Assembly: GCF_031769215.1 (NCBI RefSeq) | Contig: NW_026782116.1 | Location: forward strand, 1,612,001 to 1,676,000 | Reading direction: 5' to 3' | Source: Ylistrum balloti | Lineage: Eukaryota | Length of the DNA: 64,000 nucleotides | Shown: positions 1 to 64,000 of the stretch, one piece after another | How the letters are laid out: each line of letters starts with the position of its first letter | Position numbering within the stretch: position 1 is the stretch's first letter | Made by a program: the position numbers and the translations under genes | The notes under the pieces: generated by a model | What the model was told of the DNA's origin: nothing | Seen by the model: the letters and a program-made list of their open reading frames with translations, nothing else | The model's database searches: none

Positions 1-198
1 TATTTGGTATATATATACATCAGATATGATTTGGTTCTTATTTTCTCAAATGATTTTTTTATTCTGACTTGTATTTGGCATTATTAATTTCACACTTTCT
101 AGATTTTTATGTGCAAGAAGTTCTACTTATGTCACATTTCACATTTTGCTGATTTTTTAACTGTATTAGGTACTTACACCAGGTTTTCTAGGTTTTTT

Positions 199-432
199 AC
201 CTGTATGAGGTACAGTTTATAACACATACCCTAGATTACTGTTGTGTATTGGTACCTGTATGAGGTACAGTTTATAACACATACTCTAGATTACTGTTGT
301 GTATTTGTACCTGTATGAGGTACAGTTTATAACACATACTCTAGATTACTGTTGTGTATTTGTACCTGTATGAGGTACAGTTTATAACACATACTCTAGA
401 TTACTGTTGTGTATATGTACCTGTATGAGGTA
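199..432. repeat. 55-bp tandem repeat (4 units plus a partial) overlapping the ATP13A1 exon 4 donor
   Basis: ACCTGTATGAGG recurs at 199, 254, 309, 364 and 419; the unit at 419 is the true exon end. Confidence 0.95.
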
Positions 433-3400
433 TGGTTTGTTTCCCATCTTCCTTATCTCTGTCATGTTGCGGAGCTGCTGTTGGACCAAGGTTGCCTCAA
501 ATGCAATGAGCATGAAGAGAGTGAACACACTGTAGTACCAGTACTCATCCAAACACCACAGTCCTACACAAAACACTTGGAACACAAAGAATGGTGCTGT
601 CGCTCGCTCCTTAAACAAATCCATGAACTGGGGAATGTCCATCTCCATTCTGAAAAACACCAAAAACAGGTTTAAGTCGGTAGTACCATAAGATATTCGA
701 TAACTCTCGGATGTCATAAGAATCTGAAATACACATTGGAATCAAGAATGGAAAGAAGTTGTTTTGCTATTTGCACTTAAAATGTTAGGTGTCTCATTTG
801 AAAAACCTTACTAAATGTGCATTAGCTTGCATCATATCATATAATTTCTATAATGTTCAAGCGTTTTCTTTTTACTAACTTCAACTATAAGCTGAGCACT
901 ACCATATAAACACATCCCCTATCCACCACCCCAGTTCTTTTGGTTACTATGGCAACCAAATGACAACTAGTGTTTTCAAATATAGTACCATTGGATTTGC
1001 CATTAAAAACTATTATATACAAATTTTCAGCTGAATTTGACAATGTCTCAATCTCTATCAATCAGAAGCCTTTATTATGTTTTCAAATATTATTGTTTTG
1101 GAAACATCTGTTGTGTAAATTTATTGGCTTTGATCAGCTTCACCATTTGACAAAATTTGTAAAAAAAAATTATCTTCGGGTTGATGAGCTATGAACCTTT
1201 GGACGAAAACCTGTGTAAAGTGACTAGGTTACCAAAGCAACCAAGACATTCACAAAAATTAATGGGATGAATGCACTTCTAAATATGGTCACGGTAAACA
1301 TTTGATCAGTTCGAATAGGTTGGTAGTTTGAGCACCTGATTTTTTTCAATATAACCGATAAATTTCTGTCAAGTGATAGTTCAAACCCTTTCTAGATTGT
1401 TTCACTCATATTTTGAATTGTTTGAAGATACTGACTTCATGTCTTACTAATGATAAAGACATTGGTGTCAGAATAATCATCTCATGTAGTCACTATTCAC
1501 ATTGACATTAAACACCTTGGGTAGCAGACTGTAAATGATCATTGTAAGCAAGTAATAGCAGATTATACACATACATGTCACTTATTTAGCATTGATGTGT
1601 AGTGTGATTTATTTCACATCTAGACATAACATTGTGCACATGCCAGCTGACACAACACAAGACCCCCACTCTGTATTATAAGCTAATCGCTTAGTAAATG
1701 TGCAGACCACGGGATGACAGCATGTGCTTTTTCAAAGCAAAACATTGTTTCACTTCTTTTTTTGATAAAATAATCATGTCAAGACTGTCCTAATAATTGA
1801 AAGATTCAGAAAGATTTTAACAAACATTAATCTGTAGTCATATTAATTCTCAATCCACATTCCATATATTGATATGTCAATACTGACTCTGCCAATACAG
1901 AAGCAGATTCTTCTCAGTATCCAAAGTTGAGAAGATCAAAATGAAACCTGTGATTTCTCAACATTCGCTTAACATGTATTACATGATAAAAGATAATAAT
2001 GTTATAATCAACCTCATGCCATTTCTGACCGGTAGCTTCCTGCCCTGCTAAGATGATTTTAGACACTTTGTTGTGATTTCGGGCAATGTCAACCCTGATA
2101 GTTTGAACTGTAATTTGTTTTCACAAGCATTATTTCGTATAATTTGAATAGGTTCAGCAACATTTCATATCAATTTTGTTTAAACTGACTGAAGGTTCCT
2201 ATGAAGTTTCATTGAAATTCTTTCCCATATTTTGGAAGAGTTGTCCAGACAAACTTTTTCAACAAACAGACAGACGAACAAGCTAATAAAATTAACAGAT
2301 TCCAGTAACCCAACCCCTAACCCCCACCCCCTCCACATACAAATAGATTTACCAAATACTTCCATGCTAATATACTAAATAAGACATATATCTCTGACTA
2401 AGTAAACTACGACTATCCCATAATGAAAGGTCATCATTTAAAGTACTGTTTCACATTATCCTTCTTTGGTTTTACCTGCCTTAACTACTTTCCATAACAT
2501 TCTGAAAGCAAAATGAATTCTGTATGCCTTACATGTTTCGGCCATAAATTTTCTCCACCTCCTTCACATTGGAATCTTCCTGGTAGCCCCGCCATTCAGA
2601 GTAATAGCCTACTGTTCTGTCAGTAGGAAACTTGACCTGGATAAACTGCTTCTTTTCCTCACGATCATAGACATAATGCATCTTTTGGAAGTAGAAAGAT
2701 AGGACATGTGGTGTAGCACTCTGAAAGGCAAGCAAATGACAAACATATACATACCTCTTTTAATCAATGACAGTGATTAATGACTTGGCAAACCATTAAT
2801 TCAGTAGATGAAAATAAAAAGATGGCATTATTTGAATGAAAGACAGGCAATGCAAACAAGATATCAAAACTAAACCAACACATTATATATGGTATCATTT
2901 TCCAAAGCTTTAGTTTTATGTGTCTTTGGAGCAAATAGAAATATTGGATGAAACACAGAATTTGGATTTAAGTTTTACTACAGATGCCACACACACTACA
3001 GCTTGCAAAATCTGAAGATGATATATCAACACAATATCATGACAATGCAGCTTAATGTGTAAATGAGGATTGTTAATTACTACTCAAATATGTACTCAAG
3101 ATACCAGGTGTATCTCCTAGGGTACTTTACTCAAGATCTTTTTAAAGCTAAATGAGGCTGTTTCAGTATGTTTATCCAAGCTAAAAGAAGTTGTTATATC
3201 TCAAATTATTTACATTCTTATCAAAATTCAGAAAAAAAATCAAATATTTTCAGAATTTCTGAAAAAAAAAGTATTGCCATATTTTCCCCAATCTTTACCA
3301 TTAAAGAAACTATCAAATTAAGGGGCAAAACACTGCTCTCTGCTTAAATCTTAATGCAAGTAATACCCGATCATGGTGGAGTTTGACAAGCTCTGTGGAC

Positions 3401-4152
3401 CCATTATTGGGAGTGGGAACAACTTTCAACCAGTCAGCACTGTCAGCATCCTTTGCCTGTTACAATGGAAAATTCAAATACATCATCAAAACAAAGAATA
3501 TTTACATACATCAGATTCAAGAGTGACTAGACTGATATAAAACACAACCTTGTGTATATGAAACATTCATTTGTATGCATATTCTCGGATATAAGCACTT
3601 TGGTATTGATATACTTTCGCTTCAGCATGATAAACTGCAACCGATACCAAAAATTGAAAAAAGACCAAATATTTTTTCATGGCGTTAGATCAAGGATTTT
3701 TCGACACTTCCAACATCATACAAGAAACATCGCAAATGCCGGACAATCTCGAACAGTGTTTCGGTGTTTGTGACCATATGTTGGTCTGTGCCGGATGTAC
3801 TGACCACCATTATTTCAAAGATAACATCAAGGAAAACAACTAAAATTTGGTGGCGTAATCGAATGCGACAATATTTCATGATGATAAATACCTTTGAACA
3901 CGTAAATACACATCGGACGTCCACCGACCAAAGACAAAACAGCGAAGACAAAATCTGTAGAAATCCGATGAAAGCAAGTGCTATCAATCCGGCTTCATAG
4001 TATTCTTCAAGGCCATACACGCATGTCCAGCAGTAGAACCATACACTATACAACAGGACGAATGGTCCTATATACCCATGGAGTATCAATGGTCGTATGT
4101 TATAGCACGTAACTGACTGGACTTCTTCGTTTAAAGGTGTCGACGAGGCCAT
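421..4152 (-). CDS. ATP13A1: P5A-type ATPase ATP13A1/Spf1, 5' part. Coding exons 4152-3892, 3456-3367, 2720-2533, 649-421; gene continues beyond position 1
   Basis: Spliced frame is continuous with GT-AG boundaries: [10 protein letters not shown]...CSK / [30 protein letters not shown] / [13 protein letters not shown]...YGRN / [86 protein letters not shown] and [29 protein letters not shown] are ATP13A1 signature strings. Confidence 0.95.
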
Positions 4153-4377
4153 GTTGCCTCCGCCGAAATAAAATCTGAGTTAGTGATGCGCTTTAGCGAG
4201 TGGACACGTGTCTGTAAACATTAAATTGACGTCGCTTTAAACAACAAAGTTAAGGAGATCTGTACCGTAGTTCTACCCTAACCTTCTTCCCTTAAACAGT
4301 AGTGTTGTTGCTGTGAGTTAGTGGGAAATTGATTAGAACAGACACAAACTCCAAATATCGTTTCAACATGTTACGCA

Positions 4378-4736
4378 TGTGATTAAATCCATGCATCATA
4401 ATATATTATGAGTATATATCAGTATTGGCAAATTTGTGTATTTTTCTTAATACACATTAAAACATGTCAAAAATCCTCACTCGTTGTGATAAAATAGCCC
4501 ATCAATGCTTCCTCGGATGCCAGTCTGCGTTTTGTTGTCTCCAGTCAAGTAAATAAAAATCGACCATCGGTAATAAGCCACACTTGCATTTTTTGGCCAC
4601 GGAAGTCAAAAATTGCTGGTGTTATATTGAAAAAAAACCACTGTGATTAAATCCATGCACCATAAAATATTATGAGTATTTATCAGTATTGGCAAATTTG
4701 TGTTTTATTTCTGAATACACGTTTTAACATGTCAAA
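4378..4736. repeat. Two ~94-bp direct repeats (4378-4471, 4642-4736) upstream of ATP13A1
   Basis: TGTGATTAAATCCATGCA...AGTATTGGCAAATTTGTG...AACATGTCAAA occurs twice, offset 264 bp, with several substitutions. Confidence 0.85.
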
Positions 4737-5402
4737 CGTGTTATATCTAAAAAAAAATATGATTTTAAAAATTAACAATTTTAATGACTCAATTCTGAAT
4801 TAAATTAACTAGAGAGATGCAGACCAAGAGATGAAATGATTAATTTGTATGAATAGTCAGTGTTATAAAAAAGAATTTTACCCAAAAGTATGGTTCATTT
4901 GAGAAAAGAAGGATCAAACAATTAAAAAAAACTTTAATCATACCCGTTAGAAAAGCTGCATACAATATAACCCAGGCGTCCCCGTGACTAAGCGATGACA
5001 TAAGATACACATGTCGTTCATTTCAAGTGTGCAAATTTGAGGTTATATCTTCGAGTATTTTTCAGAAAAAATACTGGTGCTTCACTGGTCAGATTTTAAA
5101 ATAAATCTGATAGTGTGAACACATGTTGACTGTAAGTTGTATTACAGCTAGTGAGATACTATTCTTGAGGAGCACGAGCCTAAAGCGCCAAGGAAATCTT
5201 CTTTTTCATTTCCCAAAACTTTTTTTGCCTCCTTTTATAACCGAGAAAGTAGATCACAGTAGACGGACATGAATGAAGGGTGTAATTTATTAAGAGTAGA
5301 GTACATTTCAAGGGAAGTAACTCGTATCTCCTAACTGACATAACAGGGAATAGTTACTATTATGGTTTTAATTTTTATCAAAGGTTTTCGTTATGCAAAC
5401 GG

Positions 5403-5420
5403 CACACACACGCACGCACG

Positions 5421-5491
<71 letters not shown>
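5403..5491. repeat. Compound microsatellite (CACG)n(CA)n(TA)n
   Basis: Directly visible. Confidence 0.95.
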
Positions 5492-6269
5492 CCCTTCATT
5501 GAACTGTTAAACTGTTATTACATATAATTTCATACCTTCTGATTCAGACAAAACTCAATTATCTGTGTAAATCAACTACCGTCTTGTTGTCTGATCCTAG
5601 TGACAAAACCCAACACCCAGAGTAAAATCATTTTCATAAAGGGTGTATATTTTTTCCATTTTCAAACATGAATAATGACCGAGTATAAACAGATGTATTG
5701 CATCGGTAATACCAATTATCTATCTGCAACTGATGACCAACCCAAGTATCAAAAACCTGGCAACAGTACTTGGATCCAGACTGAGAAGCTGAACTTGATA
5801 ACATCAAGTCTTTGCCACGTAAGTAACTGCAATACATAGTTAACAAAATTGCTTCCATGCTATCATATGTTCAACCGACTGGAAGACAGCACACGTAATT
5901 TTCTTATACAATAACTTCAGACAGTCTTACATCCGATGCAAAATATTCGACACATTATTGTCGGTGATACAATGTATATACGATGTATTAATGACTCAGT
6001 CAGGTAAAAAAAACATATCTGCAACATCTATGATAAGGCACATAACTATTTGGAAGCTTATACCAACAAACAGAAATGTTTCTAGCGTAGCGGAGCTGTT
6101 TACTCTATAGCATCCAGTAAATCCATCCGTACAGCGGAGATGGCCATGCTTAGACATCAGAAGAAGAGTTGCTTGCTCTACAATGTTATACAAAATCCGA
6201 AAATTCTGTTTTTCAAACAAGACTTTCCAAGTATTGCATTATTCTATTGATACTCCATAACCCACAACA

Positions 6270-6324
6270 GAAAAAAAAATAAATAAAAAAAATAAATAAA
6301 AAAAAAAATAAATAAATAAAAAAA
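6270..6324. repeat. A-rich (AAAT)n tract
   Basis: Directly visible. Confidence 0.85.
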
Positions 6325-7367
6325 GGGTACACTTTCCACCTATTTAGTTAATTTGAACAGTTTAAACTACGGAGTCATCCACACAACCTTCAAATGCACA
6401 TATTCCGTAACACAAATCCGTATACACAAAAATGGATTAACTTTATTTTTATCACCACTCTGATATACATATGTAAGATCTAGTTGTCTATATTCTTTTC
6501 AAGGTATCTTTCCTTCACATTACACACTCTCATTTCTTGTTTTAACATGGTCGTAACGACATTTTTATTGCGTACTCACCAGTATCAAAATGTTGTGCAT
6601 GACGAAAGAGAACACTTAATTAACAAAAGTAAAAGTATTGCAGACTTCCATGAAAACTCAGACTTGGTGTTTAGTTTTAATATTATCACTTCTGTTGTAT
6701 ATGAACCAATAACGACAACCTATTCATAACTTTAGGTTCTGTTACTAATACGGCAGAATACAAAAGGAAATTGCTCGCGAGTTGTAATCCATCGTTATTC
6801 AAATCATTTGATATACCTCATATATGCAAACGTTTCCCTCCCAGCTCTGATCGACCGTGAAGTCGATATCGACATTTGAATCACCTTCTTTCATACAACA
6901 ACTTCAGATGATTTTGTCTCATAAGCGACCTTCGACGTCCATCGACCGAAGGGATTATCGAGACACCACCTTGTTTTACACTACCGTTCTCGATCTTCAT
7001 TTATAACTTTATAGTTGTTATATTTTTGATGTATGTTATGTAATTTACAAAAAAATGTATGTAATGTTCGTGTCTTGATAAAGGGGCAGATTGCCTCAAT
7101 TAATTTGTCCACACTATCGTTAACACTTCATATATCTCTGTTGGAGGTGTGTGCAAAGGTGGTAGGAGAAAGACATGAATACTCACTGATAACCCATAAA
7201 ACCCTAAACCAACCACTTTAATAAAGAGTATGACAAGGAAAAGTGAATGTGTCAAGTGGTTCCCACGTAAGCAGAATGCCACAACAAGATTGTACAAAAG
7301 GAGCACAACTAAATAGCATTTTAAAATACAAATTTAGAGTATATAGTAGAGCCGAATGATCAATTAA

Positions 7368-8495
7368 ACTGCATCATACAACTGTTTCGTCCTTCTAGGA
7401 CTCGTCAGTGATGCTACATCATACAGCTGTTTCGTCCTTCTAGGACTCGTCAGTGATGCTACATCATACAGCTGTTTCGTCCTTCTAGGTCTCGTCAGTG
7501 ATGCTACATCATACAGCTGTTTCGTCCTTCTAGGACTCGTCAATGATGCTACATCATACAGCTGTTTCGTCCTTCTAGGACTCGTCAGTGATGCTACACA
7601 ATACAGCTGTTTTGTCCTTCTAGGACTCGTCACAGCTGCTACATTATACAGCTGTTTCGTCCTCCTAGGACTCGTCAGTGATGCTACATCATACAGCTGT
7701 TTCGTCATCATTGGACTCGTCAGTGATGCTACACAATACGGCAGTGATGTTTACAGCTGTTTCGTCTAATTGGACTTTCAGTGATGCTACACAATACAGT
7801 TGTTCCGTCCTTCTAGGACTCGTCAGTGATGCTACATCATACAGCTGTTTCGTCCTCATTGGACTCGTCAGTGATGCTACATCATACAGCTGTTTCGTCA
7901 TCTGGACTCGTCAGTGATGCTACATCATACAGCTGTTTCGTCACTCGTCAGTGATGCTACATCATACAGCTGTTTCGTCCTTCTAGGACTCGTCAGTGAT
8001 GCTACATCATACAGCTGTTTCGTCCTTCTAGGACTCGTCACTGATGCTACATCATACAGCTGTTTCGTCATACAGCTGTTCGTCAGTGATGCTACACCTC
8101 CTCCTAGGACTCGTCAGTGATGCTACATCATACAGCTGTTTCGTCATCATTGGACTCGTCAGTGATGCTACACAATACGGCTGTTTCGTCCTTCTAGGAC
8201 TCGTCAGTGATGCTACATCATACAGCTGTTTCGTCCTCATTGGACTCGTCAGTGATGCTACACAATACAGTTGTTTCGTCCTTCTAGGACTCGTCAGTGA
8301 TGCTACATCATACAGCTGTTTCGTCCTCATTGGACTCGTCAGTGATGCTACACAATACAGCTGTTTCGTCCTTCTAGGACTCGTCACTGATGCTACATCA
8401 TACAGCTGTTTCGTCATCATTGGACTCGTCAGTGATGCTACACAATACAGCTGTTTCGTCCTTCTAGGACTCGTCAGTGATGCTAGATCATACAG
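7368..8495. repeat. 45-bp minisatellite, about 25 units
   Basis: Unit TGTTTCGTCCTTCTAGGACTCGTCAGTGATGCTACATCATACAGC, with some internally deleted units near 7720-7950 and 8060-8110. It accounts for the repetitive ORFs in the track. Confidence 0.95.
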
Positions 8496-8868
8496 CTGGT
8501 TCAGGAGGTGCACTAGTCCCATAGTTAAAAAATAGTTATTTCCATGTAAGAGACAATTTGAAAACGACGTCTTGTCAAAATGATTTTATGAAGTGTGATA
8601 TGATAGCTGTGGCGGGACTTTAGGATAAAACAGACGAGATTAACCCTTCCAGGACAGCTAGTCTCTTGCTATTTGTTTTTACTCATTGTTAAATTATTGT
8701 AAAATGAATCGAGAAAGTCGGAATGACTGTAATTCTCGTTTAGCAACTTGGTATGCGAGCTACACTGTTAAATGGTGACATTTGAAAACTTGGTAACTAT
8801 GCGAGCTACACTGTTAAACGATGACATTTGACAATTTGAACTAATATCAATCGTTAGTGATTACATAT

Positions 8869-8874
8869 TTTATT
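8869..8874 (-). terminator. Candidate AATAAA polyadenylation signal of the cGLR gene
   Basis: TTTATT on the plus strand about 260 nt downstream of the cGLR stop codon. Confidence 0.4.
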
Positions 8875-9131
8875 CAATATTAAAAAGCATCACATCAGCT
8901 TGTGTCAATATACCAGTTAAATAAAGTCAGTCTCTGTCATCGGATTGACAGGTGCGTGCATGAGAATTTACGGCATTAACAATAACTAATTACAGAGGAA
9001 ACGTGATTCCAATTCTTCACAAGTGAATTTTGTCAATCATCATAGAAAACCTGATACAATCCACGATTGCAATATTGCACGTTCGTTTTATAATATGGAA
9101 TAATTCACGTTTGTATTTGGCAGTTGCTTTG

Positions 9132-11861
9132 CTAATGCAATTCATCGTTGGTACATAATTCATTAGTCGGCCTGATCTTTCTTGTGAGTGGTTCGAGTTT
9201 GTCCTCGTGAATGCTCCCACCTCTGTCCAGAATAGGCTGCAAATTAAAGTGCTTGAGCGACTTAGTAAGATCTGCACGTATTTGTTGTGTTTCACCCTCT
9301 GAACGCTCCTTAAACAAGTTCACATCCGGATAATCCGTGTGGAAATTGTACATAGGGAAATACTTCTCCAAACTTGGATTGTTGGCGAAGAATTGTGGGA
9401 GGTTTCTGTGTTCCAAAGAGGTGTCGATAATATGGACAAGGTGTTTGCATGCTGACGTCACGTTCGGCAAACGTACGTCATCGATCCATCTCAAATGTAA
9501 AATACCATGAAGGAGAGCATTTTTGATATGATAGGACGACAGCACGTGATGCAGTTGTGAGCTAGGATTCCTTTCGACGTCGTGTTCTCGAACGGCCTTA
9601 AGTATTCTGGCGCCTCTCACCAGACGCTGAGCGGTCAAATTGGTGGAAATCCATCTATCCAGAATACGCATTTCGAACTGAGAGTGGGACATACGCCAAG
9701 CCGTGTCTGGGTTAGGAATAGGCTCGACACGGTGATCATTTTGGGAACTCGGAACCCATCTTGAAACCATGAACTTTCTTAAGGTTGACCCATCTTTTCG
9801 AATGTTATATCCGGGCACCATGTCGATACTAATTCGATCGCCATTTACTGTAGCGTCTAGTTTGATGGCTGGTGCGGCCGCTTGGCGCTTGATGTTGAAG
9901 CTGGCAAATTCGGGGTTTTGATTCAACTTCTGTATAGCTGCGTCAATCCGTCCTTTGATCAACTGATCATGGAAAACTCTTGCATTAACATACTGCTTAC
10001 CGTCTCTTTCTACAAAAAGATTTTTCGGTTGAACGGTCATACGACTATTCACCTTATTGATCTCGATTTCACCCAGACCAGCGGGCAGGTTGTTGCTGGG
10101 CGATTCCTTAATGGTAGCGGTGGTTCCCAGGAAGGTGAAAGGGAGCACTACATCAAATTCATCTGCCGCTCCAACCTTTAGACCCTCTCTCGCACCTCCT
10201 TGCTTCACGAATGGTCGGAATCTCAGAAACTGGTGAGTTTTCTCGAGTGTCTTCAGTTCTTGGTACAGATTTTTCATTAGGCGACTGATTTCTACTTGAT
10301 TATTGTGAAAACTTGATTTCTCTATTTTAACGTATTTGTCGTGGAATGTCCTCAACGCTTTGTCTTCGGAACCAGACCATACCATGTCAGATCTAGCCGG
10401 AGGCTTCCAGTTGTTGGGCACACCAACATCGAAATAGATCTCTCCCGTGCTGTAAAAGAAATAACTTAACGCTGGAATAAGTCCATTAGATATCACATAT
10501 ACAAGTGCTACAATACATCATGTACACTAAAAATGAACTGCATACCTACATGCCCTAAGCTCTGCCGTTCGATCCCTCAAGAACTTTGTGATGGTTATAC
10601 AATAGTGTCTTTCACCTTGAAATGTTTCATAATACTCATAAAACACAAATGAATTTTTTGTTTTCGTAATTAATAAAATATTGTATGTATAAATTCTTAA
10701 GTAACGTTTGCGTTAAATTATCAACATTTGTTTTTGGCCATGGTTTTATTAGTTCTTATTCCAGTCTATAGAACCTCCTCACAAAAGGCCGACCTAGTTT
10801 TCATGAATAATTCATGAAAGATGATTGTTTTTGTGTTGAACGCATTGCTCGTGTTAGAAATGATTTCTTTAACTCGAACCTCGTTATCCGTCCCTTTATT
10901 CCATACGACATACCACTAGCTTTTAAAAGGACTGGACACGGTTCGCTAAGTACTACTGTTAATCTATAGAACAGATAATTGATATGCACTTCTGTAAACA
11001 GAGCTATTTGTTTTGTTTCTAAAACAAGAACAACAACAAAAAACAATAACGCTCGGCCTTTATCGCTCACATGACTTTGCACGGCTGTAATCGTTTCATC
11101 AAAACTAAAGGAAAAGAAATTCTAAATATCAAAGCACACAACACAACATATCTTTTTTTGCACTGGGACAACCTTTTTCCCGAGGGGGTTCGTCAGACCA
11201 TCCATGCTCCATTTGTTCTATCCTCCCTCCCTAGAGGGTAGACACCCGCCGATTTTATAAAATGATTCCCCTGCAAACAAGAATGCTTGGAAACAAATTT
11301 GAGCAAAATTCAATAATTCCTACAAGAGGTGTGGAGCCAAGGTCCACTGTTTACACAAAAGCCTTTTACTCCACCGTACAATGCTTTGGATTAAATTTTG
11401 GCAAAATTCAATAATTTCTACAGAAGGAATTTAAAGAATTGTGCTAAATATCCACCTTTTGGGGCTCGCACCTCACGCTCATGGGGTCCAAGACCTAATA
11501 TTTATAGAAACTTGGTTCCCCTCCTCCAATGTTCCTTCTCACCAAATTCCGTGCAGCCATTCATGACTAGAAGCGAGTTTAACAAGTTGACTGACGATGT
11601 ACGCCGCGCCATGGCGTAAGCTCACCAGTCCTTTGGACCAGATGAGATAAAAACGAAAGACATGAAGCCCAGGAGAAAAATATGGCTAATATTACCAACC
11701 AAACGACAAGTGTATAGCGTTGCATTAAAAAAATCTTCATTGAGAAAATATGTTTAAACCTCATATAACCCTATTAGAAATCCGTCATTACTTCCCGGTC
11801 AATATATAATGTCTGATTCTGTCCAAAATTACAATAATTAAGCTTAATCAACATACCACAT
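9132..11861 (-). CDS. cGAS-like receptor (cGLR; Mab-21/cGAS nucleotidyltransferase), about 440 aa. Exon 1 coding 11861-11857 (ATG TG), intron 11856-10450, exon 2 10449-9132
   Basis: Motifs: QGGAREGLKVGAADEFDVVL (G[G/S]-x11-EFD), third acidic residue in ISIDMVP, WRMSHSQFE, SSYHIKNALLH and LPQFF, all typical of cGAS/Mab-21 proteins. A strong acceptor TTTCTTTTACAG at 10450 lies inside the tracked ORF. The phase-2 donor ATGTG|GTATGT joins in frame (5+1318=1323 nt), giving MCTGEIYFDVG. Confidence 0.88.
11250..11655 (+). mobile_element. Non-autonomous Helentron/HINE-like interspersed repeat inside the cGLR intron; 5' boundary uncertain
   Basis: Ends in TACGCC...GGCGTA plus an imperfect hairpin AGCTCACCAGTCC-TTT-GGACCAGATGAGAT followed by an A-run, resembling bivalve HINE 3' termini (recalled, not searched). 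Confidence 0.55.
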
Positions 11862-11930
11862 GATTGTCTTCAGCTGCACTGCTGACGTGTCCCCAGCTGT
11901 ACGACAGACAGATCTACATGAGTCATTTAC

Positions 11931-11960
11931 ATATATAGCCTACAAATCGAAACCGAAACT
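11931..11960 (-). promoter_or_regulatory. cGLR promoter: ISRE AGTTTCGGTTTC (11960-11949), TATA-like TATATAT (11937-11931), nearby AP-1 heptamer TGAGTCA (11919-11925)
   Basis: Exact match to the IRF/ISRE consensus AGTTTCNNTTTC, 88 nt upstream of the proposed ATG. Confidence 0.7.
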
Positions 11961-13270
11961 ATGGTATTGCACGTAAGAGACCCGCTTTCAATAAACATAA
12001 AAACAATAGGGCCTATATGTGTGAAGACTGTAATACGCTTGTAGCGACCTTATTCTTGTTTGATATTGAACGAATTTGTTAAATAATCGGTACGTTATCT
12101 AAAATAGGATTGTGATGTATGATAGTATATCTAAGTAGTTGTGCGATCATTATTTTCTGAAATATAAATTAGGACACGATATCATATGGAAACGTGTTAT
12201 TAGTTCTTACTGTCACGATCCTTTTTCGCTTTTATGCTTACTTGTTCTATATCTCGGCATGTGACACAAATTCTTACGAAATAATCCCATTGTTACGCAT
12301 ACTGTATGTTATCATTATTGGTGACTATGGTGACCATGGGTCGTGTATGTGGTGCTGAATTTTTGGTTGAGGTTGCTTTGCTTTTGTAATAAAAGGAAGC
12401 ATATGAGAAAAAAAATCAGCGTTTCAATTTTGACAATACCTTTTATGTGTGTTCTTTGATGCATATCGAGTTAATTGTTAATTTGCGTTTAAGAAGGCCG
12501 GAATATCTATTTGAAATATCGATGTTACAGTTGTGTTGATCCCATCTGAGGTTGTTCTGTAATTCTGTAAATCCTCGAGTACCGTGAATTTGTCTAGTTG
12601 GAACTTCGTGTGACAATCCCATTCCAAATGTTCTTGTTGTACTTGTGTCGTCTTATGGTTTGTGTGTGTCGTACGCTGTCGTCGGTTTAAGAGTGTTGTA
12701 TATCTAAGGAAGTCGTTTATATTAGGATAGGTTCCTTAAGTCACAGGGATATTTTTGTGTTCTTAGCATGCATGTATTTAGCTATGTGTGTGGTGATATC
12801 ATTGGTAAGTAAGATTCATTGCTGGGATTTCTTTACTTGTGGTTTAACCCGACTGATATCTCAGGAAATAGTGTGAGAGGTGTATCATGTTCTCCAGCGC
12901 AAGCGTTGGGGGTATTGTTTCCTTTGTCTGTGGAAATGGTTTAGTTTTTTTTTGTCCAAAAATATGAGTGATAATGTAAACGTGATCGTTGAGGTTTTCT
13001 GATTTCTTAGCGTATCTATGCTTTATACCCCTAGGCGAAAGGTAAGATTGTGGACGTTTAAGCAATTGTTGTCAAACAGCTTCCACAAAACCCTTCCAAT
13101 ATTTAGCTCTTCAGTAGCGAAGATTTTCGTTCTCAATTCTAGCCATCTTCCTTTTCCACATTTATCTCCCTTTCCTGTATTCATCCTTCTTTTTCTGTCA
13201 TCATCTCAAACAATAGATAATGTTAATGTGTATAAAACTAAACCCATTAATCTGTGTTAATAGATAACCC

Positions 13271-13427
13271 AGATACTGGTCCGCCAGTTACCTCTTGGGT
13301 TACCAATTCTGGCAACTTCAGGGAATGAAAGCAGACTTCTTTGGAAGTTGCTCCTACACATTCCAGAAAGTGGTGAATAGTTAACCTATGTATTTCAATA
13401 TCTTAAAAGCAGAGTGGTGTATTGAGA
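13271..13427. repeat. 157-bp dispersed duplication, copy 1
   Basis: About 6 mismatches to 15167-15323. Confidence 0.9.
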
Positions 13428-13439
13428 CTTTGAGTATTG

Positions 13440-13880
13440 TACTTAGGAAATTAGTTCTGTAAACATGGATTTCTGGAAGCTTCCCGAAATCCAAAGAGGA
13501 GTCGATAATATGGACAAAGTGTTAGTATGACGTCACCATCGGCAAACTTGCGTCATCGATCTATCTCACATGTAAAATAACACAGAGAAAAGTATTCTTA
13601 ACATGATGACAATACGCGTGCAAGCTAGGAGTCCTTCCGATGTCATGTACTCGAATGGGTTTCACTTTTCTTGTGCCTGAGCTGTCAAAGTTCACATCTC
13701 GAACAGAGAGTGGACATATGCCACACCGTGTTTGAATTTAGGGGCAATTTAGTGAGTCATTTGGGGGGCATCTTTATAGTTAGCAGTTTGGCCAGGAATA
13801 TGTCGTATTTGAAAAGAGTTGAAGGATTCAATTTACATTCTTTTAGACACGTTGTAGCTGAACTTTGTCGTCAGCGGCCG
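13440..13880 (-). pseudogene. Decayed, 5'-truncated paralogue of the cGLR gene
   Basis: Collinear similarity to about 9360-9885 (e.g. TCCAAAGAGG.GTCGATAATATGGACAA, CGTCATCGAT, TGTAAAATA, GCGGCCG). Shows frameshifts and stops, e.g. TVWHMS-frameshift-SLFEM-TGA versus TAWRMSHSQFEMR. Confidence 0.88.
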
Positions 13881-13934
13881 AAATCTAGCGGTATACTATT
13901 TGAGACAAAACGTTATAGTTATAACAAAGGTGCA

Positions 13935-13954
13935 CTACAAATCGAAACCGAAAC
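13935..13954 (-). promoter_or_regulatory. Second ISRE (GTTTCGGTTTC) upstream of the cGLR pseudogene
   Basis: The 20-mer CTACAAATCGAAACCGAAAC is identical to 11940-11959. Confidence 0.7.
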
Positions 13955-14339
13955 AGCAGCATTTGTAGGTAGGTAGGTAGGTAGGATATGATATGAACAG
14001 TTATCTTCCGTTATCTTACAGATAATCTACCTGTGTCACTAATTCGTTTCGCTTTCAGTAAGCTATCTTAACGACGGTTGTGGCTTATACTTTTACATAT
14101 CTAAATGCGATCGTATTCCAAGGTGTGCATGTTGGCAAATACCTGTAAATCAGAGCAAATAAAATGACGTTTGTGCAATACCAGAAATTGGCATTTGTCA
14201 CTTTACTAAATCCAAGGGGGTTACCAAATCCACGAGGTTTTCTGCGACTAACTCAGATTCTAAGGACTGAGAATTCACCAAATCTATTTATCCTCTTTAC
14301 CATTATGCTCCGACTATCAGAAATATAGAGGGAAAGAGC

Positions 14340-14870
14340 TGAAGACATGATCCAAACATGGCAGTCTCGGCGACGAGTGGCACAGCATTTCGGTTGCAGT
14401 GTTAAGACAAATGATCCAAAGCGGCTCATCCTGCAAAATGACCATCCGTGATGGCATAATTGTATGATTAATTCACTTCGATTCCTAAGCGCTGTGTCCT
14501 ACACACTGGATTAATTTTGTTGTGACGTCACCGTAATAATAAACCGCAACAGACCCGAGTTCATCGTCGATATGCCTTGCGACAATAGAACAATGCTCTG
14601 TTTAAGTTTGTGTGCAATACGATGACGAAAGGCGTGAAGAGGCGACGAGGAGAGCGTTTTGCAAAGTGTTGCGACGAAATTTTAAGGCCAGTGATTCTAC
14701 CATCTTAAAATGTCATGGCTTTTGTGACATTTTCCAGCGGATAACACACCTGTTGCGTTACAAAAACTTTTATGTAGCTGAATAACGCGCAGGTGTTAGA
14801 TTGGCCATCGAAATCACATGATTTGTCACCACTTCAGCATGTTTGGTATGTTCTCGGGCAACACGTGAAA
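14340..14870 (+). mobile_element. Degenerate Tc1/mariner transposase remnant
   Basis: Broken frames give RRVAQHFGCSVKT (HTH), RRRGERFAKC, FQ.DNTP and QVLDWPSKSHDLSPLQHVWYVLG, matching the Tc1 WPxxSPDLxPIEHxW motif. No intact TIRs recognised. Confidence 0.8.
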
Positions 14871-15166
14871 GTCCATTTAACTTCTACTTGGAATGCCTGT
14901 TTACGAATCGCATGTGACAATAATGCAATGCTGTTTATCTCGTAAACGGTGCTCATTCCAATTACTAATGGTGTTCCATTGGCGATTGATCCCACTGCCC
15001 TTTAAAGGGAACTTACCAATATTTCTCAACATAAGTTGTCTGCCTTTAACTCTTCAATGATGCTTGGCCTAAATATATATGGAATTCTGAAGCTTTCTTT
15101 ACAAATTAAAACAATTGTTACATTATCAAAGAACATTGTTAGATTAAAGGCCAATAATCCAATGAA

Positions 15167-15323
15167 AGATACTGGTCCACCAGTTACCTCTCGGGTTACC
15201 AATTCTGGCAACTTCAGGGAATGAAAGCAGACTTCTTTGGAAGTTTCTCCTATACATTCCAGAAAGTGGTGAATAGTGAACCCATGTATTTCAATATCTT
15301 AAAAGCAGAGTGGTGTATTGAGA
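15167..15323. repeat. 157-bp dispersed duplication, copy 2
   Basis: About 6 mismatches to 13271-13427. Confidence 0.9.
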
Positions 15324-16914
15324 TATATTTAGGTTTCAGATAATAGTGCCTTGAAAATGAAATTTGATTGCCCTTGCTGAACTGGAAGAAATCAAATTTG
15401 ACAGGATGTCAAAGATCCTGCAATAAAAGCAAGCGGATCTAAATGCCTTTGACAAACTTCAAAGTTTACAGCATGACCCAAGACTCTCCACTTGTTATCT
15501 AAAGTTCTTCAAAGTCAATTGTTTTTATACATTTTCATATACTTTGGGTATGCAAACCACCATTGCTATATACATATTTCAAGAACATACAATGCACAAC
15601 AGAAAACTCACTTGACGTAGCCAAAGCGTTTTATTGACCATGACGTGTTGTATTAGAGGTCTATTCGTCAGACCAAACCAAACATTTTGGGAATGGCTCC
15701 TTATACAAAAAAGGTATACCAGGGCAGGTCCAATGCTCAACATCCATGGGATAAAAGTAATTCCACAGAAATCTGTCTGCCCACGATTATGTTCTACAAT
15801 AGTTAGGATTAGCATTGCTAGAGCATGTAACATTTGGACGAGCAAACATTCTATAGCATACCAGTAAGTGGACATCCCTGGTTGTCATAGAAACTCATCC
15901 CACATGTCCTATCAAAGTTCATCAGGCAAACACTGCACCTTGCATATTTCAGACATTATTATGCCTGTAAATGTGTTAAAACTTACTAACACAACAATGT
16001 TTTTCACACCAGTTCAAAATATTCCAGTAAAGCAATCAGCTTCTCTCTTCCTCAAAAAAAGTACTGAGGAGATGCAATTCAGAAAATATTTGGAATCATA
16101 CCATTTTTCATATAAAATTTCTGAGAAATTTTGCAAAATAACTATCAATCAATTACCAATATTGGTATGAATTCTGGAATATGTGCTGTATCAGTGTTTT
16201 TTTGCGAACTGTAACAAGACAGGGGTATATAATTGGACAGACAGACAGGCACTTGCTGGCTCACAAACAGGTGAAAAACAAATCAAACACAGGTAAACAA
16301 TTAGTAGGTACATGTACGTAATGTAACAAGTTACCCTAATATTTCAAGATTGTTCAAAGTCGGGCTAGATTTGTATTGTGTGCGTGAAAACTTATTCAGA
16401 AAACTGTTCTGATCAATTCATAAACCAAAAGAACTTTAAACAAATTTCACCATTCTAAATTACAATGAAAACTAAACATTTCCAAAATGTTCCTTAATCC
16501 CACTTCTGACACTAGGCAGACTTTGACAAATTATCTATGGAAAATGAACACTATCAATTTCTAGGATTAAGAGGACAATGCTTATTTTGATAATCGTTAC
16601 CTTACAATTATAATGAGGTGAGCAAAATCTTAACAAAAACGCACACAAATAAAGGAAAACTGCAGGAAAAATATCATACCCTAACCAAAAATTGATACAT
16701 TTATAGTGAGAGTAGTACAAAATTGTTGACTAGTAAAACTAAGTTAGACTCCTCTGAATAGCCATATAAATCCAAAGCCAGCAATAGCACAATATTAAAG
16801 TTTTGGACATCAGCTGTCTCTGTAAGGTAGATCAACATATACATCAATTTTATTGTCAATGTTATTCATTATATTTCTGTGATATATCATCTTAAACAAC
16901 AGTAAACCAATGAA

Positions 16915-17615
16915 AGCAAGAGGCTCAAAGGGCATGTTTATCATCTATTTGACTGTGTTGAAAAATCCTTTTTTGGCTTATCAGATATTTGGAGATTGAA
17001 TCATTTATTTAGAGAACATACTTCAGTTTGCAAATGTACCAAAGTATAAAAAGAAGGTTTTGACATTTTGGGCTTTTGTTAATTTGAATTAGGGTTGAGG
17101 CTGTCTAGACTTTAATTCATTATACAACTAAATACATCAGCAAGGTCAATGCTTGTAGAGAAATACAAGACATCCTAATAAAAAAAAAAAAAATTGTTAA
17201 CCGTAAAGTAATAGTTAACAATGACCAAAGAGTACAGTTAGTAAAATTCTGTGATTGCTGCTATGTTATCATTTAGATGTCTCATGATTAAAATTATTAC
17301 AGCCCAACTATGATAATTCAAGATTTATTGATCGTCATGAGAAGTTGTTTGTATTGAATATCCCATCATCCTTTTTCATGTCACACCAACTATATTTGCT
17401 CTATTCATCTTCAACATACCTGACCTGATGACCTTCCATGTGGGCCAAGAAGGGTTATTTTCCTGGACACTAGTCTGTCATTCAAGCAGTACAAATGTAA
17501 AATTCCAATCTTGTATTTTGTATTTTGATTACAGCATTAACAGTTCTTTAATGAGAACTACCATTGCAATAATATTGTAAGTCAAGATCATTTGCTTAAA
17601 AACCATCTGAGCCCT
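16915..17615 (+). mobile_element. Possible old HINE-like element
   Basis: Begins AGCAAGAGGCTCAAAGGGC and ends CATCTGAGCCCTTCGCCTCACAGTTCCTAAAA; both resemble decayed bivalve HINE termini. Confidence 0.3.
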
Positions 17616-20161
17616 TCGCCTCACAGTTCCTAAAAGTATTTTCTTAAAATGGAAAAATATAACACCAGAAAACTGTACCATCACATGAATTTACAGGCAC
17701 TTTCATATCAGGTGAGCTATTCCAACCAGGTAACAATAAATACTTCCAATTCAAACAGAAGCCGAGAGAAATATCCAAGCCAAATTACAGACAATGGTAC
17801 AAAGGAACACAAAACAAACATAAACCACACATTCATGTCCACCATGGGACGTCCATTCCCTTCAGATCTCGTCTGTACAACTGATAGAAAAGTCAGTGTA
17901 TGCCGTTCTACTTGTTAATTTTTTTGTATAATCTGTAATGAAAGATACTTGAACCTATTTCAACTGTAAGCTGGTTTTTTCATGGAGATCACCCAAATTG
18001 TTTATTAATTTACTGATGACAGTTTTTAGCTAGTTACATTATATTTCTGGAACTCCTATATCATATTATTGTATAGCAATCTAATCAAATGTTACACCAA
18101 TCATCTACACATGTCCTCCACCTCCTCCACAATTTTTTAACCCATTTCTGATGTAGTTAGGACAGTTACAAACTACTCTCTCCTTGTTGTCACATAAATG
18201 TTTCGCATCTAGAGATACTTTATTCCAGTAGAAGTTAAATACATCTTAATAACATGCCTCCATGGCCTGATCACTGTTATATCTATAACAAACCCTTTAC
18301 ATTTGTGGATTCTTAAATATTTATGTCTTTGAACTATTCATAAAATTCCTCTTGCAGGAGGTTTTATCTACATAGGTATACAGATAAACACGTTAATATA
18401 TTTTTTTTCAGTTTATCAACACTATGTTGCTGGTAATAAAATATGAGAAGGGATTATAACTGATTATTGAGATTCTGTTACTCCTTCACCTCTATATTCT
18501 AGATAAGTCGAATGAACAATAATAATTTTGATTATATGTATATATAAGTATAATTTTAGAAGGTGATTTACTATAAAGTACTTCTCCTAAGATAAATTTA
18601 AGATAGCTGAAGTATCCATACATTAACAACTCATCTAGCAAATTGTCTCCAATCCAAAACGGCATTGATATATATAAAAAATGATAAACATGTACCATTA
18701 AATGCGACTCCTTTGTCAGATTTTTCTTAGCCTTTTGGGAGACTAAATTGTAAAGAATATCATTAATGTTTTCGTATGTTGGTAATCCATGAAAAAGAAT
18801 CTGTAATACAGTAAACATTAGTAGATAAAAATTATGTATAGTGCACAATAATATTAATTGATATGAAATTAAATACAGTATATTTCAATTCTCTTGAAAA
18901 ATGCTAACTCTAGCTGATTGATAACTGAACATGTCTTCAAGTGAAACAATAATGATACAAATGACAGAATCCAAACACAATGTGTTTTCTGTTATGCTTG
19001 AAAGAGATTTCTATTCCATATGACTGTAATTTACATTTTGTGAATACAGGTATATAACACAGGGGAGATAACTTTACTCTTTTAGGTATTCTCAACATGC
19101 AAAGATCAGAACTGAGACTGGCCCATGGAGTGAGTATTTGTCATGTGCAGAACACTTTGATGTATGCAAAATCTATTTCTACAACACAAAGGAGATATCG
19201 GTAACTCCACAGTCCTATTTTACAACATCAGATCATTCACCGAACAGACGTCATATTTACTAGTCACTTAAACTATCAAAAGTGGTATACTCTACAGTGT
19301 GGCTGTGATGATATTAACATCTGACAGCGAAAATCTAAAGTACATGTACAATGTTATGAACAATAAAACCCAATCTACTCCAGATCCTTTGATCCAGAAA
19401 AAAATTTAATGTCATCACAGTATTTTGAGGACCTTGCTTATAATTTGAGTTTGAATACAAGTTAAAAACTGTTTTTTTTTACTTTCATTTCAAGTTACTG
19501 ACTTGTATGTGGATGAGTTAAAAAAAAACCAGCTGTCTTGAGCATGAGAGAAAGAGTGAATTAGATTTAAATAAGTTTGAGGTAAATGGATTAAAATAGA
19601 GAGATCCTACAAAAAACAAACAAAAATAATATGGTACCTTGTAATAAGTGGATAATGCCCATCGTAATCCAACCCCACACTATGACAAAGTGTAAAAACT
19701 ACCCAGAAATACACAAAACTTTACCAAAACCGACTGATATATAACAGATCAATATCAATTTCATAATTCAATTCCATGATGAAAGAAATCTGACCATTAT
19801 AGTCAAGTGTCTATGATCTTCTGTAAAAGTTGTCATGTTTGAGAGGATTAATTTTTTCCCTATATACCAGAATTGAATAAACTTAAAAAATAGATATGCC
19901 AAAGGTAAAAAGAGTAAACTATACTCTGTTTTTTTAACTTCTGTAAAAAAAGCAATCTTCTTACTTCAAAGTTTCTTATGAAATTCGAATCAAATACCAA
20001 CTTTTACAGTATATCATTTAGCATTAATCCATATACCAAGAAAATCCACTTGTGAACACAGGTATTTATAATGACTAAAGACTGGGGGAAGCATGGCCAT
20101 TGCCTGACTGGCCATGGCTGCCTACACAGATAACAGACTTTTATATTAATGTCTTTACACA

Positions 20162-23100
20162 TCAATAAGTGTCCATCACAAAGTTATGTATCACGTTTGG
20201 TACAGTCAAATCAAAGCCTGCGATATCCAGCATCCCTTTGTCATTCTGCTCTGCCACCCACATTGTTGAACTAGTAAAGCCACACGTCACCATTCTGTAG
20301 AAAGTAATGTGTATAGACTATTTAGTAATGCAATGACTGGGTATTGATTCTCAATGTAGTTTACCTTTATATAAGCCATTACATATACCCCAAGACTCAA
20401 CTTCTGAATCAGTTTATAAAACTGTTTCCTAGAGAGGAAGTTTTATGTACAGGTGTTCCCCACACAGAAAGTATTTATACATGTATTCCCTACAGAGAGA
20501 AAGTGTTTATACATGTATTCCATACAGAGAGAAAGTGTTTATACATGTATTCCATACAGAGAGAAAGTGATTAATGCATGTACTCCCTACAGAGAGAAAG
20601 TGTTTATACATGTATTCCGTACAGAGAGAAAGTGTTTATACATGTATTCCCTACAGAGAGAAAGTGTTTATACATGTATTCCCTACAGAGAGAAAGTGTT
20701 TATACATGTATTCCCTACAGAGAGAAAGTGTTTATACATGTATTCCCTACAGAGAGAAAGTGTTTATACGTGTATTCCGTACAGAGAGAAAGTGTTTATA
20801 CATGTATTCCCTACAGAGAGAAAGTGTTTATACATGTATTCCCTACAGAGAGAAAGTGTTTATACATGTATTCCCTACAGAGAAAAAGTGTTTATACATG
20901 TATTCCCTACAGAGAGAAAGTGATTAATGCATGTATTCCCTACAGAGAGAAAGTGTTCATACATGTATTCTGTACAGAGAAAAAGTGTTTATACATGTAT
21001 TCCGTACAGAGAGAAAGTGTTTATACATGTATTCCCTACAGAGAGAAAGTGTTTATACATGTATTCCCTACAGAGAGAAAGTGTTTATACATGTATTCCA
21101 TACTGAGAGAGTGTTTAATGCATGTATTCCATACAGAGAGAAGGTGTTCATACATGTATTCCCTACAGAGAGAAAGTGTTTAATGCATGAATTCCCTACA
21201 GAGAGAAAGTGTGTATTCCCTACAGAGAGAAAGTGTTCATACATGTATTCCCTACAGAGAGAAAGTGTTTAATGCATGTATTCCCTACAGAGAGAAAGTG
21301 TTTATACATGTATTCCCTACAGAGAAAAAGTGTTTTATGCATGTATTCCCTACAGAGAGAAAGTGTTTAATGCATGAATTCCCTACAGAGAGAAAGTGTT
21401 TATACATGTATTCCCTACAGAGAGAAAGTGTTTATACATGTATTCCCTACAGAGAGAAAGTGTTTATACATGTATTCCCTACAGAGAGAAAGTGTTTATA
21501 CATGTATTCCCTACAGAGAGAAAGTGTTTATACATGTATTCCCTACAGAGAGAAAGTGTTTAATGCATGAATTCCCTACAGAGAGAAAGTGTTTAATACA
21601 TGTATTCCCTACAGAGAGAAAGTGTTTATACATGTATTCCCTACAGAGAAAGTGTTTATACATGTATTCCCTACAGAGAAAAAGTGTTTTATGCATGTAT
21701 TCCCTACAGAGAGAAAGTGTTTATACATGTATTCCCTACAGAGAGAAAGTGTTTAATGCATGAATTCCCTACAGAGAGAAAGTGTTTAATACATGTATTA
21801 CCTACAGAGAGAAAGTGTTTATACATGTATACCCTACAGAGAGAGTGTTCATACATGTATTCCCTACAGAGAGAAGGTGTTCATACATGTATTCCCTACA
21901 GAGAGAAAGTGTTTAATGCATGTATTCCCTACAGAGAAAAAGTGTTCATACATGTATTCCCTACAGAGAGAAAGTGTTTAAACATGTATTCCGTACAGAG
22001 AGAAAGTGTTTATACATGTATACCCTACAGAGAGAAAGTGTTTATACATGTATTCCCCACAGAGAGGAGGTCCTATATACAGGCGTTTCCTACAGAGAGG
22101 AATCCATATGTATAATTGGTCTCTATAGAAAGGTATTCCCTATATACAAAAGTTCATTATGGAAAGGTGGCCCCTATATACAGGTTTTCTCTACACTTAC
22201 TTTGCATTTGGCATGTCCATATCTTTTCTATACTGTTGTAGAGCATCCTGCGGGGAGACGTTTCCAGTAGATTTGTCCCGATTGTCTGTCAGGATCAGGA
22301 ATACGTCTACTGCTTTCTTGTTTTCACTGGCCCATTTGATTGGTCCTGCAATGTCACATGGTGGAGGAGGTACCTACAGAAAAAAGTTATATTCAGCAGT
22401 CAGTCTCTGAAAATCTACATACAGGTGATAACACTTGCATAGATACAAGGAATTGTCACGTGTGTGAAATCATCAGTCATTAAATATGAAAAATGAAAAC
22501 TATATTAAGAATAATTTTGCAAAACAAAATTGAATACGATTGTTTAAGTGGATTTTTACATTGATGAAACAGTTTTGTTTAATTGATCATTTGGGCAATT
22601 TTTTTGGGTTTATTGATTACAATGACAGTCTGATATTTACCCCTCTAAATACTGGTTCATCATTTTTTGGCTTGTCTTCCTCCTAGAAAGAAACCATTTA
22701 TTTGGTGAAATAAATATTAATTATGTTACACAGCAATTTATTGCAAAACTATTGTGCAGTGTAACATGACTTCGATGTCACTCCTTTGTTAAATTGTTCA
22801 AACTCTGATGAATTGATTCATGAACCACACAAAGCATGAAAAAGCATTGAAGATCTGACTCCTATGTTTAAGCTTCAAATTGATTTATAAAGCTCTACAA
22901 TAACACAAAGTTCACATTAATGCAAAATATATTTTATTAAAGTTCTTTCAGATAGTTTGAGAATCAATTTTTAGTATTCAGACAGTATTTTGCTAAAAAA
23001 TATTGTAGATCCATATGGAATATTATCTACAAATTTGTCCTGTGTAAAATGATCTACAGACATACTCACAGGCTCTGGGAGGTTGTCTGCTATGATGATT

Positions 23101-26100
23101 TGAGTGGCTAGTTCATCACAGATGTCAGAGAGCTTGGAATCAGCACTGACAGGAAGGGGAGTGACACTACGGGTAAAATAAACAACATCCACCTTATCCT
23201 CACTCTTCATAGTCATTGATGTCATGGCAGCCGCAGCAATGATATTGGACAGGACTTGCGTCCCTCGTACTGCTAGCTTTCCCTTGCTCACGCCTACCCG
23301 CACTGCCACTAAGTAACGTTTTTTCGTAGCCTCCATGTTTTTCTGTGAGAAAAGTAAGCATTAGAATGCTATGGTTCCTAAAACTGGCCAAACTGCTTAA
23401 AACCAACATCAAATCTTCCATCACTATGGAAACAGTGATCTGTAATGTCAACTTATTAAATGCTAAATACTTGAATAGAATTTCAACCAAATAAGAAAAT
23501 GAAGAATGTAAGGTACAAACAGAAATTGTCAGTTTATACACTCAAACATAGACACAATAACCTGTTCTAGTTTATCTGCTTAAAGAAACATTTCAGAAAC
23601 ATTAAATGTTGATCACTCCTTTTCCCTTACATTGATTGCACTGGTTTGATTAATCCATTGTGTAGTAAAGGATGATCAGTTACCTGCCAAACTGAAGGTT
23701 TTTCTTAAGGATCTTCAGATTGCTTTCTAGTTTCCATTGGGAAATAACAATATGAAGATCATTTTTCAAGAAATATCTGTATAAATGTATGGTGCTAAAC
23801 AAAGATTGACAAATTAAGTGAAAATTCCAATAAATAATCTAAACACATCAGAATAAAATATAGCAAGTATTTGTTGAAGAATCGTTTCATGTGATTGTAC
23901 CTTAATTGCAGAATCAAAGGCCGCGTCAAGGGCATGAACTATCTCCTCATTTCGTGACCACTTGGGCTTGCCCCCCTTGCCTTGTTCATATATTCTTGAG
24001 GCCAGAAGGACAGACAATGGGTCCACCCTATCCAAAAAAAGGAATTGCCAAAATTTATTCTATATTTTTTCATTTGGATAAACATTCACTTATACAACTT
24101 GAACAAATATTTTAATGAAATGTACACTTTGAATCTGAAACAAGTCTGTCTTAAAGTACTTAATTAGACAGTTCACCAGCAAGTCTACAAATCAAATTTT
24201 ACACCCAGTTAATCAATAATGAAAAGATTACCTCCCTTCCTTGAGAGCATCAACATCCTGCAGCTTCTCTACCAAAACTTTACTGGTTTCACATGAAGCT
24301 TCTAACAGCCCAACAGCTGCCAGTTTCCCAAAATACTGTAGTAATGTTGTCATAGGAATAACATTGATCAGGGCCCGCCAAACCTGTACAAAACAAAATA
24401 TCCATGTAATGTATTGAGCTCGTTTTAAGGAAAACCCCTGGTTTAACAACCGATTAAACAAGTGCAATGTTTATATTCATCATATTAAGTGCAATCATCA
24501 ACTACTTAACCAGGAATTGAACCCAGGACTTACAACCTCTAGCTTTGGTCTTGAAATTTATCCATTTCTGAGAATAGATAATGAAATATGACGAGAGTTA
24601 GTTATTTTCCAGAAGATTTCTGATCATACATTTGATTCCTATGATCTGTTGATAATAATGTCCATCTACAAATGTGCATTATGTAACGATCAATCTTGGC
24701 ATTTTAATGACATTGCTATCATTAAAGTTCACACAAAGAAAAAACCTAGTTAGATATAACAATTAACTCTAGTTTTTCTTCTAATTATTCAAGGCATCTA
24801 GACTATGTATCATCTCAGAGAAGGCTGTTCACACAACTGCAATAGTCATGTCCTGTCATGGCTTCCCTTAACAAAATACATGTAAATAGATAATGAAAGA
24901 AAGAAAAACACTTTATTTTTTCCAGTCATACATCATATATAATATAATATACATATATTATGTATACAATACACTGTATACTAAGCTAGGTTTCACTTTA
25001 AAACAATTGTTAATGATTGCAAATGTCTTGTTTAGTAGTGTCTTATCAAGTAAATAAGAGCCTTCCTATCGCTGAAGTAGGACTATGACGTCACACATCA
25101 TGTGACCTTGTTTGGCCTTCAAAATATGCATATTCACCAGACGAGGTAAAGGGGATGGGGCCAGCAGTCAACTTTGTGCCCAGAGAGACAGAATACCTTG
25201 GACTTCATACATTATTGCATCATTTCAGACAAAAATATAGAGATATGAAAATATGTCAGCAAAATTCTTTCAATGCATTTTTTCCATATGGACAAATTCC
25301 TATCAAACTGACTCATTTGGTAGGACCACAGAAATGAAATGACAATTATTTTATTGTAACAAACAAAATTTTTGCATCAAACAGTTTCATTATAGGTTTT
25401 ACTGTACCTCTTTAGAATTAAGGAGTTTGGTAGGTATACTCTCCAAACCAAATTTGTGTTTTTCAACCAGGCATGCCACCTGGTGGTCATCTGTGGAGTG
25501 TTTTATGGTATCCACGGTAACAAGATAATCCAGCACCTTCCGTACATCCTCAGAAGCTCCATCCTTGTCAAATTCTTTCTTAGCCTCGTCAATTCCTTTT
25601 ACTAGATATTTGAAGATAAGGCAGGTAGCTGAAAAGTTTCAAATGCAAACTTCAAATATATTTTAAAATTTTAAAATGAACTGATGATTCAAAAACCCAT
25701 TTTCAGTTACATAATGTGTATATTGTATTGTATGTATATACAGGGAACTTTTTTGCCGCTGTTTAATTTTGTCTGTTGTGCGTTTTCACAAAAAGGGAGA
25801 AATAAACAGTTGGGTGATAATATTTCCTGTTACAGCTGAAATGTTTATGTATTTTGATGTATTTAGTATACAAATTTCAAACATTGCAAAAATAAGAGTT
25901 TGATCTGAGGTCGAAAGATATCCATGACTAAGAATATATACAGATACAAATCTATGTGCAAAAAGGATATTTTCCTGAACACATAGATAGAAATGATAGG
26001 ATCATACAATACTAAAAATTAACATGTACAATACCAAAGATTTTATCATACAAGTCAGAAACTTTTCAAACAATCTAAATTGGTGTTATTCTCACTCTCT

Positions 26101-29100
26101 ATCTCTTTCCTTGGTAACATCACAATGCCATGAAGCTATGAAGTCATAAAGGAAACAATGGGAGCCTTCAAACAATCACAGGTTTGCCGGGTCATATTAA
26201 TGTGTGTTGTGGCAGGCAGTGAATAACACAAAAGTCATGTGATGGGTGCATGTTGTAATATGGATAACAAGGTAGCTATGTGATAGAATTTAACGTGACA
26301 CAAGCATTTAGGTAAGTGTCATATCAAGTCATTGGAAAATTTAATAAAGTTAATATGACACAGACATCAATAAACAAAACACATATAATCAACTTATAAA
26401 AGCTTCAGATTTTAACAATGCTGTGATGTCATCCTTTAATGATATCAAAAAGATGATGTCATAGTGGTTCTATTATACATGTATCATACTGGACAGAATA
26501 AGTTTGATAAGTAATATCGTATATGAATATTGTAGAGAATAAATCTATTTTTATCATAAAGTGCGCAAAAGATTTTTTGAAAACATGCAAATGTTATTCA
26601 ATACCAACTGTTTTCTAGAGGAAATTCTTCATCACTTTTCAACACAGGCCAACTCATATAAACCAAAAAATGGTACTGCACTCAGATGCTGTTTCTATTT
26701 ATATGATAAAAATACTGTTTATATTTATATATTTACAAGTTCAGTATCAGTCTACACTAGAGTACACCAATGTTAACATTCACGACCCAGACATTAGTCC
26801 TATATTATAAGTTTCACTATATTCATTTCTGAAGTGGAGGCCCATTTCTGATTCATCAACAAGACACCCCTCCCTCTAGCCCATGTTCTTAAGTGTAGTA
26901 TACAGAGGCCTCATCTAACTACAACCATATGCTGGATAACTCTGTAACCTCACAACAGTTGAACATCGCAGCAGACAAGAATTCTTACGTTTTTTCTTCT
27001 ATGGTGATTTTTAGGTTTTTTTTAAACATATCTTTTCTGCGCTGTGTATACTACAGACAGATGGTAATTCCTTTTCTAAAGAGAAGTCATCACAAGTACA
27101 CAGTAAAAACCATAACCTGTTTCTTTAAAATCTTAGGCATGCAGCTGTTTTCTAGCTAACTTCATAATTTATATTTTCCAATATCATGCCATGTAGCTGG
27201 TTTACATATTGATACCAAGATTGACCGAGGATGCCTCCAATGTTAGAGCATCTTAATCTAAATTCAAGTACCAAGGTGTGTGGTTCAAACTCTTCCTGAG
27301 GCAGATTGTGTTTTTTGGGAAGTTAAGATCACAAATTGTCCTGTGCTGTTGTGTCCTTGAGCAAGGCAATTTATACAAATTGCTCTCATTACACGTTGTG
27401 AGATATCTGCAAGGTATTCAGTAAGGTATCCATCTACTACTTAAAGGAGACTTGGCTTAATAATGATCCTGACTGTTCAAGCCCAAACAACAAAACATGT
27501 CTTTCATCAGAGGCCAAGTATCTGTTGCCATTTTATCAAACCCAGTTAGAAGATAAGGAGAGGCCATAAGCCAGCATATGCATGACTTTAATTAAACATT
27601 ATATATCAGTCCAGTGTCAGACGAGTATGCCATGGACTCAACATTAATTCCATTGAGAGGCCATGGTGTCCATGTTATATCATATCCATTGAGAGGCCAT
27701 GGTGTCCATGTTTTATCATATCTATTGAGAGGCCATGGTGTCCATGTTATATCATATCCATTGAGAGGCCATGGTGTCCATGTTATATCATATCCGTTGA
27801 GAGGCCAGGTGTCCATGTTATATCATATCCATTGAGAGGCCAGGTGTCCATGTTATATCATATCCATTGAGAGGCCAGGTGTCCATGTTATATCATATCC
27901 ATTGAGAGGCCAGGTGTCCATGTTATATCATATCCATTGAGAGGCTAGGTGTCCATGTTATATCATATCCATTGAGAGGCCATGGTATCCATGTTATTTA
28001 CTATCTATTGAGAGGCTACAGTGTCCATCTTTTTCCATATCCAGTGAGAAGCATGAGTGTCATGTTCTATTATATCCAAAGAGAGGTTAGGTTGACCATG
28101 TTATATCATATCCAGTGAGAGGTCCGGATGATAATATCATATCAAGTGGCAGGCCAGTATGTTCATGTTATATAATATCCAGTAAGTGGCCTATGTGTCA
28201 TGCTATATGATATCCAATGAGAGGCATGTATGTCCATGTTATATCATATACAACTAGAGGTCAAGGGGTCCATGTTATATCATCATGTGGGATGCCAGGA
28301 TGTCATGCTATATCACATCAAGTGAGGCACAAGGATGTTATGTTATATCATAACCAGTGAGAGGCCAGGGCATTCATCTTACATCAGATAATACATTTGT
28401 TGTCAAACAAGAATTAGCAAGCTTGTGACGTCATACGATGGAATGTCATATCATCACTTGATAAAGGAAAGTTATCTTGTGTTACCATTTTTTTGTCCAT
28501 TCAAGCAAGACAAAGTGCACAGAATGTTGAATTCATAGAAACATTTCACACAAAAAATGATTCACATCCTGTGGTTATAAGATAAACAAATATTTTAAGT
28601 TGTGGCTAAGTATTGCTATACAGTTAGCAAATCAATAAAAAGTTGGACCTTTTTCATTCTTTCTCTTGTATTTGCCTTTTATTTTGAATTCCTCTTAAGA
28701 AAGAGCAATAATAAATTTAAACTGCCAAATCCAAGATGGCTGCCTGTCAGCCATTTGTTTTTTCTGATCAGTCACATAATCAAACAGGCACCATAAAGGA
28801 CCAAGGGGGCCCTACTAATGAAATTTCAGAATGACCAATATCTAGTAAATCTCAAGAAATAGAATTAACAAAAAATCTGTCAGTGATTATAAATAAACAG
28901 AACATTATATCTTTTAAATTGTCACATTCGTAAAGTCTGCCAAATTATCCTCTGATAGTGATAGACAATGTACCTCACATCTCCAAGGGTGTGACAGAGA
29001 GCCAGGTGTTCAGTCATCATCTGGTAGTGATAGACAATGTACCTCACATCTCCAAGGGTGTGACAGTCAGAGCCTGCTAAGTCATCATCTGGTAGTGATA

Positions 29101-32100
29101 GACAATGTACCTCACATCTCCAAGGGTGTGACAGTTAGAGCCTGCTCATTCATCATCTGGTAGTGATAGACAATGTACCTCACATCTCCAAGGGTGTGAC
29201 AGTCAGAACCTGGTGTTCAGTCATCATCTGGTAGTGATAGACAATGTACCTCACATCTCCAAGGGTGTGACAGTCAGAGTCTGATGTTCAGTCATCATCT
29301 GGTAGTGAAAGACAATGTACCTCACATCTCTAAGGGTGTGACAGTCAGAGCCTGCTCAGTCATCATCTGGTAGTGATAGACAATGTACCTCACATCTCCA
29401 AGGGTGTGACAGTTAGAGCCTGCTCAGTCATCATCTGGTAGTGATAGACAATGTACCTCACATCTCCAAGGGTGTGACAGTCAGAACCTGCTCAGTCATC
29501 ATCTGGTAGTGATAGACAATGTACCTCACATCTCCAAGGGTGTGACAGTCAGAGCCTGCTCAGTCATCATCTGGTAGTGATAGACAATGTACCTCACATC
29601 TCCAAGGGTGTGACAGAGAGAGCCTGCTCAGTCATTCCCTGGTATCTAGTGATACATAATGCAACTTAAATCTCTCAGGATGTAACAAGGAGAGCCAGCA
29701 GTTTAGTCAACACCTGGGATTGATAAGATATTGTAACTTTCATCTCCCCTAGCTGAAACAGTGACAGCCTGCAATTAAGTCAACTTGAGGCAAAGATATA
29801 TGTGACAGTGCGAGCCTGTAGCCCAGTTAGCTCCTGGTAATGATAGACATTGTAACTTACATCTCCAAGGATGTGACAGTGAGAGCCTGTAGCTCAGTTA
29901 GCTCCTGGTAATGATAGACATTGTAACTTACATCTCCCAGGATGTGACAGTGAGAGCCTGTAGCTCGGTTAGCTCCTAGTAATGATAGACATTGTAACTT
30001 ACATCTCCCAGGATGTGACAGTGAGAGCCAGTAGTTCAGTCATCCCCTGGCAGTGATAAACTTTGTAAAATCTCCAAGGATGTGACAGTGAAAATCATTT
30101 GCGAGTACATCATTTTGCCAATGTTGATCAAGAAATTACTTTGAAGTCGTGAAGATGAGCTATTTGAGACATAAACTCTGGAAAACTCCCATATAATCCA
30201 CTTATAGCTTTATATTGGCCATTTTGTTTATGAGAATCATGTTACTATACCTGAAAAGTGATTTAGTCATGTGACACATAACCAGATCTGTACTTAGACA
30301 AAAGAAGTGAATGGGAACACTTCATACACTTTTCGGTTTAAAGAGTGGAGTTGTTTTCAGGGTAAGATGACAGGACTTCGATAGACTAGACAAATTGTGC
30401 AGTGTTTTAAGTTACTCTTTGCATCATGTTTATACTATTTATACTGTAAATGTCCAAGCAATAATGACTTTAACTGTTTATTTTGAAAATCAATAAAACT
30501 GATATTTTGCATGTTAATCTCTGTTACTGTTCATACCTTAGCACCTTTCCACCAAAATAATTGCATCAAGCATTTATGTTTTTATCTATGTGGCACACCT
30601 GCACAACCTCTGACCTATAGCTGTACATTTTGAATGACAACATTTTTTGGGGTGTCATTTGAAAGTTCAGAGTTCTGAAGATTTCTGAATATGAAAGTAA
30701 TATATATCTAGTAGATTTGATTGTGATACTATGATAAGGTATATATAAATTCAACAGAAGTGTAAATGAAAACAAATTAACAATGGAATAACAAGGGCAT
30801 CTTCAAGGGATTTGTACAAATAAATGAAATCAGTGACTTTCCTCGTGTATTAACATGAAAATAAATACCAAGTGAAATATCAGTGATTTACAGTAATCTC
30901 TTTGTCTTGCTACAAAATGTCACACATGGAACCTTCAATTCTGCCATGACATGTTCAAGGTAATGAGAGAGCGAAAGTGATTGTAATCTCTGGAGTATCC
31001 TGGAGCCTGCAGCTCAGTCAACACCTGGTGGTGACAGACATTGTAAAATCTTCAAAAAAGTGACAGTTAGAGATTGCTCAGTCAGTCTCTTGTTATATAT
31101 ACATAGAACCTGGTTTATTATCTCCTTTGAAAGTAAGTACTCTGTTGGATTTATTTTCACTTATGATGAATTTATACCTTATGATGGATCCACCCCCAGT
31201 TATCATTCCTAAGAATTTTAAATATTGAACTTTAATGAATGTTTTGTTGGTATCAAATGTTTTGCTTATTTAGTGATGTAAACAAAAATGGCAAAAATAT
31301 ACTTTTGTCCATTTTGTGTGTACCAGTTTTACATCTTACTGTTTAGTTTTGATTCAGATGATGCCTTTCAATTGCAATTAATTAACAATTTTGATCATTA
31401 AATTGTAAACTAGCAGTAGTTACCTTGTTAATACATTAACGTATTGTCATGATTTTCAGAGGTGATGAGGAATAGGACTTGAACAAACAAATGCAAACAG
31501 TAACATTTTTATCAAGATTTTCACAAAAATAGATCATTTTATACTTTTCAAAAGTTCTCAACTGTCCTTGATAGACATTTTCTACCACAAATATATGTTG
31601 TTACTAACAGCTGAAAATTAAAACAAATGGTCTTTATTTGTATATACATGTGCATTAAGAACCATAGAAGTAAAACTTTTCAGACAGACCCTTCTGGCAA
31701 AGAGGAAGTTGTGTCCATTTACAGCAAGTAGAATGTGATGCATACTGACAACTTAACAGTGATAGCTAGTGAACAGCTGCGTACCAGAAGTGGTACCCAG
31801 GCAAGATTACATCAATGGAAGTATAATGCTCTGTAGAACAGTGGAATCAATACGGAGATAAAAATACAGCAGTCCTATAAACAATCACTCTAAGGCTTCT
31901 AAATCATTTACACTGTGCATCACAACAAATACATATTTGTGATTTAAACAGTTTTCCAAATCAAAATTTTGAGTTAACACAACATATATATAAATAAAGA
32001 AAAAGAGAATGTTGAAAACTTGATCCACAGTTTTCTGTTGATCCCATCAAAGCTTTATTTACAATTTCAATTCATCTACAGATTCTCATGTAAGATGTAT

Positions 32101-35100
32101 CTATTTATGTTTATTGTAGAATGATTATGATAGGTATATCCTTTATTTCAGCTGATATAATATAAGACAATCCAGGTTTTCAGTTTGCTTCTTCCTGAGA
32201 TACACAAACTAGCCCAGCATATACCTATTAGTCTAAAGGTCAAACCTCTAAACAAACTTCAATATCAAACATGTAGAAAGTTTGTTGGTTTACTATTATT
32301 TTGTTATGTCCTATTAACAGCCAGGGTCATTTAAGGACATGCCAGGGTTGGGTGGTGGAGGAAAGCTGGAGATCCTACCTGCGGCCAGTACCTGGCAACT
32401 GCCCCACATAGATCTCGAACCCACAACCAAGAGGTAGAGGTCAGACACTTTAACCACTCGATCACAACAGCCCCATACATGTACAAAGGAATGTCACTCT
32501 GAATATGGGACATTCTGTTAACCTTTGACTTTTGGCAATTACAGAAGTCAAATAAAAAAGGGGCAATACATAAATGAAACAGACATGCCCTTTCCTATTT
32601 GAGAGTGAACGCTCATTTATGGGAGTTAAAAACAGTACATTTAATTTTGAGCAGAACAAATTGCATGTTCGCTGAGCTAATGGGGCCATGAATGGCAAAC
32701 AGACAAATGCTGATCTGGAAGAATTTGACAAGGGGAGATAATTACAACAAGAATTTAAATTCTGCCAATAACTCAGCACTGTCCAACATGATACAAACTC
32801 AATTCAGTTAAATGATAACTAAAGGGTCTTATATTCTGCTATGTGTGTATTAATGTGTGGCCACTGATGTTCTCAATATAAGGTACCGATTGATGACTTA
32901 TCATGTCATCAGTAACCTATTTAATCCTGGGACTGCGATATTCCTGTACATAAAATATCTTTTCAATAATGATAGTAAATGCATTTAATCAACAAAAAAT
33001 ACTTGTATAAGGTGTCCAGTGTTATATGCAGGTCCATCACACAAAAGTTTAACTGTGCATTAAATCATGCTGATATTAAACTTACACAGTTAAGCTATGC
33101 CACAGTTGATCTGTACATGTGCATAGCTCCATGGAAGGCAGTAATACCTCCCATGCTTTATGAAGTACATGTGTTGGACCAACAAGCCTGTGTTTCTGAT
33201 ACAACAGTACAGATATATATATACATGTATGTAGAATCAACAGTGGAATCTACAACACATTCACAGACACCCAGTAAACTATATTTACAAGTTACAATTC
33301 AGATACAGCAAGGATTTTAATGTAAATATCAGTTGAAATATTATAGTTAATCAAAATCTGAAGTGGATTTAAATGTCAACTAATGATCTACTATATGTAC
33401 TTAAAAGATTTCAATTTTCAGGTTTTTTAAAATAAATACTGTTATATCATACAAGTTTTTTCTACAATTATTTGGTAAATGAGTCACAACAGCTACATAT
33501 ACTACTCTAGACAGCATAACACACATGTGATGAAACAAACAAAATTATATAACATTGTATTCTGTGAAAATTGAAAGTGATGAAGTGAAAATTACAAATG
33601 GAATCAACAGTACATTGTTCACCATTTTTGTTAAATCAAATCTTAAATGTAATAAAGTGTCCTAGTATGTGATTGTAGCATCATAACATCATGTTTACAG
33701 CACATAGATGTACATCTGATGTAACTGTAGAATGTGCACAATCCTATCATGTAACTGCATCACACCCTCCTTTGATATGACTGTAGTAATCCATCCCTTA
33801 ATGTGTATGTAGTACACTTTTATATGCGACTTGTACATTCCTATAATGTGACTGAAGTACACCTCTATGATGTGACTTAAGTACACCCCAATGATGTGAC
33901 TTAAGTACACCCCTATGATGTGACTTGTACTCCTATAATGTGACTGTAGTACACCCCTATGATGTGACTGTTATACTCCTATAATGTGACTGAAGTACAC
34001 CCCAATGATGTGACTGTTGTACACCCCTATGATGTAACTGAAGTACATCCCTATGATGTGACTTATACTCCTGTGATGTAACTGAAGTACACCCCTATGA
34101 TGTGACTGAAGTACATCCCTACAATGTGACTGAAGAACACCCCTTTGATGTGACTTGTACCCCTATAATGTAACTGTTGTACTCCTGTGATGTAACTGAA
34201 GTACACCCCTATGATATGACTGAAGTACACCCCTATGATATGACTGAAGTACACCTGTATGATGTGACTGTTGTACTCCTGTAATGTGACTGAAGTACAC
34301 CCCTATGATGTGACTAGTACACCCTCCTTTCATGTGACTGTTGTACATCCTTGACATACACCCCTATGATGTGACTAGTACACCCTCCTTTCATGTGACT
34401 GTTGTACATCCTTATGACATACACCCCTATGATGTGACTAGTACACCCTCCTTTCATGTGACTGTTGTACATCCTTATGACATACACCCCTATGATGTGA
34501 CTAGTACACCCTCCTTTCATGTGATTGTTGTACAGCCTTATGACATACACCCCTATGATGTGACTAGTACACCCTCCTTTCATGTGACTGTTGTACAGCC
34601 TTATGACATACACCCCTATGATGTGACTAGTAAACCCTCCTTTCATGTGACTGTTGTACATCCTTATGACATACACCCCTATGATGTGACTAGTACACCT
34701 GCTATTCATATGACTGTTGTACATCCTTATGACATGACTGTAGTAAACCCTCCTTTCATGGGAATGTTGTACATCCCTTAGATGTGACTGAGCGCACTCT
34801 CCTTTCATTCAACTGTAATATAACCTTACATAATGCAGCTGTGGTACAATTTCCTATGATGTGACTGTAGTACATTTTCCCTTGATGTGACTGCAGCACA
34901 CCCTCCATATATGGCTGTAGTCCACCACCCTTTGATATGACCAAAGCAGTTTCCTGTGATGTGACCGTAGTACATTCTTCTTTGATGTGACTGTATTACA
35001 CACCTTGGATATGACTGCAGCACATCCTGTTTTAGTGACTTACGCTCACCTTCTTTTGATGTGACCAAACTATTCTCTTATGATGTGACAGTAGGTATAC

Positions 35101-37092
35101 CCTCCAATGATGTACACAACCATGGTATATCATCCTGAAAATTACTTTTATACATCCTCCTATGATGTGACTGTGGTACACTGTCCTATGATACACTCCT
35201 AAAACTGTTGTACACCCTCCTATGATGTGACTGTGTATGTTGTGGTACATACACTCCGGTGACTGTAGTATACCCTCCTATAGTGTGTACTAGTACCTAA
35301 CTGGCCCACATCGTAGGTATTCAGCCTTCACACAACTTTTACACTAGACTACCAACCCAGACAATTATGTTCACATTCATCTCATACCAATTGCATAATT
35401 CTCTACAACTCAAGCTAACATATTCAATAGAGAAAAGGAAAATTGCAAGCCAGCAACAATCGCACTCTAACTTTTACATTTTTTTTATTTCTATTTCACA
35501 CTTAAGTTATATTCTTAAGAGCATTTGATGCAGAATAATAGTTACAATCTGACACTTAGGCATATTGTACAAATAAAATGTTTCACTCCTTTCTATTGAT
35601 ATCTAATCCTGACATATTTTAATTACACAAACTAAATTCACAATGGCATCCTATTTACTGTTTGCTAATCATAAGTGTCCTGAATAAAAACTAAAACTAG
35701 AAAACAAATTTGGCACTTGAATGTTCCAGCAATTGAACTGAACAGTATTGCATCTCATGCATCTCTTTATAAAAAGCTTTCTTTATTTCAGCAAAATCTG
35801 ATTCCATGACAGTTTTATAATGTGTAGCAGACAGTGCCAAAAATGAATCATATCAAATAAATTTATATGGTAAGAAGATGGGTTCATGCACTCTTTCAAT
35901 GAAGTAACCCTGGTAACTCTTAGTCATAATAAACCACTCAGCTAGAGATTTTCTCTAAAATTTGACAGGTTGAGTGTACGAAAAGTAAGCCTGTGGTCCT
36001 AGATTTAAATGCAATCAGAGGCAATAAAATAAAAAGGCCTATGTTATAGTGACATTCATGTTGGGATTGTGGTAATGATACTTGGTGTTACTTTCACAAG
36101 CATTGTTGTGACCCCTGGAAACTTGAAAACATGTTCTTTCCTGCTGAGGGAGTATATGCTAACCCCAATATAATGCCTGGCTAGAGAGAGCATTGGGCAA
36201 AAGACTAGTATGTCAGTGGTCCTGGATTTGAATCCTTGCAGAGGCATTGTAATAAACAAGCTTCTGTAACTACACATAACAATTTACATAAATATCCAAT
36301 GTAGTCATTTTCTATATGTGTACTTGGTTGTGTAGATTTGAATACATATAGAAGTATTTGTTGTAAAATTTGATATAACATTTTCAACAAATCTTGGAAT
36401 ATCTTGTTTCTATAATTTCTGTACAAAAACTGCTTCAAAAGTTGAATCAGATGAACAAGTTTTGTATGCTTCTGATTACAGTTTTAAAGCTGAATACAGA
36501 AAAATCTTGGCTTAAAAACGACAACAGAGCATGAAAACAACAACACAGCAGTCAATCACTCTAAAATATTTTTCAACTTACCATCACTTGCCCCTTTTAT
36601 ATGACCAAGACGTAACACATCCCTATGTGTCCAGCCACAGTAGCTAATCTGGCGTGTAACACTCTCTGCCAAACTTAGTGGTGTTTGTTGATTATACCAT
36701 TGGCTGACTGCATGTTTTAGGGACCTACCCCATCCTCTAGTATTTTCTGTCAATGATTTTTGATAACTTAAAAACTGAAATAATTCCCTTGGAGATTTAC
36801 ATATCTTTAGGAATGTTTGATATGCTTGTTGTTTTATATCTTTATCTGTAGACTTTGCACATAGTGCCACAGTGAACAGCAATGTGTCTTTTTTCACTGA
36901 ATTTCTCTCTGTGTGACATTTTAAAACTTCCGTCAAAATCTCTTTTCCTTTGTGATCATTGAGCAACTCCGTTAAAAATTGTGTTTTTTCGGTTGTACAA
37001 CAATTCCCGATAACTTTATACACTGCTCCATCAGTACATAAATGAAGAAATCTTTTGAATGCATCAAAGTTGCACATTTCTGGCGAAGCCAT
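20162..37092 (-). CDS. RO60: Ro60/TROVE2-like protein, about 529 aa. Exons 37092-36582, 25628-25408, 24383-24232, 24027-23901, 23342-23070, 22373-22201, 20294-20162
   Basis: Seven GT-AG exons sum to 1590 nt in one frame. TROVE motifs: GWGRSLKHAVSQWY, GWTHRDVLRLGH, VWRALI..PMTTLL...GKL, ALDAAF. vWA motifs: DVFLILTDN, GMLDIAGFD. An acceptor at 37110 implies an upstream non-coding exon. Confidence 0.9.
20440..22070. repeat. 32-bp minisatellite (about 50 units) filling RO60 intron 6
   Basis: Unit CATGTATTCCCTACAGAGAGAAAGTGTTTATA, degenerating at both edges. Confidence 0.95.
27225..27495 (+). mobile_element. Degenerate CORE-type tRNA SINE
   Basis: B-box-like GGTTCAAACTC, CORE-like TGTGTCCTTGAGCAAGGCA, and a tail AATGATCCTGACTGTT...AAACAACAAAAC. 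Confidence 0.6.
27645..28375. repeat. 35-36-bp minisatellite in RO60 intron 1
   Basis: Unit CCATTGAGAGGCCATGGTGTCCATGTTATATCATAT; homogeneous to about 27990, then progressively diverged. Confidence 0.9.
28720..28870 (+). mobile_element. Fragment of a bivalve-type interspersed repeat
   Basis: AAATCCAAGATGGCTGCCTGTCAGCCATTT...ATGAAATTTCAG resembles a common bivalve HINE-like internal block (recalled). Confidence 0.4.
28950..30100. repeat. 68-71-bp minisatellite (two subtypes) in RO60 intron 1; a stray unit at about 31000-31090
   Basis: Unit TGGTAGTGATAGACAATGTACCTCACATCTCCAAGGGTGTGACAGTCAGAGCCTGCTCAGTCATCATC about 10 times, then a related 71-bp variant. Confidence 0.9.
32295..32474 (-). mobile_element. 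tRNA-derived SINE
   Basis: On the minus strand: GGGGCTGTTGTGATCGAGTGGTTAAAG (A box), GGGTTCGAGATC (B box), and tail CCTGGCATGTCCTTAAATGACCCTGGCTGTTAATAGGAC plus (AAT)n. Confidence 0.75.
33750..35290. repeat. Complex minisatellite with a 24-27-bp monomer and a 63-bp higher-order block (about 34310-34740)
   Basis: Core GTACACCCCTATGATGTGACT; the 63-bp unit produces the repeated HPYDVTSTPSFHVTVV ORF. Confidence 0.9.
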
Positions 37093-37109
37093 GGTCACCG
37101 AACTTCCTC

Positions 37110-37694
37110 CTAGAATGGGAGAACAACATTATAAAATTGTGATATATTGGAAAAAAATCTTCATTGCCATACTATGAATTCTTTACATTATATGTACATG
37201 TAAATTATCGCCAAGTAAGCAACAGTTACTAGCATACAATGTCAAATAATCGTATTTAATGCAAGATATGCTCTATAGACAGACGTTACAAACAGTTACT
37301 TCAATAACAGGAGCTCGAGTGTACACCTGTGCCAATATACATGCAAACAATGATCAGTGATGTGCTTCCAAAAGATGATAAATTTGCTCATATAAAGACG
37401 CAAAACAACGCTTCACCTGTGTATAATTAAAAGTACCGCCGTCGATAATGATATCACGACTGCCAGGTACGTTAGACAGTGGAATGGGAGAAATATTTCA
37501 GGAATTTACAGCATGCTCATCGCAGTTCAAGCTCATCGACGATGGGGCGAACTTCCGATGTGGTCTACGTCACAGGAATCGCCGTGCCGCTTACAACATA
37601 AGCAAAAATTATAATCGAAGCGTGTGTACCACGCAGATCAGTTCCGTGTCTGTCACATGATCCGTGATCGTCCGGCAAGAGAAGTCGTGTAAAG
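37110..37694. promoter_or_regulatory. Divergent (bidirectional) promoter region between RO60-like and ATP6V1G
   Basis: Head-to-head start codons 603 nt apart, with a CpG-enriched segment at about 37430-37740. Confidence 0.7.
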
Positions 37695-39561
37695 ATGGCA
37701 AGTCAGTCTACGGGTATCCAACAGCTGTTGAAGGCCGAGAAAACGGCAGCAGAGAAAGTAGCTGAAGCTAGAAAACGTAAGATAAACACGACAGGGAAAT
37801 TAATTTTATGTACAAACTTTGTATCGTGTAACTTGAAAGATATTAGTGAGCTGGAGGTCATTTGCTAAATACATTCCTCTGTTGACAACCTGTCAAAGCG
37901 ACCCCGGTCCCCTTATCAGTATCGGTAGGTACATTTATGCAGATCGCAATTTTGGTATTCAAGCAAATGTAACGTAAGGTAATGATGAGCTGGATAGTTG
38001 TAACTCCGTTAGGAGTAACGACTTGCATATATTGACTTCACAATAAAAAACGTGTATTTCAAAGGCTTGTACAGGACGTGAATGTTGTTTTTTTTCATAT
38101 ACGGTAACTTAGTTTTTAAAGCAGATGTGAACTATTTATTCTTCTTTACATTACTATTTTTAATAGATTAATCTCTACAGTACCTGTCCTCGAACCACAA
38201 GTACCTGTGGACTCTTCAAACCAGTCAAAGTTTACTTAGCTACTCAGAAGAATAGGTCATTTCTAAAAATAAGAATTATAAAGAAAAAAAGAGAGAAAAC
38301 CAGATAATTTCTATATTCTTCACATTTTGAAAGCATATACAAACGGATAAAAATAGGAAAAAACAAGAAATTAAAACATATACAGTACAGTAGCTGACAG
38401 CTCATAATGTCACATCTGGCGAAATAGAAGAAAAGCTGACAATGTCCGAGTATTCATTACGGGATCCTTAAAATTTAGTGGTCTTGCATGTGTGTTTTTT
38501 ATACACTCTTATTTCTTTACGTAAACAAAGTGGCTGATATTTATATGCCATTTTCTTTCAAAGTCTTTCAGATTCATTCTGCGCTGCACAAATTTGATTA
38601 GTAACAGTTTCACACAGAGCAGTGTGTGTGTAGTTACAGTAACATGAACTGTGTGTGAAAAAAATCTTCTCTTGATGGAAACAAAGCCCTTTACTAGGAG
38701 GATCAGGCAAATGCCTTTTCATTTCTTTTTAGGTTAGAACATTTGATTTTGCAGAAAACTCTGAATAAATATAACTTTTCCATGTGAATGATATCCAAAA
38801 GTTTGAACATAAGTGAATAAATATTCATTATTGTGAGAGTATTTTTCATGTTTTAAACAAAGCCTGTTCAAAAATCTGGTATGTAATTTCAAATTATTCT
38901 TCATTCTTTGACAGGTAAAAATAGGAGACTTAAACAAGCTAAAGAAGAGGCCCAGGCGGAAATTGATGCATACAAAGCTCAAAGGGAAAAACAATATAAA
39001 CGTTATGAGCAATCTGTAAGTCATCATATTTGTAATAGTCGAGACATAAAGTGTTTTTTCATGTCTGTCATTCCCTCATTTTTTAGTTTCTGCTTATTTA
39101 ATGTTTGATGGATGGAATCTGAAATGACATGTACTGGTATTATGAGAAGATGGAGACTGCATTAGAGTTTTGGTCCATGAACTCTGAATATATCTAGAAA
39201 TTATCAGCTTTCAATTGTTTTCTCGGAGCTTGACATGGATTGGTCGTATGTAACGGAAATTTGGTACATGATTAAGTAAGACAGCTATCATGGTTTATTT
39301 AGGTAAAATAATTCAATTGAAAGTGTAATAATTCTTTATTGTTGATGTACTTAAATACTTACTTGCATGATTTCCTTTGATTCATAGGTCCTTGGATCTC
39401 GAGGAGACATGGAAAGTAAAATAGACCAAAATACAAAACAGAAAATCCAGGAGATCAGTATGGGAGTGGCAAAGAACAAAGATAGAGCTATAAAGGAGTT
39501 CTTAGATTTGGTGTTGTCCATCCAGCCCCAGGTACACAAGAATCTGGTACCAAAGGTATAA
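37695..39561 (+). CDS. ATP6V1G: V-type proton ATPase subunit G, 118 aa. Exons 37695-37776, 38915-39015, 39388-39561
   Basis: [48 protein letters not shown]...; 82+101+174 nt with GT-AG introns. Confidence 0.96.
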
Positions 39562-41241
39562 CGTGTACCATGTCATCACTTCAGTAGCTAGTCAAAGTTG
39601 TACAGGTTATATTGTGATGGGATATCCTAAACAGATAGACTGGACTTGATCTCTCGTTGTAGAAGAACAAGATGCTGTGCATTAAATAAAAGATCATGAA
39701 AGAGAAGAGTATTAGATCACCTCTGAGAACTTGTTGAAAGTTTTTTCTTTTACTGCGTACATGGTACAGTATTTGAAATGAGAAGAACATTTTGAAGGTT
39801 ATATGTTAAAGTTCAATCTAAATTGACTGTTTGGTTAATTACTGTTGTAATATTTTATTTTGGAAAGATGTATGTATAGACATTGTATAAACTGGAGCTT
39901 AATTTGTGTATTATAAGGATGCTAGAAATTTTAGAAGTAGAAACCAAATTTTTAAAAATGTAATTCATACTGTGGTTATATTAATGATGTTGATGGGAGA
40001 ATTAATGAAAGTTTTGTATTTTTCAATAACAGGTATACGGTAGGCATTAGCAAATCTTGCAATGTGATATTTTGTCTCCATTAGTAGGATTTTATGTATG
40101 GTTCAAAAAAAATATATCAGAAGTTTGTTAATTATGAAAACAGAACTAGGTGCATGGTTATATTAAAGAGTGCTTTGAATATTCAATGAATATCATGCAT
40201 TTTTCAGCAATAGCATTGTACTAGAGATGGCTATAGAACAAATAAGACATACACAAATTGTATTCACAAATTAACAAAATCATCATATAAATCCATTATT
40301 GCATTGTGTAACTGTGTAGAAAAAGTAGGATAGGATAGTTTGTAAGTTGTGGTTGAAATTGTGACAGAATATATGCCATCCTTTGCATTTTTTTGTCCAT
40401 TAATACATTGTCTTGGTCACTCTGCGGCATTCCAATTCCTATTTGTTGTTCAAGGGGAGATAACTTAAAACTCCTTATCATGTACATGATATGTTAGTTG
40501 CATCATACAAGTGTCCATCTTTTTCTTGCTAACTATCAATAGAAAACAGTATCAACTGAAATAAAGAGATAGCTTAGATGTTTATCTAAATTGTTTCAAT
40601 TCTAGACACGAGTATATGTGGCATTTTTTTGTGTTGACATCATAGGGTAGATCAGCTAAAAGCTCTCACAGATCTTTAAAATTCTTCAGAATGAATACAA
40701 GGAAGACCAGTGTCTCTTTAAATTTGTTTAGAGATACTGAAATGAACAAACTATATGCAAAAGCAGTTACATGTTGATGATTATTCATAATTTTTCTGAT
40801 GAATTGAAATAGACATTAAGATGAACACTTCTATTGGGTAATACTGTTAATAATGTTGGGTTTAAACCAGTTGTGTGTATAAGAGTAGTTATCATAAATG
40901 ATTGGTATCAGTGATATATTGGTGTAATTTTGTTTATTTCATATTTATTATCCAACCATTAAAATCAACATCATACTGTGATATGCGTCAGATGTTCTAT
41001 GTCCTGTTTGTACTACTGGTATTTAAAATACCATAGGTTGTTTTCTAGATTTTAATTATGAATTAAAATTTTCTCAAACTGAATACTTTAACCATTGAAA
41101 AAAGATTATTTATATTTGACCTAGAATTCAGTATCATTTACATAAAAACTAATCACAATATCTGAATACTACATATAATATTGAACGATTCAAATGTCCC
41201 GTACAACGTAGATGTCACTGAGTTACAATGCTGTCAAAATA

Positions 41242-41997
41242 TCATGTTCTGGTATTCATTATCCCTGTGATGTTGAAAAGTACTTGTACATCAATGTCCT
41301 TCATTTGAATAACTTTGTAGTCCTTCACCCAAGCTTTGTATAGGTCAATCATAATTACCCAGAGCCTCTTGGTTGTTGGGAAGAAGTCTGAAAAAGCACC
41401 CCAACAAATTTGACCTTTGTTACCTGAAAAGTTAGATAATGTCATAAACTTGGGGGAAGTAGTTAGCATTGCACTCCAGTTGCCTACCAACGCGAACGAT
41501 GCAGGTTCAATGGCAAGTGTCGGTTTCATAAAAATATCTTGCACAATCCTGAAAATATTTTGGTGCTCGGATGTATGAATATCTATTTGTGTGATCTCGT
41601 GGTGAAAGTCGTTGACCTTATTTCGGTGTCCACCATCGATGAATGACACTGTTATGTCTGACATGTCAAACTTATGGTCAGGGCAAGAATTACTTGGAGT
41701 ATTTCGCTTATTTAAGCATGAGGTGAAAATCACACCAAATTGCAGTACACTACAAGTTAAACGCTTGTGATGACATCTCATAAATTATGTCCTGGACATT
41801 GTATGAGAAAAAGAACGACAGCAATAAGATAAGTTCCAAGGGGAAATTTCACATGATGAATACATTCTAAAAATCAATTCCTCTATAAATTCCATTTTAC
41901 ATTTTAAACAGTCACACAACAAATCAACTTTGGAACGAGAAGTCTGGACAATTGTTCGACAGAGTTGTGGGAGGGTGATGGGGGGCGTACAACACAT
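41242..41997 (-). pseudogene. Intronless ~250-codon frame of unknown family interrupted by one TAA (41787-41785); BC-box-like N-terminus
   Basis: Track ORFs 41785..41997 and 41242..41781 share a frame, separated only by TAA-TTT. TLPQLCRTIV fits [APST]LxxxCxxx[AILV]. Confidence 0.5.
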
Positions 41998-43424
41998 AAG
42001 ATAGAAAAATTACTCGGACGCACATGCACAACTTAGCTGTCATTATTTGTAGAATTTATTAGAATCGACCATCAACTTTAGGAAGGACTACTCGGAATTA
42101 ATATATGATTTGTTTAACAAAGGGGAATAAATCTGTAAAACAGGATACGGTCGAAACACAGATGCATAACTTAATGAAATAAGATGTATAGTCATCAGTG
42201 TGTTATCTCAATGTTTAAAATCATTTGATTGTCCTATAATCTAATTTCTATTCTTCATTTAGTGTGAAATTTTGTTGAATTCGGCCAAAAATGGGACATA
42301 AATCAATCAAATAGTAAAAACGTACGACACACTGCACAGAAACACAACTTTAGGGAGTTATTATGATATCTTGGAAGTTTCATTTAAATTCAGTTCTCCA
42401 TACTCTCCCGTGATGCAGCATGTTCATTGTCTATTTACAAAACACACCCATAGCCAGCTCCTTTAATAAAAGCCGTAATAGATAAACAGATACATAGATT
42501 AAGCTGCTTCATATAGATACTTATCTTTCACTTCTTCAATTTTAATTGTTGGCGTTGGTGAAAGGGAAGTAAGGAGTTTCTACAATGGCTTAAACAACTG
42601 TTGAAATATCAAGGGAAATATGCATTAACACAATCGTTTATTTATCAACAAAGTATATGGGGTTACCATGAACCAAAAATTTAATGGCAAAACCACCGCC
42701 TATGAATTTTTAAAGACTGTACAAAGGGCACGGGTGAAAATCATCGACAGTAGATCCTAAGGACTCCGTAAGACACTTCCACTGAATGTATTATAAGGTG
42801 TAGTTTGGTATGGTTTTAAAATAATGAAATATCGAGTTATAATAAAGTGTATTGAATCATGGGGTTTACACCTCCCCATCTACATCCGTACATTTGTTTC
42901 AGCCAATATTCATTTTCCTCGCTCACCTTCTAGATTTACCATGAACGTAATACTTGTATTATTCATTTCAATTCATTATTAAACGGAATTATTACTGAAA
43001 TACAAAAAAATCTTGGAATATTCCATTCACTTATCAGTATAAACAAACGATGAATACATTATTAAGCATCTTAACTGATACAACGTACCTATCTTAATAA
43101 AGGTGTTGCTGAGTTTTTACAGTGACATGATTTTCATGGTAAGGTTGTTAAAGTTTGAGTTCCATTTCCACTTTTGTTTAAGAAAAGGGTTATTGAGTCG
43201 AGGCAGTAAAATGAGACATCTTCAATGATACCCTAATTAGACGGCATTGCTGAAGAGACGGGCATCATCTTCCTGTTAACAAACGAAAAGACTATGTGCC
43301 TGTGCAGAGAAAACCATTCGACTCGACCATGTGCTGTGGAAAGAGTTCGCCGAGTCTCTTGCATGATGTTCAGTGAGGTAGCCACCACCTACTAAAAGAA
43401 GACATCACCCCGGTTGTTGTCGAT

Positions 43425-43580
43425 GAAGTAGAAGACGCTTACTCTTCCGGAACACCTGGCCATATTCTCCTAGTACTTTTCCAAGGGTCTCCGTGTAATA
43501 CTTTCTTTGTTCATATTTTGCCCTAGTTTTATGGAATTTGAAGTATGATTATGCTTCCATTTTGGTATTTTATTTATTTA
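43425..43580 (+). mobile_element. Probable 3' tail fragment of a CR1-like LINE/SINE
   Basis: GACGCTTACTCTTCCGGAACACCTGG...TCCGTGT...TTATG followed by (TTTA)n resembles mollusc CR1-type 3' ends (recalled). Confidence 0.45.
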
Positions 43581-45515
43581 TTTATTTTTTTATTATCGGT
43601 AGTTTTGTCGTAATTACCACTCAGCCACGTTATCTTTTCGAAGTTGAAACCGCAGTGAATATGTACTACCTATGATGTGTATACTCGATATGTAAATTTA
43701 TTTACAATGTTGATTTCGACGATAGTCTCATTATAATGTGATGTATCTATACTACGTATTATGCGTGTACTCTATATACATGTTCACGTGTAAATTAAAC
43801 TACAAAGTTGATTTTATAGTCTCATTACATTTGTATGATGTAATGTTTCTATACTACGTACTATGCGTGTACTCTCTATATATTTAACTTAATAACTGAT
43901 TTAATAGTCTCATTACAATAAAAGAAATCTTTACGAAGACTATTACGAGCTACTATGTTCTATAGTGTGGTACTTTGTATGCGTATTTTCTCTTAACGAT
44001 GACAATAGGAGATGGCTTAATATAAGATTTATAATCTTGTTGCCAGATCCATTTTCAATTTTATAATTTGTGTATGTGTATGTTGTAAATGAAAATCTGA
44101 AAATAAAATATTGTTTAAACCTATAATTATTCAATATACCTTTTTTTCTCTAGCGGCTCTGTGGCCATTCAGAAAAAATAAGAATAGTTTTTCTCTTCAC
44201 AAAGGAAAACAGATTACTAGCAGTTGGTAGTGCAAGTGTCAGCGCGACACACAAACAACTAAGGTTTCCAAGAAGTACGCGGAACTCGAGAGCTCGTGGC
44301 TGATTTCTAGATTGTCTGGCAATGGTTGACCATTGCTGACGGCCCAAGTAATTCGTTAGCTTATCTGGTGTAACTAGTTCAAGGATTTAGGCAATGACAA
44401 AAAATAGCATTTAGCGACGCCATTCGGCATCACTTTTAGGAAAATTTAAAGGCGGAAAAACACACAGTTTTGCGATAAAATGAAAATGACAAAAAAGTCC
44501 TACTCAGCATAATAGACATATGTTTCTTCAAAGAGGTGCAATTTTCAAGTACAAATACTTTATCAACCTTGAATATATCGACTCATCGGTTTAAAATAAA
44601 AACAGCATAATTTTTTTTCAGTATAATAAATAATGTCACAAAATACTATATACACCAGGAGAGAACAACCAGCAACCATAACATACATCAGTTTCTTTAG
44701 AGAGTTATTCAGGCAAAACTTCTCGTTTACCTTGTTAATGTTTTCCCGTGTCATAGTATTTTTGGTAGAAATTCTACATATATTGGTCAACCATAATGGA
44801 TATTTTATGTCAGTGTCTAAAATCTTAAACCTACAACTTGCAATTTAAGTACCGAAAAAAAATTTCGGTAAAATCACTTCTAAAATCAATGTGTGTATAG
44901 TTTGTTTACTAAATTTTATTTGTCATATCGATTGTGAAATTACAATGCGATATTTTATGGTAAGTTATACGATAGAGAAAGGATCAAATAGAAACTTCAA
45001 AATAATTGATCACATAATTCAAAATTTGAATAGAAAAAAAAATATTTAGATAAACAAACTACTACTAAACAAAATGATGGTCGTTTCGTTAATGATAGAC
45101 TAAAAGTTACATAAAAAATTCCCGAATTACACTTTATGTAACATAGCTAGTTACCGTAGGCTTGGCCCAGAGGGTACGACTAGATAGGTTAGTCCACTGA
45201 CGAAATAGTCAGATGATCGATGTGAGTCATCAACAGTTATCTCCCGTGACCTACTAAAGATAATTTATTTCAGAATATCATTGAAATATAGACTTTTCTT
45301 ATATCTCTCTCATTTATGTAGTATTCTTTTTTCAGTTATTTAAATATCATTTCCAAGTCACCTGTTTGATCATTGGAAAGTGTTTTAGCCAAAAGGAATA
45401 TATTATATTTTTTCAACGTTGTAAGCGGTCACGATTATTCTTGTATAGGGTCATCCGCCATCATGAAGGGTTTTGAGTGAAATCGAACTGACGTTTCACG
45501 AAAATAAGAACAAAA

Positions 45516-46426
45516 ATGGCAGGGAATATTGGAATGGAGCAGCTTATTCCAATAGTGAATAAGCTGCAAGATGCATTTGTCTCTCTTGGCGTCCCGCTGT
45601 CTCTCGATCTCCCTCAAATTGCTGTCGTAGGAAGCCAAAGCGCCGGTAAAAGCAGCGTTCTGGAAAACTTCGTTGGACGGTAAGAATGACAATATTTACT
45701 TCCGGCATTTTTCGTCTGTGTTGTTGTTGTCGTCAAGCTAGCTCAACTTGCATTTTCCAGATTATCTATCGTAACATGATCTACATATGAGAAATATGGA
45801 ACTGCAAGGGCACGATTCAAGGGAGTGTGATTTTATTTTGTAATTTCCGAGCCAGGAAGGGGGCGTAGATCAATGTTTCCAAAAATTACAATAGATTAAT
45901 CACTCAATACATTTTAGTTTGTGTCGCACTTCTAACTTTTTATCCGATACTCATCGTACACTGAAATTATTAAATGTTACATGTATCATATACATAACGA
46001 TTCACAAAATGGAGTTTACCCCAGAGTTGGACCTACCACGTACTAGAATTCAGATTCATAAGTCGATTCGACCATTACTTTTGTTTGAAATTATACGACT
46101 GGCTTTCTTAAGAAAATATTTTAAAAAACAATTTCATTACGTTGGTAAGTGTATGCTGGAAATATTATCATATACCTCAATTGTCGAACTGGTTGTAATA
46201 TATGAAAATCTACTCAACATTCACAAATGTACATCCAGAATATTTATCCTCTTCAATGTGAGTGCACCACTTCAGTTAAGCTTGATGGACGAAACCTGTT
46301 GATTTGAATGTCATAACTCAAGTATACAGTTGTATAACTGAATGTGTTCACAAATTATTCAACTTTCATACAATAGTGATATGAAATACTGTATTTTGAA
46401 TTGTCTTGATAAAAGCAGCTACATAA

Positions 46427-46473
<47 letters not shown>

Positions 46474-49400
46474 CTCTGATCACCATGACCATGCTTCTTT
46501 GGCTCAGTTCTTCATTTTGTGGAGAGTGGAGACCTAGATTAGATTCTTGCTGCAGGATAGCTGTGCTTTTAGCATAAGTGATGATAACTAGCCCGATTCT
46601 CCTCTGGCTGTAATACTATGGCAGATGATGGACAGGCCCTCAAACCATTCTTAACTTACAGAAATCTTAACTATAGATTATAGTTTATAAATAAAAGCAG
46701 GTTTCAATTTTCTGTTTGGTTCAACATTAAGACTAATTATGTAGAAATAGAATAACATGTGATGTGATGGTTTAAACATTTTAGTGACATATGTGATGAA
46801 ATGATTTTGAGGGATGCATATGGTCTTTTTTAACTGGTAACACTGAAAAATGTCATCAGGAGGTCATTTGTTGCAGTTCATAGTATACCAAATTTTACTT
46901 TGATTTGTAACAAAATTGTTGATTGCATGTCATGGTCATACTTCACTACTACACACATATGACATCTTTCCAAAATAATGGTAATTGTATAAGTTAAAAC
47001 GAAGCTTTAAAAAGTTTACTTCAAGACATGATAACTACCGCTGTTTGTTTTGTTATAAGATAAATCATACCTGTTCTGATGCTCTGTAATTGAAATTTTA
47101 AATGCAAGACATTAAGGTTGGGTCTGAGTATATGCAATATTATGGTGTATCAATTTATTCTGCAAGAAGTCCAGGGGTCAACACATAAACTCTGTATGGC
47201 CAGCTTATAGATGTTGGTGGGCTAACCAAACATGGACCTATTGTCAGAGAAATACAGGTGAAAAAGACAGCTATACGATACTTCACCAAATTGGAAGATT
47301 AAAACTGATCTGTGAAGAATCTTGACTGTTTCACTACTGATATACCAGGGTATTATCCCTCAATGGAAAGATCTCTTACTTTGTTAATAAGGACATGATT
47401 GATTCTCAAAACAAGAATAATCTCATTTGTTCTCGGATTGTGTTTCTTTTTAAAATTTGCTTTTCTGATGCCCAGAGCAACCAATTTTAATGCTGAAACC
47501 ATTGCTTAGTCCAGATCATTGTTTAGATAACAACTTTCATACACAGGGGCGTGATCAATGTTTCAGGGAAGAGGGCTTGTGTAACGTGCTGTTATTTCAA
47601 AGGTGCATTTATGATAATAATCACTCAAGCTTGTATCCAAGATTTACTTCAATAGTATAACCATGATAAACAATGTATCTGGTCAGATATCACATGATTA
47701 TTGAGTTGTGAACAGAAAAGACATTTAGTTGTGAACAGAAAGGACATCATTTTCAAATTTCCTTTCTTGGAATTTACCAAATTTTTTTCCATTGCATTTA
47801 CACACATTTGCATATCATATTTATCCCCAAATAAGCCTGCACATACAAGTAAACCTCCTTTATTTTCTCAAAGTTACCAATTTTAAATAAGCGCCACCTC
47901 CTCCCACAAACCAATTATGATATTAAACTTTAACCGTGTGAAAGGGGGATAATTTGAAGAATAATACCATATGATATAAAAAGTTCATTGATTACAAAGC
48001 ATACCACTGTGGTGAAGGTCACTTTTCAAAACAAATATGTCATTTTGTGTAATTCAAACTTATTATTGATATATAAAAAAATAAGGAAACATCTTTATAG
48101 ATGTAGGTATGTACCACTATGTCATGTTGAAGGTAGTGTGTATGTATTGGTAATACAACTATTTTTAGACATTACCCATCATATGAATCTGAGGCGACTC
48201 AATTCTGAATGGATACATTATACATATATTTATTCTTGGTGAATATAAATAACTGTTCAGAATACAAAACATAAATATTGAAATTTTGTTTTACATTTAT
48301 TTTATAAAAATAAAAATTATGGTCATGTATTTGGAACTTTGGAATGAATCATACCAAATGGTCTAGATCTGGTGACCATGATTTTAGACATTCAAATTAT
48401 TATTAGATATGACTACCCAGGTACGTAGCTTTGACTTTTGACCTATGAATAATATAATTAAGTTTCACTTCATTGATTATGCCCTTATATGGATATACTC
48501 TGTCAAGATCTGTATTTGACCGCTTATACCTACCAGGCACATACAATGCTGACAAAAATACCAGTATGACAAATTGTCTCAAAATTAGTTCTTACTGCAA
48601 ATGATGTCATCTATGGTTACTTTGTCTAGGCAGTGTAGAAATTTCTTCGTTTTGACTAATCATCTGTCAGTTCATGAACAAGCATTTTCCATTCGAGGAC
48701 ACCAAAACTTTGGATCGTTGTCTAAAAGCATGTTATCATTTTGATTCGGATTGTGTTTATGTACGTAAATCCATAACAGTTTCTAAAATTAATATATCAA
48801 AAAGAAATAACGATATTGTAAATTCATAATTTTGGTCATGAATTATTTTATTGAAAATGGAAGTTTAAAACGTACACACCAACTATGAAACCATAAAATA
48901 GGTGAAGTGATTTACGGATTGTCAAAAACTGTTTGAAGAAAGATTTTAATTTGTTCATTTTTTTCAAATTCGAAAACCTTCTTGAGTGAGGTGAGACTTC
49001 TAACCTGAAAATGTCTGGTCCAATTGCACTCAATCAACTTATTCCGACTGTGAACCGGCTCCAGGATGCCTTTTCTAACATTGGACGTAGCTTTTATCAC
49101 AGTGTAGACTTCCCTCAGATAGCTGTGGTTGGCTGTCAAAGTGCGGGCAAAAGTAGTGTTTTAGAGAATATTGTTGGAAAGTAAGTCAAACTTATGTTTG
49201 TTTGTAAGTCATATTATTTTTTCTTCCTTGATATATGTTGTTTGTGTGTGTTTTATTTTTTTGAATATTAGGTACAAACAAATGATACAATAATGATTTT
49301 ACTTTTTAACCTCTGAAACCTTAGAATTACAATATGTTTTAGGTGATTGTGATATGTCATATTTAATTGTGACCAATGCATAGTGTATAATGCCAGTAAA

Positions 49401-52400
49401 CAAATTTATGTCTCTCATAAACTCCAAATATATAAAGTCTAAATGCCTGTCTCAGGAACACTAGATATATCGTGGAAATGTGATATACATATATATCAGG
49501 TATTTGATGATAATTATTTACTTCAGGTCACAGATAACTACCTCAGTATATGATTGGTTTACAAAAGTTTTACTGAAACCTATCAGAATAATTATCTATA
49601 GTGAAACATTTGATATTGATTGAAATACATGTTTAATATTTCTGTAGTGATACTTGTTAATACAACCTAAATTTCATTAACTTATCTTTCTTTTATCTTC
49701 CTTGATGGTCATTGGCAACCACAAATGATGAAAACCTTCTGTTTGTGTGTTTTATGAATTAAAACTTAAAAATAGTTAAAGCAATAACTGAGGTTTGTAA
49801 ACATCTCTGAATATAACAGCTACTTAATTATTCCACATTTCATATAATGTATCAGAATTACCATGTGACTTTTAATAAACAAATCAGTATTACAGTGTTA
49901 TTGGATGTCAGACTGTTTATACTTTCTTACACAGGGAATATATAGGCTCGCCACTTTTGTCATTTTTTTCACGGAGTCAAAATGCAGCTTATATTTTAAG
50001 ACACTGGCCATTTACTCTATTTATCCTGCAACATTGGTTGAAATTCACAAAATTAAAACTTCAGTAGATTTGTTGTTCAATCTTTGTTTACCTGTCGTTG
50101 ACGTTACGCTGAATTTTGCCTGATGACATATGCCAAAATAAGAGCTCTGCATGGAGATATAGTTCCAAACTTCATCAGATATTAACAGTGATTTTATGAA
50201 TATTTATAGATCAGCTTGTTCATTACAATATGTCAGATAACTTACTACAGTTACTTATATCAATAAACCTAATTTTAAAGTAAATTCAGAAAGTAATTCT
50301 GTTGAATTACTGCACATGCTTAAACACAGCTGTTTTCCGTCACTGCCGAATACAGCAAAAATATATGTGGCAGGTTGTATTTTGACAATGACATTGCCTA
50401 TCGCAGATAAATATATATATGTGTGTGTGCTATAGGAAATTTTATTATGAACTAAAATTGAGTGTTGTTTTGAATAGGTTTTTGTGAATCACCGACAGGT
50501 ACATATATACTGTATATCATAATTAGGCAGTTAAGTAACCTACCAATATGTTTTATAACTAGGTGGTTTTACAGCTATAGATAGTTAGAACAGGATGTTA
50601 ATTCATGGTATTGTTGACATGTTCTACTCGAGGAAACTGGTGATATTTGTAATTTTCCTGGATGCTATCACTGCAGGAAGTCTAGTCATCAAGTTATATA
50701 TAGGTCTATTTACGTGGTTTATTCGTGAGATAATGCTAGTATTTTAATCTGTATGATACAAATGGAGATTAAATATGTTCAAAGTGAAATGATATAGTTA
50801 CATGTATTTAGATTAGCTATAATGAATATGTACAGGATTTTTTTGTGTGGGAGATTGAACCTGAGATATGAGATACATAAATCTTACTCATGTCCTTTAT
50901 TAGAGTTGTTTCCAGTAGTCCAACCACAAAGCATCTTACAAATGAGAAACTGTTAAATGTGATTACAGAGAGACAATAAAGTTGAAGACTATAGGGAAGT
51001 TTTCTTGGGAAATAGTCATTGTGTTATATAAGTTAGAACTATTCAATGCTCATTAGTACATGTATCAGTGATCGTTTCCTTGTTTTTTACTTTGTTCTTA
51101 TCTGAGAAAATGGCATTACTAATTTTGTTACTTTAATTAATTTATTCTTTTTCCCCTACAGGTCTTTGTGTAAATCTTTCTTTTGTTCATGTTTTGGTGG
51201 AATGTCATTTTGTATTTTTCTAGTTGGTTCTGTTGACTGTTCGTTTTCTAAAGTAAAAAAAAAACCTGATGGATCAGCTGGAAATTAATCAGCTTGAAAC
51301 ATTTTTTTAGTACTAATTAATATATGGTCAAAGATGATAAAAGCTGGTCATCTAAACATCCTTTTTTTCAAGTATGTTTTGATTCATGTTGCAAATTACG
51401 GTTTATATCAATATTCTTGCTATACATTTATAAGTACGGTTTATACAAAGTGAAATTTGTGTTTATTCTGTGTGAAAAACTTTTTGTGGTGAAGCTTTCA
51501 AAGGTATTTCAAGCTTTTCATTGATTTTTGCTCTGGGTTGTTGTAAAGCTTGATGGAAAATGACCTGCTCATTTGCCTGTATAAGCACCAGACAGGAAGG
51601 CTAAATGATGTTTAGCTATTCTCTTACCTCATATATCCCTTAATGGACTTTGAATTATTTGTCTCAAGTAGATCTTTTGAAACAAGTTTTGAAAGCCATA
51701 GGGGTTGATAAAAACAAAATTAGAAAGGCTTGTTTGTTTTTGAAGTACTTTGTAGTGTTGAAAGCTATACTACATATATATTTATGTAAATGTACTTCTT
51801 TAGCCAGCTATGTAGAACATTCATTTAATTGTCTTTTGCACCCAGAGTACCAATTTTATGTCTGTTTGTTTTGAATCAGTCAGCTCATGATATTGTTTAG
51901 ATCTTTTAAATTCTTTCATCTTGGCATGTGTATAGCAAAGAAAGTGACCTATAATGTGTGTATGTATATTGTTATTTGTACATGGATTGGGGGACACTAA
52001 ATCTCAGTCAGTAGAATGTTAAACCTTGCCATCTTGGATGAAGATTTGTGATGTTCGGTTCATTTCTGTCCTAATTAAGGCAGTTCTAGTTTCTTTCCAA
52101 TCTTGAGATTACATGCATTTAATGTAGTGTTGTAATGGGAAAGATACTTTACCCAAGTTGCTCTGGGTAAGTTAAAGTGGGCCTTCCTCATGATGTTCAG
52201 TGAGGTATATGTACATAGCCACCAGCCACTACTAGGAGACCTCAAAGGGAAATTATTGTTCACAGAGCAATAACTTGAGCAAACAAAGGAACAGTCATGG
52301 GTTTGTTAGATAATTCTAGCTCAGGTTTAGTTGCATACATTAACCCTATAAATAATCTTAGTATAGACCAGATTGATATACAGTATGTACTGTTAAAGGT

Positions 52401-55400
52401 TTGTGTAAAGATTCAGATAAATGGTTGTAGATACAGGAAATTAGAAAGAAAGCTAGATGAAGGTTACAAAGGAGGTGGAATTGATCCACACTTTGGTACC
52501 ACCACTATCACTTGATGGGAGGCTCTAATCCTGACTGATCTGTGTTTACAGAAGGATATTGATCACAGTTGTACTATATACTATATTGACCGTTGCCACT
52601 ACTGTTCTAAGTCCACACAGTGCAAATTGTGACCTGATCACTATGTAATGATCATTGACTAAGGTTTTTGTAACTCTGGCCATAGTGTTTTGACACTTGG
52701 CGTAGTGTTGTGTTTCTGGGGATGGTGTTGTGACCTTGGTAATGGTGTTGTGACCTTGATAATGGTGTTGTGACCCTCTCCATGGTGTTTGGAGTCCATC
52801 CACAGTGTTATGACTTCTTGGTCGTGATGTTTTTACTTTGTCCACAGCATTGCGAATCTGGTTATATATATTTCTGTATAAAAGAAGTATCAAACCATTT
52901 ACTAATGCTTAGACAAATGAATGGATTGAAACACTTAAGAATCTTCCAAACCCATTTTGATTTGCATCTGTCTTCCCTATATATATATATATATAGCTGC
53001 TGTCCCACCCCACTGTATTTCTTCCCTAGACTGGTTGTGCCACACTGGTGCTGAGTGTACAGAATACTCAGCCATACATGTACAGTTAACTGTGTATTGA
53101 TCTCACTCTCCTGGAAAAGTAGGATGATTGGGCACTGGTTCTGTAAAGTATACATCATAATTCTCTCTTGAAATCTGAGAAAAAAGCAAAAGATTTATTT
53201 CTTCCAGAAGTGGTCATTTTATGGTGTAAGGGTTAGAAAATAATGGGTTGATATCATCCCAAAGAAGAGACAGTGTGAAAAAAAACGCTGATCTAGTTCA
53301 CTAGGGTGTCTTCATAATACCGCAGATCTTGATGGTTGTTTTCTAGCTGCTGTTTGGTTTCTGAAGAGATATTTTTACCAGAAATCCTGTTCTCTACATT
53401 CAATTATAGTACATGCATGTACATAAGTCTGTAAGGATTCTATGATTCTGTGTAAAATAATCAAAAACTTGATTTATAATTCTGTGTAAAATAAATGATT
53501 TGATTTCTGAATCTGCTGTGTAGGAACCTACAAACTAGTGTTCCATCAAGTACAGCAATGCATTTAGCAGCACTCACATATATATAATCATAATGTTTCC
53601 ATCAGAATACGATAAAAAGGAAACATATTTCTGTTTTTTATCTAAATAATGCGTTTTGTTTCCTTACAATTAAGTGCATGGATATCTCTATGTAGGTAGT
53701 TTTTCCTAATCTTATTTACCCTAAAATATTGTAATGTTGTTTAGTTTGCCAGAGGAATCTGTTGAAATTTAACATTCAAGTGAATCTGTTTATCAATATC
53801 AGGTGAATATCCCCCATCAGTATAGGATGAAATCCAATCAATTTTGCAGAGAGAAATCACTAGATGCAAGGCGAGCTCTCTAAATGGCATTAATCAATTA
53901 CCATGCTACACAGTCTCAGAGCTGAGGAAGGTCGCATCCTACCTTAACGTAGATGGAATATTGCTTTAAACAGGAACCCTTTACACTTCTATTATACTAT
54001 GTTCATTGCTTGCTGTGAATTGTCTGTGTAAATATATTGTGATGTTATATAGAGTGTATGTAGCATTATGACACAATAGAGAATATGGCAGTGTATGATA
54101 GTTTTGCATACATTAGGTTTCAATAACATTAGCCCTTATATCCAGTCATGATAGTCTCCAATGTGAAATATGGATTTTCTTGAAGCTCTTTGGTTAAACA
54201 AGCTTGGCTGTTTGGTTGTTCAGTGTTAGTGATGGGGTTGTCTCCTGTAAAACATAGGTTTGTAATATAACCTGTTTGTGGTGGGCAAAAATGTACAGCT
54301 TAGCAGTGGTGGGGTTACGTTGTTACCCAGTAATATTGATCATGAGTTTATCTTATTAATGATGGGTTTGGACCCTAAAGGGAAAGGGAATTTGTTGTTT
54401 ATTGTCACCTCTCGACAGTGAAAAAGGGAAAAATTGTTAACAAAATTTATAAAAAGTTTGTGAACTGAGCATTTCACAAGTATCTAAAGAATTAAACTAT
54501 GCTTCACCTCAATTCTGTATCGTTAGAAAATTGGACATTACTTAACAGGCAATGTCTGTTAATAAGCTGTCATAAATTTAATGCTGTTCAAAAGAATTAT
54601 AAACAAATGCTTTTTCATTGAATTGCTACAAGTCCACCCTTTGACTTTGTTAGAATTTGGTATGTGTCGGTCCTTTGGGCTTATTGCTTTCTAAATTACA
54701 TTGTCAGTTTATTATAAAACACACTTTACAAGTATGGATGGCATACTGTTTACATAATGTTGGTCAGATTTTGCTGAATACATGCAGTAATCTTATTTTA
54801 GTGCTTTTTGCTCCAAAAATATTATGGCAAAATATTGTCACACTAAATGGAGTTTCTATATTATGTTTATATAGAAGTTGATGGTGTCATATCAAGTATG
54901 TTTACGATATAGAACATTATGCTAGTGCTCATGTGTGTATTTTACAGGTTGTGATATACACATTTAAATCTTTACCCAATTCATCAATTGAAAGGGTAGT
55001 TTTTATTGGTTGAGAGATTTGTTATGTGGAGTTACTGGTCTGTGACATCATGATTTTATGGTTGATTGGTGTTAATGGGTTTGAATGTTCCCTAAATAGA
55101 TTCTGGTCGAGACAGACACAACAGCAGCCCTGGGCTCCTTGATGGAGAAAAAACATTGGCATTCTGTGAGCGTAGGACAGGACATCACAAGTACAATAAT
55201 CAATTGATTGATGTTCGCCGAGCCATATTAATTATTAACGCTTTTGTTGGAATGTTGTTCTTGTAGGAACGCTGGCCACAAGACATAAGACTTTAGTTGC
55301 ATCAATAACCTACGCTTTACTATAGACCTGCTGTATACTTATCACTGTTTTGTTAGTAGACCAGGTCAGTACTGGAAACGGTGCTGGGGACAACATCAGA

Positions 55401-58400
55401 CATAGATAGCCTCCATTGATCACGAGAGTCAATTGGCATTGGGATACATAAGACATTGAGGGTTAGACATGGACACAACTAGGCATGGATCAGCTCTAGG
55501 GCTAGTATGCAGTAGGGGAAACTAGACATTGAGGGTTGTACATTGACACAACCAGGCATGGATCAGCTCTAGGGCTAGTATGCAGTAGGGGAAACTAGAC
55601 ATTGAGGGCTGTACATGGACACACAAACAGGCATAGATCAGCTGTAGGGTTAACAGTAGGGGAAACTAGACATTGAGGGTTGTACATTGACACAATCAGG
55701 TATGGATCAGCTCTAGGGCTAGTATGCAGTAGGGGAAACTAGACATTGAGGGTTGTACATTGACACAAACAGGCATGGACCAGCTTTAGGGTTAACAGTA
55801 GGGGAAACTAGACATCGAGGGTTGTACATGGACACAAACAGGTATGGATCAGCTCTAGGGCTAGTATGCAGTAGGAGAAACCAGACATTGAGGGTTGTAC
55901 AAGGACAAAATCAGGCATGGATCAGCTCTAGGGTTACTTGGCAGTATGCGGGAAACAGATATCGAGGGTTATACATTCACACAAGCAGGCATGGATCAGC
56001 TGTAGGGTTAACAGTTGGGGAAACCAGACATTGAGGGTTATACATTCACACAAACAGGCATGGACCAGCTCGAGGGTCAGTGGGCTGTTTGTGGCACTAT
56101 AGCTATCTAGTTATCCACCTCAGTGAGAACAGCTTTCAACGGCCTATCTAAATATTATTTAGCTTGTTTATGGATGCAAAAGTTAAACACGGAACTACTT
56201 TTGCTCTTATGACCTCAGTTATTATCTCATAAGTTCCTAATGAAAATGGCTGTTTGTTCAAATGTTGACCTCTTAACAACACAACTTCAGGAGGTTATAT
56301 TTAACAGGAAGTAAAGTGTATATAAAGTGAAATAGACAAGTGTCTATAGATTAATATGTAGATCACTGTTACTTACAGTTTGACACTACATTGATACACC
56401 TATAAGATCAACTCTGATTAGGTCCCTGGAAAATTAAGAAATTCTTCACCATTCAAATATCAAATATGAAATTGAACGCTGATACAAGTTTTATTTATTT
56501 GATGAAAACTGTGTGAGTGTGACATCATTTCATTCATATGTAGACCTGATGTGACAATAGGCTATATTACATTGATGTAATACACAAAAATGTACAGTTT
56601 TATTCACTGAATAAGATGGCAAGATTTGTAACAACGGGGCAGCTATTTGAGTTTTAGTGTTCACTAAGATATTACGTTTTTAAAATTCATAAAAGTGTTG
56701 ACAAAACAAATGGAGGGGAACTTTAACATGAGTTGTTTAGATACAAAGTGTAAAAGCCAGTTAAAGTTAACATATATAATAACTAAGCCTTTTCTACAGC
56801 TTACACCTGAGAGAAAACACCAAGTGAAGATTTGAACAAAGGCTGTTATCGTAAATGCAATACTCTTTAAGAAATGGTTGATTTATTTAGTACATTATAA
56901 GTAGTACATCACTTTGTGTTATTAACTTTTTTGTGAGTTAGCAGCAGAATTCCATGTTTGATGCATGCTGTGTTGAGATAATTGTACCTTATACAGATCA
57001 GCTACCAGTACAATGTACACATACATTTATTCCTAGATTGGTGTAAATTCACTATTTATTTTCATTTCAATCCTGAGAGAATCATCAACTATTTATAACA
57101 ATATTTTTGGAAATTTTCCCAGAATCTTACTTTATGCAAACTCTGTTATGCAAAATCTGTCTGAAATTTAGGGACCAACACTGCTGTATATTGAGATTTA
57201 TTTGAATTCCATTGATTGATATGGATTAAGCTTGCAAGATTTGCTGCCAGGAAATTACCACTATCTATCACTTTCTATGGAAGAAATTATTGCGACTTGA
57301 TCACCCCTTATCACAATAGTAGGATGCATGATGTATGTATCAATGTCACAGAAAAGCTTGGAATTGAGATTTTAGCTGGTTATTGTAGTGGCGAAGTCAA
57401 CTTTACTTTGCAACAAGTTCGGTGTAAAATTAGTGTATTAGTACAAGTCAGAAAGTGTTTTCTTGTCAGACCTATGAAATGTTAACACGCTATCTTGTAT
57501 AGGGAAGAGATGAACTATAGAGAATCAGGATAAAGTTAGTGTTAGATATCCTAATGTTACATAATTGAACAGATATTGTTTACCGATCTTTCTCTGCTGA
57601 TAACGGGGTAATTAAAGGCATTGATTTTGTATGGTTGTAACAAGTAAAGAGCTGATAATAGTTCTGCAAAACTTGCTACTCTTCTGACTGCTGCAGTGAT
57701 GGAGAGATAAAGTATAAGGATTTATGAACATTTTCAGAATGTTGATGCTGCTTGATAAATACCCAAACACCTGAGCCATTTTTGTTTTCTAGGTCCTGCT
57801 GTTCTTAAACTCAACAACCATAGCTTGTGTGTGTATTACAGTGTAAAATAAAAACTTTAATGTATCCTAAAACATACATCACATAACTGATACCTTTTTA
57901 TTCTCAAAGGAATTTATGGAAATTTATCACACAAGATGAAATGCTTAAAGATATGTATTATAGTTTGTTAATTGTGTTACTGGTCGGAAGAGAATGCACA
58001 ATGTCAGAGGTCATGATCAGTAGCTGTAGAGTAAATACAAGGTCAGAGGTCAGTGGAGAGTATACAAGGTCACAGGTCAGTAATTGTAGATGAAATACAA
58101 GGTGAGACATCTTTTGAGAAAGTATAAGGATGGAGGTTATTAGTCTAGAGAAAATACAAGGTCAGAAGTCAGTGGAGGATGTACAAGGTCAAAAGTTACT
58201 GGCTATAAAGAAAATTCAAGGTTAGAAGTCAGTTGATATGTACAGGGTCAGAGGTTAGTAGCTATAGAGATAAGACAAGGTCAGAAGAACATTTAAGTTT
58301 ATCTATCAGCAGTTGTCGAAAACATATGAAGTAAGGGGTTAGTAGAAAATGTACAATGTTGTAATATTCTATTTTGCTGAAGTTGAAACTGTCTGAAATA

Positions 58401-61400
58401 AAGACTGTTATTTCTACAGAGACTTCTTGCCCAGAGGAAATGGAATTGTTACCAGGAGACCCTTGGTCTTACAGCTTATCAATGGTAAAACAGGTGAGTG
58501 GCTTAAAAATTATAAACCTACACAGTGATTCTTGTTCTCTTGGGACAGATTTTAAAAACCCAGTAAGACATGAGTTTGATGTTTCAATGAATAAGTTGTA
58601 ATCTGACATGACTTGCACCAGGTTCTTTATTACTGTTTTATAGAGTATGCAGAGTTCTTACACCACAAAGGGAAACCTTTCTCCGATTTTGATATGGTTA
58701 GGAAGGAGATTGAGGCTGAAACCGACAGGATGACGGGTTCAAATAAAGGAATCTCGAATGTGCCAATCAACCTGAGAGTTTACTCTCCAAATGGTAAGTG
58801 ATTGAGAGGTGCCTGTCACTTCAGTTATCACAGAGTGTTATACATATATCAGAATCTAAAGATTTTATTCCTTAAACAGAAATTCTTGGGATACTTGTTA
58901 GGATCTCCCACTTCTCCCTAAATAGTAATCTTCACTGCTGTTTAATTAGATATTTGTTTACTAAACAACAAGTAAACCTATAAAAAAAAGGGCCTGTCAG
59001 GTTCTAGTGCCAGTACAATGTCAGTTTTACCATTAAGAACTGGAGCTTCTCCTTAAAAGTAAATCATACAACTAGGACTTACAGAATCGTGAGAAAAAAG
59101 ACTCAGTAACTTGGCACACCTTAGTTGGTAAATACAAGGTTTGCCAAATATTTGACAATTTCATAATCCTTTTGAGAGGCTTGAGAGTCTCCAGTGTGTC
59201 TGTTTTTATGTGCGCATACATGTAAGTGAATAATTAAAAGCTCACCTACATTCTGTCAATATGATGCTGAAGTCTATTAAGATATTGTACCTATTTATAA
59301 TGATCTAACACAGTCTCAGGTAGTCATGTATAGACACCTGATATTGAGGTTTATGTTGCAGTGCTGAACCTGACATTGATAGACTTACCGGGAATGACTA
59401 AGGTGGCTGTAGGTGACCAGCCTGCAGACATTGAGACCCAGATCCGTAACATGCTCATGGAGTTTATCACCAAGGACACATGCCTCATTCTTGCTGTGTC
59501 ACCGGCTAACACTGACCTCGCCAACTCTGATGCTCTTAAAATTGCTAAGGAAGTTGATCCTCAAGGTATAACGATTTTTCCTGATGTACTTATTAACGAA
59601 ACATATCTGAATGAGTGTTAATCACAAGTCACGCCTAATCAACATACCAGTATACATTTAAGACATGTTGCAGTAATATTTATTAAGTTCCAAGTATGAA
59701 CATTTCATGTCATATTGGTAAAAGAATAAGTAAGAAATAAAATTTTGGGTCAGAAAAAGAGTTGATTATAAAATGAAGCATTATAGAAATGTCAGAAAGC
59801 AAACATGTTTACATGTTTAATAATAATATTTATAAAACAAAACAAAAGTAAATACAACTTAAAATTTCTGAGCTTAACTGTCAGTGTTATGTTTTTGAAG
59901 GGACACGGACAATTGGTGTCATCACCAAGCTAGATTTGATGGACGAAGGCACAGATGCTCGGGACATCTTAGAGAACCGCACATTACCACTACGGCGAGG
60001 TACATTTGAATTTTCTAATTTAAAGAGGACTAATTAAATTTTCAATATATTTTTTTCTGTATTTTGAAGTTTAGTTGGAAATTTCCGTAATACCTGTAAA
60101 CTGTAAATGTAAACACTGGTGAGACTGGCTGTGTATTTTGACCCTCACCAAAACAAAACTTCCGAACAGCCATGTTAAGAAAACCATTTCTGGAGCACAT
60201 TGGATGAGTAAGTTGTGTGACTTTTTTATCTAAAGGTTATGTTGGAGTTGTCAACAGAAGTCAGAAAGATATAGAAGGCAGGAAAGATATACGAGCGGCC
60301 ATGGCTTCGGAACGTAAATTTTTCCTCAGTCATCCAGCTTACAGGTACTGCAAGCTTATTGTATTTAAAGTAATATTGTTGATATTGTTCATCTGCATAA
60401 TGATATCCTCTAGAAATGTAGAGTCATGAAATTTAACATATTACACAGAAAAATGTGAGATAATGTTTTCAGGATATCAAAATTTGATGAAGATAATTGC
60501 TCTAAAAAAAAATGTACTATTATGATATGAATTTGTCGTGTCAAATTAAAGACTAGTGTAATATCAGTTATTCTCAGAGGGATTTTTTATTTTCTTTGCT
60601 TTCGAAATGACTTTTAATCCAAGAATTCATATTTCCACCAAAACTGATAAATGTTCTGAAATCGATTTCTAGCATACTGTAGATTTCATGCATATTATTC
60701 ATCAGTGAAATCAAGCAGTCATGAAATAGTACTGTAATGAAAGAAAATGTAAAGATAATAATTTAAACAAATCTGCAAAATACAGCTCAATGAAAATGTG
60801 TTTCTATCATATTAGAAATAAGCTTGTCACGATTAAAAATCTTTTAATCTAGAGGTGATGTTATTTTATTTTCTGTGTTCTTTCTTACAGACATATGGCC
60901 GATCGTATGGGCACACCATACTTACAGAAAGTGCTTAATGAACAATTAACAAATCACATTAGAGATTCCTTACCAGCACTAAGGAACAGACTACAGTCGC
61001 AGTTACTATCCATGGAGAAGGAAGTTCAAGAATTTAAAAACTTTCGGCCTGATGATCCAGCTCGGAAGACAAAAGCAATGATGCAGTAGGTTCATCATAA
61101 CATTAAAGGAATTCCTAAAACTCATGATTGGAACTGAATTTTCTAACAATTTACTTCAAAATTTTGTTTTAACTAAGAAATTAAGTACATTACCAGTAAA
61201 TTTACTGAGATGCAATTTACTTTGGTTATGGATGAGTGACTTTATGCTAATGTAATTGGCTTTGTAATAGAATTTGAATGGTTGTGATTGATCGTGAATA
61301 CATGCGTTTAATTATCTACTTAGGATATGTGTAATGACTTTGGATAGCTTTAATTGTTCTTTTGCTGTTTTAGTAAGTAATTTGTGTTAAAAATAAATTA

Positions 61401-63790
61401 TTTGAAAATTTGATTTGTGTAATTGACTTAAGATATATGATAATGATTGATTTGATTGGTGGATTATTCACGAAATATTCGAGACCCTATTAGGATATCT
61501 TAAGATAAGTCAAAGTGCAGTTACCTTTGAATTGGTTGGATTGCAGAATGTGTCAACAGTTTAATGTGGACTTTGAAAAAAGTATAGAGGGATCAGGGTC
61601 AGTAATTAACACCAGAGAGTTGTCAGGGGGAGCCAAAATCAACCGCATATTTCATGAAAGGTTTCCTTTTGAGTTAGTCAAGGTATGTATTAATAAATTG
61701 ACTCATGGTTTCAATAATCACTGTTTATAGAAAATATTTCAGAGAGAAATTTCCGTTCATGGAGATTAAGTGAAGGGAAAATCTCTATTCATAGAGGATA
61801 TTTGAGAGGAAAAATTGTTTTTTTGTCAAATATTTTTGAGAAAATCTCTGTTTATAGGGAAAATGAAAGATGGAAAATCTATGTTTATAGGAAACATGCA
61901 AGAGAAAAATCTCAGTATATGGAGAATATGTGAAAGAGAAAACTGAATATTTATGGAGAAAGTCAGAGAGAAATATCTCTGATTATAGAGAATATGTGTT
62001 AGAAAAAATCTCTGTGAATGAAGATTTGTTTCAGAGGGACCCATTGACTAGAAAATACAGCTAGAAATCAATTCTGTATGCCATTCTGTTTTGTTTTGAT
62101 TGGCTGGTATTACATAAAGAGTGAAAATAATTTTGATTCATATTTGTTTTCTACAGATGGAATTTGATGAGCGAGAACTAAGGAGGGAAATCAGTATCGC
62201 CATCAGAAATATCCATGCAATCAGGTCAGTTACAGGCCGATCAGTAGATATTCTTGAGGGGAATATGGGTTCAAATTATCGCTACGTCAAGGGAAAAGTT
62301 TATTAGAATGGCTACTTTAATATATAGTTATAAAGTCTGTTCTGTTGATATTTTCACTTACAACAAAAAAGGCCTTTAGTTGGAAGTTAACTACACAAAC
62401 TCTAAAGAGTAAATATTTTTGGACTTGTCATGTAACTACTCACATGATCTTTACAGAACGGGCTTGTTTACGCCAGATATGGCATTTGAGGCTATAGTAA
62501 AAAGTCAAATACAGAAGCTCATCACCCCTTCAATTAAGTGTGTGGATTTGGTGGTTACCGAACTCACTTCAGTCGTCAGACGCAATACACAACAGGTAAG
62601 TCATACTGTTACAGATAGCAACTCGCCTTACTCAGCAGGTGCTGTACCTAGCTGGTAGATCTCGACACAACTGGTGTATCTTTGTTTTGTAAAAAAAATG
62701 TATTTTTGGGAAAGATCTCTAGACGTCAAAAGATATAGCATTGCAACTTTTCAATGTGTGAAATCTGAGACAATATCTTTCTTATTTATACATTCATGTT
62801 GTTTCCAACAGATGGGTCGTTATCCACGACTTCGTGAGGAGGTGGAGAGAATAGTGAATACAAGGATACGTGAATGTGAACAGAAGGTCAAAGATCAGCT
62901 TCGGCTATTGGTCGAGTGTCAACTAGCATACATGAATACTAACCATGAAGATTTTATTGGGTTTGCTAAGTATGAACCATTCATGTTAAGATTAGCAAAT
63001 TTTTAATTTGTTAGAAATTATCTGATTTTGATCAACTTTGGTTTCGTAAAAATGACTCATTTTCTGTGCTGTCTGGATTTTTTATAGTCAACAATGAGTT
63101 AAAATTAAGAAAAAATTAATACTTTGAAATTTAATTATAAAAGTTTGTTCTCTGCATGGCTTAGTGACCTCTAATTGTTTTGATATATAAGATTAATTAC
63201 TATATAACTGATGTATTTCCATATCAGTGTGAGAAAAATTGATCATTTGTAGCATTTTCATTCCAGTGCCCAAAATAAAACAGAAAACACTCAGAGGAAA
63301 AAAGTTGGGAATCAGGTATATATAATCAGCCTCAAATTTGTTTCTCAATCATGAAAATGATGTGCAGTTTCTGAACAAAAACAATCAATCTCATATGTCT
63401 TAATAAACTTTTAAAACTAATACACATTCAGTTTTAACCAGTTCTTTAAAATAAATCCTTGAAAATAAGTTCTCAGATATTCTTTTTAAAAAGTTTTGCC
63501 ACTCTTGAAAAATTTTGTCTTATGACTGAAAAAGAAAATTGCCAGCATCTTCATTGTTTTTTGTTCTTTATCCTCATGAATCCAAAACAAATGTTTTGTT
63601 TTAGTTACATGTTTCAGCATTTAGCAATGCTGTTGTGTGTTTGATGAACACTGATGTATTCTTTGTGTTACTATAGGTTATCCGTAAAGGCTGGCTCACA
63701 CTCCACAACATAAGTTTTATGAAAGGTGGTTCTAAGGATTTCTGGTTTGTTCTCACAGCTGAGACATTATGCTGGTTTAAGGATGAGGAG
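45516..63790 (+). CDS. DNM: Classical dynamin (DNM1/2/3, shibire orthologue), partial. Exons 45516-45679, 58420-58493, 58644-58793, 59362-59565, 59901-59999, 60236-60344, 60891-61085, 61547-61682, 62157-62224, 62457-62595, 62812-62969, 63267-63315, 63677-63790; continues off-window
   Basis: G1 [23 protein letters not shown] (G2), DLPG (G3), TKLD (G4), middle domain, then PH start VIRKGWL. All introns are GT-AG with continuous phase. The PH domain excludes Drp1/Vps1/Mx. Confidence 0.97.
46430..46469. repeat. (AT)n microsatellite
   Basis: Directly visible. Confidence 0.95.
49011..49180 (+). CDS. DNM: Alternative first coding exon (1b) of dynamin
   Basis: ATG in AAAATG context; [58 protein letters not shown]|GTAAGT, 170 nt, phase 2, in frame with exon 2 at 58420. 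Confidence 0.9.
55451..56075. repeat. 69-73-bp minisatellite (about 9 units, two interleaved subtypes) in dynamin intron 1
   Basis: AGACAT(T/C)GAG at 55451, 55524, 55597, 55668, 55741, 55810, 55883. Confidence 0.9.
58005..58290. repeat. Degenerate tandem repeat with core TACAAGGTCAGAGGTCAGT
   Basis: The core recurs about 8 times just upstream of dynamin exon 2. Confidence 0.6.
61730..62030. repeat. Degenerate purine-rich ~30-bp tandem repeat in dynamin intron 8
   Basis: Recurrent AGAGAAAAATCTCT.TTTATAG-like units. Confidence 0.5.
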
Positions 63791-64000
63791 GTATTTATTC
63801 TAGTTAACACCACATTAAAATCATTTTTATATGTAAGCCTTAAGTTTTCAAATCAATTTCCAAGCTATTGACATCATTTTAGTGAGAGGATATTCTGAAT
63901 TCTGTTTATTTGAAAAAAAAACAACAAAAAATACCTAAGATACTATACAGGTAAAGAATGATGAATAAGAAGCACAACAACTCCCTCCTGCAAGGTCTTC

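What the first reader, a model, noticed from the sequence alone, without database searches (positions are those of the whole stretch)
11919..11960. Perfect ISRE beside a TATA-like box upstream of the cGLR: an interferon-stimulated-gene layout in an invertebrate
Seen: AGTTTCGGTTTC (minus, 11960-11949) sits 12 nt from TATATAT and 88 nt from the proposed ATG, with an AP-1 heptamer at 11919-11925. Established: this is the core of the vertebrate ISG15 ISRE bound by IRFs, and bivalves have IRF and STING genes and a poly(I:C)-inducible response. Inference: the receptor is itself IRF-induced, forming a feed-forward cGLR-STING-IRF loop. I noticed no other such element in the window except its duplicate at 13944.
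Basis: partly seen in the sequence, partly recalled or inferred. Interest (0 to 1): 0.8.

Follow-up and report, generated by a model that had tools for sequence, protein, structure and literature searches.

The report
Conserved IRF-type site in scallop cGLR promoter
A scallop cGAS-like immune sensor gene has a short interferon-response-type DNA element next to its TATA box; three scallop genera keep it almost unchanged, so it is very probably a working switch, but nobody has yet shown that immune transcription factors use it or that infection turns the gene on.

Summary
AGTTTCGGTTTC is at 11949-11960 (-), TATATAT follows after an 11-nt spacer, TGACTCA is at 11919-11925, and the ATG at 11861 starts a 5-nt first coding exon of a Mab-21/cGLR gene of the scallop Ylistrum balloti.

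The 12-mer alone is not beyond chance (1 found, 0.38 expected). Its conservation is:
- The only promoter sequence that still aligns between Ylistrum, Pecten maximus and Mizuhopecten yessoensis is the ISRE-to-TATA block.
- All specified bases of AANNGAAANNGAAAC are invariant, and the only substitution falls on an N position.
- mRNA contigs of two related scallops use the same 5-nt exon and begin about 25-35 nt after the TATA box.
- Tandem GAAA sites also lie upstream of other bivalve cGLR genes, about 22 times the background density.

The AP-1 heptamer is chance: it lies between TATA and the start site, is not conserved, and the motif is not enriched.

IRF binding, inducibility and a cGLR-STING-IRF loop remain untested, because no RNA run exists for this species. 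Published work fits the reading: scallop and oyster IRFs act on ISREs, oyster cGAS is poly(I:C)-induced, and vertebrate cGAS is an ISG. This is a new member of a known kind. Two sister notes from this scan on the same window (s1-244100, s1-244230) agree.

The parts
11949..11960 (-). ISRE-type 12-mer AGTTTCGGTTTC (GAAACCGAAACT on the + strand), identical to the human ISG15 ISRE core
   Evidence: ISG15 probe sequence in PMC9907019
11945..11959 (+). Extended tandem IRF-type site AATCGAAACCGAAAC (AANNGAAANNGAAAC). All specified bases are invariant in three scallop genera.
   Evidence: 2 in window, 0.11 expected; alignment A1
11931..11959 (-). Conserved ISRE-spacer-TATA block, the only promoter stretch alignable between Ylistrum and Mizuhopecten
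   Evidence: blastn; 20 of 25 columns invariant against a background of 2-9 per 25 upstream, 0 of 20000 permutations
11931..11937 (-). TATA box: TATATAT(G) here, TATATAAA in Pecten, TATAAATA in Mizuhopecten
11919..11925 (-). AP-1-like heptamer TGACTCA, judged a chance match. It lies between the TATA box and the inferred start site.
11900..11915 (-). Inferred transcription start zone, 25-35 nt downstream of the TATA box. An Inr-like TCAT is conserved here in the relatives.
   Evidence: mRNA contigs L003 and L006 aligned to the promoters, A3; inference by homology, no reads from this species
11881..11890 (-). Conserved ACACGTCAGC box in the 5'UTR, present in all three genomes and both relatives' mRNAs
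11857..11861 (-). 5-nt first coding exon ATGTG, followed by a GTATGT donor
10450..11856 (-). Intron 1. It does not align to the orthologs. The stretch 11020-11650 is repetitive and holds the first exon of NCBI's alternative model.
9132..10449 (-). Exon 2 of the cGLR (Mab-21 NTase plus Mab-21_C). The spliced product is 440 aa and starts MCTGEIYFD.
13935..13954 (-). Exact 20-nt copy of the ISRE and spacer, upstream of the dead cGLR copy
14046..14056 (+). Third ISRE core GTTTCGCTTTC, inverted, 92 nt upstream of the 13944 copy
13436..13734 (-). Remnant of a tandem cGLR duplicate, homologous to the C-terminal third of the gene and about 71% identical in DNA

Best explanation
This is a functional, selectively maintained cis-regulatory module in the core promoter of a scallop cGAS-like receptor gene. 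A tandem IRF-type site (AANNGAAANNGAAAC, ISRE/IRF-E class, reversed relative to the gene) sits 11 nt upstream of a canonical TATA box, at about -35 to -55 from the start site.

Most likely mechanism: one or more scallop IRF proteins bind the two GAAA half-sites and help the TATA-bound initiation complex, so that cGLR transcription follows IRF activity. It would then rise after viral nucleic-acid sensing, as cGAS does in vertebrates.

Shown here: the sequence, its position, its conservation, the gene structure, and the recurrence of such sites at other bivalve cGLR genes.
Inferred: the start site (by homology), IRF as the binding factor, inducibility, and any closed loop through STING.
For: - Motif and layout are as described.
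- Orthologs in Pecten maximus and Mizuhopecten yessoensis lie in the same gene order, with Ro60 upstream in both and the P5A-ATPase downstream called in Pecten. Both carry GTTTCG[G/C]TTTCGATT..TGTAGGCTATA at the same distance from the ATG.
- The only substitution in the site is at an N position of the consensus.
- By blastn this block is the only promoter homology left between Ylistrum and Mizuhopecten. The Ylistrum-Pecten promoter-proximal homology starts exactly at the ISRE, apart from one 26-nt match at 12151-12176. The intron is unalignable.
- It is the most conserved 25-column window of the 350-column alignment, with 0 of 20000 permutations matching it.
- Spliced mRNA contigs of two relatives use ATGTG|exon 2 and begin 25-35 nt after the TATA box.
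- GAAANNGAAA lies within 300 nt upstream of the ATG in the ortholog group, the scallop paralog group, a distant Mizuhopecten cGLR and a Potamilus cGLR, but not in Dreissena. Background density is 1 per 6.6 kb. P is about 4e-4 for 3 of 4 lineages not used to find the motif; this test is post hoc.
- The sequence equals the ISG15 ISRE used in IRF1 band-shift assays (PMC9907019).
- Oyster IRF2 and IRF8 activate an ISRE reporter (PMC5557890). Scallop CfIRF1 and CfIRF2 bind ISREs (cited in PMC13524488).
- Oyster cGAS rises 13-fold after poly(I:C) (PMC8218723). Vertebrate cGAS and STING are ISGs (PMC7198750).
Against: - There are no expression, start-site or binding data for this gene in any scallop. 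No RNA run holds it, and the one run laid on it is DNA.
- The bare 12-mer is not rarer than chance in the window.
- The T of GAAACT and the 5' purine of the 14-nt vertebrate ISRE consensus are not conserved or not met.
- The spacer TGTAGGC is equally conserved and an IRF site does not explain it, so another factor may share the block.
- The Dreissena cGLR and one Mizuhopecten paralog lack an exact site.
- The enrichment test used a window and motif chosen after looking, and the start sites of the distant genes are unknown.
- NCBI's model for this gene starts at a different exon.
Confidence: 0.6

Rival explanations
1. The block is a functional, conserved promoter element, but it does not work as an infection-inducible IRF switch. 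Either a different factor that reads GAAA repeats binds it (for example a PRDM1/Blimp-like repressor or an unknown mollusc factor), or an IRF binds constitutively and sets basal or haemocyte-specific expression. In either case there is no feed-forward loop.
For: - Conservation proves constraint, not the identity of the binding factor.
- The conserved block extends through the spacer TGTAGGC, which the IRF consensus does not explain.
- The ISGF3-type T of GAAACT is not conserved.
- From general knowledge, vertebrate IRF1, IRF2 and IRF8 also maintain basal and lineage-specific genes through the same sites.
Against: - All 11 specified bases of the tandem IRF consensus are invariant, and the single change falls on an N position.
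- Bivalve IRFs act on this very class of site.
- A bivalve cGAS homolog is induced by poly(I:C).
- Similar sites recur at other cGLR genes.
Confidence: 0.28
2. The motif is a chance match with no function. Its apparent conservation reflects a slowly evolving core promoter, or gene conversion between the live and dead copies.
For: - One AGTTTCNNTTTC in 64 kb is within chance.
- A second individual shows no variant in the element, but at about 1 SNP per 150 nt that says little.
- The 20-mer identity with the dead copy could come from gene conversion.
Against: - The three genera keep the site while the flanks and intron are randomised.
- The chance of a random 15-mer match at the same promoter position in two further species is about 1e-8 (my estimate from base composition).
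- The substitution pattern follows the consensus.
- Gene conversion inside Ylistrum cannot explain the Pecten and Mizuhopecten copies.
Confidence: 0.04
3. The real promoter is elsewhere. Transcription would start near 11650 at the first exon of NCBI's 481-aa model (MARRTSS..., about 11610-11540), leaving the ISRE-TATA block as a distal or relic element.
For: NCBI's model for LOC132549840 (P0001) uses that exon and a longer exon 2.
Against: - That exon lies in a stretch with 3- to 10-fold excess contig depth and many partial contigs, so it is a repeat. Its only match in Pecten is at an unrelated place.
- Both ortholog models and two relatives' mRNA contigs use the ATGTG exon.
- The ATGTG model gives a 440-aa protein collinear with the orthologs.
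Confidence: 0.08

Closest known systems
Vertebrate ISRE of ISG promoters (ISG15 type), and the ISRE-driven induction of vertebrate cGAS and STING (positive feedback, Ma et al. 2015, cited in PMC7198750)
   Same: The core is the identical 12-mer GAAACCGAAACT (PMC9907019). It sits in a proximal promoter. The gene is a cGAS-family sensor, so the proposed logic (the sensor is itself a target of the response) matches vertebrate cGAS.
   Different: No interferon or ISGF3 is known in scallops. The ISGF3-preferred T and the 5' purine are not conserved. Only the IRF-type core AANNGAAANNGAAAC is constrained, which points to direct IRF control rather than JAK-STAT control. Binding and induction are untested here.
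Invertebrate IRF targets: the shrimp Vago4/5 promoters (PMC4602278), the oyster CgIFNLP promoter, and ISRE reporters driven by oyster and scallop IRFs (PMC5557890; PMC13524488)
   Same: An invertebrate IRF acts through an ISRE-type site in a promoter of an antiviral-pathway gene, including bivalve IRFs.
   Different: Those cases have binding or reporter data but, as far as I found, no cross-genus footprint. This case has the footprint but no experiment, and the target is a cGLR. Full-text searches of the held library gave eight papers holding both words; by title and abstract none concerns an invertebrate cGLR promoter, and I did not read their text.
Oyster CgcGAS (PMC8218723)
   Same: A bivalve Mab-21/cGAS homolog whose mRNA rises 13-fold after poly(I:C). 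It belongs to a proposed cGAS/STING-TBK1-IRF axis.
   Different: It is a different, zinc-finger-bearing paralog (590 aa). Its promoter was not analysed in that paper. The scallop gene here belongs to a small clade seen almost only in scallops: the nearest non-scallop-type relatives are at most 36% identical.

Membership tests
ISRE / IRF-E (tandem IRF-binding element) | Sequence match to GAAANNGAAAC(T), i.e. two AANNGAAA IRF core units in tandem | tested here: met
   AATCGAAACCGAAACT at 11945-11960. The 5' purine of the 14-nt vertebrate consensus RNGAAANNGAAACT is not met.
ISRE / IRF-E (tandem IRF-binding element) | Located in the promoter-proximal region of a Pol II gene | tested here: met
   It lies 11 nt upstream of a conserved TATA box. 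mRNA contigs of two relatives begin 25-35 nt after the TATA box. The start site in Ylistrum itself is inferred.
ISRE / IRF-E (tandem IRF-binding element) | Evolutionary constraint on the specified bases | tested here: met
   All specified bases are invariant in three genera and the one change is at an N position. It is the top conserved window.
ISRE / IRF-E (tandem IRF-binding element) | Bound by an IRF-family protein (or ISGF3) | not testable with these tools
   Only indirect evidence exists: bivalve IRFs act on vertebrate ISREs (PMC5557890; PMC13524488).
Interferon-stimulated-gene-like (infection-inducible) gene | mRNA induced by virus, dsRNA, cyclic dinucleotide or an IFN-like signal | not testable with these tools
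   No RNA run holds the gene, and the run laid on it is genomic DNA. The oyster CgcGAS induction concerns another gene.
cGAS-like receptor (cGLR, Mab-21 nucleotidyltransferase) | Mab-21 NTase core plus C-terminal helical domain | tested here: met
   Pfam PF03281 (36.1 bits, cut-off 24.1) and PF20266 (24.9 bits, cut-off 24.1). There is a weak match to the solved Mab-21 domain-containing protein 7lt2 (from memory, an insect cGLR) over the GS-loop region.
cGAS-like receptor (cGLR, Mab-21 nucleotidyltransferase) | G[S/G] loop and the acidic catalytic residues [DE]h[DE]...[DE] | tested here: inconclusive
   GGARE at residue 86, DEFD at 98 and SIDMVPG at 209 are present. They were placed by eye and by the 7lt2 alignment, not by a structure model. 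Enzyme activity and ligand are unknown.
AP-1 site (TRE) as a functional promoter element | TGASTCA conserved in the orthologous promoters and placed upstream of the core promoter | tested here: not met
   It is TGACTCG in Pecten and absent in Mizuhopecten, lies between the TATA box and the start site, and occurs 9 times in the window against 14 expected.

The most novel reading that the evidence does not exclude
Direct IRF control of cGLR transcription would be an old, family-wide design in bivalves: a pre-interferon 'ISG' regulon in which the sensors are themselves response genes. The ISRE-TATA module would have been kept since before the pectinid genera split, and related tandem GAAA sites would be retained or re-evolved at paralogous cGLR promoters as far away as unionid mussels. 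On this reading the vertebrate cGAS positive-feedback logic predates interferon.
Probability: 0.3. Interest if true: 0.65.

Novelty: new member of a known kind. Interest (0 to 1): 0.48.

Why it matters
Bivalves have very large cGLR and STING repertoires, IRFs, and a poly(I:C)-inducible antiviral state, but no interferon. How their sensor genes are wired is largely unknown. This finding gives a 15-nt site that is sharply defined and conserved across genera, next to a TATA box. That makes a concrete test possible: mutate two GAAA half-sites, add a scallop IRF, and measure. A positive result would show that sensor amplification driven by IRFs is shared between molluscs and vertebrates. It would also give a compact inducible promoter for bivalve work. 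As a side result, the public gene model for this Ylistrum gene probably has the wrong first exon.

Tried and rejected
- RNA evidence in this species. The run search returned one holder only. When laid on the stretch it proved to be genomic DNA of another individual, contiguous across the intron with SNPs about every 150 nt. There is therefore no start-site or expression data. It did show no variant in 11919-11960 and exposed the intron repeat.
- Strict core GTTTCNNTTTC in the paralog loci L005, L007 and L008. There were no promoter hits. Relaxing to GAAANNGAAA and aligning the promoters revealed degenerate or exact sites.
- Deeper orthologs. The exhaustive protein search found only 89 relatives, none above 36% identity outside the two scallop groups. 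The two closest (P0010, P0011) exist only as transcript contigs without promoters. Three genomic but distant cGLR loci were examined instead.
- AP-1 as part of the module. Rejected.
- GAAAAGTGAAAC at 13659-13670 as another IRF site. Rejected, because it lies inside the coding-derived part of the dead copy and Pecten has a similar GAAAGTGAAAC inside its live coding exon.
- The conserved 1-kb block at 15598-16670 as a hidden gene. Six-frame comparison showed no frame preference, so it is noncoding.
- PDB sequence search for the protein. Nothing at E below 1e-3, and only a weak hit to 7lt2.
- No structure was predicted, because the finding concerns the promoter.

Full report
**Where we are**

The window is from the scallop Ylistrum balloti. 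The 454-aa ORF at 9132-10496 (-) carries Mab-21 and Mab-21_C domains above Pfam's cut-offs. It is 100% identical to NCBI's LOC132549840.

**The observation**

On the minus strand the sequence reads AGTTTCGGTTTC (11960-11949). An 11-nt spacer GATTTGTAGGC follows, then TATATAT (11937-11931), then TGACTCA (11925-11919), and later ATG at 11861 followed by TG and a GTATGT donor. All coordinates in the finding are right. The spacer is 11 nt, not 12.

The chance figures are these:
- AGTTTCNNTTTC occurs once against 0.38 expected, and 32 of 100 shuffles have at least one. The 12-mer alone proves nothing.
- The full tandem IRF pattern AANNGAAANNGAAAC occurs twice, at 11945 and 13940, against 0.11 expected.
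All three lie within 2.2 kb upstream of the cGLR.
- TGACTCA occurs 9 times against 14 expected.

The 12-mer is indeed the ISG15 ISRE core. The standard ISG15 probe is GATCGGGAAAGGGAAACCGAAACTGAA (PMC9907019; also PMC2212491).

**Gene structure and start site**

The orthologs in Pecten maximus (P0003) and Mizuhopecten yessoensis (P0002) begin MCTGEIYFD. That is exactly what ATGTG (11861-11857) spliced to CACGGG... at 10449 encodes. The joined Ylistrum CDS is 1323 nt and gives 440 aa without internal stops, 79-80% identical to the orthologs.

RNA-seq contigs of two further related species (L003/L004 and L006) read ...ATGTG|TACGGG and ...ATGTG|CACGGG. They carry at least 57 and at least 49 nt of 5'UTR. 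Aligned to the three genomic promoters, these contigs begin 25-35 nt downstream of the TATA box, at a conserved Inr-like TCAT.

For Ylistrum this places the start near 11905-11915. This is an inference by homology, because there are no reads from this species.

NCBI's 481-aa Ylistrum model uses another first exon (MARRTSS..., about 11610-11540). That exon lies in a stretch with 3- to 10-fold excess contig depth and many partial contigs, so it is a repeat. Its only Pecten match is at an unrelated place. I take that model to be wrong at its 5' end.

**Conservation**

The Pecten and Mizuhopecten genes lie in the same gene order, with Ro60 upstream in both and the P5A-ATPase downstream called in Pecten. 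In both, GTTTCG[G/C]TTTCGATT..TGTAGGCTATA[T/A]A lies at the same distance from the ATG: the motif starts at -97, -96 and -107.

- By blastn, Ylistrum-Pecten promoter-proximal homology is 11959-11830, starting exactly at the ISRE; the only other match upstream is 26 nt at 12151-12176.
- Ylistrum-Mizuhopecten homology is 11959-11931, the ISRE-to-TATA block alone.
- The 1.4-kb intron does not align, while the coding exon is 80% identical.
- The block is the most conserved 25-column window of the 350-column alignment. It has 20 invariant columns, and four of the other five are a 4-nt insertion in Mizuhopecten. Bins upstream of it have 2-9. None of 20000 permutations matches it.
- The one substitution inside the site (GG to GC) falls on the NN position of the consensus. 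The conserved GATT flank supplies the AA of the second AANNGAAA unit.
- The AP-1 heptamer is TGACTCG in Pecten and absent in Mizuhopecten.
- A second individual of Ylistrum shows no variant in 11919-11960.

**Other cGLR promoters**

In the paralog group (P0006, P0007, P0008; 48-56% identical) the first coding exon is also tiny: ATGGCG[G/A]ACAG followed by GT. A conserved block TCTACTTT[C/T]GG[T/A]TT(T)CGTT lies 60-85 nt upstream, and it is a partly degenerate ISRE. L007 adds an exact TTTCGGTTTC at -111, and Ylistrum L005 has GAAAACGAAA at -63.

- A distant Mizuhopecten cGLR (L013) has GAAACTGAAA at -268.
- A Potamilus cGLR (L015) has GAAAATGAAACT at -219.
- A Dreissena cGLR (L014) has none.

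Outside these 300-nt windows the motif density is 31 in 204.8 kb, or 1 per 6.6 kb. Inside them there are 9 hits in 2.7 kb. For the four lineages that were not the source of the finding, 3 of 4 positive has P of about 4e-4. This test is post hoc, and the start sites of the distant genes are unknown, so I count it as supportive only.

**The duplicate**

The stretch 13436-13734 (-) is a remnant of a tandem cGLR copy, 71% identical in DNA to the C-terminal third of the live gene. About 200 nt upstream lies an exact 20-mer, GTTTCGGTTTCGATTTGTAG (13954-13935). At 29% divergence a neutral run of 20 identities is unlikely: about 0.001 per position by my estimate. Selection as a distal element or gene conversion could each explain it. 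I did not resolve this.

**Mechanism**

Established for the families involved:
- IRFs bind tandem AANNGAAA units.
- Oyster IRF2 and IRF8 drive human ISRE and IFN-beta reporters and are induced by poly(I:C) (PMC5557890).
- Scallop CfIRF1 and CfIRF2 bind ISREs, and oyster CgIRF1 binds an ISRE and activates the CgIFNLP promoter (as summarised in PMC13524488).
- Oyster CgcGAS mRNA rises 13-fold after poly(I:C) within a proposed cGAS/STING-TBK1-IRF axis (PMC8218723).
- Vertebrate cGAS and STING are ISGs in a positive feedback (PMC7198750 citing Ma et al. 2015).

My reading is that a scallop IRF bound at about -35 to -55 cooperates with the TATA-bound machinery, so that cGLR mRNA follows IRF activity.

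The steps that remain inference are the identity of the factor, induction as opposed to basal or haemocyte-specific expression, and closure of the loop through STING. It is a lead that I did not test.

**Comparison and novelty**

ISRE-type control by invertebrate IRFs is known, for example shrimp Vago (PMC4602278) and oyster IFNLP. So are the inducibility of a bivalve cGAS homolog and the ISG status of vertebrate cGAS. My full-text searches for an ISRE in an invertebrate cGLR promoter gave eight papers holding both words; judged by title and abstract, none concerns such a promoter, and I did not read their text. This is therefore a new, well-footprinted member of a known kind. It is not a new kind of system.

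The layout is what a specialist would expect, and the functional claims are untested. The cross-genus footprint does make it an unusually clean experimental target.

**Limits**

Noticed in passing
window 11540-11610 (-), within 11020-11650: The first exon of NCBI's 481-aa model for LOC132549840 (MARRTSS...) lies in a repetitive intron segment with contig depth 32-166 against 12-16 elsewhere. The orthologs and the relatives' mRNAs do not use it, so the public model probably has a wrong 5' end.
   Followed up: partly
window 11881-11890 (-); L005 about 11246-11256: A conserved ACACGTCAGC box sits in the 5'UTR in all three scallop genomes and both relatives' mRNAs. The Ylistrum paralog promoter carries its exact reverse complement, GCTGACGTGTC. 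This may be a bZIP/CRE-like or E-box-like site that works in either orientation.
   Followed up: no
window 15598-16670: About 1 kb of noncoding sequence between Ro60 and the cGLR is conserved at 70-75% in Pecten (L001 7841-8883) and Mizuhopecten (L002 169-1132), with no reading-frame preference. It could be a long Ro60 3'UTR, a lncRNA or a regulatory region.
   Followed up: partly
window 13745-13780 (-): The dead cGLR copy also keeps CTATAAAG and AAATGACTCA, which resemble the live TATA-to-AP-1-like stretch. They lie about 160 nt downstream of its ISRE 20-mer, which suggests an insertion split the old promoter. The aligner did not bridge the gap.
   Followed up: partly
window 7364-8535: A long tandem repeat just downstream of the cGLR 3' end gives open frames on both strands, with repeated TSPRRTKQLYDVASL-like units.
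   Followed up: no
L005 11130-11220; L007 5870-5905; L008 same region: The paralog cGLR promoters share a twice-repeated TT(C/T)CAGAAA motif upstream of their ISRE-like block. It resembles a STAT-type half-palindrome but does not fit TTCNNNGAA.
   Followed up: no
L013 9522-9537: A triple repeat GAAACCGAAACCGAAA lies 4 kb downstream of a distant Mizuhopecten cGLR, at the edge of the fetched locus. It may belong to the promoter of the next gene.
   Followed up: no
L015 about 3868-3885 versus L005 about 11218-11235: The Potamilus cGLR upstream region contains TCTACTTTCGCTTT, which shares the 10-mer TCTACTTTCG with the ISRE-like block of the scallop paralog promoters. This may be coincidence or very deep conservation.
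   Followed up: no
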